From NCBI RefSeq assembly GCF_004010195.1, contig NC_057728.1, positions 6,789,988-6,853,987 of the forward strand: DNA of 64,000 bases. The letters are read 5' to 3'. The number at the start of each line of letters is the position of its first letter. The stretch's first letter is position 1. Shown here in pieces: positions 1 to 64,000 of the stretch. This stretch comes from Chiloscyllium plagiosum. Taxonomy: Eukaryota. The notes beneath the pieces were generated by a model. The model had not been told where the DNA came from. It saw only the letters and a list, made by a program, of their open reading frames with translations, and did no database searches. The position numbers and the translations under genes were made by a program.

Positions 1-632
1 AAACTGCAGGAGCCATTGCCCCAAGAAACTGACAAGCTGGCCTTCCTCCTCCCGTTCAGGGAGCCCCACTAGATCTTCCGACGACCTCGATTATCGAGGT
101 CATTGACCTGCTCCTCCAAGGCCATACCCACCGTCCCAGGGCATGGACCTGACCCGCCGAGGATTCCGCCGTGGTTTCGGGTGGCCGCAGCCCATCGCTC
201 CACCTCCACACATGCTGTCTGAGACGCTGGATGTCCTGGTCATGCCTCTGCAGCATGACCGAGATCGGTTTCAGGCCTGGCCTGGGTCTCCTCCATCGAC
301 GATTCAATCTTCTCTCAGAGTTTCACAAACTCTTGAGTTCAGGCTCTGCTCTGTCGGTAAGTCCCCTGGGACAATCGCAGAGGCCGACGTTGTGGCCATG
401 GGCACATCCGTTATTGAAGTGGGGGGGCCCTCTATGCTGTGATCCTCGTGTTCCCTTCCCTTTGGTCATTTTCCTAATAATTTTAAACTAACACTGGACA
501 TTCCAAGTAGTCAAAAAATAATTATGTCTATCACATTAGATAATAAAGGGAGGCTGAGTGCCCCACCTTGTCTGGGTTCTATTGCAGAGCTCAGCAGGAC
601 AGACATACTGGGTCGCCGCCATCTTGAATCCC
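1..632 (-). mobile_element. 5' end of a decayed L1-clade LINE (5'UTR plus frameshifted ORF1 N-terminus)
   Basis: Minus strand begins GGATTCAAGATGGCGGCGACCC (YY1-type CAAGATGGCG motif typical of L1 5' ends). An ORF1-like start MTKGKGTRGSQ (~469) is followed by coiled-coil-like sequence and DLDNRGRRK..VG, resembling the L1 ORF1p E-N-R-x-R-R-x-N-L-R-I-x-G motif. Confidence 0.65.
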
Positions 633-1082
633 TCCAGAGCCTTTTTTCTTAAGTCTGCACTTGCTGACACCAAGGAGCAAGTGCACCTGCCTTTATGTGA
701 ATGTCTGGACAAGCACTATTCCATCAACGGTCTGCCGGATAACAATTAGCTAGAGACAAAAAAGAATGCAGACGCTGGAATCTAAGGTAGACAAGCAGGA
801 GGCTGGAAGAACACAGCAAGCCAGGCATTCCTGATGCTGCCTGGCTTGCTGTGTTCTTCCAGATAAAAGTTAGCAGCAAATGGTGGTTTAATTTATTTCT
901 CTTTAGAGAAAGAGTACAGTCAATAGTATGGGCACACACTCATTGCTGTGGCAAATCAGTAATGTGCAAATTCACACAGGTAAAAGAGGTCAATCATATT
1001 ATTAACCACTTTACAGAAAGTGTCTGGAGCAGGTTAGTCATACTAAATAATACAAATGAATGAGGCTATTCTAATGAACCAG

Positions 1083-1285
1083 GTTAAAAATCACACAACA
1101 CCAGGTTATAGTCCAACCGGTTTAATTGGAAGCACACTAGCTCTAGGAGCGATGCTCCTTCATCAGGTGATTGTGATCGTTCCGAAAGCTAGTGTGCTTC
1201 CAATTAAACCTGTTGGACTATAACCTGGTGTTGTGTGATTTTTAACTTTGTACACCCCAGTCCAACGCCGGCATTTCCAAATCAT
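1083..1285. mobile_element. Short fold-back Penelope-like element terminus
   Basis: ~60-bp inverted arms at ~1083-1142 and ~1187-1246 (gttaaaaatcacacaacaccaggttatagtcc...). Contains partial CTGATGA...GAAAGCTA hammerhead remnants. The same family occurs at ~26528-26780 and ~32247-32363. Confidence 0.65.
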
Positions 1286-1517
1286 AAATGAACCAGTATA
1301 TTGTTGTCATACTGTGTTCATAGAAATAATCTGTTAAACAAAATACAATTTTTAATTGTAATCACGATAATTTTAGTTCAATATTGTACATGTGCATGTA
1401 CAGTCAGCAAAAATTACAGGACTTGGGTCTCAGCAATCTCATCCTCCTTTTAACTATATCATTTTAAATTGGCATTCCCTATCTCTCTCATCCTGTTATC
1501 TTTGCGATTATACCTTA

Positions 1518-2520
1518 ATGACGACTGACTTGACACTGACATTTTTTACAAACCCACCGACTCCCACAGCTACCTGGATTATACCTCTTCCCACCCTACC
1601 TCTTGCAAAAATGCCATCCCGTATTCCCAATTCCTCCGCCTCTGCCGTATCTGCTCCCAGGAGGACCAGTTCCACCACAGAACACACCAGATGGCCTCCT
1701 CCTTTAGAGAACGCAATTTCCCTTCCCACATGGTTAAAGATGCCCTCCAACGCATCTCGTCNNNNNNNNNNNNNNNNNNNNNNNNNNNNNNNNNNNNNNN
1801 NNNNNNNNNNNNNNNNNNNNNNNNNNNNNNNNNNNNNNNNNNNNNNNNNNNNNNNNNNNNNNNNNNNNNNNNNNNNNNNNNNNNNNNNNNNNNNNNNNNN
1901 NNNNNNNNNNNNNNNNNNNNNNNNNNNNNNNNNNNNNNNNNNNNNNNNNNNNNNNNNNNNNNNNNNNNNNNNNNNNNNNNNNNNNNNNNNNNNNNNNNNN
2001 NNNNNNNNNNNNNNNNNNNNNNNNNNNNNNNNNNNNNNNNNNNNNNNNNNNNNNNNNNNNNNNNNNNNNNNNNNNNNNNNNNNNNNNNNNNNNNNNNNNN
2101 NNNNNNNNNNNNNNNNNNNNNNNNNNNNNNNNNNNNNNNNNNNNNNNNNNNNNNNNNNNNNNNNNNNNNNNNNNNNNNNNNNNNNNNNNNNNNNNNNNNN
2201 NNNNNNNNNNNNNNNNNNNNNNNNNNNNNNNNNNNNNNNNNNNNNNNNNNNNNNNNNNNNNNNNNNNNNNNNNNNNNNNNNNNNNNNNNNNNNNNNNNNN
2301 NNNNNNNNNNNNNNNNTACTCTATGCTACTTTCTCCCCACCCCCACCCTCCTCTAGCTTATCTCTCCACACTTCAGGCTCACTGCCTTTATTCCTGATGA
2401 AGGGCTTTTGCCCAAAATGCGATTTCGCTGCTCCTTGGATGCTGCCTGAACTGCTGTGCTCTTCCAGCACCACTAATCCAGAATCTGGTTTCCAGCATCT
2501 GCAGTCATTGTTTTTACCTC
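1518..2520 (+). mobile_element. Penelope-like retroelement fragment spanning an N gap
   Basis: Left part matches the PLE RT C-terminal region (KPTDSHSYLDYTSSHP-like). Right part is the PLE 3' terminus with a degenerate hammerhead (cctgatgaagggcttttgcccaaaa). Confidence 0.75.
1762..2315. other. Assembly gap
   Basis: Run of N. Confidence 1.
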
Positions 2521-4238
2521 CCTTCTTCGTTCTCCGTCTGTTCGCCCACATGGAGAAAGGGGAGAAAGAAAGGGCGGGGTTCAGTTCCCAGGCTCTGGTT
2601 ATCAGTGGCTGCCCTGCACATAACAGCTTTTTAACCAACTCTAGCTGAACCAATCAGAAGTCTGTCATCAGGCAGACTCCTTACCCCAAAGATGCTTGGT
2701 ACCACTCTGTCTCCCCATATGCACCATTCAAAATGGGCAGCATATAATCCCACTTTTTTTAAACTTGTAAAAATCTCCTGGTATTGTAGAAATGTACCAA
2801 CTTATATTTTCCAGCTTATAGTCCAAGAAGTGTATGTTATATAGTCCCTTACAATATTTAGGAGAGATTGGAGGGAGTACTGGATATCTGGAAAATGCAG
2901 ATATTATCATCCCGCGAGATGCAATTTGTATTCTCTGATTGCCCTGAATTGTCTTGCTAGGACCATTTCAGAGAGCGAGTTAAGAGTCAACCATATCGTT
3001 TGAGTCTGGAATCACATGGAGGACAGATCAGTAAGGAATAGATTCCTTCCCTAAGGGACATTAGTGAATCAGATGGGTTTTCAAAACAATCGACAATGGT
3101 TATCCTGCTTATGAATTGTACCTCAACGTGGCCAATTGATTTACAAGTGAAAGGACTCTAAGGGTGAGTGATGTTGGTTGAGTGATTAACTCGTGGCCAA
3201 TAATACTGGAAGATCTCCCCTTCACGTCTTCAAATAGTGTCATGCGGTCTTTTATGATTGCCTGAAAAGGTATGTTTAGCATTTCATCTGACTCCTATCA
3301 CCATGACTACACTTGGCAACATCTGTATTGCAACCCTTTTTGAAAAGGTTCTTGCGAACATGGGGAAGAAACTTTCATGCAATATGAAGTTGTCCTGAAC
3401 AGATCCTGACAGTGAGCCAAGTGGCTAGAAATAAACCAGCAATGAAAATGCAGCACTCCCTCATTACTGATCACTGAGGAGAGATCGTACCTAAAAGGAA
3501 CCTGGGTAGACTAAAATTGATAACTCAAGTATTGATGAGTTTTGAGAAGATTCGTAGTTCAGGTTGAGGTTCTTGATGTAGCTGAGCTGGAAGGTTCATT
3601 TTCAGACATTTCGTCACCATACAAGGTAACATCTTCAGTGAGCCTCTGGATGAAGCGCTGGTGGCACGATCTGCTTTCTATTTATGTGTTTAGGTTTCCT
3701 TGGGTTGGTGGTGTCATTTCATGTTGTGATGTCATTGGGTTGGTGATGTCATTTCTGGTTGTGATGTCATTTTCTGTTCTTTTTCTCAGTGAGTGGTAAA
3801 TGGGGTCCAAGTCAATGTATTTATTGATAGAGTTCTAGTTGGAATGCCATGTTTCTAGGAATTCTCGTATGTGTCTCTGTTCGGCTTATCCTAGGAGGGA
3901 TGTGTTGTCCCAGTTGAAGGGGTGTCCTTCCTCATCTGTTTGTAAGGATACTAGTGAGAGTGGGTCATGTCTTTTTGTGGCTAGTTGATGTTCATGTATC
4001 CTGGTGGCTAGTTTTCTGCCTATTTGTCCAATGTAGTGTTTGTTACAGTTCGTGCAAGGTATTTTGTAAGAGACATTAGTTTTGCTTGTTGTCTGTATAG
4101 GGTCTTTCAAGTGCATTAGCTGAAGTTTTAGTGTGTTGGTGGGTTTGTGGGCTGCCATGTTGCATGATGCCATGAGGTCTGAGTGGTCCTACATCAAAGA
4201 CATCTTGGGAATGAGTGCCAGACTACTCAGACCTCTTG

Positions 4239-5320
4239 AGGAGAAAGTGAGGTCTGCAGATGCTGGAGATCAGAGCTGAAAATGTGTTGCTGGAACAGCT
4301 CAGCAGGTCAGACAGCATCCAGGGAACAGGAGAATCAACGTTTCGGGCATAAGCCCTTCTTCAGGAATGAGGAAAGTGTGTCCAGCAGGCTAAGATAAAA
4401 GGTAGGGAGGAGGGACTTGGGGGAGGGGCGTCGGAAATGTGATAGGTGGAAAGAGGTCAAGGTGAGGGTGATAGGTCAGACGGGGGTGGGGGNNNNNNNN
4501 NNNNNNNNNNNNNNNNNNNNNNNNNNNNNNNNNNNNNNNNNNNNNNNNNNNNNNNNNNGTGCAGAGGGTGCAATAGATGATGTGTGTGGGGGTGCAGGTG
4601 AATCTGTGGTGGATATGGGAGTTTCCTTTGGGGCCTTGGAGGGAGGTGAGGGGGGAGGTGTGGGCGCAAGTCTTGCACCTCCTGCGGTTGCAGGGGAAGG
4701 TGCCGGGAGTGGAGGTTGGGTTGGTGGGGGGTGTGGATCTGTCGAGGGAGTCACGGTGGGAGTGGTCTTTACGGAATGCTGATAGGGGAGGGGAGGGAAA
4801 TATATCCTTGGTGGTGGGGTCCGTTTGGAGGTAGCGGAAATGACGGCGGATGATACGCTGTACATGGAGATTGGTGGGGTGGTAGGTGAGGACCAGTGGG
4901 GTTCTGTCCTGGTGGCGGTTGGAGGGGCGGGGCTCAAGGGCAGAGGAGCGGGAAGTGGAAGAGATGCGGTGGAGGGCATCGTCGACCACCTCGGGGGGAA
5001 AATTGCGGTCCCTTGGAGAAGGAGGCCATCTGGGTTGTACGTTTTTGGAACTGGTCCTCCTGGGAGCACCGCCTTCCTAACCTGCAATCTTCTTCCTGAC
5101 CTCTCCGCCCCCACCCCAGTCTGACCTATCACCCTCACCTTGACCTCTTTCCACCTATCGCATTTCCAACACCCCTCCCCCAAGTCCTCCTCCCTACCTT
5201 TTATCTTAGCCTGCTGGACACACTTACCTCATTCCTGAAGAAGGGCTTATACCCGAAACGTCGATTCTCCTGTTCCCTGGATGCTGCCTGACCTGCTGCG
5301 CTGTTCCAGCAACATATTTT
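4239..5320 (-). mobile_element. Nested Penelope-like element with inverted termini and 16-bp target-site duplication
   Basis: TSD ctactcagacctcttg at 4223-4238 and 5321-5336. Inverted arms ~4279-4492 / ~5107-5320. ORF 4390-4989 has the PLE linker (RTPLVLTYHP...FPCNRRRCKTC...FTC..THIIYC). Confidence 0.85.
4493..4558. other. Assembly gap
   Basis: Run of N. Confidence 1.
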
Positions 5321-5839
5321 CTACTCAGACCTCTTGGCATTCCAACCGGAACTCTATCAACAAACACTTTGACTTGGATCTCATTTACCACTCCATGAGA
5401 AAAGAATGGGAAATGATGTCACCAACTCGAGGAAACCTAAACACATAAATAGAAAGCGGGCCATGCCATCAGTGCTTCATCCGGAGGCTCACTGATAATG
5501 TTACTTAGTATGGTGATGAAATGTCTGAAAATGAACCTTCCAGCCCAGCAAGCAAACCTACATCCAAAGGTTGATGCTTAAATTTAATAGTCAATAAGTG
5601 TGGGGCTAGAACAGCAAAGCTGGCCAGGCAGCATCTGAGGAGCAGGAGAGTCGACGTTTTGAGCATAAGCTCCTCATCTTTCCTAATGAAGGGTTTATGC
5701 TCGAAATGTTGACTCTCCTGCTCCTCGGATGCTGCCTGACCGGCTGTGCTTTCCCAGCACCACATTTTTTGTCTCTGACCTCCAGCAACTGCGGTCCTCA
5801 TTTTCTCCCGCTTAAATTTAGTAGATTTTTTTTTGTTTG

Positions 5840-6180
5840 TTCACAGGATGTGAGTGTCACCAGAAAAGCATTTGTTGCCCATCCCTAAATGCCCTAGATC
5901 TTAGTGACTTCCCAACTCTATTGCAGAGGGTAGTTAATTGCAATGGATCTGAAGTCACGCATAGACCAGGCACGGACAGCAGATTTTCTTCTCTAAAGGA
6001 CTTGAATGAATCTGATGGATTTTTATAACATTAGGTTAGCTTTTTAATTCCAGATTTTTTTTTTAAATGAATTCAAATTTCACCATCTGCCATGGTAAAA
6101 TTTGAAGCTATGTCCCCAAGGCATTAACTTGGAGTCCTCGGTTACTAGTCTAATGATATTCCCACAATGCCACAGCCTCT
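5840..6180 (-). mobile_element. SINE-like repeat, second family; related copies at ~2930-3100 (-) and ~34800-35105 (+)
   Basis: The copies are similar to one another (ccatggcagatggtgaaatttgaattc...; aaaacccatctgattcactaatgtcc...). A B-box-like ggttcaaatcc is present in the 34.8 kb copy. Confidence 0.55.
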
Positions 6181-7654
6181 CCTCCAAGTTATGTGTCAAA
6201 AATGATCCAACCTGTTAGCTTCTGCTGGATGTGTGATATCCGGAACGACCTCTGCCATCTCCAATAGCAGGTGGTTGAAACAGGGTCCACTAGCACCACA
6301 CACTGACGATACAGACACATAACACAGTGACATTGCTCCACACTAATCACATAAATCATGATACACTGTCGACTGCAATAGACTCCGACTGAATAGTGTG
6401 TGAGGCATAAGACTGCTAATGGATGAGAAAAGTTTCTTATCGCCATACCAACAGAATCCACTTGGCAACATTAAACTGCAAGCCATCGCAATGTACTTAA
6501 AAAAAACACTGCTGCTACCATGGGGAGGGGACTTGGATGAAAAATGAAGATGGCGTTTGCACAATGTATTAATTTTTTTAAATCAGTAAAATATCATGAA
6601 CACAGCCAACTAGTTTGGGATTAAGACCCTTGTATTCATAGGGTCTCTTTTAGGCTGAAGAAAGTTTCCAAAGTAATCCACAGAGACAGAAAAATGAATG
6701 TCAGTCATGGTAGCTTCGAAAAATGCTCAATCAATGATGAGGGTTTTAAGGAGGGATTTAAAGGAGGAGAATAGATAGAGGGGCATTTTTGGAAATTCCA
6801 GACTGTGAGGAGACAACTGAGGGTTTAGCTACCGATGGTGAACGAAAGCAGAGGAGATGGAGAGTTCAGAAAGTGGTGTGTATGGAATGAGCTGCCAGAG
6901 AAGGTGCTGCAGGCTGGTATAATGACAACATTTAAAAGGCATCTGGATAGGTAAATGAATAGGAAGGTTTCGAGGAATATGGGCCAAGTGCTGGCAAATG
7001 AGACTAGATTAGCTTCATGGAGGCAGTTTTCCTGAAGTAGCCCAGGACGCCGTGGCAACCAGTGACTCATTGACCCAAAGACAAGTTCAGGGGTAAGGAA
7101 GACAGCACCAACCCTAACTCCCCTCAAGTCCACCAATGCCCATGAACTCTCTGGAGATTACCCCCTCCGATTTCCCCCTTCAACATTTTATATCTGTGGA
7201 ACATTGGGCTTAGTCACTTGATCTTTTAAAGGGAATCAGGCTTATTGAGAAGGGGAATTGTGAGTTATGAATAGATGAGCCTTGCTGCTTACTTTTGATT
7301 CCAGGGAAGCATGATTCCTGAGAATGAGTGAGTGGTGTGGCTACAGTTCACTTCTGTTGCTGTAGTGACATGTGCATATGTACATGCATAATGTGGTCTG
7401 GACAGTAGAGGCCCCAATTTCCTCTCCAAGACACGTGGACCCAAAATCTCTCCTTTTCTTACTGCCTGCTGTTGTCGTGTGTTGGAAGGGTTTGCAAGTT
7501 GAGACACACCCTGTTTTCTAGTGGTATGGTTACTGTTTCCTTGACCATCCAGCTCTGCAGGTGAGACTTGAGATGGGAGCTTCTGTTTCTGAGGCAGACA
7601 CACTACACACTGCATGACTAGGCATTCATCGTGCTACAAGACGGCAGTTTAAAT

Positions 7655-7947
7655 TAGATTACCTACAGTATGGAAACAGGCCCTTCAGCCCAACAGGTCC
7701 ACACCGACCCTTCGAATAGTAGCCCACCCAGACCCATTCCCCTACCCTATACTTACCCCTGACTAATGCACCTAACACTATGGGCAACTTAGCATGGCCA
7801 ATTTGCCTGATCTGCACATCTTTGGATTGTGGGAGGAAACCGGCGTACCCGGAAGAAACCCACACAGACAGTCACCTGAGGTGGGAATCGAACCCAGGTC
7901 CCTGGCGCTGAGAGGTAGTAGTGCTAACCACTGAGCCACCATGCCGC
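7655..7947 (-). mobile_element. HE1-type V-SINE (internally deleted)
   Basis: tRNA-like head (ggcatggtggctcagtggttagcact...ggttcgattccc), partial V-domain (gggtttcttccgggtacgccggtttcctcccaca) and CR1-like tail (gggcctgtttccatactgtagg). Confidence 0.85.
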
Positions 7948-7963
7948 TCTTCCAAAAGAATTA

Positions 7964-8488
7964 CAGAGGAACCTCAATTATCCAAACGAGATGGGCGGGC
8001 ACTATTTCGTTCGGACACTGCCAACACTGCCCACCCCCAACATCACCCCCAACACCACCCCCGCCTGTACCCACCCCCCACCCCCCATGCGACCCCTGTC
8101 CACCCCCAACACCTTTCTCCAGCGCCCCCCCAACCCCTCTCTGGGGCAGCCGGACTGGACACCAACAACAAGACTGCTGCTACTACTGCCTTTTGGGGGT
8201 GAGAGATTATCTGGGGAAGGGGGGGTTTAGGGTACACACCTGTGTAGAACTCCAGGAAAGTGTAGGAAGAGAGAGAGAGGTGGGGTGAGAGGTCAGTCAT
8301 TTAGAGACGGTGCCTGCACTCCCGTCAGTCCAGGACTGTTTTCGGCAGCACTTTTAATCACTGTAAACAAAAGACACGATCAGTGTTGGACACCCATCTT
8401 TGATGTAATGTTTCTGTCGGGACCTCGAGATCTCCTTTGGATAATCAGATTTTCGGATATTGATATTCGGATAATCGAGGTTCCTCTG
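7964..8488. mobile_element. Non-autonomous Tc1/mariner-superfamily (Tigger/pogo-like) MITE
   Basis: Terminal inverted repeats CAGAGGAACCTCAATTATCC ... GGATAATCGAGGTTCCTCTG, flanked by TA at 7962-7963 and 8489-8490. Confidence 0.8.
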
Positions 8489-10292
8489 TATACATTAGCT
8501 TTGGGATGAAGAGAGCATCCTGAGCCCATTGATCTTTCCACTTTCCAGGCATTAAATTGCAAATGACATGACATGTTTCCCCAGCATTCCCTGTGATTCT
8601 TTCAGATTTCCAGCACCCACAGTATTTGTTTGAGATGCCAACATGTATTTGCACAGACAACGCGTCTAAGTAGCATGATAGTGTTGTTCTGAGGTGGATT
8701 TCAATATTGCACTTCACTCGTGTTTCAAAACCCCTGATAGCTACACTTCACCAGGGCTTGAAGTGAAGATTTAAAAAGGACCTGAGGGGTAAGTTTTTCA
8801 CGCAGAGGGTGGTATGTGGATGGAATGAGCTGCCCGAGGAAGTGTTGGAGGTGAGTACAATTGTAACATTTAAAAGGCACCTGGATGTGTATATGAATAA
8901 GAAGGGTTGAGAGGACGTTGGGCCAGATGCTGGCACATGGGACTCGGTCATTCTAGGACAATTTGGACCAAAGGGTTTATTTTCATGCTGTATGACTCTA
9001 TGATTTACAGGCTCCTTTCCCTGTTCACGACTGCACCATTTACAATTCTCGCAACAGATGGTCACTCTGGTGGTCCTGTATCTTTCGTTGAAAGGATGTC
9101 AGATAGTAAATAAAAGCAAATTATAAACTAAGGGGCTGAACAATACCTGTAGACAAGCTGAGTTTAGACCCTTTGAAAAGAATCACATTTAGGCTCATTC
9201 TGGTCCTTTGGGTCATGTAACGTTTCTTTCCAGAGGCCCCAAATACCATTGTCTACAGGTCCCCTTTCTAAACAAAGTGTTGGTTTGTTATGTCTCTTCA
9301 TTTCTTGGACCTCCAGATAAAGGACACCTGACCTGCATATCTTGAATAACTGGGGCAAGAGAATGAATCACTGGGGTATACCCCCCATCGGTTTCTAAAC
9401 TTTCAGCTAATTCTCAATAAATGCCAGTATATTAGTCACAATCCCCTGTGCTTTAAGTTTCCCCACTAACCTTTTATATATGGCACGTTATCAAAAGCCC
9501 TCTTGAAATCCAAATATACTACATTGTCAGGTTCTCCTTTACCTGTTCTACTAGTTCCATCCTCAAGCAACTCAAGATTATAAACTCATGCCGACCTTGT
9601 TAAATCCTTTCCAAGTAGATCCATCATTGTATGTCCAGCAGCAACAGCTCAGCCTGTGCAGTGGGAGATTTGTTGCCCTTGTCAGAACTTACATATAGCA
9701 GCCTTGTTGCCAATTATTGTCAAATCAAAAAGGTGCAGCACACAAAGAAACAAAGGCTTGACTGGTCCATAACACCTTTGTGATCTAAAGATATTCGAGC
9801 GATAGGAAGAAGTTGAATAGGCTGGGGCTTTTTTACTCTGGAGTATCAGAGTCTGAGGGGTGACCTTATAGAGATTTATAGTATCACAAGGGGCATGGAT
9901 AGGATGAAAAGTCAAGTTCTTTTTCCCAGGGTAAGGGAGTCAAAAACTAGAAGGCATAGGTTTAGGGTGAAAGGGGAAAGATTTATAAAGGACCTAAGGG
10001 GCAACATTTTCACACTGAGGGTAGTGCATGTGTGGAATGAGATGCCAGAGCACGTGGTGGAGTCTGCTACAATTACAGCATTTGAAAGGAATCTGAGTGG
10101 GTATATGAATAGGAAGGGTTTAGATGGATATGGGCCAAATGCTGGCAAATGAAACTGGATTAATTTAAGATATCTGGTCAGCATGGATGAGTAGGGCGGA
10201 AGGGTCTGTTTCTGTGGTGTACATCTCTATGACTCTAAGACCCAAAGTGCTTTAGTTTTGAAGTGTGGTGACTGTTACATAGTAGAAAATAT
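8201..10292 (+). repeat. Left arm of ~2.1 kb inverted duplication (partner 24278-26419)
   Basis: Near-identical reverse complement. ORF-track proteins at 9682, 9895 and 9912 are identical to those at 24655, 24418 and 24386. The arm runs into the N gap. Confidence 0.95.
9800..10237 (+). mobile_element. CR1/HER1 LINE 3' end (inside the duplication)
   Basis: Encodes LFPRVRESKTRRHRFRVKGERF...FTLRVVHVWN (CR1 ORF2 C-terminus) and ends in the ctatgactct tail. Confidence 0.85.
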
Positions 10293-10867
10293 NNNNNNNN
10301 NNNNNNNNNNNNNNNNNNNNNNNNNNNNNNNNNNNNNNNNNNNNNNNNNNNNNNNNNNNNNNNNNNNNNNNNNNNNNNNNNNNNNNNNNNNNNNNNNNNN
10401 NNNNNNNNNNNNNNNNNNNNNNNNNNNNNNNNNNNNNNNNNNNNNNNNNNNNNNNNNNNNNNNNNNNNNNNNNNNNNNNNNNNNNNNNNNNNNNNNNNNN
10501 NNNNNNNNNNNNNNNNNNNNNNNNNNNNNNNNNNNNNNNNNNNNNNNNNNNNNNNNNNNNNNNNNNNNNNNNNNNNNNNNNNNNNNNNNNNNNNNNNNNN
10601 NNNNNNNNNNNNNNNNNNNNNNNNNNNNNNNNNNNNNNNNNNNNNNNNNNNNNNNNNNNNNNNNNNNNNNNNNNNNNNNNNNNNNNNNNNNNNNNNNNNN
10701 NNNNNNNNNNNNNNNNNNNNNNNNNNNNNNNNNNNNNNNNNNNNNNNNNNNNNNNNNNNNNNNNNNNNNNNNNNNNNNNNNNNNNNNNNNNNNNNNNNNN
10801 NNNNNNNNNNNNNNNNNNNNNNNNNNNNNNNNNNNNNNNNNNNNNNNNNNNNNNNNNNNNNNNNNNN
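10293..10867. other. Assembly gap
   Basis: Run of N. Confidence 1.
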
Positions 10868-11222
10868 GACCAGCTATCCTTAGTAGCCACACACGCAGAT
10901 GACAAGCAACATGAGTTCGACTGGGACAACATTACTATTATAGGACAAGCTAAACAGAGAACAGCCAGGAAATTCCTAGAGGCATGGCACTCATCCACAG
11001 ATTCTATCAACAAACACATCGACCTGGACCCAATACATCGGTCATTGCAGCGGATAGCTGGAACTGAAAACCGGAAGCGACAGGTACAAACCACTATAAA
11101 TGCCGGAGGAAAGATCACAGAAGTGCTTCACAGGAGGCTCCCAAGCACTAAGGATGTCACCTAGACAGGGGATGAAACATCTGCAACACAAATTCCCAGC
11201 TCGGCGAACAGAACCACAACAA
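10868..11222 (+). mobile_element. Penelope-like element 3' end
   Basis: Encodes HEFDWDNITIIGQAKQRTARKFLEAWHS (GIY-YIG C-terminus), followed by a degenerate hammerhead at ~11147-11182. Confidence 0.8.
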
Positions 11223-14200
11223 AGTGACCTGTACGCAGTGCACTTTGAGGAAATCTGGCATCTCAGTAAATAGATGTGTGTGGCAGGACAGAATGAAATT
11301 TCATCCACTTTGAATTAAATAGAGAGCCCAAAGGCGATGCAACAGCCAGTGGAATACTGAGCTTTCAGCTCTAGAAGTCAGATGTACAGAGGCTCATCAC
11401 CACAATCACATTTACAAATGCAGGGTAATCTGTTACCCTGCCGAGGTTACCGCTTTGGCTGTAGCAGGTACCAGATTTCAGTGGGTATGTACTTATTGAA
11501 ACATAGGGATGGTGTACATTGTTCCTGACTCAGGTTTAGAGAGGAGTATTGTTCCCTGAGTACTTTAGGTTGATCTGATCTGCTGAGTGACCATCACTCC
11601 TTCCTCTTCACTCTCCCAGCAGCTCGTCCTGCTCAGCTTAATCTCCAATCATTCTTCAATCATATTATATTCCAAGGGGAAGGGTTACTAGAGCTCAAAT
11701 GCTAGGAGCAACTGATTGGTGCATTAGTCTTGAAGTCACCAAATTGTCCTTCTGCACCTGCCACACCAATCCATGTTGACATTTTCCACTTGAAACAGCT
11801 ATAGAGAAGACCAACCTCCTGTCGAATCATAGCATTTACCAAAATAAATCATCTAGCAACTAACCTATAAATAACTAATAATGCCTTTAAATAGGCTTGG
11901 TGGGAGTTCCTTCCTGCTGCTCAGTGTGCATTCAGAGGTCTTTGGTTAGGAGAGTGCTAATTGCAGTATTGATTTCCAAAATTGCTCTACTTCTGTTACA
12001 AGTTGACTAAAGTTATCATTTGCCTGCTCTGCATACAGATAATGACTGTGGATGTACTCATGCCTTCATCAATACATCTTCCAGCACAATTCACTTCATC
12101 TTCATTCTCTCCAGAAACCATTGTGGAGCCTCACCTCTTGTAATACTCTGAAAAATGTGATATGCACATGCCCAATCTCTCCCCCAGTTGGTTTTAGTGA
12201 TGTTAGTTAAGGGATGACTGTTGGCTGTAATTCAGGTATTTTCTTTTCAGATAATGATTGGGATCTTTTACAGTAACTGGTTGGGAAGGTTGGGAGCAGA
12301 TGGGTCTTTGTTTCAATATCTCAAGCCCCACTCTAAAGATTAGAGCACAAATTCCAGGCTGGTCCTCCAGTTCAGGACTGAGGCATTGCTGCACCATTAA
12401 GTCTTTATGGGGAAATGGCCTACAGACTATTCAACCAATAGGCTTTTACAATCATATTCACCAAATTATACCTTACCACTAACATCCTGGATGCCACTGG
12501 CATCAGGACTGAGTATGCCCTGCCCCACCGTTGGTGTACATAAGGAAGGAATTTCCATTAGAGCCATCAAATATGACTGTAGATCCCATGAAGTCTCATG
12601 GCATTAGGTCAAACATTAGCAAGGGAACGTCCTGCTGATCACCACCTATATGCCTCCCCTCAGTTGTACCATTCCATATTGACTATCACTTAGAACAAGT
12701 ACTGAGGGTATTGAGGGTATAGAATGTACCCTGTGTGGGATACTTCAATGTCCACTACCAAACATGATGTGTTAAGTCCCATTATTAACCAAACTGGCCA
12801 AGCTCTCAAAGACGTATCTGTCAGCAGTTGAAGGGGGACCAACATATGGGAAAAGTCAACCTGACCTCTACCTTAAAATCTATGTGTCATGGTTGAAGTG
12901 ACCACTGTAAGGTCCTTGGAGAGAAGATGTCCTGTCTTTACACCGAATACACTGTTCATCATGTGGAACTACCACCGTGATAAATGGAATAGACTCAGAT
13001 CAGAGCAAATAGAAACTGAGCACCCATGAGGCACTGTGGGCCATCAGCAGCAGCAAGATTGTATTCAGCCACAATCTGTGATGTAAGCAATTCACATTTC
13101 AAATGATTCATATATGACAGGCGAAAGGGGTTGGCAAACCAATTCTGATCAGCCGAGGTGTTGCCATGGACAAAGCAATGGAGACATTAAGACTCTCTAA
13201 GCTGCTGAGTAATTCAAAAAACGTGCAAGACCTGAATGCATTCCTTTTGTTTGCAGTGAACTGGTCCCTCTTTATAAATGTCTGCTGTTTCTAATAGGCA
13301 GAAATGAACAACTTAATGGGTTTGACTGAGTATTTTAAATTTAGATCAATTGAAAGTCAACTGGGATTTTGATTGGGCTGGAAAGTGTGCTGGTGTAACC
13401 AACACAGTATGTCAATACATGCCTTTAGTCCTCCACTGCAGGGCCATCATTATAAATGAGAAGCCATCTTCAAGTTCATTGAGACACTAATACAGCACAA
13501 AATAAATCTCATGAAGCCAACTCTTTCTCTTCTTCAGTTGCCAGAACATTTGTCTCCGGAGTGGAGTTCTTCATTTCCATTGGCTTCCCTCATCTCGTTT
13601 GAACATCAATGTGGTAGAGTAGGCAGAGGATGGGAATAGAACAATGTGCAGCGGGGTTCAATGAAATAGGGTCTGAGGAGACTCATATGGAGCAGAAATA
13701 GATTGGTTGGTATGAATGGTCTGACTCCGTGCTGTCAACTCTATGTCATTTTGATGTCAATTCTATGTCACATTGAAGTTAAGGCATTCCATCTGGGTCA
13801 TATTATATCTTGAGGATTTCCCGAGATCACATTGCAAGCCTAAAAATATGCAGAGCTAGAGAGTGACTGAATTGACTATCTTGCTGTGTTAGTGACTGGA
13901 TGCATGGTGGAAATGGGTCAGCATACCTTTCGTTTTACTCTCTGGGTGCAATAATGAGACCTAATTCCCAGCTATAATGAGAACGCTGATTGTATCTAAT
14001 TGGTGTGGACTGAAACGAACCTTATATTCAGACCCTGAAGTCTCTTGTTTAAGTACAGGAAGAGTATAATTTCTAAACAAGGAACAAAAATAACTCATTG
14101 TTGGTAAGTTATGGAATTGGGAGAAAGCTACTTTACATCTCACCCATTGGTGATATACAAACAAAGGCAAAACACTGCAGATGCTGGAAATCTGAGACAA

Positions 14201-15064
14201 TCACAGAGAATGCTGAAGAATCTCAGCAGGTTGGACAGAAACAGCATTAAGATTTCGAGTCTATTGTAACTCCTTTTCAGAACATTGTTGCTGTTGAGTT
14301 TGAAGTTAAGTAGGGGTGTAATTAGCAGTATTGCACCTCATCTTGTAGGTTCTCCATCTGACCAGTTGGTCTATCATTAACCCCATGATTTTGAGTCATG
14401 CTGGTGCCTTTTTTCTGCTAAAGGCCATTCTCTATTGAGTCAATACAAAATATATTTGAAGCTGAAAAACATTTTCAGAGCTGTGGGGAAAACAGCAGCA
14501 GAGTGACCTTTTCTGTTGTATAATTCTGGAATGCTGAATGAGATGTTGATGTGGGTAAAGAAGGTATATTTATCCCCAACACACTGTGAAGCAATTCACT
14601 TTCTTTGAAATATCTTTTGACATTGTCACTGTAATGGAGGCAGTCAATACGTCCTCAGAACAATGCCACAAACAAAAAAACTGAGGATGCTGGTGGCCTG
14701 GAATAAACAAAAACAGAAATTGCTGGAGAAACTCAGCAGGTCATAGAGTCATAGAATCTTAGAGATGCACAGCACAGAAACAGACCCTTCAGTCCAACTC
14801 ATCCATGCCGACCAGATATACTATCCTAATCTAGTCCCATTTGCTCGCATTTGGCCCATATCCCTCTAAACCCTTCCTTTTCATTTCTCCATCCGAATGT
14901 ATTTGGCAGTACCTGTGCAATGAGAAACAGAGGTCATGTTTCAAATTTATTGACCCGGCCCCCCCCATTTTGGAACCCTTCTGCCACCAGAACAACATTG
15001 AAATAAACTGATGCTTGCAAAGAGATGTGTTGGTCAGTAATGTTTCATTCCATTGTTTCTTGAA

Positions 15065-15200
15065 AGTATGCTATGGGATCTTTTACACCAGAGAGAGCAG
15101 TTGGTACCTCTGACACTGCAGCCCTCCCTCAGTGAGGCAGTAGAGTATGACACTAGATTCTGTACTCCAGTTTGTACATGGTTGAACCTATACCATGGTT
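15065..15200 (+). mobile_element. Ancient Deu-domain-like SINE remnant (similar remnants near 3200, 12200, 31850, 32650 and 56300)
   Basis: gctatgggatcttttacacc...cctctgacactgcagccctccctcagt resembles the DeuSINE (AmnSINE1/SacSINE1) domain and tail as I recall them. Strongly decayed. Confidence 0.4.
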
Positions 15201-16289
15201 GAACATCCATCAAACAGAGGCAAAGCTGATAAAGGACTGACTAGTTCGTCACAGGAGATAGCCAAATCCAATCATTCTCTTCTTTGCTAATTCTTTTTTT
15301 TCCTTTTTTTAAAATCTACTCTTCGTTCTTCACAAGCTGCCTGGGATTTCTAAGTTGTTTTTATTGGTGCATAATGCAGTCGGAAACTTCTTCCCAAGAA
15401 AAAAAAATCTAGGTTAGTAGTTCTTTGACCTAAGAAATACCTGCTAAATTTAAATGCTTTTGCTTCGACCTTAAGTGTGCAAACAGAGAGAAAAAAGGAA
15501 GTATTTTTGGAACCTTGCTTAGGTTTTATTTTCATGAGCTTCATTTTCTAATCACACAGTGGTTAATTGTGGCAGAAATAATGGACACTGGGCAAATTGG
15601 TTTTGTGCACGTGGAATTGCAAACATCATTACTGCAATTTGTAATAATTAATACTTTCTCAGTTCATGTGAATCTCACACTCTTCTCTCAAAGCATCATT
15701 GAAACTTTTATACCCACCCCAAAGGATCGGTATCGAAGTTCACAATTCAGATTTGCCTTAGTTATACTGGGAATTGAGTGATCCCATGTAAACCATCGAC
15801 TTTCTTCAGACAAGAGGATGGGGTCATCTTATCCTGAAGCATCTTACATCCAATGAAGACCTTTCCATTAAAATTGGATTGAAGCCAGATAGAAATCCAG
15901 ACAGCATTCCTTTGTATATAGGGTTTAATAGTTGCCCAGTCTTACAGCTCTTTCCATCCCACAGTCCCAGCCTTTCTAGACATTTTCTCATCCCTAATCA
16001 GGGATGTTGACACACCACTGGAGCAGGTGGGACTTGAACCCAGGCCTCTTGGTCTAGAGGTAGTGACAATGCCTCTGTGCCACAAGAGACACCTGTTCAC
16101 CCTTTTTATCTATCCAGTCAATTAATTTATCAATTAACCTCAATCACCTGCATAACAACTTAGTATATAAGACCATATGAGTGACATAGCATAATGTCCC
16201 TACCTCAGAGCCAGAAGGCCTGGGTTCAAGTCCCACCTGCTTCGGTAGTATGTAATAACATCCCTGAACAGGTTGATTAGAAAATGTCT

Positions 16290-17200
16290 ATGAAATCTTC
16301 AGACATAGGAGCAGAAACCGGCCATTGATCCAATGCGTATGCTCTGGCACTAAGTGAGGTTATAGCTAATCTAATAATCCTTAACCCCACATTCATGCAT
16401 AATTCTTGACTCCCCTCCTGATTAGAAATCTGTCTCAACCTTGGATATATTTAATGACCCAGCCTTTACAGCACTCTGCAGTAAAGAATTCCATAGACTC
16501 ACTCTGGTCTGAAAGAAGCTCTTCCACCTCATCTCTGTTTTAAATGGCTGACCATTTACTCTGAGAGTCTGCCCTCTGGTCCTTGACTCTCCCACAAGGG
16601 GAAACAAGCTCTCTGCATCTACTCTGCCAAACACTAAGAACCTTATAAATTTTATAGGTTGGCTTCTCATTCTTAAAATGCCATTGAATACTCAACCTCT
16701 CCTCATAAGAAAGTCCCTTTGTCCCCAGAATCGACCCAGTGAACCTCCTCTGGACTGTCTCCAATGTCAATTATCTTTGCTTAGGTCAGAGGATCAAAAC
16801 ATTTCACAGGATTCTACAGCTGCCTTCTCAATTACCTGCTGAACAGGAATGCTAGTTGTTTTGTGGGTCATGCATGAGGACTCCCAGATCCCTCTGCACT
16901 GCAATTTTCTGCAGTTTTTTTTTGCCAATCAAACAAATATTCAGCTCTTCAATTCTTCCTGCAAAAGTATATAACCTCACATTTCATTCCAATTTCTCAA
17001 CCTGTCCATATCCCTCTGCAGACTCTTGTGTAATTTTCACTAGTTACCTTCCCACTTATTTTTGTGTCATCTGCAAACTTGGCAATAGTATATTCACAGC
17101 TGTCATTCATCATTATCCATCATTAATAAATAATTGTGGCCCCAACACTGGTGCTTCTGGCTCGCCACTAGATACAGCTTGCCATAAAATGCACCCTTTA
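16290..17200 (-). mobile_element. Decayed CR1-clade LINE fragment
   Basis: Minus-strand ORFs LETVQRRFTGSILGTKGLSYEERL and LFPLVGESRTRGQTLRV...RVSLWNSL. Confidence 0.8.
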
Positions 17201-17427
17201 GCTAAATTCTTGGTCATGTAGTCATACAGTCATAGAGTCATAAAGTCATATAGCACAGAAGCAGACCCTTCAGTCCACACTGACCATATTCCCAAACTAA
17301 ACTAGTCCCACTTGTTGACCTATCACCTTCATCCCCTCCCCCACTCACCCATTGTACTCTATGCTACTTTCTCCCCACCCCCACCCTCCCCAAGCTTATC
17401 TCGCCACGCTTCAGGCTCTCTGCTTTT

Positions 17428-17463
17428 ATTCCTGATGAAGGGCTTTTGCCCGAAACGTCGATT
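17428..17463 (+). ncRNA. Minimal type I hammerhead ribozyme motif, copy 1
   Basis: CTGATGA (17432-17438), extra A, stem II GGGC-TTTT-GCCC, GAAA, palindromic ACGT helix III, GTC cleavage triplet ending at 17459. Helix I (attc/gatt) is short and has a mismatch. Confidence 0.7.
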
Positions 17464-17570
17464 TCGAGCTTCTCTGTGTGTTGGGTTTAAATTAGCAGAG
17501 GAATTTACCCCGTGTCGTAATAGTTTGGGGGCTTTTGTCCATTATTTGAACAAGTTTAGACAGATCTTTT

Positions 17571-17606
17571 ATTCCTGATGAAGGGCTTTTGCCCGAAACG
17601 TCGATT
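17571..17606 (+). ncRNA. Minimal type I hammerhead ribozyme motif, copy 2
   Basis: Identical core to copy 1: CTGATGA at 17575-17581 and GTC ending at 17602. Confidence 0.7.
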
Positions 17607-17668
17607 TCGAGTTTCTCTGTGTGTTAGGTTTAAATTAGCAGAGGAATTTACCCCGTGTCGTAATAGTT

Positions 17669-17683
17669 TGGGGGCTTTTGTCC
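17669..17683 (+). promoter_or_regulatory. Degenerate primer-binding site (tRNA-Pro-like); second copy at 17526-17540
   Basis: tgggggcttttgtcc lies 3 nt after the LTR end. The canonical tRNA-Pro PBS is TGGGGGCTCGTCCGGGAT. Confidence 0.6.
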
Positions 17684-20600
17684 ATTATTTGAACAAGTTT
17701 AGACAGATCTGGTCTGAGGTTACTTGTGGTTGGTTAAATTAAAAGTGAGAGAAATGGCTCTTAAAATTGCTAAAGAAGTTCTGGGTTTTGAACCTGATTC
17801 CCAAATTTGCCAACTTTAGAAAGAAAAGACCATACTCTTCAAATTAGTGAGAAGGTTAGGATTGGGTTTAACCAAGTACAAAAATAAAGCGGAAATTGTA
17901 AGGGAATTAGTCAAACACATGGAGGTGTCAAAGAAACAGACAAGTGCAGTCGAGTTGGAAAAACTTAAATTACAATTGAGGAAAATACAATTAGAAGATA
18001 AAGAAAGGGAGACAGAAAGAGAGAGAGAAGGTTCTTAGCTGAGCAAAAAGAGAAAGAATTTGAACTTGAGAAGTTGCTACTTAGTCAGCAAAGTCAAACT
18101 AACAGGATGGAGATTAAAAGAGAAGGTAGCGATATACACAAATACGTCAAAACTCTGCACACTTTGATGAGAAAGATGTCAAAGACTTCTATATTTCAAT
18201 TGAAAGTTGGCTAGGCAGATGGAGTGGTCCAAGGATTTATGGGTAAAGCTAGTTCGAAATAAACTGGTAGGCAGAGCTAGTGAGGTATTTGCCACACTGT
18301 CGGATGAGGAGTCAAGAGATTATGAAGAGGTTAAATAGGCTATTTAAAGTGCTTATGAACTGGTATCAGAAGTGTATAGACAGTGGTTCAGAAACATAAA
18401 GAAGGAACCAGGTCAGACTTATGTTGACTTTGAAATAATTAAACATAGTCATTTTGCTAGATGGGTGAGGGCCTTTCAGATAGGTAAAACCCATGAGGCT
18501 CTAAGAGAGATTATTCTGCTGGATGAGTTTAAAAACTCACTTCCAGAGATGGTAAGAATTCATGTGGAGGGACAGAAAGTTCAGGAAGTGAGAAGGGCAG
18601 CAGAATTAGCAGATGAGATGTTGGTGTATAAGACAAGCTTCTGGCCGGAGTTTCGTCCCCTTGAGAAAAGGGGAGATCCCACCCTGCAAAACAAAGAGTA
18701 GAGAACACTGGTAAGTGTTTACCACAGTTTAAAAAAGTAGCCCAAGAGGGTGGATAGGAGGTGAAAGGCCTCAGGTGTTTCCACTGTGGCAAAGTGGGAC
18801 ACATGAGGTCACAGTGCTGGTTGGTAAAGAAAGGCGCTGTGGGAAAAGATGGTGAAAGAAGCTAAGCCAGTGGCATTAATGAAAGTAGTAAAGGAGACCC
18901 CAAGAAGAGCCAAAGAGCTGCAGGAGAGTACACAGCCTAGGCATGGGCTGTGTATGGAGTTAGTGCCTGATCTCTAAAGAATTCACCTCTGTGGGTCAGA
19001 AAGAACAGGGTGAGAAAAACAAGAAGTTATAATTTTGAGAGATAGAGGATCTAACCAATCTCTAATAGTGTAAGGTGAATGAATTTGCACTCTTTCTGAT
19101 CTGTTACCTGAGAATGTGGTAATTTGTGGGATAGATGGACAGAAATATAGCATTCCCCTATGTAAGATCAGGTTGGAGTGCCAACTTAAGACTGGGGGAG
19201 TAATAGTGGGAATGAGTGACAGCATGTCAGTTCCAGGGATCCAGTTTGTTCTTGGGAATGATTTAGCAGGGTCCAAGGTGGGAATGACACCCTTGTTGTG
19301 GAGAAGCCCAAGGAAGATCAAGAAACCGAGGACTTAAAAGAAAAATATCCTGGTATTTTCCCAGAAGTTGTGGTAACAAGATCCCACTATCATGTCACAG
19401 TACAAAGTAAAGAGAAAGATGAAGGAGTTGAGGTTCAGTTAGTGGATACCCTGTTTGACGTAATGGTGCAGGAAAAACCTGAACAGGCAGAGTGTCAGAC
19501 AGAAGTGTTTAGTCCTGAAAGGCTAAGAGACTTGCAACAGCAAGAAAAGACAATAAAAGATACGTACTCTGAAAAGGAGGCAGAGAATATTCCTGAGGGC
19601 TATTTTCTGAAAGATGGAATCCTAGGACGGAAACGAGAACACGGCAGGTTAGTGCAGAGGAGAAATGGGCCATAGTGCACCAGATTGTGTTGCCGGTAGC
19701 ATACAGACAGGAGGTGTTATGGGTAGCATATGAACTACCTGTAGGAGGTCACCTAGGGGTTTGAAAGACTCAGGCTAAGGTGCCAAAACATTTTTATTGG
19801 CCTGGAATGCACAAGGATGTGGTTAACTTTTGCCGTACATGTCATACGTGCCAAATGGTAGGTAAGCTACAGGCGGTAATAAAACCAGTACCTTTGTTGC
19901 CAATTCCCACATTCGAAGAACCTTTCACACAGGTTATAATTGATTGTGTAGGTCCCCTCCAGAGAGCTAGAAAAGAGAAAGAATTAGAGAAACAGGTGTA
20001 AGTCACTGCCCTGCAGAGTGAGGAATCAAATCCAGATGATGTGGATTTTGATGTACCTCAAAATATATTTAAAAATGAAGAAGTCCTTGAGGTGTGGGAT
20101 AGGTTAGTAACCTATCTGTCTCAGGAGCATAGAATGCAGTTGAAAGATTTGTTACTGCAGTATAAGGACATATGTAAGAGTCAGATGGGGAGGACTAATG
20201 CTATTGTACCTGAGGTCAACGTAGGGAATACTGTTCCAATAAAACAACACCCGTATCGGCTTAATCCTTTCAAAGCCAGACAGGTCCAGATGGAGGTGGA
20301 GGCCATGCTTGACAAGGACATCATCGAACCAAGCCAGAGTGAGTGGAGTTCGCCAATCATCTTAGTTCCCAAACCGGACGGGGCTCAACAATTCTGCGTG
20401 GATTATCGGAAGGTCAACGTTGGTACAAAATTGGACTCATATGCAATACTGAGATTGGAGGACCGCATCGAGAAAGTTGGACAAGGCAGTTACTGACAGG
20501 TACCTTTATCAGAAATGATGAAAGAAATTTCTGCATTCATAACTCCAAATGGGCTATATCAGTTTAAAGTGATGCCCTTTGGAATGAAGAACGCACCCAC

Positions 20601-21588
20601 CACATTCCAAAGACTCATGAACAGAGTTGTGGCTGGGTTAACAAATTGTGTAGTCGATTTGGACAACGTAGTGATCTTTAGTAAATTCCGGAACGATCAC
20701 ATGGTACAGTTGGCAGACCTCTTTGAACGACTACAAGCAGCAAGACTGGTGATAAACAAAATTGAATTCGCAAAAGCAGAGGTGATGTAACATCAGTCAT
20801 GGAAGGTTGACTCCACAGAACGCAAAGATGAAGCCCATCGATGAATTTCCACGACAAACCTTGAAGAAAGAGGTTCTTTGATTTTTGGAACTAAGCGGAT
20901 TCTATCAGAAGTTTGTTCCAAATTTCAACACTGTAGTGGCACTGTTAACCGATTTGCTGAAGGAGAACACAAAGTTTAGGTGGATAGAACCATGCCAGAA
21001 TGCAGTCAACCATTTAAAAGCAATTTTACCTACCACGCCGGTTTTAGCTACACCAAGCTTTTCGAAACCTTTCAAAGTTGCCATCAATTCTAGTGACACA
21101 GGAGGTGGAGCTGTACTGCTGCAGGAAGTTGATGATGGGATTGAGCTGCCAGTTGGTGACTTCTCAAAGAAACTCAATATCCTCCAGAGGTAATACTCCA
21201 CTATCGAAAAATAACTGTTCAGTTTGGTACTGGCCACACAATATTTTAATGTGTACGTTATGAACAATGTGTCGGAGACAGTTGTGTACACGAATCACAA
21301 TCCTCTTATATTCTTGGAATGCTGTAAAGAAAAAATATGAAACTATTCCATTGGAGTTTTATGTTACAGGCTTCTAATTTACAAATCATACATGTTGTGG
21401 CTCGTAAGAATGTAATCGCAGATGCGTTATCACGGATTTAACTGATAGATTGGTATCTATTCAATGTTTTATATATGGGAAGAAGTTAATATGAACTTAG
21501 ATTAAAGTTATATGTACGTCATGATAATGTGGTTAAGGAATAGAAAATAAAAGAAACCACTTTTCATTATGATGGTACATTTTTTCTT

Positions 21589-21599
21589 AAGGGGGGAGG
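21589..21599 (+). promoter_or_regulatory. Polypurine tract
   Basis: aaggggggagg immediately precedes the TG that starts the 3' LTR. Confidence 0.85.
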
Positions 21600-22660
21600 T
21601 GTTATTAAGGCATGTACTATACCTTCAAGAGTGAGAGGAAGCTGGCAAGGACTGACCAAAAGCACAGAGAGTGCTGAACAAGGTAAAAATGTAACACTTG
21701 GTTAAAACAAATAGCTGGAGTTGTGTTGCCATGGAACAAAAACAATTCAAATTTGGCCAGTCAGTTTAAATAATGCCCAGATATCAGATTAGATTAGATA
21801 TTTGATTAGATTACTTACAGTGTGGAAACAGGCCCTTCGGCCCAACAAGTCCACATCGACCCGCCGAAGCATAACCAACCCAGACCCATTCTCCTACATT
21901 TATCCCTTCACCTAACACTACGGGCAATTTAGCGTGGCCAATTCACCTAACCTGCACATTTTTGGATTGTGGGAGGAAACCGGAGCACCCGGAGGAAACC
22001 CACGCAGACACGGGGAGAATGTGCAAACTCCACACAGTCAGTCGCCTGAGGCGGGAATTGAACCCGGGTCTCTGGCACTGTGAAGCAGCAGTGCTAACCA
22101 CTGTGCTACCGTGCCGCCCACAGTCCAATCGAATTTGAATTTAGTGTTTTGATGACATCAAACCAATGAAATGATCCAATATTTGGGGGTATAAAACCAG
22201 ATATTTTGAACAGTTAGGAGGAGAACTACCAAGCACCAACAAGTATAGACTGCTAACCAAATAGCCCTCTAAAAGGTACCTGTCCATAAGCTAAGTTGTG
22301 CAGCAAAAGACCGAAAAAGTGGTGACCCCGAAAAACCCAGAGGAAAATCTACAGAGGAAATTCGACAAAGCTGACTGGCTTTGAAATGTGATTTTTTAAA
22401 TATAAATCATAATCAGGTTTTTTTTTTAATCAGACCAGTATTGTAGAATGGGAGGTAAAAGATAGGCTTAAGAGAAAGGAGTTGTAAATAGTGGTTTTAA
22501 TGTTCTCTGTTGAACTTAATGAATAAAATTGTTAATTTTTATTTTAAATAGTGAAATCTGGAATAGCTCATTGCCTCTTGAAATTTAACAGATTACGCAT
22601 GAGTGAGCTTCTCCGTGTATCAGGTTTAAATTAGCAGAGGGGTTTACCCTGTTCATTACA
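21600..22660 (+). repeat. 3' LTR (contains a SINE insertion)
   Basis: Starts with TG after the PPT and ends with CA at 22660. TATA-like ggtataaaa near 22188 and AATAAA near 22522. Confidence 0.8.
21786..22120 (-). mobile_element. Full-length HE1-type V-SINE inserted in the 3' LTR
   Basis: Head gggcggcacggtagcacagtggttagcactgctgc, complete V-domain (tgtgtggagtttgcacattctccccgtgtctgcgtgggtttcctccgggtgctccggtttcctcccaca) and (tctaa)n tail. Confidence 0.9.
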
Positions 22661-24120
22661 GTTGTAATTGTACCCACATGCATCACTTCCTCTGGCAGTT
22701 CATTCCATGCATGAAGCACTTGCTGTGTGAAAACATTGTACCTCATGTTCTTTGTAACTCTTTCTCCTCTCACCTTAAAAAACATGTCCCTTAGTTTTGA
22801 ACTACCCCACCCTACGGAAAAGGCTTTTGCTATTCACCTTATCTATACCTGTCATGATTTCATAACCTTCTGTAAGGTCATCTGTCAACCTCCTACGTTG
22901 TAGTGAAAAAGGTCCTATTTTTATAAGTTAAACCCTCCATTTCTGGCAACATCTTGGTAAATGTTTTCTGAACCCTATCCAATTTAATAATATCCTTCCA
23001 ATAACAGGGTGACCAGAACTGCACAACAGTACTCTCGAACCTTTATTAGTTAGACAATCAGTATCCATGCTAATATACTACGCCCAACATCTTTTATCTT
23101 GTTAAGTCACCTCATGTCTGGAACCTTATTGAACGCCTTTGGATATCCAAGTATATTGCACAAACTGATTTCCTTTTACCCATTTTGCTTGTTACTTCCT
23201 TAAAGAATCTGATGAACTTGTCAAGTCTGATTTGCCCTTTCTGAAGTTATGCTGATACTGTCAGATTATGTTGCTTATTTATATTCTGCTATTATATCCT
23301 TTTCAAAGGATCTAATATTTTTCTAATGACAGATATGTTCAACTAAGTGCCCTATAGTTATAACATTTTTCTCCCTGTTTCTGAAAAAGGTTATTATGTT
23401 TGCCATTTTCTGGGAGCTTTGCAGAATTTAGGGATTCTTGGAAGATTAGAGTCATAGAGATGTGCAGCATGGAAACAGATCCTTTGGTCCAACTCGTCCA
23501 TGCCGACCAGATATCCCAACCCAATCTAGTCCCACCTGCCAGTACCCGGCCCATATCCCTCCAAACCCTTCCTATTCATGTACCCATCCAAATGCCTCTT
23601 AAATGTTGCAATTGTACCAGCCTCCACCATTTCTTCTGGCAGCTCATTCCACTCTCTGAGGCCCCTTAGGTCTCTTTTATATCTTTCCCTTCTCAACCTA
23701 AACCTATGCTCTCTAGTTCTGGACTCCCCAACCCCAGGGAAAAGACTTTACCTATTTATCCTATCCGTGCCCCTCATAATTTTGTAAATTTCTGTAAGGT
23801 CACCCCTCAGCCTCCGACGCTCCAGGGAAAACAGCCCCAGCCTGTTTAGTCTCTCCCTATAGCTCAAATCCTCCAAGCCTGGCAACATCCTTGTAAATCT
23901 TTTCTGAACCCTTTCAAGTTTCACAATATCTTTCCGATAGGAAGGAGACCAGAATTGCACGCAATATTCCAACAGTGGCCTAACCAATGTCCTGTACAAC
24001 CGCAACATGTCCTCCCAGCATCCAGTAGCTCTCCAGCTATTTCCTTTAGAATCCTAGGATGCAGCCCATTAGATCCATGGGATTTATTAGGCTTTAGTCC
24101 CATCAATGTCCTTAATGCTT
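22661..24120 (-). mobile_element. Cluster of CR1/HER1 LINE fragments
   Basis: ORF 23748-24008 LRLYRTLVRPLLEYCVQFWSPSYRKDIVKLERVQKRFTRMLPGL. CR1 tail agagtcatagagatg at ~23448. Confidence 0.88.
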
Positions 24121-24277
24121 TTTCTCTAGTGATAGTTATTGTGTTAATTTCTCATATGGCGGTCCGATAGCTCACGTGGCTGGTTTGTAATGCACAGCGA
24201 TGCCAGCTGTGTTATCCAATTTGGAACTTACAACAGGGTTACTGCCATATCACTGTTAGTGGGATCCTGCTGTGTAC

Positions 24278-26419
24278 ATATTTTCTACTATGTAACAGTC
24301 ACCACACTTCAAAACTAAAGCACTTTGGGTCTTAGAGTCATAGAGATGTACACCACAGAAACAGACCCTTCCGCCCTACTCATCCATGCTGACCAGATAT
24401 CTTAAATTAATCCAGTTTCATTTGCCAGCATTTGGCCCATATCCATCTAAACCCTTCCTATTCATATACCCACTCAGATTCCTTTCAAATGCTGTAATTG
24501 TAGCAGACTCCACCACGTGCTCTGGCATCTCATTCCACACATGCACTACCCTCAGTGTGAAAATGTTGCCCCTTAGGTCCTTTATAAATCTTTCCCCTTT
24601 CACCCTAAACCTATGCCTTCTAGTTTTTGACTCCCTTACCCTGGGAAAAAGAACTTGACTTTTCATCCTATCCATGCCCCTTGTGATACTATAAATCTCT
24701 ATAAGGTCACCCCTCAGACTCTGATACTCCAGAGTAAAAAAGCCCCAGCCTATTCAACTTCTTCCTATCGCTCGAACATCTTTAGATCACAAAGGTGTTA
24801 TGGACCAGTCAAGCCTTTGTTTCTTTGTGTGCTGCACCTTTTTGATTTGACAATAATTGGCAACAAGGCTGCTATATGTAAGTTCTGACAAGGGCAACAA
24901 ATCTCCCACTGCACAGGCTGAGCTGTTGCTGCTGGACATACAATGATGGATCTACTTGGAAAGGATTTAACAAGGTCGGCATGAGTTTATAATCTTGAGT
25001 TGCTTGAGGATGGAACTAGTAGAACAGGTAAAGGAGAACCTGACAATGTAGTATATTTGGATTTCAAGAGGGCTTTTGATAACGTGCCATATATAAAAGG
25101 TTAGTGGGGAAATTTAAAGCACAGGGGATTGTGACTAATATACTGGCATTGATTGAGAATTAGCTGAAAGTTTAGAAACCGATGGGGGGTATACCCCAGT
25201 GATTCATTCTATTGCCCCAGTTATTCAAGATATGCAGGTCAGGTGTCCTTTATCTGGAGGTCCAAGAAATGAAGAGACATAACAAACCAACACTTTGTTT
25301 TGAAAGGGGACCTGTTCTGAGGTGGCATCTCAAACAAATACTGTGGGTGCTGGAAATCTGAAAGAATCACAGGGATTTGGGGCCTCTGGAAAGAAACGTT
25401 ACATGACCCAAAGGACCAGAATGAGCCTAAATGTGATTCTTTTCAAAGGGTCTAAACTTAGCTTGTCTACAGGTATTGTTCAGGCCCTTAGTTTATAATT
25501 TGCTTTTATTTACTATCTGACATCCTTTCAACGAAAGATACAGAACCACCAGAGTGACCATCTGTTGCGAGAATTGTAAATGGTGCAGTCGTGAACAGGG
25601 AAAGGAGCCTGTAATTCATAGAGTCATACAGCATGAAAATAAACCCTTTGGTCCAAATTGTCCTAAAATGACCTAGTCCCATGTGCCAGCATCTGGCCCA
25701 ACTTCCTCTCAACCCTTCTTATTCATATACACATCCAGGTGCCTTTTAAATGTTACAATTGTACTCACCTCCAACACTTCCTCGGGCAGCTCATTCCATC
25801 CACATCCCACCCTCTGCGTGAAAAACTTACCCCTCAGGTCCCTTTTAAATCTTCACTTCAAGCCCTGGTGAAGTGTAGCTATCAGGGGTTTTGAAACACG
25901 AGTGAAGTGCAATATTGAAATCCACCTCAGAACAATACTATCATGCTACTTAGACGCGTTGTCTGTGCAAATACACGTTGGCATCTCAAACAAATACTGT
26001 GGGTGCTGGAAATCTGAAAGAATCACAGGGAATGCTGGGGAAACATGTCATGTCATTTGCAATTTAATGCCTGGAAAGTGGAAAGATCAATGGGCTCAGG
26101 ATGCTCTCTTCATCCCAAAGCTAATGTATACAGAGGAACCTCGATTATCCGAATATCAATATCCGAAAATCTGATTATCCAAAGGAGATCTCGAGGTCCC
26201 GACAGAAACATTACATCAAAGATGGGTGTCCAACACTGATCGTGTCTTTTGTTTACAGTGATTAAAAGTGCTGCCGAAAACAGTCCTGGACTGACGGGAG
26301 TGCAGGCACTGTCTCTAAATGACTGACCTCTCACTCCACTTCTCTCTCTCATCCTACACTTTCCATGGAGTTCTACACAGGCGTGCGTCTAAACCCCCCC
26401 CTTCCCCAGATAATCTCTC
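24278..26419 (-). repeat. Right arm of the inverted duplication
   Basis: Reverse complement of 8201-10292 apart from point changes and a 59-for-10-nt replacement at 25316-25374. Carries one end of the MITE (TA-CAGAGGAACCTCG at 26131). Confidence 0.95.
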
Positions 26420-26476
26420 CAATATTGTCCTGTGCAGGGCAGAGGTGGAACCTGTCAAAAAGTTGCGGTAACAAGG

Positions 26477-26502
26477 TGTGTGTGTGTATGTGTGTGTGTG
26501 TG
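26477..26502. repeat. (GT)n microsatellite
   Basis: gtgtgtgtgtgtatgtgtgtgtgtgtg. Confidence 0.9.
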
Positions 26503-26784
26503 CTCTTGTAACCACTGTGTTTACATAGTTAAAAATCACACAACACTAGGTTATAGTCCAACAGGTTTATTTGGAAGCACTAGCCTTCGGAGGGTTACTC
26601 CTTCATCAGGTGGTTGTGGACTATAAGACCTTAAGACACAGAATTTATATTAAAAGTTTACAGTGTGATGTAACTGAAATTATATATTGAAAAAGACCTG
26701 GTTTGTTTGTTAAGTCTCTCACCTTTTAGAATGACCATGTTGGTTACACCCCAGTCCAATACCGGCATCTCCATATCATGTGTT

Positions 26785-27370
26785 TACATAGTAAGTCCAG
26801 TTCAGTTTCTCGTCAATGAAAAGCCCCCAAGGTGTTGATAGTGGGGGGGGGGGGGGGGGGTGTCAGTGATATTAAAGCCATTGAATGTCAAGGGGCAGTG
26901 TTTAGATTCTCTTTTGTCGGAGATGGTCACTTCCTTGCTCTGCCTGGCACATATGTTTCTTGCCACTTGTCAGTCCAAACCTTGGTATTGTTAAGGTCTT
27001 GTTTCGTTTGAATGTGCGCTGCTTCACTATCTGGGAATCATAAATGGTGCTGGACATTGTGCGATCACCAGTGAACATCCTCAATTCTGACCATAGGATG
27101 GAGGCAAGAATCACTGATGAAGCAGCTGAAGATGGTTGGACCTAGGACATTATCCCGAGGAACACCTGCAGAGATGTCCTGGAACTGACATGACTGACCT
27201 CCAACAACTAAAAGCATCTTGCTTTGTACTAGGTCTGACTCCAATGAGGGGAACATTTTCTCCTGATTCCCATTGACTCTCGTTTTACCAGGGCTCATTG
27301 ATACAATACTCGGTCAAATGTGGCCTTGATGTCAAGGTCTCTCACTCTCACTTCACCTCTGGAGTTCAAC
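26785..27370 (-). mobile_element. Decayed LINE RT fragment (same family as ~36390-37420)
   Basis: Minus-strand QDISAGVPRDNVLGPTIFSCFISD matches the non-LTR RT GVPQGSVLGP motif. Parallel sequence at 36.7-37.2 kb. Confidence 0.75.
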
Positions 27371-27661
27371 CACAAAAACTGAATTCTCCAAATTCAACAG
27401 TCTTACTTCAGTCCTTCCTGTTTACAGGGCTGTGACAACATTTTAGCCAATCCACTCCACATACAGTGAATTTGCATCCACTGTCCAGCAGAATGCAACC
27501 GGAGTGACTAAACCATTCATTACTTGGCAAAGCTCATTCTTACATTCCGACTGCTGGATCACCCTCATCATATTCTCATTCTGAACCTTCCTTGTCATAC
27601 AGAATTTCAAAAACATTGTCATTCCATTTAGATCAATTCACTGCATAATAGTATTCTATTT

Positions 27662-27965
27662 ACGGTGGCTCAGTGGTTAGCACTGCTGCCTCACAGCACC
27701 AGGGTCCCAGGTTCAATTCCAGCCTTAGGTGACTGTGTGGAGTTTGCATATTCTCCCTGTGTCTGTGTGGATTTCCTCTGGGTGCTCCGGTTTCCTCCCA
27801 CAGTCCAAAGATGTGCAGTCCAAAGAATTGGTCATGCTAAATTGCCCATAGTGTTAGCTGCATTAGTCAGAAGGAAATGGGTCTGGGTGGTTTATTCTTC
27901 AGAGGGTCGGTGTGGACTGGTTGGGCTGAAGGGCCTGTTTCCACTCTGTCGGGGATCAAATCTAA
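27662..27965 (+). mobile_element. HE1-type V-SINE flanked by a 30-bp direct repeat
   Basis: Head, V-domain and tail are present. Flanks atttaga(t/a)caattcactgcataatagtatt at 27626-27655 and 27966-27995. Confidence 0.88.
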
Positions 27966-28049
27966 ATTTAGAACAATTCACTGCATAATAGTATTTTGAG
28001 TCAATATAAAACCGCTATTGACCATACCCTGGGATTTCTTGGGGCGCAT

Positions 28050-28810
28050 TCTTCTGTTAATGCTCCAAGTTCCTGTTATCTGTTAGAATTGCCAGAAATG
28101 TTTCCACCCTCATTCCTTTTAGTGATGATTTCTCTTTTCCATTGACACTTCTGACCAGCATTCTTTATCCCATATAGAAATAACAGCCACTGACAATCAA
28201 TGCTTTCCGAGGAATCTTTTTAAAGCTTCTAACATCTGTTTCAACAGCACATTTCTGACTGAAAATCTAATTCCAGTTGATATGAGGAACCTATTTGTGT
28301 TTGACACCTTAGCACAGTCCAAACAAAAAGCACAGAATTAGCAATGTCCAAATGGAATGACTTCAATCTTTCATATAATCTGTTAAATTCCATTATATAT
28401 TCCGCTGTGGAATAACTATCCTGATTTCTAAACTTATTAAAATTTGACCATGTTTCATCTGCATTTAACAGATCTTTTTTCTGATAAATTTTGTCCATAT
28501 ATGTTAGTGGATTACCGAAGGCACCTTCAGTGTCTAATTCTAGGTTTGAGAATACTTCATGCCTGATCTTGCTTCTAGTAACCCAGGAGCAACAGTATCA
28601 AGGCAATGTCTTGCTTTTTTAAATTGGGGTAAGGACATAACCCAAAATATTTACTTTATTTTTCCATCAATCAACTAAACAGAACACAGTGTAAGATGAT
28701 ATCCTGTATTTTAGCCATTCTTCTCAAAAGTAACATAGATTACAAACTCCTGTCTAAAAAGCATTCTTAGTTTCCAAACCTTTCCGCAGCCACCCTCTAA
28801 TACCAATGTC
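28050..28810 (-). mobile_element. Probable Copia-type LTR retrotransposon relic (PBS plus gag N-terminus)
   Basis: Minus strand reads ...GACA-t-TGGTATTAGAG (iMet-type PBS, 28795-28805). It is followed by frameshifted gag-like peptides KKQDIALIL..., SKIRHEVFS and MDKIYQKKDLLNADETWSNFNKFR...EYIMEFNRLYERLK. Confidence 0.55.
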
Positions 28811-29713
28811 ATATATGATTAAGTTAATGGCGTCGAAAGCTTTCCACTTGACAAACTGGAATAATGTGTGTGTGGCTGTTGAAGGGAACTATTCCATTCA
28901 CATATGAGAATCAGCAAAAATTGCTACTGGTCTTGGGATTTAAGTTTTCCCACCATGCCCTCGGAACAGAAGGTACCTCTGACGTTTTGATTTATTATTG
29001 TTATATGTAACTGGGTACATTGAAAAGTTTTGTTTTACAGAAGTACAAGCAGATCATACCATAACAGGTGCATAGGGTGATAGATCAGACTGAGGAACTC
29101 AATGATGCAGTTGCAGAGAAGGTGCACAAAAGCACTCTAAACCTCAAAAAGTATTCCTGGCTGAAACGTGCTTATAAACATCCTGAGATTGTTATGAGTG
29201 AATTATAGACGGCAGGTTTGCATTTGCTGAGATGCAGGTGCTAAAGCTCGGCCAAGTGGCTGCATTTTTACATATGTTTTCTGGCAGGCCATTCGAAATT
29301 GGGAAGAAGCACATGCAAACCCAAAATTACTCGTTGATCCAAAATACAGTTGCCCTTTCAGCTGGGATCACTGTGGGATTGAGGAAACACTGTGACCTTT
29401 CCTGTACGTGATTGCAAGGTAGTTAGTCCTGCTGGAGAGCTCCAACAATTATTGGGCTGGAATCCATTGGCTGAGCACACAACTAGGTCCTCACCTGACC
29501 CCCTGCATTTGGAGGATTGCCCCAGTGTGACATGTTCACTCACCAGTACGCAAGCATGATGTTTAGCCCCAACCTGTTAAAGAAACTTCCCCTGAAGTTC
29601 TGTTGATGTGCCAAGAATTTGAAGATATGGAGCAATTCCCTGTAACAACTGTTAGTGCTGGAATGCTAGTTGCCTGTTGCCAGGTTAGATATTTACCAGG
29701 TGAAGTGGGTCAA

Positions 29714-29762
29714 GAGGAGAGAGAGAGAGAGAGCGAGACAGACAGAGAGAGAGAAAGAAAGA
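29714..29762. repeat. Imperfect (GA)n microsatellite
   Basis: gaggagagagagagagagagcgagacagacagagagagagaaagaaaga. Confidence 0.85.
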
Positions 29763-30169
29763 GCAAGTCTCAGTTGGTGCAATGTTATTAGGGCATCCCA
29801 TCTTTCCATCACTAGATAGCAGCTACGCTGATCCAGTTTATTATGGAGCATCCTTCTAATGCTGTCCACAGCCCCAATGGTCCTTGTATGTAGGCACCCA
29901 GCACCATTAGCCTGGTTTGGCCAGTTGGGTTACATTTGAACCCCTAGGTCAGAGCCCAGGAGTTCCTCATGGCCGCGCACTGTCACCTTTCTGTTCATCC
30001 TCTATCTGAATGAATGTCGATCTGAGTACGGTGATATAATAGTGGTGAAGTGTACAGATGGTAAGGTACTTGTAAGTCCTAAAAGGAATAGTGAAGGAAG
30101 CTCCAGGAACTCCGTGGAGATGTTCATGAAATGGTGCGATAACAATTCTCTCTAATGAATGAAAACAAG

Positions 30170-30690
30170 ACAAAAAAATACCCCGACTTCCCCGTAGCCG
30201 GTCATTTTAACACAGCATCCTACTCACATGACCACTGTCTGTCCTTGGCATGCTGCAGTGTTCCAGTGAGTCACAGAGCAAACTGGAGGAACAACATCTC
30301 ATCGTCACACTAGGCACTTTGCAGCCTTCTGGACTTAACATTGAGTTCAACACCTTCACATTGTGAACCCGCTCCAGTACTTGCCTTTCTTTTAGCTTCA
30401 CCTGTTACATTCTCCATCACTATGTCCTCTCTCTCCCCTCCCTACACCCCAGTGGGACTGCTGTCATATCCAGTCTGGCTGTTAGACACAACATTGTTCT
30501 GCCATTCCCACATTCCGATATCTTTATCACTTAAAGTACCGGCATTCTTTCTCCCCCAGCACTTCACCCCACTATTGCATAAATTCTGCCCCTCCCCACT
30601 TCACATCCAGGCTTGAAATGTTGACTTGATCTCTCTCCATGGATGCTGCCTGACATGCTGTGATTTTCAGCATTTTTTGTTTTCAGTTCA
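30170..30690 (+). mobile_element. Old Penelope-like element 3' fragment
   Basis: Encodes KLEEQHLIVTLGTLQPSGLNIEF (PLE endonuclease C-terminus), then the ggatgctgcctgac...gctg terminus. Confidence 0.7.
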
Positions 30691-33600
30691 AAATAACTGG
30701 CTATGGACTTCAGGCACAAGCTAGCTGATGCTATTTCTCCTGGGGAACATACATGCTGTGAACACTGAAGTAGTTACTCACAATATAAATATCAGAGTTG
30801 ATGATAAGTTGAATTGGAGGAAATAATGTACAGACGTAATGGCCAAGGGACAGACACAACCACACTGCCATAGAAAATGTTTTGAGTAATCCAACCATTA
30901 TGAAATAATTTTATAAGGCTGTAGTTGAGAGTGATTTCCTTTCTGGATATCTGGTAATGTGGTTGTAGAAAAGAGGACTCCTTAGGGGTACAGGGCTTAT
31001 TGAACAAGGAAGGAAGGGAGTTTGATGAGTAAATCATTCTCAAGAAACTACGTTCGCGATGTAAGTAAAGAGTGTAATGAACAATGAGAATCATCCTTTA
31101 TCTCAGTATCACTGCTAATTGCTTTCTGGGATTAGGTTGAAATCGCTCAGATTTTTTCCTGGACGTATTTTCCCACTCTCTGTCAGAACCTTTAATGGGG
31201 TCAAAGTATCGATTTTGATTTGCATTCTGCACTGATGGATAATTTTAATTTAATTGAATAGCCTTTAATACACATTTTAATTAAAGGTAGACCTCTGTGA
31301 AAGGGTAATTCTCTTCGGTATGACTGTTATTATTCATTTACATGGATGTTTTCCTAATGAATGAGGCATGTACCCAAAATGAATTTCTGTGTGAACAATA
31401 ACGTGAAATTGAAGTGGAATTATAATTGAAATTGCCGTACTGCTGAAGGTATCCTTTTCAGAACTGTACCAGGACTAAAAGGATTAAAAGCTGAGCACAC
31501 TTTGTATTGCCTATAATTTGTCTTTGGTATAAAAGATTAATCTAATTGATTTGCTTAGACCATTAAAGGATTTGATCTGGGTGGATGGACAGAAGCTTGT
31601 TTCCTCTAATGGAAGATTCTAGAAAAAAAAGAGGACATTAATTAGAGTCAATAGTGAGATCAGGAAGGATTTCTTCTCCCAAAGGGTTGGGGAAATCTGG
31701 GAATCTCTCCTCAAATCTGAAAACATTCCACAAGCATTTTACAACAAATTGAGGACTTTTAAAGCACAGTCAGAGTTGTGTGGCAGGAGACACAGCAGAC
31801 AATTTGAATGATGCAAACATCTACAAACAGTGTTTGGATAATGACCAGATAATCTCTTACAGTGCATGAAGGATAAGTATTGGTCAGGAAATCGGGGTAA
31901 TCCCCACGCACTCTTCTTCAAAAGAGTGTTCCAGGATCTTTTATGAATGAAGGAATGTGCTGCATCCTGAAAAGTAAGTTCTTGAGAATGGTCATTAACC
32001 ACGAAATTTCTTTTATCTAATTTCAGTGAGAGAACTGCCTTTGAAAGGTAATATAGCACCATCTCGTGGTCACAATGGAACTTAGCATGGCAACTACTTG
32101 GGTGTTCTCAGTGGGGAGACTCCTATCAGTGTGAGGATCATCCTTAATAAGGACACACCCTAGGGGATCACTGCATGTGTTGGCAGAGATCTCAGTGCCC
32201 AAAGTAACATTCCTTAAGTAACTGATGCTAAAAACATTTCATCAGAGTTAAAAATCACACAACACCGGGTTACAGTCCAACTGGTGTATGTCGATGTGCA
32301 AGCTTTCAGAGCGCTGCACCTTTGTCAGGTAGCTAGTCCAACACTGGCACCTCCATATCATGACTTTTCATCAGTGCATTAACATCCCAGTAGCAACATG
32401 CTGGTGAGGGAAAGAGTACAGGAAATACTGTTGGTAGAGTTGCCAGACTTGGCCTGCTACTCTTAGCACAAACTGATTCTATTCCGGCAACAGCCCAACA
32501 AAACAACACAGTAAGATGAATGAAAGAAAGAGATGGGTTGAATTTATATGCAACAACCAGGACTACCAAAGCACATCACAGCTGCTGAAGTACTTCCAAA
32601 GTGTAGTCACTGTTGTAATGTCAGAAAAGCAGCAGCCAATTTGTACACAGCCAGATCATACGGGTAGCAATTGAATAAATGACCCTATAGTGTGTTCCAG
32701 TGATGTTGGTTAAGTAATATATATTGTGTCAGGCACCTGGAAGAATTCCTTTGCTATGCTTCAAAGTAGTGAGGTGTGATCTTTTGTGATCAGCCGAGAT
32801 GGTGGACAGAGTTCTAACTTTAAGTCACGGGGCAATATAACAGCACCACTGACAGTGCAGAACATCCTCAGTAATGTAACAGTGTTTGAGGCTGCCTCAC
32901 TCAAAAGGTTAGCAGAGACTGAAGCCACATTTCCAGGACCTGGGCAGAATATGTTCAGTTGAAATAGGAAATTCGGATCAGGATAGACTTGAGTTATAAT
33001 CACAAGTACCTACTTGGTCCTATAAAGGATTGGGGCCTTTAACTGCTACTTGTGTGATTCTAAAGGATAAAGACTCCCAATGCTGAAAATTCCAGTTTCC
33101 CCATCTTATTCTGGAGATAGTTATCTCAGACAAGGTTTCCAACATAATCAGAAATGTTCAGACTTTTTGTGGACGATTTTCTGGTCCCTGAGGTGGCAAG
33201 AATAAGGATGAAAGTCATGAGTTAATTGGGCAAAAAATCCAGAAGGCAGAATCTTGTCTTCGATGTAAACCTTAGCACCTCCTTCCTCACCATCAGGATC
33301 CCAACAACATGCATTTATGATCCATCTAGCCAGAATTAACTTGCTCTTCCTAACCACCTCTGCCCAGTGGTGGCTTAGGAATACTCAACACTTCATAACT
33401 GGAACTGCATAAATCAAAGGTGTGCCCATCGACTTTACTCTTCTGACTGAGTACATAGCTCTGGCTACCTTGTGACAGAAATGTGAATATTATTGAGTTG
33501 TCTCACTTCTTGAAAGTGCTCCTTGTGTGCCTTATGCCCTCATTTTCCCCTACAGTGCTGTGGAATGTAATAAGCCATCATTGTATCCTTGTATTGCCTG

Positions 33601-35249
33601 AGCACCTTCACTGCCAAGGCTTCTACTGCCATGGACTATGAAGTGTGATCCGCCTCATCCATTCAATTCTATACTCACCGTAAAATGACATGATTTGACC
33701 GTTACCCACTTCACAGTCATAAATGTTGCAGTATGCAATTTGACAGTCCCAGACCTGGGACAGACTATTCTCTCCTGAAGCCTGTAGACACGTGGACAAT
33801 TCTACCATTGCTCCCAGAACGCAGGTCCCGTACAGAATATGTGACTTGGCAATCAGCCATAAGTCATAGAGCCATAGTTATACAACATGGAAACAGACCC
33901 TTCGGTCCAACCAGTCCATGCCAACAATAATTCCAAACTAAAATATTCCCATCTGCCTGCACTTGGCCCATAACCCTCCAAACATGTCTTATACTTGTTG
34001 TTAACCAAATGTCCTTTAAACGTTGTAACTGTACATAAGTTACACAGTCAATCTTGAGAGGGCAACATGGGAACATCAAGTTGGTGTGCCACAGGGGCTC
34101 TCGGGAGGCAAGAACTGAAGTAGGAAGGAGGAATCCGTTTATATTCTCATCATGGTGATGAGTCTGACATGCCACCTTGGAACGAATGGGAGCCACCTTT
34201 GAGACTCAGGCCCAGCAGAGCACTTAATGGCAGTCAATATGGACTCAGACCTACACTCCATTACTTTAGCCATGAATGCTCAAGATTCACCACCTCATCC
34301 TCAATCCAGGAGTCCCTTCTTCTCATTGAGCAGGTGTCTGGTTGTGTTACTTCCTCCACAGGCTGCAGACAGTGCTGTGCTCACCAGATTGTTTTAGTTA
34401 ATGGACCCAATAAGGTCTGGTGGAAGATAGGGTGAACACTTTCCATCCTCAGAGCTGGTGCTGGCACAGGATGGACTCGGGCTGCAGCCACTTTACTGAG
34501 GGTGGTGCTGGGGTGGCATCAGTGCCTGGAGAGGAGAATAGAGAGAAGTGATTCGTGAAGGCACAGTATAACTGATGTAGACCAATGTGTCAGCGTTAAT
34601 GCTTATCTGAGATGAATGGAGCCCAATGTTCCTTATTGGGTTACTGTCCCATTTGTTAACACAGTTTTCCTCAGCTTGCTTGATGGCCCTTCCCTCAGAA
34701 GATCTGCAGACATTTATTTGCTTAGCCTCGCTGGTCTTGGCCTTCCCAGCAAGGTTTGTGCATCTGCTTCCTCTGCAATGAGATAAAGAGAAGTGGTGTA
34801 GGAGGGATGATCTAGTTGTACTATTGCTGGACTGTTAGCCCAGGTTCAAATCCGACCATGGTAGATGGCAGAATTTGAATTCAACAGAAGAAAATGTGGG
34901 ATTAAGGATCTGGTGATGATCATAAATCCATTGTCGATTTGTGGAAAATAAGCATCTGGTTCTTCAATGCCTTTTAGAAAAGGCATCCTTACCTGTTGTG
35001 GCCTATTTGTGACCCCAGACCCTCAGCAACACGGTTGACTCTCAAAGTTCACTCTGGGAATTAGGGTTGGACAATAAATGCTGGTCTAGTCAGTGATGCT
35101 CATGAATGAATAACAAAAGGAGCAATTTATGAGTGCATTGAAAGGCGGTGAGGGGCGCCCAGTGAGTAGGAAGTGCACTGGGTAGGAAGGGCTAATAGTT
35201 TGAGAGTGTGAGGTCGGTGTGATCCTTTGAGTGTTCACATCTCACATGC

Positions 35250-35560
35250 GAGACTGAAGCTTGTAGCCTACGACTGCTTGAGATGCCTGTGAGGTACAAG
35301 AGTGAGACTGAGTGATGTGAGGTGACAGAGAGGAGATAGTGTCATTTGCCCTTGTGAATGGCATGAGGTCATTCATTTTCTTCTGGCACTGTTTGCCATC
35401 CCTAATGCACAGGCCAATAATATTGCCACACACTGCTTCAAGTCGAAATTGTCTCATGGGATGGCCTCCTGGTGCCATTCTTTGGGAATGGGATGGATCT
35501 TCCTCACAGTGATTTCATCCAGCAGCATCAGTGACTTCTTGGCAAGCATTTCCCGGCTTC
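35250..35560 (-). mobile_element. Possible PIF/Harbinger Myb/SANT-like gene relic
   Basis: IRDGKQCQKKMNDL resembles the R-x-x-x-Q-C-x-K-K-x-x-D-L helix of Myb/SANT-like domains. Short and decayed. Confidence 0.35.
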
Positions 35561-36389
35561 TGAGGGCAGTCACCACAGGCTCCTGGGGAGTTTATGGCTT
35601 GTAGCGAGTGACATGGTGTCCAGATGGCCTTTAAATGTGATACCAGAACCTTCCGGCCCAGAAGGGCTCATTGAGATGGCAAACACCTCTGTCTTGTTCA
35701 CCACTTGAGATTCACCAACTAGCTGGTACAACATCTCCCTTGTTGAGATAATAAGCCGAGAAGCAGATGCTTACCCACAGGCATTGACGGACATGTGCTA
35801 TCCAACAGGCTCACTGCTAGGCTTCAACTTCAAAATGGAAAATCTCAGCCTCAATTACACGTCCTTCATGTGTGGAGGAACCATTGACTCCCCACAAATG
35901 AGATGCCCATCCTGTCTAATGATGCTGTGCGGGACTTTGCTGGAGGGCACTGGTTATCCCAACCACGTTGTTATCAACAGCGTTGTGACTAGGGCCAACG
36001 TACTCACTTCGTCTGTTCTGACTGGTAGGTGAAAGTGAGACTGCAGATGCTGGAGATCAGAGTCGAGAGTGTGGCACTGGAAAAGCACACCAGGCCGGGC
36101 CGCATCTGAGGAGCAGGAGAATCAACATTTTAGGCATAAGCCCTTCATCAGGAATGAGGCTTGTGGGCCAGGGCTGAGAGATAGAGGGGAGGGGGGGTGG
36201 GGCTGGGGGTTATGACCAAGGTTCAGTTGAAATTTTATTTGTGGGTTCAAAGGGTTTCAAAAACTATGATAGCTGACAGATTCTGCCATAGGTGAGTTGG
36301 ACTTCTGAAATGATCAAGCTGAGAGGAGAGAGTTCTAGGTGCAAGACTTTGGAGTTAAATAGCAATAGAACCAGAGATTTTTTTTTCCC

Positions 36390-37420
36390 TATTTGTTGTG
36401 GGATTTTTGCATTGCTGGCTAAACCAGCATTTATTGCCATCGCTAACTGCCCTGGAGATGGTTATGGTGAGCTGACTTCTTGAACTCTTGCAGTTCCTAG
36501 GGGTGTGGGAAACAATTAGGAAGGGAGTTTCTTGACGAGTGACAGTGTAGGAATGATAATGTAATTCCAAATCAGGATGATGTGTGCCTTGGAAGGGCAT
36601 TTGCAGATGTGGTGGTTCCATATATCTGTTATTTTATAGATGGTGGACAGGCTTTGGGGAAACAGGAGGTAAGTTAGTTGCCGCAGAATTCCGAATCTTT
36701 CACCTAGTCTTGCAGCCATGGCACACAAGTTCAGCTTCTGGTCAATGGTAATAATTAATAATGGGAGCATTCAGTAATGGTAATGCCACCAATCTTAATG
36801 TATGATGATTACATTCGCTCTTTGTTGGATATGATCATTGCGAATGTTACTTGCTACCTACTAGCCCAAGCCTGGATAATGTCCAGGTCTTGCTGCATTT
36901 GGATATGAACTGCTTCAGGTGTCACAAATGATGTTGAACATTGTGCAACCATCGGTGAACGTCCCATTTATGATGGAAGGAAGGTCATTGATGAAGCAGC
37001 TAAAGATGGTCGGGTGGCAGACACTAGGCTGAGAAACTCCTGCAGAGATGCCCTGGACCTGAGATAACTGCCCTTCAACCACCAAAACCAGTTCCCTTGC
37101 CAGTGGAGAGGTTGCCCTCTGATTCCCATTGATTCCAGTTTAGCTAGAGCTCCTTGATGTCACACTCTGTTAAATGCGGCCTTGATGTCAAGGGCTGTCA
37201 CTCTTACCTCACTTTTGAATTCAGCTCTTTTGTCATGAGATCAGCAGCTATGTGGCCCTGGGAGAACTGAACCCGAGTATCAGTAAGCAGGTTATTCCTA
37301 CGCAAGTGCCACTGATGACACGTTCCACCACTTTGCTGAGAGGTTGTTAATTGGTCATTTTTGACTTATCTTACTTTTTGTGCAGAGGACATTTTTCCAT
37401 ATTACTAGTTAGATGCTTAC
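36390..37420 (-). mobile_element. Decayed LINE 3' region
   Basis: ORF ITIDQKLN...GILRQLTYLLFPQSLSTIYK. Similar to 26785-27370. Its 3' tail is shared with the SINE at ~34800-35105. Confidence 0.7.
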
Positions 37421-38532
37421 GCCTCGAGCAAGGCCTGTGTTAATCAAAGATTCTACAACCATGGGATGGTTGGAAGGAATTTATTGGGGAAAATCTTGCT
37501 AGAATTAAACAGAAGGCCCAAGGAATCTCAATCTTTGTACAATACTTGAAGTCGTACTCAGACCAAGTGGTTAACGTTCCAAGCTTGACTCTTGAGTTTT
37601 TGGTGTGTATGTCCAATGGCTGTGGCAGAAACTGTCAGCTAGGAATTTCAGGTTTAAGTCTAAGTAACTGTGTCCTTTGCACTTTTAATATCTTTAATGT
37701 AACTATTTTCGATAGACTGCAGTCATTAGGTTTCAGCTTCTCTAAATTCGTAGTTTTCTTGTTTAAAACAGTGAAGCCTGTTGCTTAGTTCTTCCAAGTA
37801 AATACCTGAGTTTTCAGAGTCTTAAAATTGTCCATTACTGTTCTTTAATGTTGTCTTAGGAATTGTCATCTGGAAACACCAACATAAATTGGTTCCATGC
37901 ATGAATTGCATGTTACTCTTCAGAATGTTGACGGAGAGAATTAAATCAGGACTCAACATGCATAAGTTATCCAGAACAGTGGTTAGTTTAGTGTTAACCA
38001 AATAATAACAAGTTAAGAACCTGGCACAACTGATTAATTCGTTAACAAAAGGTCTTCCAAATCTGCAAAGCTTCATGCACGTGACATTATCTAATGTGAC
38101 AACCCTTTGTGATGAGAGAACAGTAGAAAGATATGCTGATCGGGTTAGTCACAATAGAGTGGGAAGAAGCTTGTGAATTGTCTAGACTACAGCAGAAACC
38201 GGGCGATACTTAAAGACCAGTCAGTTTAACCTCAGTGAGGGAGAGCTTTTCGAGATCATGATCCAACGGTAAGAACCTGCATAGTGCCTTCAACATGATA
38301 TAGTGCAGATGTGCTTCATGGGAGTGAGATAAAACTAACACTCACTCGAATGTAGATGAATGAGAGAAAGCCAACATAGATTTGTTATTGGTGAGTTGTA
38401 CTTAATTAACTGATTGGGTTTTGTGGTGGGTTAACAGAAGTGATAAGTGTAATGCATTTTGATGTGTATCTGGATATCCAAAAGGCTTCTGATAATTAGA
38501 TTGCCAGAGGAGTTGAAACTCAGGGCATTAAA

Positions 38533-38820
38533 GGGTGGCACAGTAGCTCATTGGTTAGTACAGCTACCTTATAGTGCCAGGGACTACAGTTCGATTCCAC
38601 TCTTGGAGAACTGTTTGTGTGGAGCTTACACATTCTCCTCTGTGTCTGTGTGGGTGTGATCCAGTTTCCTGGCAAATTCCAAAGATGTGCAGGTTAGATG
38701 GATTGCCCATGGGAAATGCACGATTACAGGGATAAGGTAGGAGGGTGGGATGTTCTGAGTGGGATGCTATTCAGAGGGTTGGTATGGGCTAAAAGGCCTG
38801 CTTCCACACTGTAAAGATTC
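38533..38820 (+). mobile_element. Diverged HE1-type V-SINE (further copies ~42322-42578 and ~48621-48935)
   Basis: Head, V-domain and tail are recognisable by comparison with 21786-22120. Confidence 0.8.
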
Positions 38821-39085
38821 TCCGATTCTTCTATCAATGAAAAGGGACAGTGGTTATGAAACTGGCCAAGTGACAAAGGTCTCTGGCCCACATCTTCTCA
38901 TTTGGAGATGGGCCTCTGACTCACTTTATGAGACCCTGAGGAAGTCCCCATGTAAGTAGATCAGTGATGATTTATAACTTCCAGGTGAATAACTAATAAC
39001 ACCCCTCCTCACCCAGAAATTTAATGTTTCCTATCTGTAGGTTTAACAAATTGAAGAACTCTTGCAGGGAAATGGGGTAACCTAT

Positions 39086-39885
39086 TAGAGTCATAGAGAT
39101 GTATAGCATGGAAACAGACCTTTTGTTCCAATTTATCCATGCTGACCAGATATCCTAAACTAATCTCGTCCCATTTGCCAGCTCTTGGCCCATATCCTTC
39201 TAAACTCTTTCTATTCATATACCTATCCAGATGCCTTTTAAATGCTGTAATTGTACTAACCTCCACCATTTCCTTTGGCAGCTCATTGCATACATGCACC
39301 ATCCTCTGCATGAAAAAGTTGTCCTTTAGGTCTCTTTTATATCATTCTCCTCGCACCCTAAACCTATGCCCTTGAGTTCTAGATTCCCCCATCTCAGGGA
39401 AAAGACCTTGTCTATTTAGCCTATCCATGCCCCTCATGATTTTATACACGTCCATAAGGTCACCCCTCAGCCTCCAACGCTCCAGAGGAAACAGCCTCAG
39501 CCTATTCAACCTCTCCCTATAGCTCAAATCCTCCAACTCTGGCAACATCCTTGTAAAGCTTTTCTGAACCCTTTCAAGTTTCACAACATCCTTCTGATAG
39601 GAAAGAGACCAGAATTGCACAAAATATTCCAAAAGTGACCTAATCAACGTGCTGTACAGCCGCAACATGACCTCCCAACTCCTATAGTCAATGCTCTGAC
39701 CAATAAAGGAAAGCATACCAAACGCCTTCTTCACTATCGTATCTATGTGCAACTCTACTTTCAAGGAGATAGGAACCTGCACTCCAAGGTCTCTTTGTTC
39801 AGCAACACTCCCTCAGACCTTATCATTAAGTTTATTAGTCCTGCTCTGATTTGCTTTTCCAAAATGCAGTACCTCGTATTTATCT
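39086..39885 (-). mobile_element. CR1/HER1 LINE 3' fragment
   Basis: ORF 39342-39782 VKKAFGMLSFIGQSIDYRSWEVMLRLYSTLIRSLLEY. CR1 tail present. Confidence 0.92.
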
Positions 39886-40039
39886 TCTTAGAGAGCTTGA
39901 TAGGGTAGAAGCTGAGAAGTTGTTACCCATGCCTGAAGCGACTAGGGCTAGTGGTCATACACTCACAATAAGGTGTTAATCATTTAAGACTGAGTAATAA
40001 TAAGACACGAGTAATATTCCAAAAAATCAAGCGACTGAG

Positions 40040-41505
40040 GGGGCAGAGCTGAGTATGGTGGACATTACCAAGGAGAAGGTTCTAGAAAAACTGAATAGCC
40101 TGAAGGTGAGTAAATCATCTGGAACAGATGGACTACAACCAGAGTTTTAAGGGAGATTGCTGAAGAGATAGTGGAGGCATTAGTGAAGATCTTTCAGGAA
40201 TCAGAGAGGGTCCCAGAGGTAAAGTAGGGAAAAGTCAGCGTGGTTTCATCAAGGAGAGATCATGCCTGACAAATCTGCCAGAATTCTTTGAAGAAGGAAT
40301 GAACAGGTTAGAGCAAAGAGAACTAATGGATGTTACCTACCTGGACTTCAAGAAGGCCTTTGATGAGGTGTCACACAGAGGGCTACTGAGTAAGATAAGG
40401 TCCTATGGCGTCAGAGGCAAAGTGCTAGCTTGGATAGAAGCTTGGCTGTCTGGCAGAAAGCAGAGAGTGGGGATAAAAGGGTCCTTCTCAATATGGCAGC
40501 CAGTGACAAGTGGTATTCCACAAGGCTCAGTATTGGGACCACAACTTTTCACTTTATACATTAACGATCTTGATGAAGGAACTGAGGGCACTCTGGCTAA
40601 ATTTGCAGGTGACACAAAGATTGGTAGAGGGATAGATAGCATTGAGGAGGTGGGGATGCTGCAGAAGGATTTGTCAATTTAGGAGAGTGGGCAAAGAAGT
40701 GGCCGATGGAGTACAACGAGGGAAAGTGTGAGGTCATGCACTTTGGTAGGAAGAATAGAGGCATGGACTGTTTTCTAAATGGGGAGAAAATTCAGAAGTC
40801 TGGAGTGCAAAGAGACTTTAGAGTTTTAGTCCAGGACTCTCTCAAAGTAAACTTGAAGGTTGAATCAGTAGTGAGGAAGGCAAATGCAATGATAGAATAT
40901 CTTTGGAGAGGACTTAAATATAAAAGCAGGGACATACTTCTGAGGCTCTAAAAGGCTCTGGTCGGACCACATTTGGAGTATTGTGTATAGTTTTGGGCCC
41001 CACATCTCAAGAAGGATGTACTGGCCCTGGAGCGTGTTCAGAGGACTTTCATGAGAATGATCCCAGAAATGAAGAGCTTAACGTATGAAGAACGTTTAAG
41101 GAGTTTGGGTTTATACTTGATGGAGTTTAAAAGGATGAGGGGGGGGGATCTAATTGAAACATACAGAATACTGAATGGCCTGGACAGCATAGATGTTGAG
41201 AAGATGTTTTCATTGGTGGGAGTGACTAGGATCAAAGGGCACAGCCTTAGAGTAAAGGGAAGACCTCTTAAAACGGAGATAAGGAGAAACTTCTTCAGCC
41301 AGAGAGTGGTGAATCAATGGAACTCATTGCCACAGAAGGCTGTGGAGCCTAGGTCATTGAGTATATTTAAGACTGAGATAGATAAGTTCTTGAGTATGGG
41401 AAGAAAGTGGGAAAATGGGGTTGAGAAACTTATCAGTTATGATTGAATGGCACAACAGACTCGATGGGCTGAATGCCCTAATTTCTGCTCCTATGTCTTA
41501 TGCTG
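40040..41505 (+). mobile_element. CR1-clade LINE RT and 3' region, decayed
   Basis: YLDFKKAFDEVSH, SGIPQGSVLGPQLFTLYINDL, KFAGDTK and FFSQRVVNQWNSLPQ. Confidence 0.92.
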
Positions 41506-42909
41506 TTATGGACTGAAGAGACATTCCTCTACTTGAAGGGGTGCAAATCTTTGGGATTGTATACTGCAGATCGCTGTGGATACTCAGTCTATGAATAGGC
41601 TGGGCTTGATTGATCATTTGTCTCTGAAGGAGACATAGAAATAGAGTGGGGAGTTGGAGTTGATGTAAATATCCATCCATGGTCTTTTAAGAATATAACA
41701 ACACAGGATATAGGTGGGGCAAAAGTGAGGCATACAGTCCCTTGAGTCTACTGTACAATTTAACAAGTTCATGGTAGTCAAATCCTGGCCTCAACTCCAC
41801 TTTGCCCCTGCCCCGTACATTTGATTCCCCTTGAAGGCGGATTTCTCTCTGCCTTGAATATTGAGTGAAATGACCAGGCCCACGCAGCTCTCACAGAGGT
41901 AGAGAATTGCAAAGATTTCACAAACCACTGCGAGAAAACTTTCCTCCTCATTTGTCTTACATGGGCAACTTCTCATTCTGAAAACGCGCTTCCTAATTTT
42001 AGAACTCACCACACCCCATCAAGCCCCTTCAGAATCAGTAAGCTCACCTCCTATATCAGTTGGTGCAGGCCCAATATTCCCCATCGCACCTCAATAGTCA
42101 GTCCCATCATCTCAGATATTAAGCTAGTGAACTTCCCTGAACTGCCTCCAATTCAAGTCTGCCTGTCCTTTAATAAGGAAGCCATGACTGTGTGCAGTGC
42201 AGTCACATTAAAACTCTGTATTCCTTACCTTTATACTCCATCCCTTTTGCAGTAAAGGCCAACACTCCATTAGTCTTCTAATTATTTGCCGTACCTGTAT
42301 GCTAATACTTTGTGATTCATGAGGGTAGCACTGCTACCTCACAATGACAGGAACCTGGGTTCGATTCCAGCCTCGGGTAACTGTCTGTGTGAAGTTTGCA
42401 CATTATCCCCATGTCTGTGTGGGTTTCCTCCCTCAATCCAAAGATGCGCAGGTTAAGTGGATTGGCCATGCTAAATTTCCCATACTGTTCAGGGATGTGT
42501 TTGTCATGGGTAAATGTAGGATAGGGGAATGGGTCTGGGTGGACCTGGGCCAAATTGCCTGTTTCCACACTGTAAGGATTGTTTCATGTTTAGAAACAGC
42601 CAGATCCTCCTGTAGTGAAACCTTCTGCAGTTGCTTTTCACACAACTTGTCAAATATGTAATTAACATTTTGTTTTTCTGTTTGTTCCAGTGAAACGGAT
42701 AACCTCATATTTTCTCACATTATACTGCATCTGCCAACCGCTTAGCTGCTCACTTAACCTGTCTCTGAAACCATCCAGATTCTTTGGGTCAAACTTCTAA
42801 TAATTGGTGGGGATAGGAATACAATTTAAAAATTGGGGTCCAAAAGAACATGTCTGGATCCCTTACTCCTCTGGTACAGTCTAAAATAGTGAGAGCAGCA
42901 TTACAGTCC

Positions 42910-43123
42910 AAATATACACATGATCCTGATTTTTGCATCCTCAAAGCTCTCAAATTAATTTGATGAATGTTGCCCATTCAAAATAAAATGCTAACATCAA
43001 CTCCAACTCCCCACTCTATTTCTATGTCTCCTTCAGAAAATATACACATGATCCTGATTTTTGCATCCTCAAAGCTCTCAAATTAATTTGATGAATGTTG
43101 CCCATTCAAAATAAAATGCTAAC
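42910..43123. repeat. 86-bp perfect direct duplication flanking a 42-nt inverted templated insert
   Basis: 42910-42995 is identical to 43038-43123. 42994-43037 is the exact reverse complement of 41623-41666. Confidence 0.95.
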
Positions 43124-45287
43124 TCTGGTTGATTGCAGTACAATTTTCTAACTGTCCTGCTATCACTTATTTAATCTCAAATTCTTGTCATTTCTCAACA
43201 ACAAATGTTAGACAACTTTACCTATAATTTTCTACTTTCTGTCTCTGTTTAATTTAAACACACATGGTTTTCCAATCCACTAAAAACTTTTCAGAATCTT
43301 TGCAAGGTTACAGCCAATGTGTTCACTATTTCTACAGTCTTTTAAAGTCTCAGTAAGCAGGGCCTCAGGTCCAGAGTACTTGTCAGTCTATAGTCTCATT
43401 AGTTTGCCTAGATTTTGTTTTCTATAATGTTCATTATTAAAGTTCCACTTTCCCTTTATCTCTTGATTTGTTACTATAGCTGACTTGCTTTTGATACATT
43501 CTGCCATGAAGATCAGGATGAAATATTTGTTCAAAATCTTTCTCTATTTACTTCCCCGAGGGAACAATGCTTTGCTTTAGCTGTTAAATGCACTCCATGA
43601 AGTCATCCTGAAGGTTATTTTTGATTTGCCCAAACTGCAGAAATATTAAAACTGCCCATGATTATTCCACTACCTTTCTTATGAGCTCCCATTATTTTGT
43701 GATTTATACTGGTGGGTGTAGTAGTTTCTCACGATTGTACTTCTTTATGAGAAGAGCTACCTCCACCTCTTTTACTTTCTGCCATATTCTTTTGAAATGT
43801 CAAGTGCTCCTTAGTATTGGTTATCAGATTCTGCCTACTTCTGTCGGTATCACCAATCCGTGTAACTTGTCGAATAATGTTGTAGCCTCGAATGACCAAC
43901 TGACCTTCTGCCACTCCTATGATGCTCTCGTGTTCTATTGATGAAGGGAAGGATAATTGATTTTGGGAAGAAAACAGGAAAAACCATTTGTCATGTCAAC
44001 AGCAAAATGTTTATAGTTGAAGCGGAACTTTTTGGGGTGGGTGAAGGGTTTGGAGAGTTGGAAGTGCAGAGATGTGACTTAAGTATCTTTCAGCCAGTTG
44101 TGAAACAGTTTATTAGGAAAAAGGAACAATATGGGGATACTCAGGGCTCTCTTTATATGGGCCAGAAAAAAAGTGGGAGAATATTCCAAAATGTATTTAT
44201 TATTACCAACAGGTCCGCACTTTCCCATTCTTTGCAATTGCTTGATACAGATGATGGAATTGTTCAACTTGGCGCAACAAAATATTATTTTGAACGCTCA
44301 TTATCACGTGTCAGTAAATGACGCAAAGGCCTATTTTGATACAATTGATGTCATCACGTGATGATTATTTACAAATGGAACCATTTGTCTTTGCATTTAA
44401 ACCTGTCCCTTTAAATAACAGCACATTTTTTTGCAGCTCTTGCATTGCCTAACCCTTGGATTTATATACTGATCTTCCTCATTCTCGTCAGATCAAAATG
44501 CAATTCCAAGGGTCACGTTAAGTCTGTGTATCCCTCTACAGAAAATGTCAGACCTGCTGAATTTCTCTAGGACTTTCTGATTTGGTGCAAGAAACGGGAC
44601 AAACAGCAGACTGTCCGAAATGTCTCCTTTTATTTACAGAGCTAGTATGCACCTTGCACTTTAAGATCCGTCTTCCCTGGTTAACGATGATGCCTCCGAC
44701 AGTAAACACAGCGAGACGCGACGGCTGCGCGATGCAGTGCCCCCACATAACAGCGCAAAACCCGTGCACGAACGCAATCTCCATCCAACACCACAACAGC
44801 ACTTGGGCAATGCCACGTTCTGCATCCCCGCCGGTTGGAAGTGTGCACGTTGCAACTGCCCTCCACGCGCGGAGGGACGGGGGCTGGGAATAAAACAAGG
44901 TTGCAGAGTGGGAGGTGGGAGAGAGGGAGACCGCGTGTGTGTCCGCGCAGGCATTTGCAATAAGTGGCACCGAGACGTTTCACAAGTTCCTATTGTTTCA
45001 GTCGCGAGACTCTCGGTGCAAACAGCGTGGCCCCGGCCGCGATGGAAGGTGATGGGTGGGAGGGTGTGAGGGAGGGAAGCGCGCGCCGTGTGATTGGAAC
45101 GTCGCGGGACGCAATGGAACGTGGTGCTGGGCAGAGAGAGAGAGATAAAAAAAAACACCCCAGGATTCGGTGACATAAAAGCGGCGGCGCGAGCCGGAGC
45201 TCGGGCCAGAAGCGGCGGGCGGAGGATGCGGCAGAGGGCAGGCGCCCGGTAACCGGACAGCCTCCACCTCCTTCCCCTCCCCATCCC

Positions 45288-45344
45288 ATGGTGCAGCTTG
45301 TGTGCTCGCTCGGGAATCCGGAGTTAGCAGCGGTGCAGGGATGA
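45288..45344 (+). other. Upstream ORF MVQLVCSLGNPELAAVQG* overlapping the main ATG, or a frameshifted true N-terminus
   Basis: ATG at 45288 (cccATGG) lies 53 nt before ATG 45341. Its TGA stop (45342-45344) overlaps that ATG. Confidence 0.6.
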
Positions 45345-45547
45345 AGATGAAAACCGATAAGAGGTCGCCTTCCCGCGGGGAAGGTGGCGGCGGCGGCGCC
45401 GGAGGCGGAGGGCCCGCGGTTCAGGGGCCGGCCCCCTTCATCCAGGCTCTGGCAGCCGCCAACAGCCAGTATCAGGCGTACGAGACGTACCTGGAGAATG
45501 GCATGATCTGCCTCAAGCATAAGATCCGGAATATTGAGAAGAGGAAG
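45341..45547 (+). CDS. caprin2: Caprin-2 coding exon 1
   Basis: MKMKTDKR...QAYETYLENGMICLKHKIRNIEKRK matches the Caprin-2 HR1 start (human AYETYIENGLICLKHKIRNIEKKK). Donor AAG|GTAACA. The exact start codon is uncertain. Confidence 0.92.
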
Positions 45548-47061
45548 GTAACAGGAAAGCACCCTGCACCGCACCCCGCTCTCCCTCTCCCTGTCTCTCT
45601 CTAACCTACTGGCGCTGAGTCCATGAGATGCTCCTGGATATTCTGCAGTGCACAGCCCTTGCTGCAGTCTAACTGCATTGCATTGGGTTACACCATCATC
45701 TGTGCCTGTCTTGTTCTCCCTGCACTCATTTCCCCCCCCCCCCTTCCATTCAACTTTTTAAAGTTTGCATTTATTTTTGATCTTTCACCTCCTATTTTTC
45801 TTTTTCAATTCGTGCAGCTTTTAACGGTACGAGTACCTTCATGATACTTTCCTATGTTTGCTTAAAGGGACAGCGCCCAGATTGCGCAGTTGGATTTTCA
45901 CCTCAACCTGGAGTGCTCAAATATTCACTATTTTATTCCCCCCCGTTTCGTAGCATAGGTGACGAGGCAAATGTCCCGTTTTGAGCCTGGCGCTTACGGA
46001 ATAAAATTGGAGACCCCAGCGCCTGGAGCTGTTTTAAGAACAAGCTGTGTTGCATTCGGATAGGGAAGCCCTTAGTTGCATTCATCGCCCCAATCACCCC
46101 TCAACGGTGCAAAATCGTATCGCCAGCAATCAAAATGCGGTTGCGCTTCGTAGTTTCAAATGGGGAAACTTGGCCTTTGCCTTGGTTTTAAATTTTCAAT
46201 AAGTTTCCATACGCACAATGAAATGCTAGTTTTCAACCTCTTTCTGTTTCAGGTGAACCTGAGCTTTTGCAATCGCTTTTCCAAGGTGCAAAAATAATTT
46301 TATTAGTAACTCATTTTCTTTACGTAGATATGGCACTTTTTTGGACACTAGTAATGTAACTTCGACTACCGTCGAAAGTTGCTTATTTGCTTTTCTGTGA
46401 CTTTTTTTTTGCAAATCTATGTAGCAATAGATTGCCATTGCCCACTTGGAGTAAAGCGTGTAATGTACTTATTTTATGCAGCACTTATGCACCCTACACC
46501 CTGACCTCTAACGGATAATAAGTGACCTCCGTTGACATTGAAGTTGTATTGTGAGATTGAGTGAAGATGACTTGTGGTCAGACATATCTTAATGTCACAG
46601 GGTGGTTAAGGAGTTTAGCACTCTTTACTTCATTGCTCACTCCTTAAGTATAGAAGATGTTAAGTCATGTTGAGGTTGTAAAGGATTTGATGAGGCCTCT
46701 GGTTGCTCTACTATACGAAGGATAATAAACTGGAGTGGGTTCAGAAAAGATTTACCACAATGTTCCTCGGAATGGAGGGTGAGAGAAATAAGGATAGACC
46801 GGAACTTTCCTCACTGTGTAATGTGAGATTGAGGGTTGACCTTTTTTCAATAAGGGTGTTTAGGTTTGGAGGGATATGGCCCGAATGCAGGCAAGTGGGC
46901 CTAGTCTAGTTTGGGGAAGGTTTCCACGCTACATGAATTTGACTCTAATGGAGTATATTTTGTGTATGTAGCACTGGAAATGCAGTTGATTCACCCTTTA
47001 TAAAGTTGAGTCAAAATATTTGCAATGCATGACCTTATGGTGGTCTTTCTTTTTTAAAAAG

Positions 47062-47121
47062 GCAAAACTGGATGACTATAAGGAACGCCTAAACAGAGAA
47101 GAACTCAATCAGGATCAGTTG
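47062..47121 (+). CDS. caprin2: Caprin-2 coding exon 2
   Basis: AKLDDYKERLNREELNQDQL; AG/GT boundaries, phase 0. Confidence 0.95.
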
Positions 47122-49892
47122 GTATGCAAATTTCAATTGCTTAATATTAAAAGCTGGTAAACTCTCAAACTGATGATTCTTTAGATCCATTCAATTTGCT
47201 GTTGAATTGAGCTGTACTACCCAAGTACTGCATTGCTTGCTTTTACTGTAACGGTGGCTGTGATCTTGCTGTATGAAACTAGATTTAGATGTTTTTCTTT
47301 TCAAGCTGAAAAAGCTGATTGTTTCTTTGTATGATGCTTAACACTGACCCCTCCCACCCTTTAATCTCAATTTGTAACATCTGAGATTCTGCTGCCCAAA
47401 ACCAGTTTGGTTTGTATAGCATATTTTTGAGATTAAAGTACCCCAAAGACTCTGGCTTTAATTGGTCAAAATTTGACCATAGCATGAGCCTTTGGACAAA
47501 TGAACCAAAATTATGATCAAGACTGAGACCATTGGAATGTCACATGAGATTCTCTTGTACAGAAATAAATCAGTGGGGTTAGTAAGATATGGGTGGAGTC
47601 TGGATGACTCTGCATTTTAAAGATGAAAACGTGGATGGATTTGTCTGTGAACTTTGCACCAGTAGAGTCTTAAAATTACTAAGTGTTTTATGGCTGTCCC
47701 ACAAAGGATGGAGTCTGGGGGTGAAAGCGGATGGCCCTCCATATGATGGAATGGAATATGGGGTTGAGACATTCTGGGGGAGGGGGTCAGTTAGGATGCT
47801 GAAATTGTGAAGCCTGATGTTGGGATTGGAGTTTGAGGAAAGGGCCAAATATAATTGGCTTTCAGTTGGAGGAAATTTTTGTCTGGAGTCCTGATGTTGC
47901 AAATACTGACTCAAGAGGTTCTGGCAAAATGGAGCTGGGTGTCATGTGACATCTGAAGTCTTGATCCAACATATGGATGACATGGATTAGAGTCTAGGAA
48001 AGATCCTTTGGAGGGGTAGGGAACTTAAATTCCTTGAATTGGAAAGGAAGGACTTTTATCAGTTCTGTTAAGCAATCAGCTTGTGCTCATGCACATTGGC
48101 ACCTCATTGGTGCCATCTGAAGCTTAAAAAGTTGTATCCTTGTTTAAAATTGTTTTGGCATCACTGCTCTACCACTCCTATTTCTTTCCACTGCTACCAG
48201 CCTCCAAATTCTAGCCTTGAGTGTATCTCAGATTGCCACTGTCTTTGTGGTGGCTAAGCCTTGAGTGGCCTAGAATCCCCCTCCAAACATCTTTACTTTG
48301 TCTCTGGCTTTAACATGCTTCCAAATGACCTTTTTAATCAGCATTTGTTTCTGTATTTCGTCTTTAAAAATGAATCAATTAAAAATTTGTTGGATTACAT
48401 TTCATAGTAAGGACACCTTTGCTTGTCTACTCTTGAAGAAACTGAATGTAAATTTTCTTGGTTGCAGTCAAAGCAATAACAGCATTTAAGATAGAAGATT
48501 CTGAGCCATGAGGCCTGGGTACAAGTCCCACTCCTCCAGAAATGTGTAGTAGTATCTCTGAACAGGTTGATTTAGAAAATATTTTTCAAGAGACCTTTCA
48601 AGGTATCTTGACTACCTGAAGGTGGCATGGCTCAATGGTTAGCACTGCTGCCTCACAGCACCAGGGACCGAGTTTGATTCCATTCTAGGGTGTCTGTGGA
48701 ATTAGCACATTCTTTTGGTGTCTGTGTGGGTTTCCTCTGGGTGCTCTGGTTTCTTCCCACTGACCAAAGATATACTGGCTAGGTAGGTTGGCCATGCTAA
48801 ATTGCTCAGTGTCCAGGGATGTACAGGCTAGGTAGTTAGCCACAGGAAATGCAGGATTACAGGGGTTGGGTGGGATGCTGTTTCTAGGGTTACTGTGGAC
48901 TTGATGGGCTGAATGGCACCCCCTCCCCACACTTCAGAGGAATCTGAGGTGGGAGATAGAATTTTATTTTAAGGTGAACTAGTGTTAAAACTTAAATCTG
49001 CTTTCTGCACTGCTTCCTGAAGTGTTTGTCCAGTGTTGTTGTCAGCTGCATTAATTAAACTGGCAAATTATTGTGGGTATGCTAGTGTAAATTGGATGTA
49101 GATATGAAGCATAATTTTAACTGTCTCAAGCTTTAGGTTGAGCTTTCAGCACCCATTTTAACTTTGCAGTATGAACTCTTTTAAATGCATGTTTATCAAC
49201 ACCTCCTGACTTGCTCATCCTTTTTCAGATGGTTGGAACAGCTGGTTCTATAAAGTTGCAATCTGAGTTTGAGAATTTGGGCAAAGAGGCATGAGCAAAA
49301 ATCCAGCATGCATCCAAAACATAATCTCGAAGTTTTTCTTGTTATAATGTTGTTCCCCACTCCTTCCCATTTCCCCCCCCATCCTGCTGCTGCAATATTG
49401 CAGGAGGAAGCAAAGGAAGAGAAACAGTTGCTCCTTTCCCAGATGAATTGCATTGCAGCATTTTGATCATGCCTTCAGTGAATGCGTGAGAATTTGATAC
49501 ATGGAGTGAAGAATTTATGAAGAGGTCTTAAAACAATTAAAATAAGATTTTTGCTCCTTCCTACCCCTATCAAAATATTTGAGCTCTCATAACACTACCA
49601 CTTAGTAATTTGTGATTTCTGTACTGGATTGTTTAGTTAGAATGTCAATGTGGTAGCAAAATACCTGGTAAGAAGCCAAGATTTTACTAAAATCAACTTC
49701 GGTGCCCATTTCTCGAATTGTTTTTGAGAACATTCAGGTTGGTACCAGAAGTTTGCTTTTTAAATGTGTAAATGTACAATTATTTCAACTATTCATTAAG
49801 CTGGCTACTGTAAGCAAAACTTAAATGCTTGATGTCTAGTCTGAATTTTTAACAATGCCTGAACCATAATGCACAAATGTTGTCTTTCACAG

Positions 49893-49979
49893 GATGCTGT
49901 GGCCAAATATGAAGAAGTAATTCATAATCTGGAGTTTGCTAAGGAGCTGCAGAAAACCTTTGTTGCACTCAACCAAGAG
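49893..49979 (+). CDS. caprin2: Caprin-2 coding exon 3 (GC donor)
   Basis: DAVAKYEEVIHNLEFAKELQKTFVALNQE; acceptor ttcacag, donor GAG|GCAAGA. Confidence 0.93.
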
Positions 49980-50619
49980 GCAAGATCTTCACCCTTGCTG
50001 CTAATGGTTTTGTGGGGAGGGAACAGGGCTGCTTTAGAAGCATTGGAGGTGAACAGTGTTAGAATTTCAAGTCTGTCACTTGAAGAGGTGAAGTTCATCT
50101 GTTGGAAATGGAATAGCTAAACCTCTTAATTGGTTAATGGCACTAAACTGATGCTAATTACTATCACTCAATCTCATTTAAATTGCCTCCACTCCAGTTG
50201 GCAAATTGGACTTGTGCAAATTTGCTATTTTGATGTAAAATTCCAACTGACTTAAGCAATTTTTGTTAAATTTGCATCACTACCAGATAACAATCACGCT
50301 TTCAGAAGTGAATTGAACAAAGATGTACCTGACAGATCTTAGATGACTACAGAGACTTTTCAGACTTTTTTTAAACTAGTTACTACTGTTTAATTTGGCT
50401 AATCCTTGTGATCTTGACATTTGAAATTGTCCCAGCACCATTTTTAACTCTTTAAAATTCATTGCCTTTAACAACATATCCTTTATCAAGGTGAATGGAT
50501 GTGGATTTTGAAAAAAAATGTACTTTTCTCCTTTCCTTTCCCCCCCTTCCCATCTTCCAGAACAAAAGTACAGTGACGCAACTTGTTGTGATACTCCAAA
50601 CTGTAGTGAATAAGTGCAG

Positions 50620-52020
50620 GTTAAATTGTGTTTACCTTTAAGCCTTTGATAAGGTTCCACATGGTAGGCTGGAGAAAATGCAGAGGTGTGGGGTTTGAGT
50701 GTGATTTAGCATTTTGGGTTAGAAACTGGTTTTCTGTAAGAAGGCAGTGAATGGTGGTTGACAGAAAATATTCAGCCTGGAGTCTGGTTACTTGTGGTGT
50801 GCCACAAGGATCTGTTTTGGAACCTCTGCTGTTTATCATTTTTCTAAATGACTTAGACGCAGGCATCGATAGATGGGTTAGTAAGTTTACAGATGGCACT
50901 AAAGTTGGTGAAGTAGTGAACAGTGTGGAAGAATGTTGCAGGAGGACTTTGATAAACTTAGGAATTGGGCTGAGGGGTGGTAAATGTAGTTCAATGCAGA
51001 TAAATGAGGTGATTTACTTTGGGAAGAATAACAGGAAGGCAGAATACTGGGTCAATGGAATGATTCATGGTAGTCTGGGTGTGCAGAGAGACCTTGGAGT
51101 CCATGTGCATTCCTGAAAGTTGCCACCCAGGTTGATGGTGCTGTTAAGGCAATACAGTGAGTTAGCTTTTATTGGTCGAGGGGTTGAGTTCCCAGAGCTG
51201 TAATGTCATGCTGCAACTGTACAAAACGCTAGTGCAGCCACGCTTGGAATATTGTGTGCAGTTCTGGTTGCCCCATTACAGGAAGGATGTGGAAGCATTG
51301 GAAAAGGTGCAGAGGAGACTTATCAGGATGTTGCCTGGTCTGGAGGGAAGATCTTAAGAGGAAAGGCTGAGAGAATTAGGTCTGTTCTCATTGGAAAGAA
51401 GGCAGCTGGGGGGGATTTGATAGAGACATACAAGATGCAAGGTTTGTGAAGGTTTGTAGCTCAGGTTGAGGTTTAGGGTGTAGGTTTGCTCGCTGATCTG
51501 TAGGTTTGATATCCAGACATTTCATTACCTGGCTAGGTATCATCATCAGTGGCGACCTCCAAGTGAAGCGAAGCTGTTGTCTCCTGCTTTCTATTTATAT
51601 CTTTCTCCTGGATGGGGTCCCCACTTGGAGGTTGCCACTGATGATGATACCTAGCCAGGTAATGAAACGTCTGGACATCAAACCTACAGCTCAGCGAGCA
51701 AACCTACACCCTAAACATACAAGATGATCAGAGGATTGGATAGGGTAGACAGTGAAAGTCTTTTTCCTAGGATGATGCCGTCAGCTTGTATGAGGGGGCA
51801 TAGCTACAAATTGAGGGGTGATAGATTTAACACAGATGTCAGAGGCAGGTTCTTACTCAATGGTAAGGGTGTGGAATACCCTGCCTGCCAATGTTAACTC
51901 CACATTAGGGAGATTTAAACAATCCTTAGATAAGCACATGGATTTGCTCAATTAGTTCACAGGTCAGTGCAACATCGAGGGCCGAAGAGCCTGATCTGTG
52001 CTGTATTGTTCTATATTCTA
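50620..52020 (+). mobile_element. CR1 LINE fragment in intron 3, interrupted by a PLE hairpin
   Basis: CGVPQGSVLEPLLFIIFLNDL and LQLYKTLVQPRLEYCVQFWLPHYRKD. Confidence 0.9.
51438..51714. mobile_element. Fold-back PLE terminus with two opposed hammerhead motifs and 12-bp TSD
   Basis: TSD acatacaagatg at 51426-51437 and 51715-51726. ~95-bp inverted arms 51471-51565 / 51622-51716. CTGATGA...GAAACGTC at 51638-51671. Confidence 0.85.
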
Positions 52021-52135
52021 TCACCTGGTCCTCTTGATCTGATGTGGTTAGTTAGCTAAATAGTCCTAATGAAAGACAGCAACAGCCCTTGATCTAAACT
52101 TAATTGATAGGTCTGTCTGGTTTTGTTCTGAGCAG

Positions 52136-52374
52136 CTGCTAAAAGCACAAAAGAAAACTTTACGACGTGAGCAACTACTGAGGACAGAGATGGAGAAGAG
52201 ACGCCTTCGTACAGTATTGCATGCTAAATATGTACTGGAGAACTTCAAGCAGGAGCATGTTCAAAATGACTTCAGAGATGGCATTAATGGTGCATTTATT
52301 ATTTCTCGAAAGGAAATCAGCCTCCTCAAGGACTTCTGTAAACTTGTTTGCCCTGAAAGGGATGAAAGAATGTC
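52136..52374 (+). CDS. caprin2: Caprin-2 coding exon 4
   Basis: LLKAQKKTLRREQLLRTEMEKRRLRTVL...KLVCPERDERM; donor TC|GTAAGT. Confidence 0.96.
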
Positions 52375-53362
52375 GTAAGTAATGACTTGATACTTCGTCT
52401 GCAGTGTCTTTTTTAATCTATCATCTGCTGGATAGCTACCACTGACAGTTATTAGTTGCCCTGTGTTCAGTCTGTTTAATGACTCAGGATCTAGGATCTT
52501 GACTCAAAGGCCTGGTAAAATGGATCTCTGAACTGTGTAGATGACAAATCAGTCTGCTTTTAAATGTAAATAGTGTGGATTTATCAATATAAAATTGTGC
52601 TGCATGAACTTGAGCCAAGAATTATAGGTTGGCTGCCGTGACACATAGTCATAGAGATGTACAGCATGGAAACAGACCCTTCAGTCCAACCTATCCATGC
52701 TGACCAAATATCCCAACCCAATCTAGTCCCACCTGCTAGCACCCAGCCCATATGATGATACTTAGGTAACTTATTTAAGACCACTTTGAGGATGACCTTG
52801 ATGCAGCTGGTGTGGAGTACAGCAAAGGGTTAGAATAGGTCTTAGTTGACTATCTGGTACAAGAGACCTTTCATTTGCTTGCAGTTTTTCTGGGAATATG
52901 CCTTTGGAAGGGATTTTTTTTTCCTTTGACCATTCTAGATAGTGGTGATAGTTTTGCCCTGGTATGTTGACTTCTGTTTAGAGGCTGAAGGATGTTGGAA
53001 TTGCCATAAATTGGAGTGGTTCTTGGGATGCCAATGTACTTGGCACACTGTCCCTCTTTTAATATATTGCTAATCTTAAATTTGCAGTAAGAAAACTCTG
53101 CATTATGGTGTCCTCATTTCTTAATATTTCCTCAGTAAGTGCAAGAAGGGTTTTTGATGGGCCTGGCAATAATGCCTTTGATAACCCAAGCGTCTATAAA
53201 AGTACCTCTGTTTGGAATGAAACTGCATTGCTGCTACCTCAGATTGAGGGTACATTGTTATTTGAAGGCAGTGAGGTATTGCTTGCAGTAGGCTGCCTCC
53301 TGTTCTGGGCAGAAAACCAAGGTCTTGATTTATCTGAATGAATTTGTTTGTTTTGTTTTCAG

Positions 53363-53445
53363 TCTTGAAGATCAGGTTGAACTGGTGTCAAATCAAATGT
53401 GGGACCTGTTGGAAGGAAGTGATAAAATAGTGGCTGGTAGCACCT
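53363..53445 (+). CDS. caprin2: Caprin-2 coding exon 5
   Basis: (S)LEDQVELVSNQMWDLLEGSDKIVAGST; AG/GT, phases fit the neighbouring exons. Confidence 0.96.
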
Positions 53446-53581
53446 GTAAGTTCAAACTTGCTCTGTTCTAAATGAGGGTGGGCTGCCATTGTATATAGAG
53501 CCTGGCATTTAGATATTACCGTGAATACACTTGTTTCAGAATTTTGAGACTCATGATGCCAAAAGCTATTTTTTCTTCTAG

Positions 53582-53731
53582 ATAAACACTTGAAGGAAAC
53601 AATAAGCAGACTATTGAACTGTGCCTACTTTGATAGTATTCCTGTCCCTCACAATGGTTTGCTGGATGATGTTGAAGATAAAATTAAAGAGGTACCAGTA
53701 ACTTCCAAGACCCTATCTGGAAAGGATACCG
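53582..53731 (+). CDS. caprin2: Caprin-2 coding exon 6
   Basis: (Y)KHLKETISRLLNCAYFDSIPVP...SGKDT; donor G|GTAAGT. Confidence 0.95.
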
Positions 53732-56010
53732 GTAAGTTTTTGTGGTGGCAGAAGTAACACTAGATCCTGTGAAACCGCAGAACACCAGTATCCAGGAGGA
53801 TTTATTTTTGTTTACAGCCCTCTTTATTCGGTTTAAATTCTGTAAAACTGGGAATGTTTAAATTTCAATCTGGCGCATGAAACCTCTTGTTTTGAGGGCT
53901 AGCAGAAGTCTAGTTGGGTTCAGCAGGATGTGGAGATGATCTGTAGACATGGGGGCTTGTTAACAAGGATGGACTTAAATTGAACAGGAAATGTTTCTGC
54001 CATATACAAACATGTCTTTGGGGGTGTGGGGGAGGCTTTTGTGGTACAATGGTAGTGTCCCTTCCTCTAGAATCAGGTGGTCTGAGTTAAAGTCCCACCT
54101 GAACAGTTGATGACAAAGTATATATAAACATGTCTATTGTTGAGCGAAATGTAGATGCAGTCTCTTGGCCTACCTTTTTTTTGGAACCTTTTGGTTTGGA
54201 GATGCCTTCAGCCTGTTGTGAAGGGCTAATGTGACTTGCCTGCCCCCCTCCTCCTGTTGTTGCTGAAATCAGCACCTGATGGCCTATTAGGTTTTAATTT
54301 TGGGTTCTTGTATGTATTGTTGGAATGAACTTGGCAGTTATTAACACTGATCATGGACACGACTATTTAATTGACCTTCTTTCTCTGCTCCACCCCCATG
54401 ACCTGTAAATGCAGCCACTATCTGATCCATCTTTTTGAAATTTTTGTAGCAATCAACTTCAAGATTCTCTGCTTCTATACTGTTTTGAACACATCTGCCT
54501 GTCCAATCAGCCTCTTGGTACCTTGCTGGAATATTAAATCAATACAAGCATGCATGACTTTATCTGCAGAACTTGTCTATAATACCAACACCCAGTTAAC
54601 TTTCTGGAAGAGTAGAGTAAACTTTAGCTATCATTGGGAGGTGTTGTCATTGTTGAGTGGCAAGCTATCACCACAGTTTTTCTTAGTACAATTAGTTCTA
54701 TGGTGGATCTGTCCTTGAATTGCATGTAAGTAATTGTTCACAGCTTGATTTAAAATTATTTGGTTTCCACCCCCTGTCTTTTTTTAATGAAAGGAATGGA
54801 GAAACTGTATTACTAGTCAGGTCGCACCTTTGGTGTGTGTATAACCAAATGAGTTCCATATACCCTACAGGTTTCTATAATGTCACATTTTTCTGGGAAT
54901 GTTATTCACTTTTGTGTGATGGGATGTTTTACTTATGCTTCCATTAGATGGAGGAGATTTGAATTTATAGCAAACCTTTTGGGCAGAAGACTGGTTTAGA
55001 TGGCACTGTTACTGTAGATAAAATACAGTCAGGAAAAGCTGTCCTTAATCCATGCAGTAATATTTCTTTTTCATATCCTTGTGGGAAGTAGCAATTCAGC
55101 AGCAAGGAATATTAGTGTATTTTTATTTGGTTATTTGGTTTAAAATTTGTCTAGGTTTCTGTAGAGAACATCTGTACTTGCAGTCATTTAAGAACTGTTT
55201 TGCTGAATGACTGGTGCATAGACATTACAGTGGGGAAGCATTTGGAAGTGGAAGTAATTTCTGATCTTTTGAGCAGCTCCCTGATCTAATGCTGTGTAGA
55301 CTGGTAATGGAAAGTGTTTGCATGGAGCTTGATATCTTGTCATGTGCATCTTGTTTCTTTTGGATGCTTGTCATTGATATAGCACACATTTTTAAGCTGG
55401 GGAGAAGTTGCAGCTCTGGCTTAAAAGTGCATTTTAAGAAACTTGTTTACTCTTTCCACTGAAATGAAACAAGTTGCTGTTTAGTGGGAAGTGAAAACCA
55501 CATGCAGGGTATGATTTTGCAATAGGTCATATTTCAGCACTTGTGTCTGTAGTCTACTGTTTTTTTTGCATAGCAAGTAAAAGCCTAGGATTGCTTATTA
55601 TCTCCTCTACTTCTGTGTTTAGCATTTAGTGACTACAAGGTTTTGGTGCCCAGTTATTGATGCCTCCGGTGTTTGTCTTGTCCCTTGGGTTTGTTACACC
55701 TGGGTATGCTTTGCAATTACATTTTGAGCAGCTAAATTAAGCAGTCATAGTGACCATGCCTTAGGATCCCTTGCCCTCGTTTGTAGGTTTCTGTACTCTT
55801 CTTTATATACGCAGCCTATTTACAGATGTGAACCCATTTTAAACAGTGGTTTCAGAGCTTCCGAATGATGGAGCAAATTTCAAAAGCATGATTTGCCTTG
55901 GGAGGTCAAAGGTCAGCTATTGACGCTTTATAAGTTGAGGTTTTAGCTTCTTAGTCTTGAAAGCAAATGTGCACATGTTGACATTCCTGATTGTGCTGTT
56001 TTCATTACAG

Positions 56011-56057
56011 AATCCGATCTACATTTTTTATGCTCCAATGATGTGCAGCCAAGAGAG
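56011..56057 (+). CDS. caprin2: Caprin-2 coding exon 7
   Basis: (E)SDLHFLCSNDVQPRE (human ...EIQPQE). The phase 1 to phase 0 change links exons 6 and 8. Confidence 0.88.
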
Positions 56058-57092
56058 GTACAGTTTTGATTTTCCTCAAGCCATCTTTGAGCCTCTTTTA
56101 GACTGCAAAGTGAAAGCATTTGTTGAAAACAGCTGTGCGGTAACTTCAGCTGTCTTTAGTTGCGCTGTCTAGTGACTTGAAATCAGTGATTTTGAGCTAT
56201 GGCGAACTAACGTGTTTTAACATAATTGCTTTTGAGCACCCAGGTACTAATAGCCACAAATTTTGTTTTTAACTGGAGTCTCCACTTTGTGTTGGAAATG
56301 CAGCAGCCAGTTTACACATAGCAAGATTCACAACGAATGAGGGAAAACTTTTTTGCTTTTTTTTTCTTTGTTGGACCATTGGCCAGGCTATTAGAAAACC
56401 TTTCTGCTCTTGGTCTGTGACATATCATGAATCTTATCTTGCAGGGTGGCCAAAATGATCATTATGGCAAGTCAGTAATACAGTGCTATCAGATGGTTTG
56501 ATGTCAGCTGAATTTGTTAGTCTTTAAGACTTTCAAACCTACAATTCTGAAACGGGAGCATTTCTGTTGCTGAGCAGTGGCTGATATCCACTAGAATGAC
56601 TCAAAGTTTAATGTGAATTCTTACTGTGGAAAAAAATCAATTTTTGCCTGGTACACATTCAAATATCTATATTTAACTTCACAAATCTGAAACTTGTGTG
56701 GTCACTTTGTCTCCCAGGATTGCATACACAGCTTTGTCCTGCCAGTGCTTTTGGGGTAATGTGAACTGAGTAAGAAATTAATGACCAGTAGACTTTGAAC
56801 CTCCAGTTGCTTGTCTGTCAACCTATTCTCTTCTGATTTTTTGAGGTGTTTGAACTCAATGTGGCAAGTTTTGTTAGTGAAATCACTCTTCTGACATGAG
56901 CTTATCTCTGCAGTAACTGAGCAGTAATATCTTTTTACTCTAGACTATTCAATGAGCTGAATGGTCCATGGTGAGCACTCTATCTTTTTCTAGAATGCTG
57001 ACCAGCCATCAGGAGTTTGTCGTCATTATTTTCAATGCTTGGCTCAGCAGTAAGTGACAATGTAATGAAACCTGCTTCTCATCTCTTCCTAG

Positions 57093-57458
57093 TTTTTGAA
57101 TAGGCAGTACGTGAATAAAACTGACTATGCTGTAAAACAGCCTGAAAAACCAAGGAACTGGGAAAGCGAGTATGTTGGCAGGAAGCAAGAAGATGTTCCC
57201 AAAAAATGGGATGCTGATTACATGAGTCGAAAACATGAGGAAACGCCCCCAACCAAGTGGGATGATGAGTATGTTGATAAACAGGAGGAGCTTCTCAAAA
57301 AAAGGGATACAGAATATGTCAACAATAGAAAGTTGGAGGAGCAGCCTAAAAAGTGGGATGTACAATATGCTGAAGTCCAGGAGACTAAAAGATGGGAAGC
57401 ACCATCTGTCCCGAAAGAATCTGCTGAACCAAAGAGAATTCTGCCTGAACCCAAAGAG
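57093..57458 (+). CDS. caprin2: Caprin-2 coding exon 8 (internal tandem repeats)
   Basis: FLNRQYVNKTDY...WESEY...ILPEPKE (human FLNRRYMTEVDY...WEADY...TEPKD); donor GAG|GTGAGA. Confidence 0.93.
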
Positions 57459-57539
57459 GTGAGAAGGTGATAGACTGCGATTGCCAGGAAATACTTGCAC
57501 GTAATGACTAATGGTCCCTTTTTGTCCCCTTATTTTTAG

Positions 57540-57578
57540 AAACGGGATCGTACATCAAAACAAAGTGAAGTGAAGCAA
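57540..57578 (+). CDS. caprin2: Candidate 39-nt in-frame micro-exon (KRDRTSKQSEVKQ)
   Basis: Branch-like GACTAAT, strong pyrimidine tract, TAG acceptor and donor CAA|GTGGGT. Phase 0-0 with no stop codon. Confidence 0.55.
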
Positions 57579-58941
57579 GTGGGTGAAACATATTTGCTCT
57601 TGAATCAGACTGCAGTGGTGGTGGTTAATGGCACTTGTTTGTAGAGGTGGCACAGTCATTCTAAATTGGATGTTGGCATTTAGTGTAGGCAAAGCTTTGG
57701 AGAGTACCAGCTTTTTAAATTCACTTGTGGCATTTAAGGTGATGAGCTGCTGCTTTGAACTGCCAGAGTATTGTAGGTACACTCCCAGTGTCCTGAGGGA
57801 GTTTCAGAATTTTGATCGATTTTCTTTTTGTCAGTGAAGGAACAGCAATTGTATTTCCAATTCTGGATAGTTGGAGAGGAACTTTCAAGTAGTGGTGGTA
57901 TTGCTTTTAATCAAAACGTGATCAAAGACTATTTGCTGTTACTTCATGCACTAATTGAGTTAAATGAGAAGCATTTTTTTAGAATTGGGGGAGAATTAAG
58001 ACATAATACTTTTGGGCAGCATAATTTAACATTTGACTATTTCAAAATAGCTCTTCACCCTACTGTTCGTGCAGGTCATGTATTGAAGGACAAGTGAGCC
58101 TAACTGGAGTGAAAAACTAGGAAGGAAAAAGTGAGGATTGGAGATCAGTCAAAAAATGTTCTGGAAAAGCCCATCAGGATGAAGAGCTTACAGTCAATGT
58201 TGACTCTCCCGCTGCTCTGCTGCCTGACCGGCTGTGCTTTTTCCAGCACCCTATGTTTTTTCGATTCTGAAGTGAAAATCTGTATTCCACTGTCCATGTC
58301 AGTTGTGATGGCTTGTTTTCAGTTCTAGTCAGCACTGACAGTTCTAGTCAGCCAATTAGCACGGTAGCTGAATTTGCACTGAAGGTTGGAGAAATGGTTT
58401 GGGGATTATTGAAACCTAACAGGGTTCTGGATGGCTTGTGTGTTGCACCCTCTTTGGGGAAAGTTCACTACCTCCAGGGACATTCTGTAGCTAAACTTAA
58501 TTCCTAGACTTTTCCTTGTCTCTGACTTGACATGACTGACCAAATGGAGCCAGCTGTGAAATGCTTAAATCTATACAGGTCTTTGTCTACCATAACATCC
58601 TCCTTTCAGGTTTTCTACTGAAGGCATTGTCATACATTTTAATCCAGTTAAATGGGATTTGAAGTAACATAAACTGCTTGTATTGTCCTCTTTGGTTCCT
58701 ACAACTGTAGGAGGAATAAGAACACTTATTGGCAGTGCAACAGCACTGGCTCTGAATTTACAAAAGGCAGTGTTGTTTTGAGCATTTGATAATGCCACCT
58801 GCATTCTATTAATTCTGGTAACTGCAGAAGATGCTTACTTGTAGCATTTGCTGTAATTTGAGGTGCATGACAACAGCAGCTTGCATCTTGGTGTGGATTT
58901 TAAGGCCAACTAATCTTCTGTACTGGCTAATCCTTCGTTAG

Positions 58942-59073
58942 GTGTCGAAGGTAGTGCAGCAGGCTGCTGCAGAGTTCTGCTCGACCTCCTCACTGCCAAA
59001 GGATCCAGAACTCAGGAGGCAGAAGCTTCAAGACCTAATGTCCCAGATACAAGGGACGTGTCACTTCATTCAG
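58942..59073 (+). CDS. caprin2: Caprin-2 coding exon 9 (GC donor)
   Basis: VSKVVQQ...SSLPKDPELRRQKLQDLMSQIQGTCHFIQ (human STLPKDPVLRKEKLQDLMTQIQGTCNFMQ); donor CAG|GCATGT. Confidence 0.93.
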
Positions 59074-60353
59074 GCATGTGGAATTTTCTTTGCACACTGC
59101 AGATTTCTCTCCGTGTTCTAATAAAGTGTCCTTTTTTATTTTTTGGAATTTATTCCTTTTGACCATAGTTCCTCCTTTTGTAAATGAGGTTGTGGTGGCA
59201 CCACTGTACAGGCTTTCAAAAGGCATTTTCAAATGACAAATGTTAGCAAAATTTAAAGCCCATGGGATTAGAGGGACAGTGATTAGTGTGCAGGGAATTG
59301 AAGGGACAGAGTTCAGAGTAGTGACAAATAGTTGGTTTTCAGGCTGTCAGGACTTATGCAGTAATAGTCCTCTGGTCTGTTGGGACACCTGAATTTTGGC
59401 TGTACCTTCAAAAGTGGTAGATGACATGAACATTGAACAATTGTAAAGCATAAACTGTTAAAATGGTAAATTTAATTTGAGCTGCAAGGTGGTTATGTAG
59501 GAAGAATGAGATTAGGAAACGGAAGCAGTGATATTTTAGAAGTGACATCCCGTAAAAGTAGCAAATGAATGCTGAACTCTGACCTTGGTAAGACCAAATT
59601 AGTGACTTACTGAAATGTGAAATTGAAACAGGCATGAGCAACTTCCCAGTTTTGTGTTCTAAAGTAGTGTAGTGCTCTCAGTACAGCCACATTTATGTGG
59701 CATGTAGCAATTAAACAACTGCCATATCCTTGAGCAACTGATGGATGGACATTGAATGTCAGCCTTGTCAGTGTTGCTTGTCTTTAATCGAAGAAATTGA
59801 AGTGGTCATGTGTGAAGGCTTGGCCAAAAGTAGTTAGTCTTGGGTGGAGTACTCCTGAATTCAGCTTCCAGAATTCAGAAACCATAGGGAGGTTGATCAC
59901 AAAGGGAGACTAGTTTTAGCTCAGAGCTATTCTGTCAAAGATCAGCATGAGTACAATGGGCTGAATGGCAGCCTATATTTTGAGTTTCATATTTGTCACT
60001 TGATTCACTGATTCTTTAGTACTAACATTATTTGCTTATCTGGTACAAATTAATTTGAATACGTCTCTTTTTTTTTGAGTCTCTTAAACCTCACAGCCAA
60101 TAAGACAGTAACAGTGCTCTAGAATCCACTTAAAATGTTAATTGTTTAAATTAATCTTTCCCTTTCCCTTTGCATGCTTTCCCACTGAAGGTCAGTGAAG
60201 AGACAAATTACATTCACCAAAAACTTGAGGTTGTCTTGCGCTGCTGTTTAGTCTCTCAGTGGCTCTCTACAAGTAGTATACAGAAATTCTAGTGAAGAAC
60301 CAAAATTGTAACTTTGGTCTCCATTTTGACGAATGTTCTAATTAACTTCATAG

Positions 60354-60429
60354 GATTCTATGTTGGATTCTGACTCTTCACAAAGTGCTATTGGATCACA
60401 GAAGGCTACAATATCACTCAATGCCGCAG
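60354..60429 (+). CDS. caprin2: Caprin-2 coding exon 10
   Basis: DSMLDSDSSQSAIGSQKATISLNAA (human ESVLDFDKPSSAI); donor G|GTATGA. Confidence 0.9.
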
Positions 60430-62309
60430 GTATGAGCCCTTTATCCCTCTGGCCCAGAAATGCATGTGTTTCACCTGCAGTGAAGTGACTAACATGCAGC
60501 AATTTTGATTAAAGCTGTACTCCTTTTAGGTTTGGATATCAGAAGTTGGGTTTTCTGTTACAGTGGTCCAGTGCAATGTCTTTGGTTAACACCACTTTTT
60601 ATGGTGCGGTAACACTGCATTTGGTGTCAAATTGTACACTTCAAGTGTCCTTTATTTGGAGTGGAGACAGATTTGGTCAAACACTGACATGGTCTCCTGT
60701 TCTAACCTAATTTACTATGCTGTGTGCCAGTTGCTACTGACATGTGATCTCAATGTGTCCAATTTACTAGAAATTAAGCTTGCAGTTTGAATGGGGAGAT
60801 GGTAATGTCTTGGAATCAAAAGCTGTGACAGGTTAAGCTACCAGGTGGACTTAATTGCTGTTAAGACACAAGTATATTTTGCTTGTTCCTCTTTGTTTGC
60901 CATTCAACTTGTTTAGGCTTTTTTAACCAGGAATGACTGAGCTGTTTCCAGGTGACACTAGTTGGCAGAAATCCCCCTAAAAGGAGTGTTGCAGTGTCTG
61001 CTAATTATGTATTTTTAGCGAACTGTTGTTTGCCAGAAGGAATGCGATGGAGATTTAATGTCTTTCAGCAGCTAAATGGTCAGAGGACTTGATTTTTCAT
61101 GTGATTTGAGAGGTTTAGTATTTATAGAATGGGTAGATAAGCCCAAGAGTGACATAATGGCCCTTTTTTAAATTGATAAAATATAAAGCTTGAGCTAGGA
61201 TCTGTATAATATTTGAGAGAGCTTCCAAGGGCCTTTTCTTTTATATATTACTCAGTTGGAGGAGCTAGAAGCAAAACAGTCAATGCCTTTTCAAACTTTC
61301 CACACTTTGCTTCCTCCCTGTCATCTGGCCTGCCAGCATGTACACTCGAATCACTGGCCGCTCTGCACTGCTAACAGGCTGCATATCTTCTACAACCTTG
61401 ACTCCTCCATGTTTCCTAATTAACTTGTGCTTTATTAATTCCTTTTATCTTAACCTCAATTAAGGTTGTTGGGTTTTTGTTTCTATCAGTTGACCTGCAA
61501 GTATGTTCAGTTGCTTTTTAAAAACCTCTAATGGGCACTTGGGTGACTTTCCTTATGGGAAAGAAATAAGGAAGGTTGGCTATACATTAGGTCAGGATAA
61601 TCCTTCCTATGGCCAGAATCTTGTCTTCTGAAGCTTGTCTATTTTGAATTCTCAGTACAGGATATGAAAAAGTACATTATTGCATTTTTTTTTTGCAGTG
61701 TATCTGCTCTATTGGTTTAATGGCCATATTGGTTCCATCACATTCCTGATGAAGGGCTTATGCCCGAAATGTTGACTCTCCTGCTTCTCGGATGCTGTCT
61801 GACCTGCACATTTCCAGCGCTACACTTTTTTTTAAACTGTCCTCCCCTTTCTCCTTGGTTCCAATGTCAAACATGACCATTTGATCTTCAATCGAGGATG
61901 GATTTTTTTGACAAATTAAATCAACTTGTGCCTTTTAATTTAGCGAATCCCTTCGATACTCCTGTGCAATTTAATCTCTTCCCTTTGATCAGTATCACTA
62001 GCTCTGGTATCTTGTACATATGGTGCTCTGAATGCATTGGGAGTGTTAGACATGTGGCATTGCAATACTTCCCTGATGTGAAAAGTGGACAGTCATTAGC
62101 TTTGCAGTGGGCCTTTTTGTGACCACTGTCCCAAATTCTGTAGAATTAAAATACTGGCAAATCTGGGGGGGCTGAAACAAATACTGGAAAGTGTGTTGGG
62201 CAGCACCATTTTGAGGGTGAATTAATTTCTTAAATGCCAGACCTGTGAAGTACTTCATTTTCTTTTATGGTTTATAAGGCTTTGAAAGTAAAGATTAACT
62301 AGCCTTTTA

Positions 62310-63665
62310 AGAACAGACATCCAATCCCTCTCCACCTCCATCTGCCATGCCCAGGGCCTCCAAGCCCTCCATTTCTTTCTCTCCCAATGTCCCCAACAGT
62401 ACCCTTCCACTGACACATTCGTTTGGCTGAACTGGTCCTCACCCTCAGCAATTTCTCCTTTGAATCCTCCCACTTCCTCCAGATGGAAGGGGTAGCCACG
62501 GGCCACAGCTATGTCTTTCTCTTTGTCGGCTACGTAGAACCGTCTATCTTCTGTAGTTACACCGGCACCACTCTCCAACTCTTCCTCCGCTACATTGATG
62601 ACTGCATTGGTGCCACCTCGTGCTCCCACAAGGAGGATGAGCAGTTCATCAACTTCACCAGCACATTCCACCCTGACCTTAAATTCACATGGACCATCTG
62701 ACACCTCCCTCCCCTTCCTGGACACCTCCAGCTCTATCAATGACAACCGACTTGACACTGGCTTTTATTTTGCAAAGCCACCAACTCCCACAGCTACCTG
62801 GATTATACCTCTTTCCACCCTACCTCCTGTAAAAATGCCATCCCATATTCCCAATTCCTCTGCCTCCACTGTATCTGCTTCAAGGAAGATAATTTCCACC
62901 ACAGAACACACCAGATGACCACAATTTTCCTTCCCACGTGGTTGAAGATTTTGCACCTCTGCCCTCAAACCCCACCCCTCAACCATACCAAGGACCGAAC
63001 ACACCTTTTTTTTTCCCCCGCCCCCGCCCGTCCTCACCTTTCACCCTACCAACCTCCCCATAAACTGTATTATCCACCGACATTTCCACCTCCAAACTGA
63101 CCCCACCACCAGGGATATGTTTCCCTCCCCACCCCTTTCTCCTTTCCACAAAGACTGTTCCGTCTAACTGCCTGGTCAGGTCCACCACCCCCTCCCTTCC
63201 TGGCACCTTCTCCTGCCACCACAGGGGTCTCAAAACCTGCACCCACACTACCTCCATCTAAGGCCCCAAAGGAGCCTTTCTCATCCATCAAAGTTTCACC
63301 TGCACATCCACCAATGCCACTTATTGTATCAGTTGCTCCTGCTGCGGTCTCCTCTAAGCTGAGGAAACTGGATGCCCTTCTCAGTGTTTAAGGGAACCTC
63401 TCTGGGACACTCTTACCAATCGACCCCACCGCCCTGTGGTCTAATATTTCAACTCCCCTGTCTGACCTATCACCTTCATCCCCACCCCCATTCACCCATT
63501 GTACTCTTTGCTACCTTCTCTCCAGCCCCACCACCCCTTCCATTTATCTCCACCGCAGAGGCTCCCTGCCTCTATTCCTGATGAAGGGCTTTTGCCCGAA
63601 ATGTCGTTTTTCATGCTGTTTGGATGCTGTCTGACCTGCTGTGCTTTTCCAGCACCACTCTCTAA
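62310..63665 (+). mobile_element. Decayed Penelope-like element (RT to 3' end) in intron 10
   Basis: HFLQMEGVATG...LFVGYVE...FLRYIDDCIG...FHPDLKFTW (PLE RT). Terminus with a hammerhead motif at 63578-63605. Confidence 0.9.
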
Positions 63666-63875
63666 TCTAAATAATACATAACACAACGCAATCCTTTTTT
63701 TTTTTAAACCATCTTTTTACAATGACCCTGAAGGCAAATGTTTAACTTGTCTGACAATACTTTTCTTTTTAAAATCTCGTGTGGAAGCTACATTTTTCTT
63801 GCTGTGACTTGTGGTTATAACAAGTCTTGGGTGCTTCTCTTATTTCTATAACAGTTTAATGTGTTTCTCTTCTAG

Positions 63876-63928
63876 CTCCAAAACAACAGAAGCAGCAAAA
63901 GAATGACACCATTCCATCCCCACCCAAG
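63876..63928 (+). CDS. caprin2: Caprin-2 probable coding exon 11; the gene continues past the window
   Basis: (A)PKQQKQQKNDTIPSPPK; good acceptor, donor AAG|GTGAGA, phase 1 to 0 as expected. Sequence similarity is low. Confidence 0.75.
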
Positions 63929-64000
63929 GTGAGAACGATAAGCTTGACTCGCTAAAAGAGCGGAAGGCGTTTTTTTTTTTTTCCAGACAGTGGCTTCAGT

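What the first reader, a model, noticed from the sequence alone, without database searches (positions are those of the whole stretch)
17423..17710. Retrozyme-like chimera: two tandem hammerhead motifs bracketing an LTR end and tRNA primer-binding site
Seen: a PLE terminus carrying CTGATGA-A-GGGC-TTTT-GCCC-GAAACGTC is fused directly to the last 57 bp of the Gypsy 5' LTR and its PBS. The whole 143-bp junction is tandemly duplicated. Both copies keep a perfect core, a fully paired stem II and the ACGT palindrome, while most other copies of this family in the window carry at least one change. Known: minimal PLE hammerheads with a palindromic helix III are thought to cleave as dimers. Retrozymes are hammerhead-delimited units that yield circular RNAs, and the plant ones use a PBS and Gypsy RT. 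Inference: a + strand transcript could form an intramolecular double hammerhead, cleave after 17459 and 17602, and release a 143-nt circularisable RNA bearing a PBS. That would be a de novo proto-retrozyme built from two unrelated retroelements. Caveats: helix I is weak, the PBS is degenerate, no promoter is evident, and it may be an inert accident.
Basis: partly seen in the sequence, partly recalled or inferred. Interest (0 to 1): 0.72.

Follow-up and report, generated by a model that had tools for sequence, protein, structure and literature searches.

The report
Penelope hot spot in Gypsy LTR
A ribozyme-bearing jumping-gene end is joined to the tail of an older retrotransposon's terminal repeat, at a spot where such joins recur at six other places in this genome, and the join was then copied once in tandem; this pair is likely an inert accident rather than a circular-RNA element, but the recurring join point is unexpected.

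Summary
The anatomy is real in the assembly: a 143-bp unit twice (2 differences), each with a Penelope-like (PLE) minimal hammerhead, the last 57 bp of a Gmr1-like Gypsy LTR and a decayed tRNA-Pro PBS. The proto-retrozyme reading is weak. The exact 28-nt hammerhead occurs 18,175 times in the genome, and roughly 100-175 hammerhead-containing tandem duplications are expected by chance. No second copy of the unit was found. It lacks a PPT, an LTR start and a TSD, has lost the LTR's terminal CA and the distal helix I, and its double-hammerhead fold costs 20-23 kcal/mol, the same as with a shuffled spacer. Reads neither confirmed nor refuted the duplication or expression. New by-product: PLE pieces join this LTR family at the same nucleotide at 7 loci, including the only PLE junction in 61.7 kb of LTR from 100 unselected copies; 0 of 66 ordinary PLE ends share that flank. 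The junction is best read as a PLE insertion hot spot at the base of a predicted hairpin, later duplicated locally. The scan has filed similar tandem PLE hammerheads as ordinary on other DNA; it had no note on this unit or the hot spot.

The parts
17316..17465 (+). 3' piece of a Penelope-like element (pseudo-LTR), ending only 6 nt after the predicted ribozyme cut; most copies of the family run on to about +60 or +100
   Evidence: BLAST to other PLE copies up to 96%, 4 private differences in 150 nt; end distribution; a longer copy at 63000-63670 reads as a GIY-YIG-type C-terminus (read by eye, motif recalled, not scanned)
17423..17565 (+). Tandem unit, copy 1 (43 nt PLE + 57 nt LTR end + PBS + leader)
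17566..17710 (+). Tandem unit, copy 2 (with the 2-nt CT microhomology); continues into the Gypsy leader
17432..17459 (+). Minimal type I hammerhead motif 1 (core, extra A, 4-bp stem II, ACGT palindrome); predicted cut after 17459
   Evidence: architecture as in PMC4209133
17575..17602 (+). Minimal type I hammerhead motif 2; predicted cut after 17602; lacks both distal helix I strands
17465..17466 (+). PLE-LTR junction at the recurrent LTR site GGT^GAG
   Evidence: same LTR nucleotide at L002/L053, L054, L129, L226, L227, and at -1 in L302
17466..17522 (+). Last 57 bp of the 5' LTR (copy 2: 17609-17665); terminal CA changed to TA; the upstream ~660 bp of the LTR are absent from the window
17526..17551 (+). 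Decayed tRNA-Pro primer-binding site (copy 2: 17669-17694)
   Evidence: duplex -31.5 kcal/mol against -50.8 for a perfect 24-mer; 23rd of 29 family copies
17711..21599 (+). Broken internal region of a Gmr1-like Gypsy element: SCAN-type gag, integrase zinc domain before RT and RNase H; PPT at 21589-21599
   Evidence: Pfam SCAN 1e-9, Integrase_H2C2 3e-12, RVT_1 5e-15, RT_RNaseH_2 9e-15 on separate short frames; domain order as in 10.1101/2025.03.03.638093
21600..22660 (+). 3' LTR of the same element, with no PLE piece in it; interrupted by a SINE-like repeat at about 21790-22120

Best explanation
A Penelope-like element is joined to an old Gmr1-like Gypsy LTR at a nucleotide where such joins recur in this genome, likely because Penelope insertions favour that site, and the junction was likely duplicated once, later, by a local DNA event, leaving a pair that is likely inert. 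Steps: (1) shown: an old Gypsy copy (5' remnant and 3' LTR 85% alike; frames broken). (2) shown: PLE pieces abut this LTR nucleotide at 7 loci, with different PLE ends and different amounts of upstream LTR lost (none, with a 14-bp duplication, in L227; about 65 bp in L302; about 500 bp in L054 and L129; all of it here and in L002). (3) inferred: the PLE endonuclease nicks one strand at this site and the other 13-15 nt downstream; the site is the base of a weak predicted hairpin, and short matches between the PLE tail and the target probably helped the two short-tailed joins. (4) inferred: a 143-bp duplication through 2-nt microhomology copied the junction after the insertion. (5) predicted: a transcript would rarely reach the double-hammerhead fold, and a circle could not be integrated by Gypsy enzymes for lack of a PPT, an LTR start and the terminal CA.
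For: Unit found once: BLAST of the own genome gives one full match among 40 scored of 1310 candidates; two junction patterns give only the window's copies, plus L002 in one. Base rates: 9 two-copy duplications of >=50 bp in 642 kb and 31 intact hammerheads per Mb predict about 110-175 hammerhead-containing duplications genome-wide; a tight pattern finds 37 same-strand pairs 128-158 nt apart, among the 30 viewed 4 other plain two-copy duplications (L060, L061, L079, L083). Folding: forcing the dimer costs 19.5-22.7 kcal/mol; shuffled spacers 21.2 +/- 3.8 (n=100); the putative circle z = -0.2. The UUCAGGC/GCCUGAA helix seen in most full-context native copies cannot form here. Hot spot: site-agnostic searches gave 5 junction loci, 4 at the site (window, L002, L129, L302) and 1 at +15 (L131). 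In 100 unselected LTR copies (61.7 kb) the only PLE junction inside an LTR is at -1 (chance about 0.5%). 0 of 66 ordinary full-tail PLE ends are followed by GAG. Order: 5 private Gypsy changes are shared by both copies; PLE piece 4/150 private changes against 2/143 between copies. Literature: 1 of 9 Xenopus dimers cleaved (10.64898/2026.07.22.740005); a schistosome minimal hammerhead dimer cleaved weakly (PMC4209133); the anole PLE hammerhead needed protein and was dispensable for insertion (PMC11167929).
Against: The duplication's 5' breakpoint lies 7-9 nt before the core, where about a third of PLE copies begin (30 of 95 contexts within 20 nt, rough estimate), which hints that PLE machinery rather than plain slippage made the second copy. 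The age contrast rests on 4 and 2 substitutions. Nearest-neighbour energies ignore tertiary contacts and protein help; even a natural 8-copy array scores 13 kcal/mol, so only the comparison with shuffles counts. The LTR bases GAG do add 3 pairs to helix I in some constrained folds. Four of the seven hot-spot loci came from searches tied to this site or to the window, and no antisense PLE was found joined to the upstream half exactly at GGT among 25 loci. The cause of the hot spot is untested; the DNA hairpin is weak (-4 to -6 kcal/mol, starting at the site in 4 of 6 copies). Earlier scan notes (not checked here) say PLE hammerheads of this genome do cut in vivo.
Confidence: 0.68

Rival explanations
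1. The duplication is an assembly artefact: two haplotypes or overlapping contig ends written in tandem. The PLE-LTR junction is real but single.
For: 4 of 9 sampled two-copy duplications lie within 450 bp of an N gap; the assembly has 101,977 contigs; the period is near short-read length; two differences in 143 bp could be alleles.
Against: This one is 6.5 kb from the nearest gap; its junction has a 2-nt microhomology and begins where PLE copies often begin.
Confidence: 0.15
2. The second copy was made by the PLE machinery itself: reverse transcription or template switching copied the hammerhead end plus about 100 nt of downstream Gypsy sequence back into the same place. Still inert, but RNA- or RT-made.
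For: Breakpoint 7-9 nt before the core, in the family's main start cluster; L079 has the same layout with 8 nt of flank; PLEs form partial tandems and capture host DNA (PMC3846280 passages).
Against: The two copies are closer (2/143) than the PLE piece is to its family (4/150), so the copy is probably not from the first insertion event (hand Poisson estimate about 0.02, small numbers). Three other two-copy duplications (L060, L061, L083) break at arbitrary places.
Confidence: 0.11
3. One reading: the pair is transcribed, folds as a double hammerhead, cuts after 17459 and 17602 and yields a 143-nt circle with a PBS, a newborn retrozyme.
For: Both cores, stems II and ACGT palindromes are intact and the nested dimer topology is possible. 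It meets the purely operational definition of a non-LTR retrozyme (two tandem units with complete motifs; 10.64898/2026.07.22.740005). The PBS still pairs at -31.5 kcal/mol. Axolotl ribozymes cleave better as dimers (PMC7229834 passages).
Against: No second copy found; no fold advantage over shuffles, circle not self-paired beyond chance; distal helix I lost; LTR promoter region absent; no PPT, LTR start, TSD or terminal CA.
Confidence: 0.06

Closest known systems
Minimal hammerheads in pseudo-LTRs of metazoan Penelope-like elements (Cervera and De la Pena 2014, PMC4209133; read parts 1-2 of 4)
   Same: Conserved core, unpaired base before stem II, G10.1-C11.1 pair, palindromic 15.2-16.2 with no helix III loop, location at a PLE end, thousands of dispersed copies.
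   Different: The 3' strand is cut 6 nt after the cleavage site and replaced by LTR sequence, so proximal helix I is 2 bp plus scattered pairs (4-5 bp in the paper's schistosome motifs).
Animal non-LTR retrozymes (PMC7229834, passages; 10.64898/2026.07.22.740005, parts 1-3 of 5)
   Same: Tandem units with a type I hammerhead derived from a PLE pseudo-LTR; reported in one cartilaginous fish; dimers are counted.
   Different: Single locus, two units, minimal not canonical motif, unit not self-paired, 100 of 143 nt are Gypsy-derived and include a PBS, which the described animal repeats lack.
Plant LTR retrozymes (PMC4918200, passages)
   Same: Hammerhead upstream of a Gypsy-type LTR 3' end and PBS; two direct repeats.
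   Different: Type I minimal instead of type III; no PPT or LTR 5' box, no 4-bp TSD, no central region between 300-400 bp LTRs, tRNA-Pro instead of tRNA-Met, no family of copies.
Gmr1-like Gypsy elements (10.1101/2025.03.03.638093, passages)
   Same: SCAN-type capsid domain, integrase before RT-RNase H, abundant in fish.
   Different: This copy is broken, and its 5' LTR is reduced to 57 bp; a protease domain was not hit in place by Pfam.
PLE target-primed insertion (Frangieh et al. 2024, PMC11167929, parts 1-2 of 4; Arkhipova et al. 2013, PMC3846280, passages)
   Same: Two preferred 3' ends (here about +60 and +100), both target strands cut and extended, inverted copies, short TSDs, microhomology joins.
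   Different: Reported preference is for AT-rich DNA (ATT); here a fixed, non-AT-rich nucleotide in another element's LTR is hit repeatedly.

Membership tests
PLE minimal hammerhead | Core boxes, extra base after A9, closed stem II, palindromic 15.2-16.2 | tested here: met
PLE minimal hammerhead | Lies in a PLE terminal repeat | tested here: met
   17316-17465 matches 24 PLE copies at >=88%
PLE minimal hammerhead | Helix I of the native family preserved | tested here: not met
   3' strand replaced after +6; copy 2 also lacks the 5' strand
PLE minimal hammerhead | Self-cleavage as a dimer | not testable with these tools
   only folding energies
Animal non-LTR retrozyme | Two or more tandem units each with a complete hammerhead (operational definition) | tested here: met
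   definition; the paper's MFE filter was not applied
Animal non-LTR retrozyme | Multi-copy family or multimeric arrays of the unit | tested here: not met
   (BLAST scored 40 of 1310 candidates; patterns exact)
Animal non-LTR retrozyme | Highly self-paired monomer | tested here: not met
   circular fold -28.2 kcal/mol, 50% paired, z = -0.2 against 200 mononucleotide shuffles
Animal non-LTR retrozyme | Expressed as linear and circular monomers | tested here: inconclusive
   one poly(A) run, 2% read, no read on 17502-17561; unsuitable for circles
LTR retrozyme | LTR 3' end followed by a PBS | tested here: met
   present but decayed; terminal CA is TA
LTR retrozyme | PPT and LTR 5' end within the element | tested here: not met
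   nearest PPT and LTR start at 21589-21600, 4 kb away
LTR retrozyme | Type III hammerhead inside each LTR | tested here: not met
   type I minimal motif; the 3' LTR has none
LTR retrozyme | 4-bp TSD and dispersed copies | tested here: not met
   pair is continuous with PLE on the left and Gypsy leader on the right
Gmr1-like Gypsy element (host element) | SCAN-type gag and integrase upstream of RT-RNase H | tested here: met
Gmr1-like Gypsy element (host element) | Phylogenetic placement of RT | not tested
   no tree built

The most novel reading that the evidence does not exclude
Penelope elements in this genome aim at one nucleotide at the base of the Gypsy LTR's terminal hairpin, and so repeatedly drop a hammerhead just upstream of an LTR end and PBS (twice on full elements: here and L002). 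This is a recurring natural route to half of an LTR retrozyme, and the duplicated copy in this window is the first to close the loop and release a PBS-bearing circle with help from PLE protein. The targeting half alone I put at about 0.8; the figure below is for the whole claim.
Probability: 0.05. Interest if true: 0.72.

Novelty: new variant of a known kind. Interest (0 to 1): 0.3.

Why it matters
As a retrozyme candidate it matters little: pairs like this arise by chance in a genome with over 18,000 exact copies of the motif. The recurring junction matters more. Vertebrate PLE target choice is known mainly as a loose AT-rich preference, and a nucleotide-precise site in another retroelement's LTR, with partner nicks 13-15 nt away, gives a defined substrate for testing whether PLE endonucleases read sequence, DNA structure or RNA-DNA complementarity. 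It would also be a concrete route by which hammerheads come to sit next to Gypsy priming signals, an arrangement so far described in plant retrozymes, whose origin is open.

Tried and rejected
Run search: no RNA holder listed; best DNA holders had 0.43 of the words; no evidence either way. Contig lays: two runs match 17067-17258 with no difference, but no listed piece spans the PLE-LTR or the duplication junction; X1 and X13 have zero depth at 17538-17555, X2 about 22; contigs drop repeat variants and the tables were cut, so this is a hole, not absence. Pieces of 154-164 nt with 1 difference over 17754-17918 in X8 and X13 suggest the Gypsy copy exists in related species; not followed up. RNA run X21 (poly(A) single-cell, 2% read): 169 reads laid, nearly all ordinary PLE ends, none on 17502-17561, no pile of read ends; too weak and blind to circles. 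Rfam: nothing at gathering score, 5 chance hits at E 0.4-5.6. The promoter scan is for bacterial promoters and says nothing here. A chimeric transposing PLE-Gypsy family was rejected: PLE ends differ at each locus, L002's internal region is 79% identical like any other copy, and the 3' LTRs carry no PLE at this site. Splicing as the source of the junction (the site looks like a donor, GAG|GTGAG) was rejected: joins fall 2 nt inside the motif, and upstream LTR survives on the far side of the PLE in L054, L129, L227 and L302. A general PLE preference for GAG was rejected (0 of 66). The 42-of-69 truncation count was dropped because it mixes subfamilies and fold-backs. In one search, 25 loci with a changed base after GGT gave no PLE joined exactly there (1 antisense PLE at +13, 1 other repeat at +6, the rest point changes or small deletions). 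In one search, 4 matches against 1 in the control; all 4 were PLE junctions, 2 of them new. In one search, 5 of 7 matches were plain LTR variants. Literature searches for a PLE hot spot in LTRs and for animal hammerhead-PBS chimeras listed nothing on point; I saw listings only for those, and subscription journals are not covered. No supplements were read; the table of retrozyme families in 10.64898/2026.07.22.740005 (bioRxiv supplements are closed) could show whether its cartilaginous fish set holds similar units.
Full report
Observation. The window holds a 143-bp unit twice at 17423-17710. The copies differ at two transitions, 17469/17612 and 17483/17626, and meet at a 2-nt CT microhomology. 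Each unit has 43 nt of a Penelope-like element (PLE) end with a minimal hammerhead motif (17432-17459, 17575-17602), then 57 nt that match the end of the LTR found at 21600-22660 and in 29 of 29 other family loci fetched, then a primer-binding site and leader. The PBS is complementary to this genome's tRNA-Pro genes but has a 2-nt insertion and 4 mismatches; its duplex is -31.5 kcal/mol against -50.8 for a perfect 24-mer and ranks 23rd of 29 family copies. The LTR's terminal CA has become TA. Downstream lies a broken element with SCAN, integrase zinc-finger, RT and RNase H domains in that order, the Gmr1-like order (10.1101/2025.03.03.638093, passages). The genome has 3.56 Gb in 101,977 contigs; that it is shark-like rests on recall of the repeats and on earlier scan notes.

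Is the intact, paired motif special? No. The exact 28-nt motif occurs 18,175 times. In 642 kb sampled there are 62 motifs, 20 intact, and 9 two-copy tandem duplications of 50 bp or more (the window's own included). These rates predict about 110-175 duplications containing a whole intact hammerhead. A tight pattern for same-strand pairs 128-158 nt apart finds 37 matches; the 30 viewed include partial PLE tandems, four other plain two-copy duplications and an 8-copy array of a 72-nt unit.

Is the unit mobile? No sign of it. BLAST of the own genome gives one full-length match (40 of 1310 candidates scored), and exact junction patterns give only the window's two copies, plus L002 in the looser one. 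There is no PPT or LTR start in the unit, no TSD around the pair, and the upstream part of the 5' LTR, which would carry the promoter, is absent from the window.

Could it cut? Native copies can pair UUCAGGC upstream with GCCUGAA downstream of the cut as a distal helix I. Copy 1 has lost the downstream strand, copy 2 both. Forcing the nested double hammerhead costs 19.5-22.7 kcal/mol in three windows; 100 shuffled spacers give 21.2 +/- 3.8; the 72-nt array gives 13.1 and three other pairs 16.7-28.0. Absolute values overstate the barrier because tertiary contacts and proteins are ignored, but nothing marks this spacer as tuned. The 143-nt circle folds like its shuffles (z = -0.2). In print, a minimal PLE hammerhead cleaved weakly even as a dimer (PMC4209133, parts 1-2), the anole one needed protein and was dispensable for insertion (PMC11167929, parts 1-2), and 1 of 9 Xenopus dimers cleaved (10.64898/2026.07.22.740005, parts 1-3). 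Against this, axolotl motifs cleave better as dimers (PMC7229834, passages), and unchecked scan notes report U6 fusions at PLE cut sites in this genome.

Reads. Contigs from four DNA runs and one poly(A) RNA run gave no listed piece across either junction and no RNA read on the unit's private part. These data cannot show absence, so the duplication stays confirmed in the assembly only. Four of nine sampled duplications lie beside N gaps, which keeps an artefact open; this one is 6.5 kb from a gap.

How the junction arose. The second-best BLAST hit, L002, has a PLE hammerhead joined to the same LTR nucleotide (GGT^GAG) with 10 more nt of tail. A 33-nt LTR pattern gave 88 matches with the usual T before the site (30 of 30 viewed intact) and 5 with C: the window's two, L002, one point change, and L054, a full PLE tail joined at the same base. 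Three site-agnostic gap patterns added L129 at the site and L131 at +15. A site-specific pattern added L226 and L227; L227 is an antisense PLE starting at +14 that folds back and rejoins at the site, with a 14-bp target duplication. L203 is an antisense PLE at +13. For an unbiased check I took the first 100 of 652 copies of an 18-nt LTR anchor (91 fetched already held): in 61.7 kb of LTR there is one PLE junction, L302, at -1 (about 0.5% by chance). An earlier survey of 58 loci (38.7 kb, partly overlapping, 30 of them selected for an intact site) found none inside an LTR. Ordinary PLE ends show no such flank (0 of 66). So seven loci resume the LTR at this point, with different PLE ends and different losses of upstream LTR. 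That fits independent insertions into DNA, with nicks at 0 and at +13 to +15. The site is the 5' base of a weak predicted hairpin in 4 of 6 intact copies folded, and one PLE tail variant shares 7 complementary bases with it. Which of these matters is not tested. Four of the seven loci were found by searches tied to the window or the site; without the window, site-agnostic searches give 3 of 4.

Order of events. The LTR remnant and the 3' LTR differ at 7 of 48 sites; five private changes in the Gypsy part are shared by both units; the PLE piece has 4 private changes in 150 nt; the units differ at 2 of 143. This suggests Gypsy first, then PLE, then the duplication, on small numbers. The duplication starts 7-9 nt before the core, where many PLE copies start (30 of 95 within 20 nt, rough), so a PLE-made second copy remains possible.

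Comparison. It works like nested-insertion debris. It passes the operational test for an animal non-LTR retrozyme (two units with complete motifs) but fails on copy number and self-pairing; it shares an LTR end and PBS with plant LTR retrozymes (PMC4918200, passages) but fails on PPT, LTR start, TSD, ribozyme type and spread. Searches for a PLE hot spot in LTRs or an animal hammerhead-PBS chimera listed nothing on point (listings only). The scan's notes hold 14 tandem PLE-hammerhead findings, the 8 shown all filed as known or ordinary, and none on this sequence or the hot spot.

Verdict. The retrozyme reading is unlikely (about 0.06). The pair is most likely an inert local duplication of a PLE-LTR junction. 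The junction itself records a probable PLE insertion hot spot, which is the part worth following. Interest 0.3.

Noticed in passing
L072-L077 (G000:C15:55.27 Mb; L074:1299-1880): Array of 8.1 copies of a 72-nt PLE hammerhead unit, 99% identical, 8 intact motifs, next to an N gap; a better non-LTR retrozyme candidate than this finding (dimer cost 13 kcal/mol).
   Followed up: partly
G000:C39596:298-520: Array of a 45-nt unit that is little more than the hammerhead; similar 45-55-nt head-to-tail joints appear in run contigs (table 5c).
   Followed up: no
L002/L053 (G000:C5:57.115 Mb, - strand): Second hammerhead-LTR end-PBS chimera on a full Gypsy copy, single unit, degenerate core, upstream LTR missing for at least 10 kb.
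   Followed up: yes
L227:1410-1510: Antisense PLE with a fold-back stub inserted in a solo LTR with a 14-bp target duplication; marks both nick positions of the hot spot.
   Followed up: partly
window and sampled regions: PLE 3' ends cluster at about +60-70 and +95-105 after the cut site (23 and 41 of 95), like the two RT start sites described for the anole element; many short copies carry 8-15 bp target duplications.
   Followed up: partly
L047 (G000:C1:1.118 Mb): Near-perfect hairpin of two inverted hammerhead copies joined 3 nt apart (-76 kcal/mol).
   Followed up: no
window 21790-22120: SINE-like repeat inside the 3' LTR, 92% identical to a copy near L002 (HE1-like by recall, not tested).
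   Followed up: no
window 25323-25375 and 25979-26031: 53-bp exact direct repeat 656 bp apart, possibly a large target duplication or a recent segmental copy.
   Followed up: no
window 5653-5710: Back-to-back inverted, decayed PLE hammerhead pair.
   Followed up: no
sampled 642 kb: 4 of 9 near-identical two-copy duplications lie within 450 bp of an N gap, a caution for any tandem finding in this assembly.
   Followed up: partly
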